A stretch of DNA of 27,800 nt from an archaeon (GTDB lineage: Archaea > Iainarchaeota > Iainarchaeia > Iainarchaeales > CSSED10-239): the NCBI GenBank assembly GCA_041677685.1, contig JBAYPN010000010.1:1-27800 (forward strand). The letters are read 5' to 3'. A program made the position numbers and the translations under genes. This document shows positions 1 to 27,800 of the stretch, one piece after another (position 1 is the first letter of the stretch; each line of letters starts with the position of its first letter). Under the pieces are notes generated by a model that was not told the DNA's origin, did not search any database, and saw only the letters and a list, made by a program, of their open reading frames with translations.

Positions 1-1
1 C

Positions 2-793
2 GAAAATATGAATGAAATTGAAGCAGATGTAAATTACTTTGACGGTGTAGACCTTACAAGTGATTCTGAATACACAGCTGTATTTAAAGTTACTGAAAAT
101 TATGACGGGAATGCCGATTTCGTTTATTTCTTCATAGACCCATATACAAAAGACTTAGCTGTTAAAGATGATTATGACATTTCTGGTAGATATTATGCAC
201 AAGTTGTATATACAAATGATGTTAATGTAAGTGACGCTAATTATTCTTGGAAATTAGACCAAGACGATTCTGATAACGATATGGCTGCAGGGTATACAAA
301 CTACGGTTCATATGTAGAAGTTGACGGTTCTGAAGGTTTGATGACAGTTCCAGAAGTGAAAAGACAACTTCAAATCTTCATTGGTGGCGGATTAGGTTCA
401 TCTACTGAATTAATCGGAGACACTATTGAATTAACTACAATTGGTGCTATTGTTGAAGGAGATAATGGAACTCAAGCTCAATTAGATTCTTACGACATTA
501 CTGCTGGTGCTGTTAGTACTGAAGGTGCTGTAATACCTGGTAACTGGAATGTAAATAATAACAGATTAGTATGGTTAGATCAAGAAGCTCCAAGTACTCC
601 ATTAATTATTGTTGGTGGATACAAAGTTAATTCTCTTGCAGTTGGTACATACGGTTTAGAAGATATTGTTACAGTTTCTGGACAATATGTTGCAGGTATT
701 GCTGAAAACAACAACTTAATTGTTGCTGGTATGGATGCTGCTGACACTGCTGCTGCTGCTAAAGAATTAATTACAGCTATCGAAAACATGTAG
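2..793 (+). CDS. Surface (S-layer-like) protein, C-terminal part; the 5' end lies outside the window
   Basis: The frame is open from position 2 to the window edge, so the ATG at 8 is probably internal. The composition is acidic, Cys-free and rich in Thr/Asn/Asp/Gly/Val, as in archaeal envelope proteins. The C-terminal LIIVGGYKVNSLAVG ... NLIVAGMDAADTAAAAKELI resembles the VGGxxxN / VAGxxAxDTxxAA tail of methanococcal-type S-layer proteins. A strong oligo-T terminator follows. Confidence 0.5.
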   Translation, partial: ENMNEIEADVNYFDGVDLTSDSEYTAVFKVTENYDGNADFVYFFIDPYTKDLAVKDDYDISGRYYAQVVYTNDVNVSDANYSWKLDQDDSDNDMAAGYTNYGSYVEVDGSEGLMTVPEVKRQLQIFIGGGLGSSTELIGDTIELTTIGAIVEGDNGTQAQLDSYDITAGAVSTEGAVIPGNWNVNNNRLVWLDQEAPSTPLIIVGGYKVNSLAVGTYGLEDIVTVSGQYVAGIAENNNLIVAGMDAADTAAAAKELITAIENM

Positions 794-817
794 TTGCTTG
801 ATTGAAAACTGAAAAGA

Positions 818-850
818 TTTTTCTTTTCTTTTTTTCTTTTTCTTTTTTTT
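818..850 (+). terminator. Oligo-T termination tract downstream of the surface-protein gene
   Basis: tttttcttttctttttttctttttctttttttt begins about 25 nt after the stop codon. Runs of five or more T are the known archaeal termination signal. Confidence 0.6.
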
Positions 851-1059
851 ATTTATTTTCTAATTTATTTTGTTTTAACTTAATCTATTTGTTTTAATTC
901 TAATTTGGTTCAATTTTAATTTTACTTATTAAAAATATTTTACTTCTTTTATTAAAAAATACATTTCATTTCCTTTCTTAGAAAAAAACATTTCATTATT
1001 TGGTGTAACAAGTATAATACTTACTTGTCCAAAATAAACAAATTTTATTATTTCTTGCA

Positions 1060-1104
1060 AGTTTAGTTTTTATTAGTTTAGTTTTTGTTAGTTTAATTTT
1101 TATT
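1060..1104. repeat. Three tandem 15-bp units (agtttagtttttatt / agtttagtttttgtt / agtttaatttttatt)
   Basis: Read directly from the sequence. It lies in the long non-coding region. Confidence 0.9.
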
Positions 1105-1250
1105 ACACTTTTAATTTTTAAATTTATTTTTCTACGGTATATTTGTTTTTGTTTGCAATTCTATATTTTTATATTAAGTAAATCTATTTTGTAAATATAG
1201 CTAAATAATCTTTACATTCCTAATTTTTAGAAAGTTAACTAGTCTACCCC

Positions 1251-1292
1251 TTGACTTTTGGCAAAAGTCAACTAATGAGGTAGTTGACTTTT
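1251..1292. repeat. Two overlapping perfect inverted repeats that share one arm
   Basis: The first is TTGACTTTT(1251-1259) ggc AAAAGTCAA(1263-1271). The second is AAAAGTCAACTA(1263-1274) atgagg TAGTTGACTTTT(1281-1292). The middle arm can pair with either flank. Confidence 0.9.
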
Positions 1293-1573
1293 CACAAGTA
1301 TTATAAACTTATCTTTGATTTTTTGTTTTTATGGGTTGTTGGTGTAGCTGTTTTAGATTATTATAAATAGAATATATTTTTTAATTTATAAAAATAAGAC
1401 TGTTGAAGTAAAATACAGAAACAATATTGTTATGCCAAACCTAATAGCTGGTGTTGAAGAATATATAATCTTATCAAAATCAATATTAGGTCCTGCAGAT
1501 ATTATTAAAAATAATAGGTTAGTAATTCCAGTTTCTATTTTTTTTAAGTATTTTAGAAAACCCAAATAATTTT

Positions 1574-2347
1574 TTATAGTCTTGAAAAATCAAAATCTGT
1601 GTTGTACAGATCAAAGAAATATAGTTTAGATGTTTTTTTATCTATAAAAACATTCTTTGTAAAGCCATCTCTAACCCCTAAACTAGTTAATTGTAGATTA
1701 AGCCTATGATGCTTTTCAATTATCTGTTGTCTATTTGGTGTGTCTTTTAATAAATATTTATCAAGTCTTTGCAGATTTGTAAAATCATAAACAATTCCAC
1801 TTTCTAAAATGTTACGTCCATTTACTGTCTTTAAGTTTGTAAAACCAAGATGGGCAGGGATTACCTCTACGCCTACTTGTTTTGCAACCTCTAAAGCCAT
1901 AAACTCATTATGCCCTTTATGTAACTCAATATAAAAAGGGTGTTTTAATTTATAATCTTTTTGAGAATATAATTTTAGAAAAAGGCTTTTATTTTCCCCA
2001 TTAATTTTAATATTTATTTTAAAGCTGCCTGTGTGGGTATTATTTTGACTATCTTTAAGTTTTGTGTAATTTAATTTTTCTACTGTGAAGTTTTTTCCTT
2101 TAAAACTATTTAATTCCTTTTTTTCAAGCAGTAATTTAATTGCATTATTTAGTTCTTTATTTTTTCGTAGCTCTTTACCAAGAGGTGTGTACACAATTCT
2201 TTGAAATGGTTTTTTACTTTTTAAAAAATCTATTGCTGTGTTTCTTGAAATTGTTTTATAGGCTTTTTTTTCTACTACTTTAAGGTAAGAAGTTTCTTTT
2301 CGTGGTTTTTTAACTTTTGGTTTTATTGGTAGTGCCATATCTATCAT
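1574..2347 (-). CDS. Hypothetical protein, possibly an atypical protein-kinase-like fold
   Basis: The 257-aa ORF lies 59 nt downstream of the ATPase gene on the same strand. It shows weak kinase-like landmarks: SLFLKLY (beta3 Lys), EFMALEVAK (alphaC Glu), RDGFTKN (D-x4-N catalytic loop) and YFFDL (metal-binding Asp). These matches are by eye only. Confidence 0.6.
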   Translation of the reverse strand: MIDMALPIKPKVKKPRKETSYLKVVEKKAYKTISRNTAIDFLKSKKPFQRIVYTPLGKELRKNKELNNAIKLLLEKKELNSFKGKNFTVEKLNYTKLKDSQNNTHTGSFKINIKINGENKSLFLKLYSQKDYKLKHPFYIELHKGHNEFMALEVAKQVGVEVIPAHLGFTNLKTVNGRNILESGIVYDFTNLQRLDKYLLKDTPNRQQIIEKHHRLNLQLTSLGVRDGFTKNVFIDKKTSKLYFFDLYNTDFDFSRL

Positions 2348-2406
2348 TAATTTAATTTTTATTTTGTTTGCAATTAGGTTTTTAATAAATATTTTTCTAA
2401 AAACAT

Positions 2407-4710
2407 TTATTCTTCTCTTGATTCTTTAATTCTCTTAACAATCCTTGGAATAAATTCTTCATCATACCATTTGCTCCAAATTGTGAAAAGATCATTGTAA
2501 TCTATTTTGCCTTTACTTTCTATATACTCTTCTTTTAAAAGTAACAGTTTGTTGTGTGCAAAAACAGAATGCTCTGCTTCAAGTATGTCAACAACCCCTA
2601 ACTTTATGGAGACATCTACTTGATGTTGCTTTTCGTTTGCCCTAAGTTTTATGTTGTCCCAAATTTCTTCTATCTTCATACCAGTTACTTTTGTTATTTT
2701 TACAAACAGTTCAGAATCTTTAAGTGCATCTTCATTCAATATTAGTCCATCTTTGGATGCCTCATATTCCATAAGGTTTAGTAACCCTCCTTCAGCATCT
2801 GGATCTACATTCCAATGTTTTTTAACTTCTGTTATCTGCACAACTCTTTTGTAACTTTTTAATGATCCTTTAAACCTAATAGGCTTAGTTATAACAACTA
2901 GGTCAGTTGCCTTAAAAGAAGTTGTTGGAACCTCTAAGTCGTTAACCACTCTGTCCCAAACAGCATAGGCAGAGTCTGCGTGAATAGTCCCCATAACAAC
3001 ATTACCAGCTGCCCCAATTCTCATAGCCTCATATAGAACTTTTGCTTCTACACTTCTTACTTCTCCAACAATGATTGCTGAGTCTCCAAGTCTTAAAGCT
3101 GTTCTTAAAGCATCTTCTGGTTTTACTTCTGTTGTTGCTGTGTCATCACTTCCAATTGCTGATTTTGTTTTTAGCCTTTGAGCATTAAACCCAATGTCTT
3201 TCATGTACATTATTGGTAACTCTAAAGTGTCCTCTTGAACAATGATTCTTGCATTCTGTAAAATCTCAAGCATCATGGCAGTCATTAAAGAGGTTTTTCC
3301 TGCCCCACGAGACCCAGCTACAAGAATTGTTGTGTTGTTGTCTATAAAAAAGCTAAGTAATCCTGCCCCAAGTGCGTTAATGGACTTAACATTGATAAGT
3401 TGTGGCAAAGTCCAAGGTGTGTCTTTATGTAACCTAAAAGCAAAAGCAATCCCGTCTGTTGCAAGAGGTCTTCCAATAATTGCAACTCTTGTGTTTAGGT
3501 CAGGCATATCATAGTCTAAGATTGGGTGTGCATCATCAAATGGTCTTCCAGACATTGCTCTTATTTTTCCTACAAAGCTTTCTGCATCTCTTTCTGGATA
3601 GTGGATGTTTGTTTGACATTGTCCATATTTTGAATGTATCAGGTATATAGGTTTTGAGCCTAATGGTGAATCTAAATAAACATCTGTAAGTTGTCTATCT
3701 GATAACAATAATTCTAATATTCCATAACCAATAGTATATCTAGTAACAATCTCTGATAAAGATAAAATGTCTTCTGGAGAAATTGATATTTGATATTTTC
3801 TAGCAACATCAATAATTGTGCTTTGGTAGATTCTTTGGAAATATTTTCTTGTTGAGTCTCCACTTGTAAGGGTTACTTTTCCTGGTTGGTAGTTTGCAAC
3901 TGTTTCTTTTGTTTTTGTAAGTACAAAGTAGTGATCAGGGGATAAAGTATACTCTGGTGGATTAATAATATATTGATATTCAATTTTGTCAGGATGTTTA
4001 AAGATTTGAACACTTGTGTTTAGTACTTGATACTCATCAATAAACTCTAGCTTGTCCATGTCTCCAAAAGAGATTGTTGATCCAATAAATGCAGGTTTAA
4101 TTTCTACTTCAAATAAAGTTCTGTAGATGTCATCAAGGTTATCTAGGTTTTTACTTTTTAGTAAGATTGGTTTTAAGACTTTAATAAAGTTGGTTTTATC
4201 ATATTGTTGTTTAAGATTATTTAGATGTTTAAGATTTGCTGTATAACATTTCTCACAAGGCTTTCCTTTATTGTCTTCCCCTCTAATCCTTGTGTTTTCA
4301 AGTTCTCTAAGAAGCCCAAGGTATGAGCCAATTGGGTCGTAGCTTAAAAGATCTCTTGCAAACTTTAGAATGTTGTTGTGTCTTCCAGGATAACATTCAT
4401 CACAATCAAGATCTGAGATCCCTAAATGTGAGCTTACCCAAACTGCTTTATTTTGAAAGTCCAATAATAGGTTTATCATTTCTTTTAAGTAGTTAGTTTG
4501 TGTTTCATCATATGCTCTTTCATAGACATCAGCTAATATTATTTCGTCTGCATCAACAGTTTCTAAGATCTTCATAACATGGTATCTACATCTAGGGTCT
4601 TCTGCAACTGATGTGTTATAAGGACAGTTTCTACAATCAAAGATTAGTTTTTGTTTATTTCCTTCTTTTGAAACTATATAGTTTCCAACTGTGTATTTTC
4701 CTATCTTCAT
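2407..4710 (-). CDS. Type II/IV secretion-family ATPase (archaeal FlaI/ArlI/PilB-like) with a Cys-rich N-terminal extension
   Basis: It has Walker A GSRGAGKTS, Asp box IIVQEDTLEL, Walker B IIVGEVRSVEA and His box MGTIHADSA. The N-terminal region carries CRNC..x13..C, CDEC and CEKC motifs. At 767 aa it is larger than typical FlaI (about 540 aa). Confidence 0.85.
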   Translation of the reverse strand: MKIGKYTVGNYIVSKEGNKQKLIFDCRNCPYNTSVAEDPRCRYHVMKILETVDADEIILADVYERAYDETQTNYLKEMINLLLDFQNKAVWVSSHLGISDLDCDECYPGRHNNILKFARDLLSYDPIGSYLGLLRELENTRIRGEDNKGKPCEKCYTANLKHLNNLKQQYDKTNFIKVLKPILLKSKNLDNLDDIYRTLFEVEIKPAFIGSTISFGDMDKLEFIDEYQVLNTSVQIFKHPDKIEYQYIINPPEYTLSPDHYFVLTKTKETVANYQPGKVTLTSGDSTRKYFQRIYQSTIIDVARKYQISISPEDILSLSEIVTRYTIGYGILELLLSDRQLTDVYLDSPLGSKPIYLIHSKYGQCQTNIHYPERDAESFVGKIRAMSGRPFDDAHPILDYDMPDLNTRVAIIGRPLATDGIAFAFRLHKDTPWTLPQLINVKSINALGAGLLSFFIDNNTTILVAGSRGAGKTSLMTAMMLEILQNARIIVQEDTLELPIMYMKDIGFNAQRLKTKSAIGSDDTATTEVKPEDALRTALRLGDSAIIVGEVRSVEAKVLYEAMRIGAAGNVVMGTIHADSAYAVWDRVVNDLEVPTTSFKATDLVVITKPIRFKGSLKSYKRVVQITEVKKHWNVDPDAEGGLLNLMEYEASKDGLILNEDALKDSELFVKITKVTGMKIEEIWDNIKLRANEKQHQVDVSIKLGVVDILEAEHSVFAHNKLLLLKEEYIESKGKIDYNDLFTIWSKWYDEEFIPRIVKRIKESREE

Positions 4711-5050
4711 AATTTATTAACACATTTGTATATAAGATTACTAATATATATGTGTTTAATGTTTTTATATATTTGTGTTTTTTTAAAAAAAAGGTTTAAG
4801 AAAAAGAATTGTGTGTTTATTAATTTTTTATTTTTTTCTTTATCGTTTATATGTTTTGTACTTTTTAAACTATGGCTTGTTTTTTGATATTTTATTTTTA
4901 ACTTTACCAGCGAGAGAATTCTGTTATTTTTAATGATGTCATTGAGAGAACTATGTTTACATTTTTTCATAGCAAGTAACAGTTACTTTAATAATTGTTT
5001 TCATTATAAAGTATATATTAAATTAAAAATTATAACAATTAAGTAAAATT

Positions 5051-5089
5051 AAAAAATTTAAAAAAATTTAAAAAAATTTAAAAAAATTA
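5051..5089. repeat. Helically phased 10-bp A-tract repeat (aaaaaattta x3 plus a partial unit) in the rpa promoter region
   Basis: Read directly. It ends 19 nt before the rpa ATG, and each unit contains a TATA-like tttaaaaa. Confidence 0.85.
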
Positions 5090-5107
5090 TAAAGAAGATG
5101 AAAAATT

Positions 5108-6439
5108 ATGCAATTAAATAATGCTGACGAAATTTTTAGAAAAGTAAAAACAGAAACTGGAAAATCAGAGGAAGAATTACAAGCAAACCTTATTAAGATA
5201 AAAGACAAATACCAAGGGCTACTTTCTGATGTTGGAGCAAACATCATGCTTGCCAAACAATTTAATGTTGACCTAAATATAACGTCAACTCCCTCAATCT
5301 TAAAAATATCAGAACTTACAAGCTCTCAAGATGGTGTAAGCCTTTATGCAAGAGTAAAGTTTATTCCACCAGTAAAGACATACACAGGAAAGGATGGAAG
5401 TCAAGGAAAACTACAAACCATCTATCTACAAGATGGAACTGGTGAAACTAAATTAAATCTTTGGCAAGAAAAAGCAGATCTACTTTCAGAACTTAACTTA
5501 GAAAAGAATTCTTTAGTTCTAGTAAAAGATGCTTTTGTTTCCACTTATAATGATAGATTAGACCTTTCTCTAAGACATGGTGGAACACTTATAAAAGATC
5601 CAGAAAACCCACCATTAATAGAAAAAATAAAAGAAAACTTTAAAGAGGTCTCAGACATTGAACAAGTAGAAGAAAACCCAATTGACACTATTGGAAGAAT
5701 AATAAACATCTACCCAATCAATACCTTTGAAGGAAAAGATGGAAAGAAAAGAGAAGTTCTTTCTTTTGAAATATCAGATGGTCTAAAGTCTCTAAGATGT
5801 GTGGCTTGGGAACCTTGGACTCAGGAGATTAATTCTAATTTCTCAAAAGGAGATGTAATTAAGTTAACAGATGTTAGACTAAAAGAGGGATTGTATGATA
5901 TTGAAGCCTACCTTAACTGGACTTCTTCAGTTATAAAAAACCCAAAAACTTCTAAAAAGATACCTCCCCTAGACCAAATCCTAGCTTTAAGTAAAGATCT
6001 AGAAGAAGGAAAGATAAGCGAACTACAAGATGGTAAAAATTATAAGCTTGAAGGTCTAATAGTCTCAATTAACAGAAACAACATAAGATATTTTAAATGT
6101 CCAGAATGTAATGAAAAAGTACAAATTATAAATAATGAATTTATTTGTGAAAGATGTAATAAAGTAATTGATCCTCAAGTAAATCTATTTGGTTCCTTGG
6201 ACATTGATGATGGTTCTGGTATTTTAAAAATTGTTTTCTTTAAAGATGTTGTTGAAAAAATATATGATCTAAATAAAGATAATTTCAAACAAGAGATCTT
6301 AGAGGAACAAAAGCTAGAGATCTTTGATAAACTTGAAGATAAGTTACTAGGTGAGAAAGTAAAAGTTACAGGTAGAGCAAAACTAAATAATTTTTCTTCC
6401 CAAATTGAACTTTTATGTGACTCAGTTGAGCTAATCTAA
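5108..6439 (+). CDS. rpa: Replication protein A-like ssDNA-binding protein (multiple OB folds plus a C4 zinc finger)
   Basis: It contains repeated OB-fold-like blocks (VSLYARVKFI..., IDTIGRIINIY..., YKLEGLIVSI...). A CPECNEKV-x9-CERCNK zinc ribbon is embedded in the last OB fold, as in RPA70 DBD-C and archaeal RFA. It lies immediately upstream of mcm. Confidence 0.75.
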   Translation: MQLNNADEIFRKVKTETGKSEEELQANLIKIKDKYQGLLSDVGANIMLAKQFNVDLNITSTPSILKISELTSSQDGVSLYARVKFIPPVKTYTGKDGSQGKLQTIYLQDGTGETKLNLWQEKADLLSELNLEKNSLVLVKDAFVSTYNDRLDLSLRHGGTLIKDPENPPLIEKIKENFKEVSDIEQVEENPIDTIGRIINIYPINTFEGKDGKKREVLSFEISDGLKSLRCVAWEPWTQEINSNFSKGDVIKLTDVRLKEGLYDIEAYLNWTSSVIKNPKTSKKIPPLDQILALSKDLEEGKISELQDGKNYKLEGLIVSINRNNIRYFKCPECNEKVQIINNEFICERCNKVIDPQVNLFGSLDIDDGSGILKIVFFKDVVEKIYDLNKDNFKQEILEEQKLEIFDKLEDKLLGEKVKVTGRAKLNNFSSQIELLCDSVELI

Positions 6440-6454
6440 AGAAAATAACCTCAA

Positions 6455-6533
6455 TTTTGTTTATTTTTCAAGCTTACCCCCTCACTTCCGGTAATATTCT
6501 CTAAATTTCTTAATTTTTTTGTTTATTTTTCAA
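6455..6533. repeat. Perfect 17-mer TTTTGTTTATTTTTCAA present twice (6455-6471 and 6517-6533)
   Basis: Read directly. It lies in the rpa-mcm intergenic region. Confidence 0.9.
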
Positions 6534-6591
6534 AGCCGACTTACTTATATTTTATTTTACTTATAATTTAAATAGAATCTTTGAATTTTTT

Positions 6592-6625
6592 AAACAATCC
6601 AAACAAATAAACAATCCAAACAAAA
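6592..6625. repeat. Tandem 17-bp repeat aaacaatccaaacaaa(t/a) x2
   Basis: Read directly. It contains AAATAAACAA, the reverse complement of the TTGTTTATTT core of the 17-mer upstream. Confidence 0.9.
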
Positions 6626-6650
6626 AATGTAAAAGATCAAAAACAATCAA

Positions 6651-6691
6651 GTAGATGACCTTGAGAGGAGTTTCTTTTCTTGGTCAACTAC
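6651..6691. promoter_or_regulatory. Imperfect inverted repeat GTAGATGACC - 21 nt - GGTCAACTAC, about 60 nt upstream of mcm
   Basis: The arms are 10 bp with one mismatch. The right arm contains GTCAACTA followed by CCCCT, the same motifs seen at 1234-1292. Confidence 0.5.
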
Positions 6692-6748
6692 CCCTCCAAA
6701 AACTATTAATTCCTAAATAACACTAATTTATATTAGAGTGAGAACTTT

Positions 6749-8896
6749 ATGGCAGAAATAGACTTAGACAAAGAACTACAAGACATTGATTTTGTAGACT
6801 CTAAAAATTTAGCAATAGAAGAATACATAGACATTCTTTTTGAATTCTTTGAGGAAGTTTATAAAAAAGAAATTGAAGTTCTAGCCTCTATTTACCCTCA
6901 AGAAAGATCCTTTGACATTGATTATAAAAAGTTAGAGGATTTTGATCTAAATGTTTCTGAAAAATTACTTGAAAATCCACACTTGATAACTGAAGCTGCA
7001 AATGCTGCAATCAATAAAATGGATATAGGAATTTTAGATTCTGAGGTTGAGTCTAATTTCGCACCAATTGTTAGATTTTTTAATCTGCCTGAAGAGTATA
7101 GGGTGGCAATAAGGGATGTTGGTGCTATACATATTGCAAAGTTAACCTCTTTAGAAGGAACAATTAGGTTGATTACTGAGAGATTAGAAAAATTAACTGT
7201 CGCTCATTTTGTTTGCAGGAAATGTGGGACTGGTGTGAACTTAAGTCAAAAAACCCAACAACTTGTAAAACCAATCATGTGTGGAGAATGTAAGGGTAGG
7301 GAGTTTGATATTGATCTAGATCAATCAAAATTTATTGATTACCAAAAAATACAAATGCAAGAGCCATTAGAGAGTTTAAAAGGTTCTGACCAAGCTGCAA
7401 ACATTGATGTTTATCTTTCTGAAGATTTAGTTAATAGAGTTTCTGCAGGAGACAAAATTGTTGTAACTGGAGTTTTAAAGTTAAGGCCTCCAAAGGGAGA
7501 CACAAACATCTTTGGAAAATATATTGTTGCAAATCATATTCTAAAAGTTGATCAAGAATATGAAGAACTAAAGATCTCAATTGATGAGGAAAAAGAAATA
7601 ATTGAACTTTCAAAAAAAGCAGACATCTATGACCTATTATCAAAGTCAATTGCTCCAAACATCTTTGGACATGATGTTGTAAAAGAAGCAATAACCTTAC
7701 AGATGTTTGGTGGTGTGAAAAAAGAGATTGCTAAACAAAAGCTAAGAGGAAATATCCATGTGCTTTTGGTTGGTGACCCATCTACTGGTAAATCTAAACT
7801 TTTAGAGTATGCAAACATCCTTGCCCCAAAGAGTGTGTATGTTGCTGGAAAGACAGTTTCTGGAGCTGGATTAACTGTGAGTGCTGTTAAGGATGAGTTT
7901 GGAGAAGGTGGTTGGACCCTAAAGGCAGGAGCAGTGATTTTAGCAAGTGGAGGGATGGCAATGATTGATGAGTTTGACAAAATCAACCCGGATGACCGTA
8001 GTTCTTTACATGAAGCTATGGCTCAATCAACTGTCTCTGTTTCTAAAGCTGGACTATACAGTAAATTTAAGGCAGACACCTCAATTTTAGCTGCTGCAAA
8101 TCCAAAATACAATCGTTTTGATCCTTACAAAAACCCAATTGAACAAATTGATCTTCCTTTTTCTTTAATTTCTCGTTTTGATCTATATTTTGTAATTCCT
8201 GATGTCTTAGACAGAACCATGGACTTAAATATTGCAAAGCATGTTTTAAAGACCCAAGAGCTCGCACAGAAAATGTCTCATTCAGAAAAATCAAACTCTA
8301 TATCTAAAGAGGACCTTGAAGAGATAGAAAAAAAGATACTTCCAGCAATTGAACCAAATATTTATAAAAAGTATGTTGCCTTTTCAAGACAGAACATTAA
8401 GCCAGTGTTAACAGCTAAGGCTTCTGAAAAGATTCTAAACTATTATGTGGAGTTAAGAGATCTTGGTAGAAACTCAAGAAGCTTCTCTGCAACTCCAAGA
8501 CAGCTAGAGGGACTAATAAGGCTTTCAGAAGCAAGTGCAAAAATAAAATTAAAAAACATAATTGAAGAAGAGGATGCTGAGAGAGCGATTAGGATTTTTA
8601 AAACTTCTTTAGAGCAAACAGCACTTGACAAAGAAACAGGAAAAATAGATATTGATATTCTTCAGACAGGCCAGTCTCAGTCTGAAAGAAACTTAGTCAA
8701 GACTATTTTAAAATTTATAAAAGATCTTTCAGCTAATGGAGAGCCAGTTCCTACAAAGGAGTTGTATGATTTTGCTGAGGAGAATAATATTACAAGAGAG
8801 AAGGCTCAAGATGCTGTTATTAAGCTTAAGAAGATTGGAGACATCTATGAGCCAAGAAATGGTTTGTTAAAAGCAACAGAACCTGATTCTTTTTAA
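6749..8896 (+). CDS. mcm: MCM replicative helicase
   Basis: It has Zn finger CRKC..x17..CGEC, Walker A GDPSTGKSKLL, Walker B MIDEFDK, arginine finger SRFDL and a C-terminal winged-helix-like tail. At 715 aa it contains no intein. Confidence 0.95.
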   Translation: MAEIDLDKELQDIDFVDSKNLAIEEYIDILFEFFEEVYKKEIEVLASIYPQERSFDIDYKKLEDFDLNVSEKLLENPHLITEAANAAINKMDIGILDSEVESNFAPIVRFFNLPEEYRVAIRDVGAIHIAKLTSLEGTIRLITERLEKLTVAHFVCRKCGTGVNLSQKTQQLVKPIMCGECKGREFDIDLDQSKFIDYQKIQMQEPLESLKGSDQAANIDVYLSEDLVNRVSAGDKIVVTGVLKLRPPKGDTNIFGKYIVANHILKVDQEYEELKISIDEEKEIIELSKKADIYDLLSKSIAPNIFGHDVVKEAITLQMFGGVKKEIAKQKLRGNIHVLLVGDPSTGKSKLLEYANILAPKSVYVAGKTVSGAGLTVSAVKDEFGEGGWTLKAGAVILASGGMAMIDEFDKINPDDRSSLHEAMAQSTVSVSKAGLYSKFKADTSILAAANPKYNRFDPYKNPIEQIDLPFSLISRFDLYFVIPDVLDRTMDLNIAKHVLKTQELAQKMSHSEKSNSISKEDLEEIEKKILPAIEPNIYKKYVAFSRQNIKPVLTAKASEKILNYYVELRDLGRNSRSFSATPRQLEGLIRLSEASAKIKLKNIIEEEDAERAIRIFKTSLEQTALDKETGKIDIDILQTGQSQSERNLVKTILKFIKDLSANGEPVPTKELYDFAEENNITREKAQDAVIKLKKIGDIYEPRNGLLKATEPDSF

Positions 8897-8931
8897 AGAC
8901 TTTTGATATATTATTTTGTTAGTGTTTGTAT

Positions 8932-9501
8932 ATGGTTGAAGAAAAAAGAGATGTTGAAAAAAAACTTAACATTTCCTATAAAGAATTTGACAAGTCTAAT
9001 CTTGAACAATTATTTTCAAATGAAAAGCTTTTAAAAGATTTATACTTTGTAAAGTTTGGAGAACCCTTTAAAAAAACACCTAAAAGAAATTTAGTTTCTA
9101 TTATGAGTTCTCTTTTTACAAAAGATGGCGTTACCTTTTTAATCTTAAATAATAATAGAGCAATTGGTTTTACAACTGGAAAAATTGTTGAAAAAACATA
9201 TCATAGTTTTAGTACAATTTTACATAAAGATTATCAAGGAAAGGGTATTGGAAAGAAATTAATTTTTAGAAAGTTAGCTTACCTTATACACAAAAAAGGA
9301 ATTATTAATTTTCAAAATTACTTTGTTGGAAATAATAAAATCTACAGCATTAATGAAGCTTTTGTAAATAGAAAAAAATTAACTGAAAATATGGTTGGAA
9401 AATATAAATCCCAATTAAATTTAGAAACTGAAAAATATTTACATTCTAAAACAAAAAAAGTAAAACATAAAAATAATATTTCTATTAAAAGACCAAAATA
9501 A
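8932..9501 (+). CDS. GNAT-like acetyltransferase, paralog 1 (basic C-terminal tail)
   Basis: It carries the motif A-like HKDYQGKGIGKKLIFRKLAYL (Q-x-x-G-x-G). The first ATG is at 8932, and the track starts at a TTG at 8926. It is unit 1 of the 622-bp tandem duplication. Confidence 0.6.
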   Translation: MVEEKRDVEKKLNISYKEFDKSNLEQLFSNEKLLKDLYFVKFGEPFKKTPKRNLVSIMSSLFTKDGVTFLILNNNRAIGFTTGKIVEKTYHSFSTILHKDYQGKGIGKKLIFRKLAYLIHKKGIINFQNYFVGNNKIYSINEAFVNRKKLTENMVGKYKSQLNLETEKYLHSKTKKVKHKNNISIKRPK

Positions 9502-10213
9502 TTTTAGAAAAAACCAAATTAAAGAGATCATTTATTTAAAAATAATAAATATCTATAAAAAGGAAAAGAGAATGGCTGAAAAAAAACTTAACATTTCCTA
9601 TAAAGAATTTGACAAGTCTAATCTTGAACAATTATTTTCAAATGAAAAGCTCTTAAAAGATTTATACTTTGTAAAGTTTGGAGAACCCTTTAAAGGCATT
9701 AATAAGAAAGTTTTAGAATCTTCTCTTCATGATTTTTTTAAAAAACAATATTCTACATTTATAATTTTAAATAACAATAAAGTAATTGGTTTTACAACTG
9801 GTGTGATTTTAGATAAAACATTTATTAGCGTTCACACATATGTTCATAAAGACTATCAAGGAAAGGGTGTAGGAAAGAAATTAATTTTTAGAAAGTTAGC
9901 TTACTTGATACACAAAAAAGGAATTATTAATTTTCAAAACCCTAGTGTTAAAAATAATAAAATCTATAGCATTAATGAGGCTTTTGTTAACAGAAAAAGT
10001 TTAAGTGAAAATGCAACTAAAAAATATAAAGCAGAATTAAAACAAAAAAAAGAAACTTACATAAATTCTAAAACAAAAGAAAAAAGATTTAAGAATAGTA
10101 TTGTTATTAAAAGACCAAAATAATTTTAGAAAAAACCAAATTAAAGAGATCATTAATTTAAAAATAATAAATATCTATAAAAAGGAAAAGAGAATGGCTG
10201 AAAAAAAACTTAA
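8956..10213 (+). repeat. Tandem duplication with an exact 622-bp period: two full units plus the first ~14 nt of a third
   Basis: The string gaaaaaaaactta starts at 8956, 9578 and 10200. Block 8956-9072 versus 9578-9694 differs at one position. Block 9483-9577 versus 10105-10199 differs at one position. The central parts are clearly more diverged. Confidence 0.9.
9572..10123 (+). CDS. GNAT-like acetyltransferase, paralog 2
   Basis: It has the same architecture as paralog 1, with HKDYQGKGVGKKLIFRKLAYL. An aaaaggaaaagaga purine-rich box precedes the ATG. Confidence 0.6.
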   Translation: MAEKKLNISYKEFDKSNLEQLFSNEKLLKDLYFVKFGEPFKGINKKVLESSLHDFFKKQYSTFIILNNNKVIGFTTGVILDKTFISVHTYVHKDYQGKGVGKKLIFRKLAYLIHKKGIINFQNPSVKNNKIYSINEAFVNRKSLSENATKKYKAELKQKKETYINSKTKEKRFKNSIVIKRPK

Positions 10214-11057
10214 TTCAAAATTTGTAATTTTTTTTATAATTCTTTTCCTATTTATACAAGTGCTTGGTTTAATTACTGCAAACTACTATTCCTCGCAAGA
10301 AGACATAAGGTTAACAATAATTACAGACAACCCTGATGACATCATTAACGCAATTGCAATTATTGTAGAGATTGTTTTACTAACAGGCCTTATGCTTTTT
10401 CTAAAAAGATTTTTTAAAAAAACAAGATACCTCTCAATCTTTGAATTTTTGGCTTTGTTTTTTGGAATGATAGTTGTTCTTGATGTCTTTTTAGATTATT
10501 TTGCAGCAATCCTTGTTTCTGCAATCTTATTACTTATTAGAAACTATTTAGGTAGACACTCTTCTTTTAAAAAAATCCTACTCTGGTATAATAATTTCCT
10601 ACTATCTTTAGCAATTGCTGGTGCAGGGTCATTGATTGGTCTATCTTTAGGTCTACTCCCAGTCATTGTGTTTTTAGTTCTTCTCTCAATCTACGACATT
10701 ATTGCAGTTTTTTACACAAAGCACATGGTTACTCTTGCAAAGATGTTTATTAAACAGAAGTTAGCCTTAACCTTTGCGCTTCCCTTAAAAAAGAAAGTTT
10801 ACCAACTAGGAGGTGGAGACATTGTTGTTCCATTAACTGTTTCTGCAAGTTTTTTCTTTGTCTTAATTAGAACTTACCCTTTTAAAGTTGCAATAATCCC
10901 AATTATATTAATTTGGGTTGCTTCAATTGTTGGTTTACTTGGAACCTTTTGGTATCTTTCAATTAACAAAAGAAAAATTAAAGTTCTTCCTGCTTTACCA
11001 CCTCAAGCAATATTGATCCTAATTTCAATAATTATAAGTTATTTGTTTATTCTTTAA
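10194..11057 (+). CDS. Presenilin / signal-peptide-peptidase family intramembrane aspartyl protease (A22, PSH-like)
   Basis: The 287-aa protein is polytopic and hydrophobic. All three signature motifs occur in the correct order: LSIYDIIAV (YD), LGGGDIVVP (GxGD) and LPALPP (PAL). I place the start at ATG 10194, because the track's extension from 10101 reads through the duplicated intergenic spacer. Confidence 0.75.
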   Translation: MAEKKLNSKFVIFFIILFLFIQVLGLITANYYSSQEDIRLTIITDNPDDIINAIAIIVEIVLLTGLMLFLKRFFKKTRYLSIFEFLALFFGMIVVLDVFLDYFAAILVSAILLLIRNYLGRHSSFKKILLWYNNFLLSLAIAGAGSLIGLSLGLLPVIVFLVLLSIYDIIAVFYTKHMVTLAKMFIKQKLALTFALPLKKKVYQLGGGDIVVPLTVSASFFFVLIRTYPFKVAIIPIILIWVASIVGLLGTFWYLSINKRKIKVLPALPPQAILILISIIISYLFIL

Positions 11058-11124
11058 AGATTAAAAAAGCACAGACTTTGCTTGTTCCAAATTCTTTAAA
11101 TACCTTTTGCACTATATAATATTT

Positions 11125-11556
11125 ATGAGTAAAGAAGAAACTTCAAAAGATTTAGATTATAAAACCTTATTAGACAGAATTTACATGTCTTTACCTGAAA
11201 GAACATTATCTAGTTCTAGATTTGAACTTCCAAGAGCAGAGTCAATGCTTCAAGGTAAACAAACTATTTGGAAGAACTTTTCTAAAGTTGCAAAGGATCT
11301 AAAAAGAGATGAAAATCAATTATATAAATTTGTAATGAAGGAGATTTCAACATCTTCTGCAATCACAAATGGAACTTTAGTCTTAAATGGTATTTTTAAT
11401 AATTATAAAATCAATTTGACCTTAGACAAGTATATTAAAAATTTTGTATTATGCTCAGCATGTAAAAAACCAGACACTGACATTGTTTCCCAAAATGGTG
11501 TAAAGGTCTTGAAGTGCAGTGCTTGTGGAGCAATAACACCATTACCAAAAATATAA
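11125..11556 (+). CDS. eif2b: Translation initiation factor aIF2 beta subunit
   Basis: It matches the eIF2-beta/eIF5 family: LLDRIY..LP, FELPRAE..QGKQTIWKNF, and the C-terminal zinc ribbon CSACKKPDT ... CSACGA. The ATG at 11125 is preferred to the TTG at 11107. Confidence 0.85.
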   Translation: MSKEETSKDLDYKTLLDRIYMSLPERTLSSSRFELPRAESMLQGKQTIWKNFSKVAKDLKRDENQLYKFVMKEISTSSAITNGTLVLNGIFNNYKINLTLDKYIKNFVLCSACKKPDTDIVSQNGVKVLKCSACGAITPLPKI

Positions 11557-11569
11557 TTTTGAAAAAGAC

Positions 11570-11860
11570 ATGATTGGAAAATTTCATAAAAGTCCTATAG
11601 GAAATATCTTTGCAGCTTGTGATAAGGAGCTATTAGGTTCTAAAATTATTTTTGATGATGTTGAGATCCACATAAACAAGGCTTTCTATGGTGTTGACAC
11701 AATTACAGAAGAAGAATTACTAACAAACATTAACAAGGCAGACAGTGTTAATATCTTTGGAAATAAGATCTGTTCTTTTTTAGTTTCTAAAAAGGTAATT
11801 ACAAAGGAACAAATAATTATAATCAACAACATCTCACACATACAGATTTATAAAATTTAA
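11570..11860 (+). CDS. DUF424-family conserved archaeal protein
   Basis: AACDKELLGSKI ... AFYG ... EEELL ... NIFGNK ... ISHIQIYKI matches the DUF424 pattern (vaaCDeeLlGk ... FYgge ... nlvGe ... PHaqif). The position next to aIF2-beta is typical. Confidence 0.7.
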   Translation: MIGKFHKSPIGNIFAACDKELLGSKIIFDDVEIHINKAFYGVDTITEEELLTNINKADSVNIFGNKICSFLVSKKVITKEQIIIINNISHIQIYKI

Positions 11861-12001
11861 GTCTAAAAAATAATTATTATGTGTTTAAAAAAAACAATTT
11901 AAAAAAGAAATTAAACTTAAAGACAATTTTAAAGAACAATTTAAAATAATTTTTAAAAAAAGAAATTAAAGATAATTTAAAAATAAAGGAGTGATTAACT
12001 T

Positions 12002-12382
12002 TTGACAGAAAATAATAATACAAACAACCCAGAAACTTATAAGAGAATGAGAGTTGCAAATAAGGCTGATCTTGAGCAATTTGGAAAGGTGACTCAACTT
12101 ATGGGTGTAAACAATATCCAAATTATGTGTGAAGATGGAAAAGAAAGAATCTGTAGAATTCCTGGAAAGATGTTTAAGCATATTTGGATAAAACCAAATG
12201 ACATAGTGATTGTGAAACTATGGGACTTTCAACCAACCAAAGGAGATGTTGTTTGGAGATATCTAGGTTTTCAAGTTACTCAACTAGAAAAGAAAGGACT
12301 TCTAAATGATCTTTATAAACACACTCATGATGTTATTGGTGAAAGGGAAAGCACAAGACCAGTCTACCATAAAAGAAAATAG
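12002..12382 (+). CDS. eif1a: Translation initiation factor aIF1A
   Basis: It has the S1-like core GKVTQLMGVNNIQIMCEDGKERICRIPGKMFKHIWIKPNDIVIV. The TTG start at 12002 lies 8 nt after GGAGTGAT (11988-11995), a near-perfect anti-16S match. Confidence 0.9.
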   Translation: MTENNNTNNPETYKRMRVANKADLEQFGKVTQLMGVNNIQIMCEDGKERICRIPGKMFKHIWIKPNDIVIVKLWDFQPTKGDVVWRYLGFQVTQLEKKGLLNDLYKHTHDVIGERESTRPVYHKRK

Positions 12383-12419
12383 TTCTTAAATGAAAATAGA
12401 TTTTTAAAATAGATTTCAA

Positions 12420-13160
12420 ATGATTACAAAAAACAGAATTGAGGGATATGTGTTTGATGACCAAACCCATAAAGCATTATTCAAATTATCATCAAATAAG
12501 ATATTTGATAGTATAGACTTTCCAATCGCCTCAGGAAAAGAAGCAATTACCTTTTATGGTCATCTTCAAGACACACCATTAGTTGCAAAAATCTATAAGA
12601 TGGAAACTTCTAATTTTAAAAACTTAGACAAATACATAGATGGAGATTACAGATTCAAAAATGCCTCTAAAGAAAAAAGAGACTTATTTTTAGTTTGGGC
12701 AAATAAGGAATTTAAAAATTTAACTTTAGCTTTAAAGCACGGGGTAAGTTGCCCAATTGTTATTGGTAAAGAAAAAAACATAATCATCATGTCCTTTATT
12801 GGAGAAAACCAAAAAGCCTACCCAAAATTAAATGAAGTTGATTTTGATCTAGATGTTGTTTACCCACAGATTGTAGATAACTATGCAAAGCTATTATATG
12901 GTGCAAAATTAGTTCATGCTGACTTTAGTGCTTTTAATATCTTGATCAACCCAAATGATCAAAAAATAACAATCATTGACATGGGCCAAGCTGTTGTTTG
13001 GTCTCACCCAAAAGCTCAAGAGTTTTTAAAAAGAGATATAATAAATATTATTGATTTTCTAAAAAAGAAATTTAAAAAATTAGAAATAACCTATGACTTT
13101 TTTTTAGAAGATTTAAAAAAGAAAAAAGAAGAGATTTATGGAAGAGATAATAAAAGTTAG
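12420..13160 (+). CDS. rio1: RIO-type serine/threonine protein kinase (Rio1-like, no N-terminal wHTH)
   Basis: It has SGKEAITFYG ... VAKIYK (ATP-binding Lys), LVHADFSAFNILI (catalytic loop) and IIDMGQAV (metal-binding loop). It sits in the canonical aIF1A-Rio-KH neighbourhood. Confidence 0.85.
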   Translation: MITKNRIEGYVFDDQTHKALFKLSSNKIFDSIDFPIASGKEAITFYGHLQDTPLVAKIYKMETSNFKNLDKYIDGDYRFKNASKEKRDLFLVWANKEFKNLTLALKHGVSCPIVIGKEKNIIIMSFIGENQKAYPKLNEVDFDLDVVYPQIVDNYAKLLYGAKLVHADFSAFNILINPNDQKITIIDMGQAVVWSHPKAQEFLKRDIINIIDFLKKKFKKLEITYDFFLEDLKKKKEEIYGRDNKS

Positions 13161-13710
13161 TCATAACAGATTACCTGTAATTATTGGTCCTGATGGATCT
13201 ATTAAAAAAAAAATTTGTAAAGAAACAAAAACAAATTTAGATATTGATAGTTATACAGGAGAAATAATAATTTCTACAGATGTTTCTTTCTTTGAAATCC
13301 ATTTAGCAAAAAACATAATCACAGCAATTGCAAGAGGCTTTTCTCCTGAGAATGCTTTTAAGTTATTAGAGGACGATGTTGTCTTTGATATAATCTATTT
13401 AGATGATTTTGTAACAAGTTCAAAAAAAAGGCACACCCAAATAAAGGGAAGAGTAATTGGAAGAGAAGGTAAAATAAAAAACATGATTGAAAATAGATTA
13501 AATTGTAAACTTGCAATCTATGGAAAAACAGTCTCAATTATTAGCAATCAAGATGATATGAAAAACATAAAATCTATAATTGAACAGATCCTTTCAGGTG
13601 CAAGACATTCAACAGTTTTCAAATCATTAAAGCAATCAGAATTTAAATCAGAAGGTTATAAACCAGTAAAGGAAAAAGAAAATATTGACGATATTACTTT
13701 TACTAAGTAA
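13138..13710 (+). CDS. KH-domain RNA-binding protein (Dim2/Pno1-like)
   Basis: Two KH-like modules are present: VIIGPDGSIKKKI and VIGREGKIKNMIE (GxxG loops). It overlaps the rio stop by 23 nt, consistent with co-translation in the conserved operon. Confidence 0.75.
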   Translation: MEEIIKVSHNRLPVIIGPDGSIKKKICKETKTNLDIDSYTGEIIISTDVSFFEIHLAKNIITAIARGFSPENAFKLLEDDVVFDIIYLDDFVTSSKKRHTQIKGRVIGREGKIKNMIENRLNCKLAIYGKTVSIISNQDDMKNIKSIIEQILSGARHSTVFKSLKQSEFKSEGYKPVKEKENIDDITFTK

Positions 13711-13722
13711 GAGGGAATATGA

Positions 13723-14625
13723 ATGATTCAAGATTATGTTTCTAAAAAATTTATTAAAGAACTAAATGATATAAAAGCTAACAAATTTTTAGAATCCAAT
13801 CCCAATAATTATAAATTTGAATCTTATTCTTTAATCAATATATCTAATTTTCCTAAAGAAGAATTTGTAAATTATTTTTCTAAATATAAGATGGAAGAAT
13901 TAATTAAAATTAGGGAGATTTTAAAAAAATTTAATTTAAATCAGTTGGCTTTTTTTTCCTATGCTTTAGAAGGGAAAGTACTATTACATAGGGATGGAAA
14001 AAAGTTTGTGTCATTAAACAAAGACATGCACAGAATTAAAAACAATTTGCCCTTAACAGAAGGTCCTTTTATAAAAGGTCATTCAGCTTGTAATCGAACA
14101 ATCAATGGCTTTATTAGAGCTTTTGAATCAAGAAATATAGTTTTTTCAAAAGCAATAATTGATGGGAAATTAAAAAGGGTTTTTATAAAAACACCACATG
14201 GTTCTTCTAGTATTTATCTAGACCCTTCAAGAAATTTTCTAGTTTTAGATCCACAGACTTTTAAAGTTTATAATCTGACACACTCCATATCTAATAATAA
14301 TAATCCAGTTTTTTTAGATCTAAAATCTTTAAAAAGACTAGGTGACTTAAATAGATTTCAATATGAGCATAAGGTTTATAACAATTATTTAAAAACAGTT
14401 GCTGGGGTTTTGGATACGTTTATCTTACAAAAAACGATTTCTAATTTTTTAAACATGGCTTATAAAAAAGACGGTGTTTTAGGATTAACAAGAATTAAGA
14501 GGATTTATAAAGCTCAGAAAAAATTTGTTGCTAAAAAAGAAGCTGCTAAAAAAGGTCCTTTTAAAGTTAAAAGTTCAAAAAAAAGTATTTTTCCAAAAAG
14601 TATTTTTCCTAAAAAAAGAATTTGA
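13723..14625 (+). CDS. Hypothetical protein with a lysine-rich C-terminal tail
   Basis: The 300-aa ORF starts 12 nt after the KH gene, preceded by gaggg. I recognise no motif. The tail contains an in-frame 15-nt tandem duplication (14581-14610, KSIFPKSIFP). Confidence 0.6.
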   Translation: MIQDYVSKKFIKELNDIKANKFLESNPNNYKFESYSLINISNFPKEEFVNYFSKYKMEELIKIREILKKFNLNQLAFFSYALEGKVLLHRDGKKFVSLNKDMHRIKNNLPLTEGPFIKGHSACNRTINGFIRAFESRNIVFSKAIIDGKLKRVFIKTPHGSSSIYLDPSRNFLVLDPQTFKVYNLTHSISNNNNPVFLDLKSLKRLGDLNRFQYEHKVYNNYLKTVAGVLDTFILQKTISNFLNMAYKKDGVLGLTRIKRIYKAQKKFVAKKEAAKKGPFKVKSSKKSIFPKSIFPKKRI

Positions 14626-14737
14626 TTTTAAATTAATTTTTAATTTTTATTTTCTTTTATTTATTTTTTAATTCTATTTTTTTTATTTTTTATTCTCTAG
14701 TCCTAATTTTTTATTTTTCATTTTTCAAATCTAAAAT

Positions 14738-16573
14738 TTAAAATTCTAAATGACCAGTAAACTCATTTTCTAAAATCTTCTTAAATTTTGGAATTTTTAT
14801 TTTCTTTTTAAAGTTAGGTGCATTTAAAACAATTGTCTCATATTCTCCACCTTCCCCAGCAACATTAAATCCATATTTCTTATTTAATTTTTTAAGTTCT
14901 TCTAAGTCTTTTAAATTTAAAATCTTGCCTAACCATTTTATAGTTAACCCAAGTCCTGCAATTTTAACTATCATTATTTCAAAGTTGTTGTCTAATAATT
15001 CTTTAAGTTCCTCTCTTTGGTCTTTGTGCCACAAAGGAGTAAACATCTTTAAGTTAAGTTCATCACAGATTCTTTGTATTCTTTCTTTTTGATAATTACT
15101 ATAAAGTGCTCCTGAGACAACTCCTTTAATATCATATTTTTCTTTAGCTTCAACTATTGCTGCTTTTAAGACTAGGAGTTCTTTTTCCTTTTCTCCTTTT
15201 GTGTGTTTGGTAATTAATGGAATGTCTAGAGCCTTTGCTTGCTTTTTTATAATTTCTAGTTCTGGTTTTTGATACATGTAAGAGTCTTTATTTTCAGGAA
15301 TTACAGAAATTAAACAAGAAACTTCATAACCTTGTTTTTGCATAAGCCATAAAGATAGATTTGAATCTTTACCTCCTGAATATAGGCTTACAAGTTTTAT
15401 TTTTTTTCTTTTTTCTTTTAAAAAACTATTTAGGTATTCAGACTTATTTGTAAATTTATTTTTCTTTGTTAATTTTTCAAGAACCTTATCAAACCCAGAA
15501 CCATACTGTGCAGCAACTTTTTTTCTTAAATAATATTTTTCAGGTAACCTATAAGTTTTCCCTAAGTTTCTTAAGATCACTTTGTTGGTCAACTTATTTA
15601 TTTTGTCTTCATCTTCCAAAGATAAAGCAAAAGTTATCATGTCTTTATCTAAATATGGAAATTTAATTTGTATATCAAGATTTTTTGTTATTAGTGTATC
15701 TCTTAAAAGATCACTTCTATACATCTTATGTAAAAGGTCAATTGTGTCTTTAGAAATGTTTTTTGATTCTCTAAATTTAAAATACCCAGCAAACAACTCA
15801 TCTGCTCCAAGTCCTGAGAAAAGGATTTCAATTCCATCTTTTCTAGCAAGTCTACTTGCAAAATAGATAGGTAAACCAACCCCAACAGCAATTGGATTTG
15901 CACTATCTATTATTTTCACAATTTTTGGAATTTCTTTTTCTACATCCTTCTTATCTACACAAGCAATTTTTAATTTAAATTTATATAACTTTGAAAGTTC
16001 TTTTACAAAAACCAAATCTTTATCCTTTCCATATTCTTTTGAGTGTGCAAAATATGCTGCAAATGGAATTTTTAATTTAAGTAGTATCATAATAATTAAT
16101 AAAGAATCAATTCCTCCACTAAACAAAACTCCAACACTTCCTTTTTTAGAAATTCTTTTAACAACTGCTTTTTCTAAAGTTTCTTTTATTGTTGATAGTT
16201 TTTTTTCTTCTGTTCTTTTTATTTTTTGTATTTTAAAAAATTCTCTTTTTTCAAATATAGTTTCTTTAGAATTAATATCGTATATTAAAATTGTTCTTGG
16301 ATCTAAAAGTTTAATGTTATTTACTTTAATTTTTCTTAAAATTCTTTTTCTTGATGCAAAATATAGGCTTTTATGAGAAGATAAAGATTTAAAGATAGAG
16401 GAAGGAAGGGAAAGGGAGGAGGAGGAAGGGGGTAAAGACTCACAACCACGATCAAAAGTATAAAGCCATGCGTAAACTACGTTACTAGTCCACTCATAAC
16501 CTACATTTTCAAACCCAACAACCCATTTTAGAGGTGCCCACGATGCATTAACAAACCCAATTAATTTAAACAT
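14738..16573 (-). CDS. Fusion protein: AsnB-like synthetase domain (vestigial glutaminase) plus diphthine-ammonia ligase (Dph6/MJ0570-like) domain
   Basis: The N-terminal half has VGVLFSGGIDS (PP-loop), FSGLGADELFAGY, FPYLDKD and KVILRN..LP..RKKVAAQYGSG, which is the AsnB C-terminal domain. The C-terminal half has SLYSGGKDSNL, DSYMYQ, SGALYSNYQKERI, TPLW and GEGGEYETIVL, which is the MJ0570/Dph6 family. I place the start at MFKLIGFVN (16573). The track ORF extends to 16630. Confidence 0.8.
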   Translation of the reverse strand: MFKLIGFVNASWAPLKWVVGFENVGYEWTSNVVYAWLYTFDRGCESLPPSSSSLSLPSSIFKSLSSHKSLYFASRKRILRKIKVNNIKLLDPRTILIYDINSKETIFEKREFFKIQKIKRTEEKKLSTIKETLEKAVVKRISKKGSVGVLFSGGIDSLLIIMILLKLKIPFAAYFAHSKEYGKDKDLVFVKELSKLYKFKLKIACVDKKDVEKEIPKIVKIIDSANPIAVGVGLPIYFASRLARKDGIEILFSGLGADELFAGYFKFRESKNISKDTIDLLHKMYRSDLLRDTLITKNLDIQIKFPYLDKDMITFALSLEDEDKINKLTNKVILRNLGKTYRLPEKYYLRKKVAAQYGSGFDKVLEKLTKKNKFTNKSEYLNSFLKEKRKKIKLVSLYSGGKDSNLSLWLMQKQGYEVSCLISVIPENKDSYMYQKPELEIIKKQAKALDIPLITKHTKGEKEKELLVLKAAIVEAKEKYDIKGVVSGALYSNYQKERIQRICDELNLKMFTPLWHKDQREELKELLDNNFEIMIVKIAGLGLTIKWLGKILNLKDLEELKKLNKKYGFNVAGEGGEYETIVLNAPNFKKKIKIPKFKKILENEFTGHLEF

Positions 16574-16734
16574 ATTTACATTAATCAACAAACTATATAA
16601 AAAATTGTTGTTTATGTTTACAAATGTCAATCTATTTATAAATATATTTTAATATATTATATATAGCGCTTACCTTTAAGTTAAATTTAAAAACTTTAAA
16701 ATTTAAAAACTTTTTAAAAAAATAGTGATTATTA

Positions 16735-18507
16735 ATGTCAGAAGAAGATACTTTAAAAAAAACACAAAATACAGATGGAATAGATGCTAATGTTTTATTT
16801 ACTGAATTTAAAGAACACTCAGTTGCTGATTTCTTTAAAAAAAACAGACAGATGTTAGGTCTGTATGGTAAACAAAGAACATTAACAACAATAATTCATG
16901 AACTTGTTACAAATTCCTTAGATGCTTGTGAAGAAGCAGGAATCCTACCAGAAATTGAAGTTAAGATTTCACAGATTGGTGAAGAATACTATGAGATCTC
17001 AAGCCGTGATAATGGTCCAGGTATTCCTGAAGAAAAAATAGGAAAGGCTCTTGGGAAATTATTAGCTGGAACAAAATTCCACAGATTAGTTCAGACAAGA
17101 GGACAACAAGGAATTGGAGTTTCAGGAATTATTTTATTTTCACAAATTACAACTGGAAAACCCACAAAAGTTATTAGTGGAACAACAAAAGGAAAAACTG
17201 TATCTTTAGAAATTTCTATTGATTCTAAAACAAATAGCCCAAAGATAACAGACAAATCATATTTAGAAAAAAAATATAGAGGTCTTGCAATTAAAGCAAA
17301 ATTCAAAGACATTCAATATAAGAAAGGACAAGGCTCTGTTGATGAATATCTAAGAAGAACAGCAATTTCAAATCCACATGCAACAATTATCTTTGAAGAT
17401 CCTTTCCAAGAAGTTACAAAATATGAAAGAACAGTAAAGACTTTGCCTGCAATTCCAAAGCAAGTAAAGCCACACCCAAGAGGAGTAACTGTTGATGAAG
17501 TTTTAAGTCTTGCAAGATACTCAACAGCAAGAAAAGTCTCCTCTTATCTGACTTTAACCTTTGACAGGTTTGGACAAACTGCTATTGACAACGTTTCAAA
17601 ATTAGTTCATTTTGATCTAAACAAAGATCCAAGAAAATTAACTTGGGAAGAAGCAGAAGAAATAGTTTTTGCTATTAAAAAAACAAAATTTATTGCACCA
17701 AACACAGACAACCTAGTTCCAATTGGAGAAAAGTTTGTGGAAAAATCTTTAAAATCAATTATTGATCCTGAATTTTGTTTTGTGTACACAAGAAAGCCTT
17801 CTGTTTACCAAGGTGGATACTCTTTCCAAATTGAAGTTGGTTTAGCTTATGGTGGTAATGCCGGAAGACTAGTAAGTATAGAGAGTGCAAAGGTTAGTAA
17901 AAAGAAGAAACAAGAACTTGAAAACAGTGAGTTAGAAACTCCAAAAGAAGTAAGAGTTTCAGAGATTATAAGATATGCAAATAAAGCTCCGTTGTTGTTT
18001 GATGCTGGTGGATGTGTGATCACAAAGACAGTGTCTTCTGTTGATTGGAAAAGATATGGAATTTCTAATTTTGATAATTCTCCAGTTACAGTTTTTGTAA
18101 ACCTAGTCTCTGTACATATACCTTACACCTCTGCAGGAAAGTCTGCAATTGCTGATGAAGAAGAAATTGTTACTGACATGAAATTAGCGTTGATGGATGT
18201 TGCAAGAAGACTTGGTAGATACATAATTGATAAGAAAAAAGAAGAACTTAAAAAAGAAAAAAGAAAAGTCTTTTCTAAATATGCACCAGAAGTTGTAAGT
18301 GCTTTAGTAAATGCAACTGGGGCTGATGGTAACTTATTACAAAGAAATTTAGATAGAATGGTTCTTGAAAAGTTAAAGATGGATGATGAACTTGATCATA
18401 TTGCTTCTGACAACAATCATTCTAAAGAAGAGACTTTAGATGAAGAGGATGATGTTGAAAAACACAAAAAAAATAGTAAGAAAAATAAAGCTGATGAAGA
18501 AGATTAA
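16735..18507 (+). CDS. top6B: DNA topoisomerase VI subunit B
   Basis: It has the Bergerat/GHKL ATPase motifs ELVTNSLDA, DNGPGI and GQQGIGVSG, plus a transducer domain and an acidic/basic tail. It is followed by top6A. Confidence 0.92.
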   Translation: MSEEDTLKKTQNTDGIDANVLFTEFKEHSVADFFKKNRQMLGLYGKQRTLTTIIHELVTNSLDACEEAGILPEIEVKISQIGEEYYEISSRDNGPGIPEEKIGKALGKLLAGTKFHRLVQTRGQQGIGVSGIILFSQITTGKPTKVISGTTKGKTVSLEISIDSKTNSPKITDKSYLEKKYRGLAIKAKFKDIQYKKGQGSVDEYLRRTAISNPHATIIFEDPFQEVTKYERTVKTLPAIPKQVKPHPRGVTVDEVLSLARYSTARKVSSYLTLTFDRFGQTAIDNVSKLVHFDLNKDPRKLTWEEAEEIVFAIKKTKFIAPNTDNLVPIGEKFVEKSLKSIIDPEFCFVYTRKPSVYQGGYSFQIEVGLAYGGNAGRLVSIESAKVSKKKKQELENSELETPKEVRVSEIIRYANKAPLLFDAGGCVITKTVSSVDWKRYGISNFDNSPVTVFVNLVSVHIPYTSAGKSAIADEEEIVTDMKLALMDVARRLGRYIIDKKKEELKKEKRKVFSKYAPEVVSALVNATGADGNLLQRNLDRMVLEKLKMDDELDHIASDNNHSKEETLDEEDDVEKHKKNSKKNKADEED

Positions 18508-18587
18508 ATTAATCTAAAATTATAAATTAAATTTTAAACATTTTAGAAAATAAATTTAGACAATATAAAAAAATTAAATTAAAAAAA

Positions 18588-19742
18588 GTGAAAATAGTTA
18601 TGGTTGAAAAAAAAGTTAAAAAACAAAAATTAGAAGATCACGAAGTGGAAGGTAATAAAGATATTGCTAAAAGAGTCTATGAAAAATTAGATAATATTGT
18701 TACCCAAATTAAAAATAATCACAACCCTACTTTTACAACAAAAGTAAGAGGTCTTTCAAATGTTTATTATGATGAAAAAAAACAATTTATTCAACTAGGG
18801 GATAAACAAGTAACAAGACCTTTTTTAAATCTTGGAGCTGCAAGAAAGTTTATGCAGACAATGATTGTTGCTGACAAATGTCATGAATATTTATTACATG
18901 ACAAAACCGCATCAATAAGAGAAATCTATTATGAATTAAAACACACAGTTAAAGGTACAAAAGAAAATACTTTTGATGGACAAGAAGAATCAAATGATGT
19001 TATTGTTGATTTAGAACATTCAGTAAACACCATAAGAGAGAAGTTAGGTTTACAAGCAGACCCCAAAGGATCCTTATATGGGGACATAACATTGATTGAC
19101 AGAAAACACGAAAATGATGAGTTTAATGCCTCTAAGCTAGGAAGAGGTGGATGGTCAATAATGTCAAGAATTGAACCTGAAGAAATTGAAATTAAAGATG
19201 TTAATGCTGATTACCTTTTAGTTGTAGAGACAGCTGCGATGTATGGTAGGTTAATTGAGGAAAAATTTCCTAAACAAAACAAATGTATTTTGATTGGAAC
19301 TTCTGGGCAAGCAGCAAGAGGTTCAAGAAGACTAATCCATAGGCTAAATAAAGAATTTAATTTACCTGTTGTTGTCTTTACTGATGGGGATCCTTATGGT
19401 TGGTATATCTATTCAGTTATCAAAAGTGGATCAATGGCTCTTGCAGCACACTCAAAGTTTTTAGCAGTCCCTGATGCTAAGTTTGTTGGTATGACTTTAA
19501 CAGATGTTGAACACTATGGTTTAGAGAATGTGACTGAGAAAATGAAAGATGGGGATGTTAAAAGAGCAAAAGAACTAATGAACTACGATTGGTTTAAGTC
19601 TGCTGGTTGGCAAAAAGAAATAAAGTTAGCAATTGAGAAAAAGATAAGAATTGAGCAACAGGCTTTAGCAAACAAGTCCTTAGACTTTGTAGCAAAAGAA
19701 TATCTTCCTAAAAAGATTGAAAATAATATTTTTGTGGAATAG
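18588..19742 (+). CDS. top6A: DNA topoisomerase VI subunit A (Spo11 family)
   Basis: It has SIREIYYELK (catalytic Tyr region), the Toprim motifs LVVETAAMY and VFTDGDPYGWYI, and RIEQQAL. The start is either GTG 18588 or ATG 18600. Confidence 0.92.
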   Translation: MKIVMVEKKVKKQKLEDHEVEGNKDIAKRVYEKLDNIVTQIKNNHNPTFTTKVRGLSNVYYDEKKQFIQLGDKQVTRPFLNLGAARKFMQTMIVADKCHEYLLHDKTASIREIYYELKHTVKGTKENTFDGQEESNDVIVDLEHSVNTIREKLGLQADPKGSLYGDITLIDRKHENDEFNASKLGRGGWSIMSRIEPEEIEIKDVNADYLLVVETAAMYGRLIEEKFPKQNKCILIGTSGQAARGSRRLIHRLNKEFNLPVVVFTDGDPYGWYIYSVIKSGSMALAAHSKFLAVPDAKFVGMTLTDVEHYGLENVTEKMKDGDVKRAKELMNYDWFKSAGWQKEIKLAIEKKIRIEQQALANKSLDFVAKEYLPKKIENNIFVE

Positions 19743-19831
19743 TTTAAATTTTTATTTTTTTAAAATTGTTCAATATTTTTTAAATTTTATTTTGTTAATT
19801 TTTTGTTCAGTATCAATTTTAATTGATTTTT

Positions 19832-20614
19832 TTATTTCACAATCTTAAAATCTTTACTTTCAATTTCTTTTATAAAATCCTCTTCTGCATTCTTCATTTC
19901 TTGTTTCATATTTTTCATGTGTTTGTCTTTTAAAGAAAAGTCAGGATAAATAATTCTTTTAATATTTTTAAAATATCTTTGGGTTAATGGTTTTTTGTAA
20001 CCAAGATATAAAAAGAGATCCCAAATCATTATTTTTTTAGCTCTTTTCTGATTTTTATATTTTTTAAGTATTAGAAATTTAAGTGTGTTGTAAGTTATCT
20101 TAAATGAAAATCTCTTAATATGATTCAAGTTTAGTTGTAAAATATACTTTTTAGAAAGCAAGGGATGCTCTTTTCTAAAAACTTCTTTTAATAGCCTTTT
20201 TGGACACTTTATCATCGGCACATAGATTTTGTGTTCCATGTCTAGAAAGTGTTCCAAAATCAAATGATTAATATTACTTAGATTATGTGTTTTTCTAAAA
20301 TACCCATGTATCCTTAGATCTAAACAAAAATGGGAAAGAAACCCAAGAGCAAAGGAAAATTCTTCTTTTGTTTTTGAATATTTAACTAAATCTTTTGCAA
20401 ATTTAAAACCAATTTTATTATTATCATTATCCCCGTGCCAAAAGTCACTTAAGTTTTTTCCAATAAACTTTTTAGTTTTAAATGGCACAAAATAATAAAA
20501 GTCAGGATAGATTGCTCCAGATATTAAATAATCATAATTAATTTTATTCTTTAAAATTGAATTTTTAGAAACAATTTTTTTTGCAAAGTATATATGGGTA
20601 GATGGGTTTGGCAT
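19832..20614 (-). CDS. Zinc-dependent phospholipase C-like / metal-dependent hydrolase family protein
   Basis: It has N-terminal PSTHIYFA, then GAIYPDFYYF and LGFLSHFCLDLRIHGY, which match the His/Asp metal-ligand pattern of the Zn_dep_PLPC family. It starts 7 nt after the porB stop. Confidence 0.5.
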   Translation of the reverse strand: MPNPSTHIYFAKKIVSKNSILKNKINYDYLISGAIYPDFYYFVPFKTKKFIGKNLSDFWHGDNDNNKIGFKFAKDLVKYSKTKEEFSFALGFLSHFCLDLRIHGYFRKTHNLSNINHLILEHFLDMEHKIYVPMIKCPKRLLKEVFRKEHPLLSKKYILQLNLNHIKRFSFKITYNTLKFLILKKYKNQKRAKKIMIWDLFLYLGYKKPLTQRYFKNIKRIIYPDFSLKDKHMKNMKQEMKNAEEDFIKEIESKDFKIVK

Positions 20615-20621
20615 GATTGAT

Positions 20622-23600
20622 CTATTTTGTAAGTTTTTCTTTTTCTAATAATTTTCTAAATTCTTCATCAACATGTTCTTGTATTTTTTTAATCTCTTCT
20701 TTATTTTTTAAAACTTCTTTAAATTTTGTTTGAGTTTTTAAAAGTTCTTCAATTGGTGGCCTTTTATCTTGTTTGTAGTTGATTGTGTATTTCCCATCTT
20801 CAAACTCATAAAGTGGCCAAAAATTAGTTTGAGTTGCTAACTTTGAAATGTTGATTGTTTGGCTTGATGGTGCTTTCATGTTTGTAGGACAAGCAGCAAA
20901 GACTAAGATTAATGCAGGTCCTTTTTTATCAAATGCTTTTTTAACCTTATTATATAAGTCAACTTGGTTCCAAGGATTAGCTGTTGCTACATATGGGATG
21001 TTATGAGCAATTGAAATTGCTGCTAAGTCCTTTTGGAATTTTTCCTTCCCAACGCTTACCTTTCCTGAAGGTGTGGTTGTTGTTGAAGCTCCATAGGGTG
21101 TAGCTGAAGAACGTTGGTTACCAGTGTTGTGTACAACAATTCCATTAGCAATAAAGTTATGTTCTCCTTCTATTCTAAGATCTAAAGTTTGTTCAATACT
21201 TTTTGGAATTATGTTTTTTATTTTTTTAATTTCAAAGTATTTATTTTTTATTAAAAAATTTTGATATTTATATTGGGCACTGTATTTTTCTAAGTTCCAT
21301 TTATCTTTTTCTGAAAAACAAATTGAATAATATTCACAATCCTTTAATAATGGTCTATTTACTATTAATGTTCCTTTTTTCTTTTTTTGAGTTGTAATTT
21401 TTCCAACTCTATAATCCATGGTTTGTAATAACAATCTTAATCTTTCAATTAAATCTTTATTTACTGACACATATCTGTAACTTTCTTTTTTCTTTTCATA
21501 AATATGCCCATCAGACATTATTAATCCTTTTATAAATTCTTTTTTCTGATTAGATGGTAATGTGAAAACCCAGGATGGTATTGTTTTATTTTTTGCTCCT
21601 TGTTTAAATTCAAGTGAATTAATAAATTTACTAATATTTACTGAATTAAAGTAAATATAATATTTGTCTTTAGAGATATTACTTTGGTCAAATATTTTTT
21701 TGTGTATTTTGATTAACTTAGTTCTTTCTTTTGTGTTTTCTGGTAGTGCAAAACCAATTTCTCCTTTTTCTTCTCTAATCCAGCCATTTTCTAAGTATAA
21801 TCCTAGCCATAACATTAGTTCTTTACTAGACTCTGTTGGAATTTTAACTTTGTTTATATTATTTTTTTTATTTTTTCCTTTTTCAGCTAATTTTATTTTT
21901 TCAAATTTAAATGTTTTTCCTTTATCGTATAATCTTTTAATAGTTACAATTTCATCATTTTGTTTAAGTTCTGAAACTGTTTTCCATATTAGTTCACTTT
22001 CTTTTCCCCTTCCATTTCTTTTTAATGTTAAAAAAGGATGATTTGAAGTTGCTTTAATATTTTGATGAATAGTTTCTATTTCATATACTTTTTTTCTTCC
22101 ATTATCAAATACACCTGTGCATTTTTTAAGTACCGGGTGATAACTTTTTTGATCAAAGGCCCAAACTTTTTCTCCTTTTTTAATTTCAGTAATTTTTTTT
22201 AATCCAGTTTCAGTCATAATCAATGATTCTGTAGACAAACAATTCATATACCCTTCATTATCATAACAGATATAAACAAAATCATGTCCTCTTTCAAGAG
22301 CTCCTGAAAGTGACTGTAAACCTATGTCAAAACTATTCATGTTTGTACTAATTCTGCCATCTTTTTCAATAATCATTATATGATTTTTTTTTAATTCAGG
22401 ACAATATATTTCACCATCATAATCATAACTAGAAATTTGTTTTCTTCTTAAATTTGCAAGACTAGTAGGTTTGTAATTTGAAAGAGATATTGCATATTCA
22501 TAACGTCCTTTTCTTTTACTTGTATTTAAATGTGCCCTATATCCTAATTTTAAAGCAATTTCTATCACATCATCTTTTAATTTTGGGGATGTTGTACTAT
22601 AAGAATAAGCAATTGTTTTTTTTCTTTTTATAATAGTTCCATCTCCTACTATTAATGCATCTAATAATATTTTTAGATGTTTATTAGATAATTCTTTGAA
22701 TTCTTTAGGGATAAATTTATCTTTTGCTTTTCCAAATTGTGTTAAATAAGTCCATAATTGTTGATTATTTATAATGAATCTATCTTGGCTGTACCAGTTA
22801 TTTAAATTAGTATTATTTAAGCAGTTGTGCACTTTTTTAACATATTCTTTTTTTGTTTGAGATATATATACATTATATTTTTCTCTTTTTTCAGATTTTT
22901 TTGATAGATGTCCTTTTGATATCCAGTATCCAAAAAATTCTAACCAGTCTTCCATTTTAATTTTTTTAACAATTTTTTTATTTGCAGATAGTTTATTATA
23001 TTTTACAGATGGTAATTCAAAAAAAGTTTTATTTTTTCCTTTCCATATTAAGTCACCAGTAATAATGTTTACTTTATCACTCCTACCGTAATTTAAAAGT
23101 TCTTGTGCTTTAATCACTTCAATTTTATTATTTAATTTATTATATATAGGCACATTATGTTGTAGTGATACATCAAAGTGAACAAAGTTATGATTAACAC
23201 TAACTATTTTTTCTTTATAATTATATTTGTGCATTTTTATAATTGTTGATTTTTCCATTTGTTTATTTTTTGGATTTACTGACCAAATGACATCTTTTTT
23301 AGTAATTTTTTCTACGTTTTTAAATCCATCTTCTGTTAATATTTTTGTGCCTGGTATGTAACATCCACCATCCCCTGCAAATGCTAAGAATTTAATTTCT
23401 TTTTTTATTCTCCCCTTCCTTTTAAGCACATTATAAGCTGACTCCACTCCAGAAATTGTAGCTGCAACATTTGCAAAAACAGAATGAATCCAAGGAACAT
23501 TCCAAGAGGTATAAGGATAAATAGTTGTTGTAACTTCTGCACAGGATGTTGCACTAGCAACAACTACTGGGCTGTCTTGGGTTGCCAAAGCTGTTCTTAA

Positions 23601-23693
23601 AATAATTGTTATTGGGCACCCTGCACAGGTTCTATGTCCTGCTACTATTTTTTTTTCTTTATTTATTCTTTCTGCAACTTCTATATTATTCAT
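20622..23693 (-). CDS. porB: 2-oxoacid (pyruvate):ferredoxin oxidoreductase beta (TPP-binding) subunit precursor containing two inteins
   Basis: The exteins are aa 1-110, 454-484 and 857-1023, totalling 308 aa. They read GHRTCAGCP ... FAGDGG | [31 protein letters not shown] | [19 protein letters not shown], which is colinear with PorB. Confidence 0.9.
   Translation of the reverse strand: [1023 protein letters not shown]
21126..22241 (-). mobile_element. Intein 2 in porB (372 aa, aa 485-856) with a [9 protein letters not shown]-type endonuclease domain
   Basis: It starts [13 protein letters not shown] after YMN and has block B [16 protein letters not shown]-like motifs are [13 protein letters not shown] and [11 protein letters not shown]. 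It ends with the canonical [20 protein letters not shown] followed by Thr. Confidence 0.9.
22335..23363 (-). mobile_element. Intein 1 in porB (343 aa, aa 111-453) with a [9 protein letters not shown]-type endonuclease domain
   Basis: It starts [13 protein letters not shown] directly after GDGG and has a SLQH (TxxH-like) block B. [9 protein letters not shown]-like motifs are [13 protein letters not shown] and [11 protein letters not shown]. It ends ...STNMN and is followed by Ser. I verified the boundary codons on the sequence. Confidence 0.8.
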
Positions 23694-23734
23694 AATTTCT
23701 CAAGTTTATATTTTATTTTCTAATTTTTTCCTAA

Positions 23735-24895
23735 TCATTTTCTTAGTCCAAGATATTTATTTTTGTTTATTTTTCCATTTAAAAAATCATTTAATAATTT
23801 TTCAATATCCTTTTGATAAAGGTCTCTTCCACCAAGTCCAAAGACATAAGAGTAAACATTTGGTTTATTCTTTTCATTAATCACACTCAAAGATATGTCT
23901 TTAAAGAGAGGTGCATGACTACCAGGCCCCTCAGACCTATCAAGAACAATAACAGTTTTTGCTTTCTTTAAATATTTTGCATACTCTTTATAGATAAATG
24001 GTCTAAAAAGAATAGGTCTAAGTAAACCTACTGATTTTTTTTCAAGTCTAAGTTTATCAATAACATCTTTTGTGCTTTGAGCAGTTGATGACAAAACAAC
24101 AATTACAATTTCTGATTTTGAAGCAAAATAATCTTCACAAATATTTATTTTTTCTCCAAAAAATTTTTCAAAGTCTTTTGAAATTTCTTTATATTCTTTT
24201 TCCACACTTTTAAAAGCATCAAACATCTGCACTTTTATTTCAAAGAAATAATCAGGAAGTGCAAGTGGCCCAATTGAGATTGGTTTTTCTGTGTTAAGTA
24301 AATTGTAAGGACCTTTATACTCTCCAACAAACTTTTTAACAACCTTATCATCAAAGACTTCAATTGTCTCAAGATTATGGGATGTAACAAAACCATCTGA
24401 GCAAATCATAATTGGCAAATATACTTTTTCTGCAAGCTTTGTAGAAAATAAAGTCATAGCATATGCTTCTTGTGCATCTTCACAATAGACTTGCATCCAA
24501 CCTTGATCAATTGCAGACATAGAATCTGAATGGTCACAATGAATATTAATTGGAGCAGATGTTGCTCTATTAACAACAGGCATAACAATTGGAAGTCTTA
24601 GTCCTGAAGTTAATGCAAGCATTTCAAACATATATAACAGACCTTGCGAAGCTGTGGCTGTTACTGCTCTTGCCCCTGCTGATGCAGCACCAACAACTAC
24701 TGAAAGTGCAGAATGTTCAGACTCAACTCTAACAATCTCACAATCTACTTCTCCATCTGCAGCAAATTTTGCATAACTTTCAATAATTGGGGTTTGTGGA
24801 GTTATTGGGTACATTGCAAAGACATCAAGTTCAATTTGTTTTAAGGCATAAGAGATTGCTTCTCCTCCATTTAATGCAATTTTTTTATTTTTCAT
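23735..24895 (-). CDS. porA: 2-oxoacid (pyruvate):ferredoxin oxidoreductase alpha subunit
   Basis: LNGGEAISYALKQ..VDVFAMYPITPQTPI, ESEHSALS and the ASQGLLYMFE motifs are typical of PorA. It sits between porD and porB. Confidence 0.9.
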   Translation of the reverse strand: MKNKKIALNGGEAISYALKQIELDVFAMYPITPQTPIIESYAKFAADGEVDCEIVRVESEHSALSVVVGAASAGARAVTATASQGLLYMFEMLALTSGLRLPIVMPVVNRATSAPINIHCDHSDSMSAIDQGWMQVYCEDAQEAYAMTLFSTKLAEKVYLPIMICSDGFVTSHNLETIEVFDDKVVKKFVGEYKGPYNLLNTEKPISIGPLALPDYFFEIKVQMFDAFKSVEKEYKEISKDFEKFFGEKINICEDYFASKSEIVIVVLSSTAQSTKDVIDKLRLEKKSVGLLRPILFRPFIYKEYAKYLKKAKTVIVLDRSEGPGSHAPLFKDISLSVINEKNKPNVYSYVFGLGGRDLYQKDIEKLLNDFLNGKINKNKYLGLRK

Positions 24896-24941
24896 AAGTT
24901 CTCTATTTTTCTATTTTATAAAATAATTATTTTTTTCCATA

Positions 24942-25229
24942 TTATTCTTTAACCATTTCTATACATTTTACAGGGCACACTTGGGCACAGATCCCGCATC
25001 CTTTACAAAATTTTAAATCAGTTTCGCTTCTCTGTATTCCTTTTTTCATCTTCTTTGCAATTATACAATCTTCTGGACAGGCAATATAGCACATCATACA
25101 TTGGATACATCTTTTTTTATCCCAAATCGGTTTTTCAGATCTCCAATGTCCTGTTTTTGTTTCTGTTGAGGTTCCTCCTGGAAGTGTTCCTCCAATTGGT
25201 AGTTTTTTATATTTCTTTTTAGTAGCCAT
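24942..25229 (-). CDS. porD: 2-oxoacid:ferredoxin oxidoreductase delta subunit (2x[4Fe-4S] ferredoxin)
   Basis: It has two CxxCxxCxxxCP motifs (CIQCMMCYIACP and CKGCGICAQVCP) and is 95 aa long. Confidence 0.9.
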   Translation of the reverse strand: MATKKKYKKLPIGGTLPGGTSTETKTGHWRSEKPIWDKKRCIQCMMCYIACPEDCIIAKKMKKGIQRSETDLKFCKGCGICAQVCPVKCIEMVKE

Positions 25230-25268
25230 ATGTCATTCATACTTTATATTTTTCTAAAATTATGATTT

Positions 25269-25838
25269 TTATATTTTTTCAAAACCTTTTTTTAAACAAT
25301 TTAAATTAGGTTCAATTATTTGTCTTTTACCTTTTTTTTCAAATTGAATTTCAATTGATTTTTTAACATCTTGATATCCAACTAATTTTTCTAAATTATT
25401 ATTTTTTAAATATTTTAGAAGGCTTCCAATCAAGACAATATTAGGGTTATCAATTTTAATTTCTTCAAGTGCAATGGCACTTCCATCAATTGTGTATAGT
25501 TCTTTACTTTTTAAATTTTTAAAATAACTTTTTTCTTTATGTGTATTAATAATTATTGGGCAATTATAATTTTTTAGTTCAGGCATAGTTTCAAATAACT
25601 TATAATCAATAACCAAAACTATATCAGGGTTGGTAACAGGTTCGTGGATTCTAATCTTTTTATTTGAAATTCTAACAAATGCTCTAACAGGTGCACCCCT
25701 TCTTTCAGGGCCATACTCTGGAAAGCCTTGAATCTCATTTCCAGAAAGCATAGCACTTTCTGCAATAATTTGAGCACAGGTTTTTGCACCTTGTCCACCT
25801 CTTCCAAAAACAATTATTTCAAAATTTTCTTTTTTCAT
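25269..25838 (-). CDS. porG: 2-oxoacid:ferredoxin oxidoreductase gamma subunit
   Basis: FGRGGQGAKTCAQIIAESA ... EYGPERRGAPV is the PorG signature. It is the first gene of the canonical G-D-A-B order. Confidence 0.9.
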   Translation of the reverse strand: MKKENFEIIVFGRGGQGAKTCAQIIAESAMLSGNEIQGFPEYGPERRGAPVRAFVRISNKKIRIHEPVTNPDIVLVIDYKLFETMPELKNYNCPIIINTHKEKSYFKNLKSKELYTIDGSAIALEEIKIDNPNIVLIGSLLKYLKNNNLEKLVGYQDVKKSIEIQFEKKGKRQIIEPNLNCLKKGFEKI

Positions 25839-25922
25839 ATCTATTCCTACAATTAATCTAAAGTCTTCTAATATATCTACATCATAACTCTTATATATTT
25901 ATTGACTAATATATATTTTTAA

Positions 25923-25948
25923 CATATGATATATAGAAATCATATGAT
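25923..25948. promoter_or_regulatory. Inverted/direct repeat CATATGAT - atatagaa - ATCATATG(AT) in the por/acs divergent promoter region
   Basis: Read directly. The arms are 8 bp with an 8-nt spacer. It lies 43 nt upstream of the acs ATG and about 85 nt upstream of porG. Confidence 0.4.
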
Positions 25949-25990
25949 TTTAATTTAAATTAAAAATTAAAACTGAAAAATGTGTAGATT

Positions 25991-27800
25991 ATGAGTAAAG
26001 AGTATCCCCCTGATAAAAACTTTTCAGAAAAAGCATATGTAAAATCTGTAGAAGAATATTATGAAATTTATAAGAGATCAATAGAAGATCCAAATACCTT
26101 TTGGTTAGAAAAAGCAAAAGATTTAGATTGGATTAAATTTCCTACCAAGTCTTTCAATTGGATTAACAAAGATAGAAAGGTCTTTTCTTGGTTTGAGGAT
26201 GGAACAATAAATGCTTGTTACAATTGTGTTGATAGACATTTAAAAGAGGATTCAGAAAAGACAGCCTTAACCTGGATATCACATGATCTAAAAGAAACAA
26301 AGAAAATAAATTATAAACAATTACATGAACTTGTTTCAAAATTTTCAAATGTTTTAAAAAGTAAAGGTGTGAAAAAAGGAGATAGGGTTTCAATCTATTT
26401 GCCAATGATTCCAGAACTAATAATTGCAGTTCTTTCTTGTGCAAGAATTGGAGCTGTCCATTCAGTTATCTTTGCAGGTTACAGTGTTCCTACAATTAAA
26501 GATAGAATTGATTTTGCAGAATCTAAATTATTAATTACAAGTGATGGTTCTTACAGGAATGGGAAAGTAATTAATTTTATTGAGGATATTAATTTAGCTT
26601 TAGAAGGCAACCCCACAATTGAATCTAAAATAATTATTAGAAGAGTAAACTTAGATTTACAATTAAAAGAAAATGAATATTTTTGGGATCAAGAAATAAA
26701 CTCAGAAAATATTTCAAAAGACTGTGATTGTGAAACTATGAAAGCAGAAGATCCTTTGTTTATCTTGTTCAATTCAGGAACTGTTGAAAAACCAAAAGGC
26801 ACACTTCATACAACTGGTGGTTATCTTTTGTATGTTAACCAAACTTTTAAATATAATTTTGATTATCACAAAAGTGATGTTTACTTCTGCACAGCAGACA
26901 TTGGTTGGATAACAGGGCATTCTTATATGATCTATGGTCCACTATCTAATTTAGCAAATGTAATTATGTTTGAAGGAATTCCAACCTACCCAGATAATGA
27001 AAGTTATTGGAAAATAATTCAAGACCATAAGGTTAACATCTTTTACACAGCACCAACAGTTGTTAGATCTTTGATGAGGTTTGGAAAAGAGCCTTTAAAA
27101 AAATATAATTTAGAAAGTTTAAAATTATTAGGGTCAGTTGGAGAACCAATCAACCCTGAAGCATGGTTTTGGTATTATGAGAATGTTGGAAATGGAAAAT
27201 GCCCAATAGTTGATACTTGGTGGCAAACAGAGTCAGGAGGTTTTTTAATTGCACCTTTTCCTGGAGCCTTTAATTTAAAACCTGGTTTTGCAACAAAGCC
27301 TTTCTTTGGAATTGAAGCAGAGATTTTAAGAGATGATTTTTCAAAAGCAGAAATTGATGAACCAGCAAACATTGTTATAAAAAAACCATGGCCAGGAATG
27401 ATGAGGACAATCTATAAAGATCATCAACTTTTTTTAGATATCTATTGGTCTAAGTTTAAAGATTATTATTTTTGTGGAGATAGAGCAAAGGTAGACAAGG
27501 ACGGGGATTATTTTATAATTGGGAGATTAGATGATGTTATTAAAGTCTCAGGTCACAGAATTGGAGCTTCAGAAGTAGAGTCTGCTTTAGTTTCTAATAA
27601 GAATGTTGGAGAAGCGGCAGTTGTTCCTTTCCTACATAAGATAAAAGGGCAGGCGATGTATGCTTTTATAATCTTAAGAGAAGGAATTGTAATTTCTGAC
27701 AATTTAGTTGAAGAGTTAAGAGAGCATGTTTCTAAGGAGATTGGACCAATTGCAAAACCTGACAAGATCCAAGTTGTAAAAGCTCTACCAAAAACAAGTA
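25991..27800 (+). CDS. acs: Acetyl-CoA synthetase (AMP-forming), 3'-truncated by the window edge
   Basis: It is not in the supplied ORF track because no stop occurs before the edge. My translation from ATG 25991 stays open for 603 codons. It reads FWLEKAKDLDW, SWFEDGTINACYNCVDRH, GDRVSIYLPMIPE, HTTGGYL, DTWWQTESGG, GDRAKVDKDGDYFIIGRLDDVIKVSGHRIGASEVESAL and ends at ALPKTS. Confidence 0.9.
   Translation, partial: MSKEYPPDKNFSEKAYVKSVEEYYEIYKRSIEDPNTFWLEKAKDLDWIKFPTKSFNWINKDRKVFSWFEDGTINACYNCVDRHLKEDSEKTALTWISHDLKETKKINYKQLHELVSKFSNVLKSKGVKKGDRVSIYLPMIPELIIAVLSCARIGAVHSVIFAGYSVPTIKDRIDFAESKLLITSDGSYRNGKVINFIEDINLALEGNPTIESKIIIRRVNLDLQLKENEYFWDQEINSENISKDCDCETMKAEDPLFILFNSGTVEKPKGTLHTTGGYLLYVNQTFKYNFDYHKSDVYFCTADIGWITGHSYMIYGPLSNLANVIMFEGIPTYPDNESYWKIIQDHKVNIFYTAPTVVRSLMRFGKEPLKKYNLESLKLLGSVGEPINPEAWFWYYENVGNGKCPIVDTWWQTESGGFLIAPFPGAFNLKPGFATKPFFGIEAEILRDDFSKAEIDEPANIVIKKPWPGMMRTIYKDHQLFLDIYWSKFKDYYFCGDRAKVDKDGDYFIIGRLDDVIKVSGHRIGASEVESALVSNKNVGEAAVVPFLHKIKGQAMYAFIILREGIVISDNLVEELREHVSKEIGPIAKPDKIQVVKALPKTS

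Follow-up and report, generated by a model that had tools for sequence, protein, structure and literature searches.

The porB gene of 'Candidatus Iainarchaeum', a tiny and uncultured DPANN archaeon, is a single open reading frame of 1023 codons, and the question arises how a normal PorB of 308 residues, the beta subunit of a 2-oxoacid:ferredoxin oxidoreductase (OFOR), can be obtained from it. The window studied here (the whole stretch of DNA that was analysed, 27,800 nucleotides of contig JBAYPN010000010.1 in assembly GCA_041677685.1) contains this frame in an intact four-subunit porGDAB operon with the gene order porG-porD-porA-porB (Table 1). According to an earlier note on this DNA, the excess length is due to two large inteins. 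The explanation that we prefer, and consider highly probable, is that two independently acquired, unrelated inteins with nested LAGLIDADG endonucleases interrupt porB and are spliced out to give the normal 308-residue protein.

Table 1. Features of the porB locus (positions in the window)
Feature	Position	Strand	Description
porB precursor ORF	20622..23693	-	1023 aa plus stop; 2-oxoacid:ferredoxin oxidoreductase beta subunit with two inteins
N-extein, aa 1-110	23364..23693	-	ends in FAGDGG Mg/TPP motif
Intein 1, site a G110|S111, 343 aa (aa 111-453)	22335..23363	-	Cys1 to NMN, then Ser +1
Intein 1, LAGLIDADG motif 1	22905..22946	-	14 residues; Lys150 (intein numbering) replaces catalytic Glu/Asp
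Intein 1, LAGLIDADG motif 2	22632..22667	-	12 residues; catalytic Asp kept
Middle extein, aa 454-484, 31 aa	22242..22334	-	TPP/Mg loop core
Intein 2, site b N141|T142, 372 aa (aa 485-856)	21126..22241	-	Cys1 to VVHN, then Thr +1
Intein 2, LAGLIDADG motif 1	21777..21812	-	12 residues; family consensus GD replaced by EN, catalytic Asp by Asn
Intein 2, LAGLIDADG motif 2	21501..21536	-	12 residues; catalytic Asp kept
C-extein, aa 857-1023 plus stop	20622..21125	-	follows site b
porA	23735..24895	-	alpha subunit; POR_N plus PFOR_II
porD	24942..25229	-	delta subunit; 2x[4Fe-4S] ferredoxin-like
porG	25269..25838	-	gamma subunit; POR domain

The host protein and its insertion sites

The boundaries proposed in the earlier note were found to be exact. 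When aa 111-453 and aa 485-856 are cut out, 308 residues are left, 49 of which form a continuous motif segment across the junctions, and the inserts are separated by 31 extein residues (93 bp), as had been claimed. The spliced product is matched by the NCBIfam PorB model NF008819 in one stretch (residues 7-300 to profile positions 5-296 of 300, 360 bits), whereas the unspliced frame is matched in three stretches with 310 bits, and TPP_enzyme_C (PF02775) is recognised in PorB at 69 bits. The beta subunits of PFOR (9bt4_C, E 2e-76) and of oxalate oxidoreductase (5c4i_C) align to the spliced product free of gaps over both junctions; removal of both inserts restores a colinear host protein by the same profile and structures, and the expected colinearity with PorB is thereby borne out. 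NF008819 is the best model for the product, followed by the VorB-type NF008818 with 306.6 bits. Its membership in the OFOR beta family is secure; specificity for pyruvate as against another 2-oxoacid is not established, because 360 bits falls below the 405-bit equivalog cut-off of NF008819.

Alignment A1 contains invariant residues in each part of the host: G107, D108 and G109 in the N-extein, D113-G115, D135, N136, Y139 and N141 in the middle extein, and the conserved Cys ligands C23, C26, C51 and C220. The roles ascribed to active-site residues of PorB are based on this invariance and on what we take to be the roles of Asn996, Thr991 and Asp963 in the active site of D. africanus PFOR. By alignment to the latter enzyme, the Asn closing the GDG...N Mg/TPP motif is N136, and therefore site b, which splits the YxNTGxQ segment between the invariant N141 and T142, sits five residues downstream of the motif proper. 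The claim that both inteins lie inside the GDG...N segment thus holds for site a but not for site b.

Anatomy of the two inteins

Both inserts have the termini described earlier, namely Cys at the beginning and MN before Ser (intein 1) or HN before Thr (intein 2) at the end. By its sequence, intein 2 is a canonical class-1 element that carries a LAGLIDADG endonuclease. Its scores exceed the curated thresholds of PF14890 (55.3 vs 35.8 bits), TIGR01445 (30.6 vs 24.5) and TIGR01443 (25.4 vs 15.6), its blocks B and F read TSNH and TLDL...EHNF, and C1, T65, H68, D354, H361, H371 and N372 are kept in 88/88 homologues. The Hint and LAGLIDADG matches anticipated for both inserts were obtained only in part for intein 1, which stays below the curated thresholds of PF14890 (13.9 vs 35.8 bits) and Hint_2 (23.3 vs 28.4), and in which LAGLIDADG_3 alone passes (46.5 bits, threshold 22.5).

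The structure of intein 1 was modelled with AlphaFold (AF2; pLDDT 90.6, pTM 0.91). The top Foldseek match of the model is the TliVMA intein 7qsu (E 1.6e-16, TM 0.63), followed by PI-SceI and PI-PfuI, and mini-inteins and hedgehog Hint domains are also found; inteins associated with a homing endonuclease match at E 1e-16 to 1e-12. Intein 1 is thus predicted by the model to have a Hint fold that brings its termini together and encloses an endonuclease domain. Its blocks B and F read VSLQH and IYCPEL...NH; C1, S66/H69, N343 and the +1 Ser are all present, and the 15 sequences of the family alignment A2 show no variation at C1, H69 and N343. Two positions are unusual. The penultimate residue (G:6) is Met, and across the family Met or Gly but not His, while position 4 of block F is Cys (C321, kept in at least 90% of the family in A2) and not Asp. 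All 8 PorB site-a inteins share these residues, and related inteins in other hosts also have Cys at block F position 4 and no penultimate His. In fact, Cys is the second commonest residue at this position in ordinary inteins and splicing without the penultimate His is documented, so that neither this His nor the Asp is obligatory (PMC4031507). Intein 1 represents a non-canonical intein subfamily.

The signature of class 3 inteins consists of Trp(B:12), Cys(F:4) and Thr(G:5), and intein 1 has Val at B:12 and Asn at G:5, unlike the Trp and Thr of that class. Together with the invariant Cys1, these two residues rule out a class 3 mechanism for intein 1. The Cys at F:4, which defines the class 3 branch point (PMC4031507), is shared by intein 1 and most of its relatives with the inteins of mycobacteriophage Bethlehem DnaB and D. 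radiodurans Snf2 (PMC2807308, PMC4031507); class 3 inteins have no N-terminal nucleophile, whereas Cys1 of intein 1 is strictly conserved.

The closest structural counterparts of the PorB inteins are the VMA/ATPase inteins (PI-SceI, TliVMA and PhoVMA; 1vde, 7qsu, 7qss, 7qst) and PI-PfuI (1dq3), which likewise combine a Hint fold with a two-motif LAGLIDADG endonuclease and have Cys1, a terminal Asn and a +1 nucleophile. They are the top matches of the intein 1 model at a sequence identity of only 10-16%, and curated sequence models for inteins of this type are also passed by intein 2. Intein 1 differs from them by its Met where the penultimate His would stand and by its Cys at position 4 of block F, and the host is a TPP/Fe-S metabolic enzyme and not an ATPase, polymerase or helicase. 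A common origin of inteins 1 and 2 was rejected, the similarity being only 30% over 33 residues of block A.

Two LAGLIDADG-type motifs are present in each insert, in agreement with the earlier note. An active LAGLIDADG endonuclease has a catalytic acid in each motif; in both PorB inteins the acid of motif 1 is replaced, by Lys or by Asn. In intein 1, the column of this acid holds E or D in 14/14 A2 relatives and K in the window, and D241 of motif 2 is invariant in A2. In intein 2, Asp is found at the motif-1 column in 84/88 homologues and at the motif-2 column in 85/88, Asn at the former being restricted to the window allele (also cluster representative P0001), P0008 and P0098. We infer, although not with certainty, that endonuclease activity has been lost in both inteins; for intein 2 the loss is uncertain because Glu151, next to Asn152, could be a register-shifted catalytic acid. 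The relative P0008 has Asp-Asn at this place. Purifying selection acts on the exteins (dN/dS 0.06-0.18) as well as on intein 1 (0.15) and intein 2 (0.10).

Occupancy of PorB sites and known intein hosts

Inteins are present in all of the best 120 homologues, about 112 having one at site b, 6 at site a and 2 at both. The carriers include DPANN archaea, Methanophagales, Omnitrophota and Patescibacteria, and hundreds of metagenomic PorBs contain such inteins. Intein-free and single-intein alleles, which the earlier note had suggested looking for in relatives, both exist. Occupancy is mixed even among near relatives, as P0002 (93% extein identity) has an intein only at b, P0010 (74%) only at a, and the window allele at both; intein-free alleles are common. 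Of 70 intein-free alleles, 64 have G|T at the empty site a and all 70 have N|T at the empty site b, and the +1 position of these empty sites keeps a hydroxyl residue. A scan of a genome collection with the peptide pattern DNE[GA]Y[MQ]NT gave intein-free alleles only (at most 59% identity), because the pattern spans site b. A search of 50%-identity representatives brought up the a+b alleles P0272 and P0273 and inteins at a third site, c (I132|C133), and it is a poor census of double alleles, as the clustering folds the window allele into the site-a-only P0010. The 33-residue TPP loop of PorB is an intein hotspot, because site c exists, in other PorBs, besides a and b.

These inteins seem to be undescribed in the literature, and they are mis-annotated in public records. 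A published description of PorB inteins was not found in the literature, PorB/OFOR beta subunits are absent from the NCBIfam 'exception' models for intein-containing proteins, and the main text of a 2016 intein survey does not name them (PMC4760082). NCBI records call only the C-terminal part (aa 483-1023, 541 aa, or aa 493-1023), as 'LAGLIDADG family homing endonuclease', while the automatic annotation of JGI reads 'beta subunit/intein/homing endonuclease'. The earlier remark that PorB is not a classical host is therefore right as far as papers and curated models are concerned, but hundreds of metagenomic sequences show how often it serves as one. PorB is a new intein host with new alleles; the kind of element itself was already known. 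The classical hosts encoded in the window, MCM, RPA, Topo VI A and Topo VI B, gave no Hint or LAGLIDADG matches and are intein-free, as had been noted.

Metabolic enzymes listed as intein hosts in InBase include M. jannaschii PEP synthase, GlmS and UDP-glucose dehydrogenase. Like those of PorB, the mycobacterial SufB intein (PMC8891592) is placed in a conserved segment that binds a cofactor or substrate, and its host is likewise a metabolic or Fe-S-related protein. Pairs of neighbouring unrelated inteins in the most conserved part of an essential host protein are found in MCM of haloarchaea (MCM-a/MCM-d; PMC10643990) and in DnaB of M. smegmatis (i1/i2; PMC6195587), where, as in PorB, single-intein relatives are common and function needs both inteins to be spliced. 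The hosts of those pairs are replication helicases, unlike PorB, and a spacing of only 31 residues (93 bp) distinguishes the PorB pair from both. Activity was demonstrated for the MCM endonucleases, whereas both PorB endonucleases have a motif-1 substitution, and the MCM study raises the question of whether one endonuclease of a double allele may decay (PMC10643990). Table 1 of that study includes two DPANN genomes, without a multi-intein gene.

Proposed splicing, competing readings and implications

Splicing and its order, as we infer them, would proceed as follows. The porB gene would be translated as a 1023-residue precursor holding both inteins. For the removal of intein 2, an N-S acyl shift at Cys1 would be followed by transesterification to Thr+1; His371 would then assist the cyclisation of Asn372, and an O-N shift would complete the reaction. 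Intein 1 most likely takes the same four-step route by way of Cys1, Ser+1 and Asn343. The inteins break the 33 most invariant residues of the subunit, the GDGG...DNE.Y.NTG.Q loop predicted to hold Mg2+-thiamine diphosphate. Because both interrupt this loop, the beta subunit would neither bind the cofactor nor assemble its active site until both are excised. The PorB inteins would be selfish elements that spread by homing into the DNA of a conserved loop. The window allele has probably passed fixation and entered the phase of decay in its homing cycle, because both sites are occupied and both motif-1 acids are substituted (E to K, D to N).

Hardly any credence can be given to the view that the inserts are never excised, being either domains inserted for good or errors introduced by assembly or gene calling. 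Taken at face value, the separate proteins in NCBI records suggest a split gene, but the frame is single and uninterrupted, the chance of 1023 open codons being about 1e-38 when a stop is expected about every 12 codons at the composition of the window. Independent samples in ENA, JGI and Logan yield 21 contigs that encode the identical 1023-residue protein, with the same operon every time. The boundaries coincide exactly with Cys...Asn|Ser and Cys...Asn|Thr, and the solved PFOR fold is not compatible with insertions of 343 and 372 residues in an invariant TPP loop, the alignment becoming gap-free only once they are removed. It is very improbable, too, that one insert, most plausibly intein 1, is dead for splicing and that porB is a dead gene which stayed open through recent ancestry. 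Such a reading would account for the lack of the penultimate His, the replacement of Asp by Cys at position 4 of block F and the sub-threshold Hint scores of intein 1, as well as for the damaging substitutions in both endonucleases. However, the odd residues of intein 1 are not private to this allele and characterise its whole family, its Cys1, block B His, terminal Asn and +1 Ser are all intact, the dN/dS values of exteins and inteins are low, and the allele recurs unchanged in an intact operon.

It is unlikely, in our opinion, that the inteins have been turned into a post-translational gate, with conditional splicing controlled, for example, by reversible oxidation of catalytic cysteines (a Cys1-Cys(F:4) disulfide in intein 1), so that an oxygen-labile TPP/Fe-S enzyme would mature under reducing conditions only. 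This idea supplements the basic intein reading and does not exclude it. Intein 1 does have two active-site cysteines, Cys1 and the widely kept C321, and there is a precedent in M. smegmatis DnaB, where H2O2 reversibly inhibits one of the two inteins by drawing its catalytic Cys into an intramolecular disulfide (PMC6195587). Purifying selection on both inteins despite damaged endonuclease motifs also speaks for a gate, as does the conservation of site-b inteins relative to their own exteins (mean identity 62% vs 55%, the intein being higher in 84% of pairs), a comparison biased by the ranking of homologues with an intein-containing query. Against it, sporadic occupancy in close relatives and the frequency of intein-free alleles are the signature of selfish elements and not of a fixed regulator. 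A broader version, in which the PorB TPP loop is a cross-domain hotspot with three independent sites in 33 residues and some of its inteins, such as intein 1, are redox-conditional maturation switches, is quite unlikely. If true, it would mean that redox-switch inteins keep an oxygen-labile pyruvate:ferredoxin oxidoreductase from assembling before the cell has become reducing, and the notion of an intein as an environmental sensor would reach central anaerobic metabolism, beyond replication proteins.

Two inteins spliced out of a central enzyme, the reading preferred here, bear on the host range of these elements. According to the main text of the 2016 survey, inteins are thought to be overwhelmingly concentrated in proteins of replication, repair and nucleotide metabolism, especially ATPases (PMC4760082). 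PorB adds a TPP/Fe-S enzyme of central anaerobic carbon metabolism that often serves as host, in DPANN archaea, Methanophagales, Omnitrophota, Patescibacteria and other lineages, and the rule that cofactor-binding loops are targeted, as given for ATPases in that text (PMC4760082), is widened to a thiamine-diphosphate/Fe-S enzyme. Metabolic reconstructions of these small-genome organisms will underestimate their capacity for pyruvate oxidation, because NCBI records call only the C-terminal part of about 540 residues, as a homing endonuclease. The natural single and double porB alleles offer a system for studying the interference of neighbouring inteins. The PorB inteins are also candidate new tools, the junctions of intein 2 being very well defined; at site b a mini-intein form exists as well.

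The PorB precursor and its two inserts

The predicted PorB precursor is encoded by the last gene of a porG-porD-porA-porB operon (see the table). The window has a G+C content of 28.6%, at which a stop codon should turn up roughly once in 12 codons; an open frame of 1023 codons thus has a chance of about 1e-38. Both the length of the ORF and the 308 aa left after in-silico excision of the two inserts agree with the earlier note, as do the Cys at the start of each insert, the Asn at its end and the Ser or Thr that follows. Excision makes contiguous a stretch given as [44 protein letters not shown].

Features of the window considered in this part
Feature	Position (strand)	Protein	Remarks
porG	25269-25838 (-)		operon gene before porD
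porD	24942-25229 (-)		operon gene between porG and porA
porA	23735-24895 (-)		operon gene directly before porB
porB precursor	20622-23693 (-)	1023 aa	
Insert 1 (intein 1)	22335-23363 (-)	aa 111-453, 343 aa	Cys ... NMN, then Ser
Insert 2 (intein 2)	21126-22241 (-)	aa 485-856, 372 aa	Cys ... VVHN, then Thr
Site c	inside 22242-22334	between I132 and C133, window PorB numbering	intein in other proteins, not in the window
Phospholipase C-like gene	19832-20614 (-)	260 aa	start 8 bp downstream of porB
Fusion ORF	14738-16630 (-)	630 aa	asparagine-synthase-like + diphthamide synthase (Diphthami_syn_2)
ORF-poor region	11057-12420		~1.36 kb
T2SSE-type ATPase	2407-4710	767 aa	

The spliced product was matched by the NCBIfam PorB profile NF008819 in a single stretch (residues 7-300 against profile positions 5-296 of 300, 360 bits), and the unspliced precursor in three stretches with 310 bits. 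Alignments to solved structures, namely PFOR beta 9bt4_C (E 2e-76) and oxalate oxidoreductase beta 5c4i_C (E 1e-72), pass through both junctions free of gaps, so the proposed colinearity with PorB holds. Since 360 bits lies below the equivalog cut-off of 405 bits, membership of the predicted protein in the 2-oxoacid:ferredoxin oxidoreductase (OFOR) beta family is secure, and its pyruvate specificity only likely.

Both insertion sites fall within the most conserved stretch of PorB. Invariant in a 12-sequence extein alignment are G107-D108-G109, D113-Q117, D135, N136, Y139, N141, T142, G143 and Q145. Site a, between G110 and S111, lies two residues past the Mg-binding Asp, and thus intein 1 interrupts the GDG...N segment, as had been claimed for both inteins; site b, between N141 and T142, however, lies five residues downstream of the Asn that closes this motif. 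In the alignment with D. africanus PFOR (1b0p), D108 corresponds to Asp963, N136 to Thr991 and the N141-T142 junction to Asn996-Thr997, residues with roles in Mg2+/TPP and substrate binding.

Insert 2 qualifies as a canonical intein. It passed the thresholds of Pfam Intein_splicing (55.3 bits, threshold 35.8), TIGR01445 (N-terminal region), TIGR01443 (C-terminal region) and LAGLIDADG_3, and its residues C1, T65, H68 (block B), D354, H361 (block F), H371 and N372 were kept in all 88 aligned homologues. For insert 1, the same check supported the earlier proposal in part: LAGLIDADG_3 was the sole profile whose threshold was passed, but the Hint models remained below theirs (PF14890 13.9 bits, Hint_2 23.3 bits).

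An AlphaFold2 model of intein 1 (mean pLDDT 90.6, pTM 0.91) was built on a family alignment of 15 sequences, consisting of eight site-a inteins of PorB together with seven remoter relatives from other hosts. Its best PDB matches were endonuclease-bearing inteins, TliVMA 7qsu (E 1.6e-16), PI-SceI 1vde and PI-PfuI 1dq3; lower in the ranking came free LAGLIDADG enzymes as well as Hint domains of mini-inteins and hedgehog proteins. On this model, insert 1 is an intein whose subfamily is less standard. C1, H69 (block B, with Ser/Thr before it at B:7), G336 and N343 are invariant in the alignment, block F position 4 is Cys (C321) in at least 90% of the sequences, and a penultimate His occurs in none of them: LN(M/G)N closes the PorB site-a inteins and GN the rest. 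According to the review of Mills, Johnson and Perler (PMC4031507), Asp is the commonest residue at block F position 4, with Cys next and Trp third, and work cited there describes splicing without a penultimate His; these features of intein 1 thus fall inside what is known for class 1. Class 3 was ruled out, as Cys1 is invariant, B:12 is Val rather than Trp and G:5 is Asn rather than Thr. Similarity between the two inserts is confined to block A (30% over 33 residues), beyond which they appear unrelated.

Outside PorB (P0122-P0131), the subfamily of intein 1, marked by Cys1, a block F position 4 Cys and a Gly-Asn end, has as hosts RNase HII, with insertion after the active-site motif DEAGRG, putative DNA methyltransferases, after (D/S)PPY, a LamG-domain protein, which accounts for two of the aligned relatives, and an epimerase/dehydratase. 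The intein of the last (P0125) lacks its C-terminus and was excluded from the alignment. In a representative search, the intein 1 region was matched at 26-43% identity in many proteins, mostly of 400-3700 aa.

Distribution of PorB inteins and a third insertion site

All of the best 120 homologues of the precursor are intein-containing PorBs. The breakpoints of the HSPs, read with the junction motifs, assign the site-b intein alone to about 112 of them (~677 aa) and the site-a intein alone to six (P0010, P0015, P0024, P0045, P0099, P0106); two have both sites occupied, namely P0020 (1005 aa, extein identity 45%) and the window allele. The representative search added P0272, with a full-length intein at site a and a mini-intein at site b, and P0273. 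GTDB genomes contain many intein-free alleles, none above 59% identity to the window extein, with G followed by T at empty site a in 64 of 70 and N followed by T at empty site b in 70 of 70; single-intein and intein-free alleles, which the earlier note had proposed to seek, thus exist in relatives.

Intein 2 as query matched 160 proteins. Among the 120 matches listed, every recorded host domain is a TPP enzyme domain, and the remaining ones are shortened calls without an extein domain. PorBs of 440-525 aa (e.g., P0237, P0239, P0255) match just 27-35% of intein 2 and represent mini-intein forms without the endonuclease domain, so that site b seems to offer examples of every stage of the homing cycle. 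Named carriers include archaea (Woese-, Nano- and Aenigmatarchaeota, Iainarchaeum, Methanophagales, Nitrososphaerota) and bacteria (Omnitrophota, Aerophobetes, Patescibacteria). In site-b carriers sampled with a bias from the query, intein identity exceeds extein identity on average (62% vs 55%). In this query-biased sample it levels off near 60% even where the exteins share 40-50% identity, which would fit horizontal spread.

At a third site, c, directly before the conserved Cys of CYDNE, a LAGLIDADG intein of ~520 aa (CL.P.EE...FVISN; PF14890 54-56 bits) was found in P0290, P0302, P0304, P0336, P0380 and P0392. Together, sites a, c and b span no more than 33 residues in the TPP loop, so that residues 110-142 form a hotspot for three intein families.

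Selection, endonuclease state and alternative explanations

The identical 1023-aa protein is encoded by 21 contigs of independent samples (ENA, JGI, Logan), and its operon context is the same on each of them. In the comparison with P0002, the closest relative with site b only (93% extein identity), dN/dS is 0.10 for intein 2 and 0.06 for the extein; against a site-a-only relative (P0010, 74% extein identity), it is 0.15 for intein 1 and 0.18 for the extein. DNA identity is slightly higher in the inteins than in the exteins (90.0% vs 87.6% and 80.5% vs 75.5%). These values indicate an allele that is alive and under purifying selection.

The two LAGLIDADG-like motifs described earlier were located in each insert, with the motif 1 acid substituted in both. 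In intein 1 this residue, E or D in 14 of 14 aligned relatives, is Lys (WISKG), and in intein 2 the family motif VGDGW (D in 84 of 88) reads LENGW, GD being retained in P0002. The motif 2 Asp is kept in both window inteins, and P0020 has intact motifs in both of its inteins. We infer that both endonucleases are impaired in the window lineage, as one would expect after the occupation of both sites in a population; in intein 2, the Glu beside Asn152 might make up for the lost Asp.

In our opinion, the data are very probably explained by two selfish class-1-type inteins, with an active 308-aa PorB arising only if both are spliced out, and the identification of inteins in PorB in the earlier note was solid and correct. 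A regulatory, redox-gated role is suggested by the pair of Cys1 and block F position 4 Cys in intein 1 and has a precedent in M. smegmatis DnaB (PMC6195587); it is nevertheless unlikely, and the sporadic occupancy speaks for parasitism. Purifying selection, the family-wide conservation of the odd residues and the replicated assemblies make it highly improbable that this porB is a dead gene, and on the same grounds it is scarcely conceivable that the inserts are unspliced or artefactual.

Novelty, public annotation and neighbouring genes

Inteins, double inteins, such as MCM-a/d (PMC10643990) and DnaB i1/i2 (PMC6195587), and the homing cycle were all well known beforehand. Neither PorB nor OFOR beta is mentioned as a host of inteins in the 2016 survey text (PMC4760082), nor was a description of them in this role found in the literature, InBase being outside the search; NCBIfam "intein-containing" exception models appeared for GyrA, Tes, RtcB and RecA, and none for PorB. 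That PorB is not known as a classical host, as the earlier note had it, agrees with these sources. The 2023 multi-intein table (PMC10643990) lists no multi-intein gene in DPANN (n=2 genomes). We therefore regard PorB as a new intein host with new alleles, mechanistically not new; what adds value is that its TPP loop is a three-site hotspot, that the inteins are spread across domains and that mis-annotation is systematic.

The full porB gene is absent from NCBI records, where only C-terminal parts are called: aa 483-1023 as a 541-aa "LAGLIDADG family homing endonuclease" (e.g., MDD3084633.1) or, alternatively, aa 493-1023 as a "thiamine pyrophosphate-dependent enzyme" (MCK9292962.1). MDD2477744.1 is another C-terminal-only call. 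Shortened calls of ~540 aa recur in many other alleles with the site-b intein, so POR is under-called in these genomes. JGI automatic annotation labels many such proteins "beta subunit/intein/homing endonuclease", and databases in this sense already "know" PorB inteins. The NCBI names of cluster members, "Candidatus ainarchaeum sp." or "archaeon", point to an Iainarchaeum, a DPANN archaeon.

A domain search found no intein domains in MCM, RPA, Topo VI A and Topo VI B of the window, as the earlier note had stated. The T2SSE-type ATPase of the window gave no intein match, Pfam covering residues 415-607 only; a 1259-aa ATPase of this type with an intein (PF14890 + LAGLIDADG_3) adjoins the other double-intein porB (archaeal contig L084, 1-367, GCA_053536855.1). 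The ORF-poor region contains no ORF of at least 150 aa, no tRNA and no Rfam match at the gathering threshold. The gene following porB, whose product resembles Zn-dependent phospholipase C, keeps its position in 8 of 8 contigs shown with the window porB allele. On the contig of P0010, a 259-aa gene without a Pfam match stands between porA and porB, and the syntenic place of the fusion ORF is taken by a 704-aa version with additional GATase domains.
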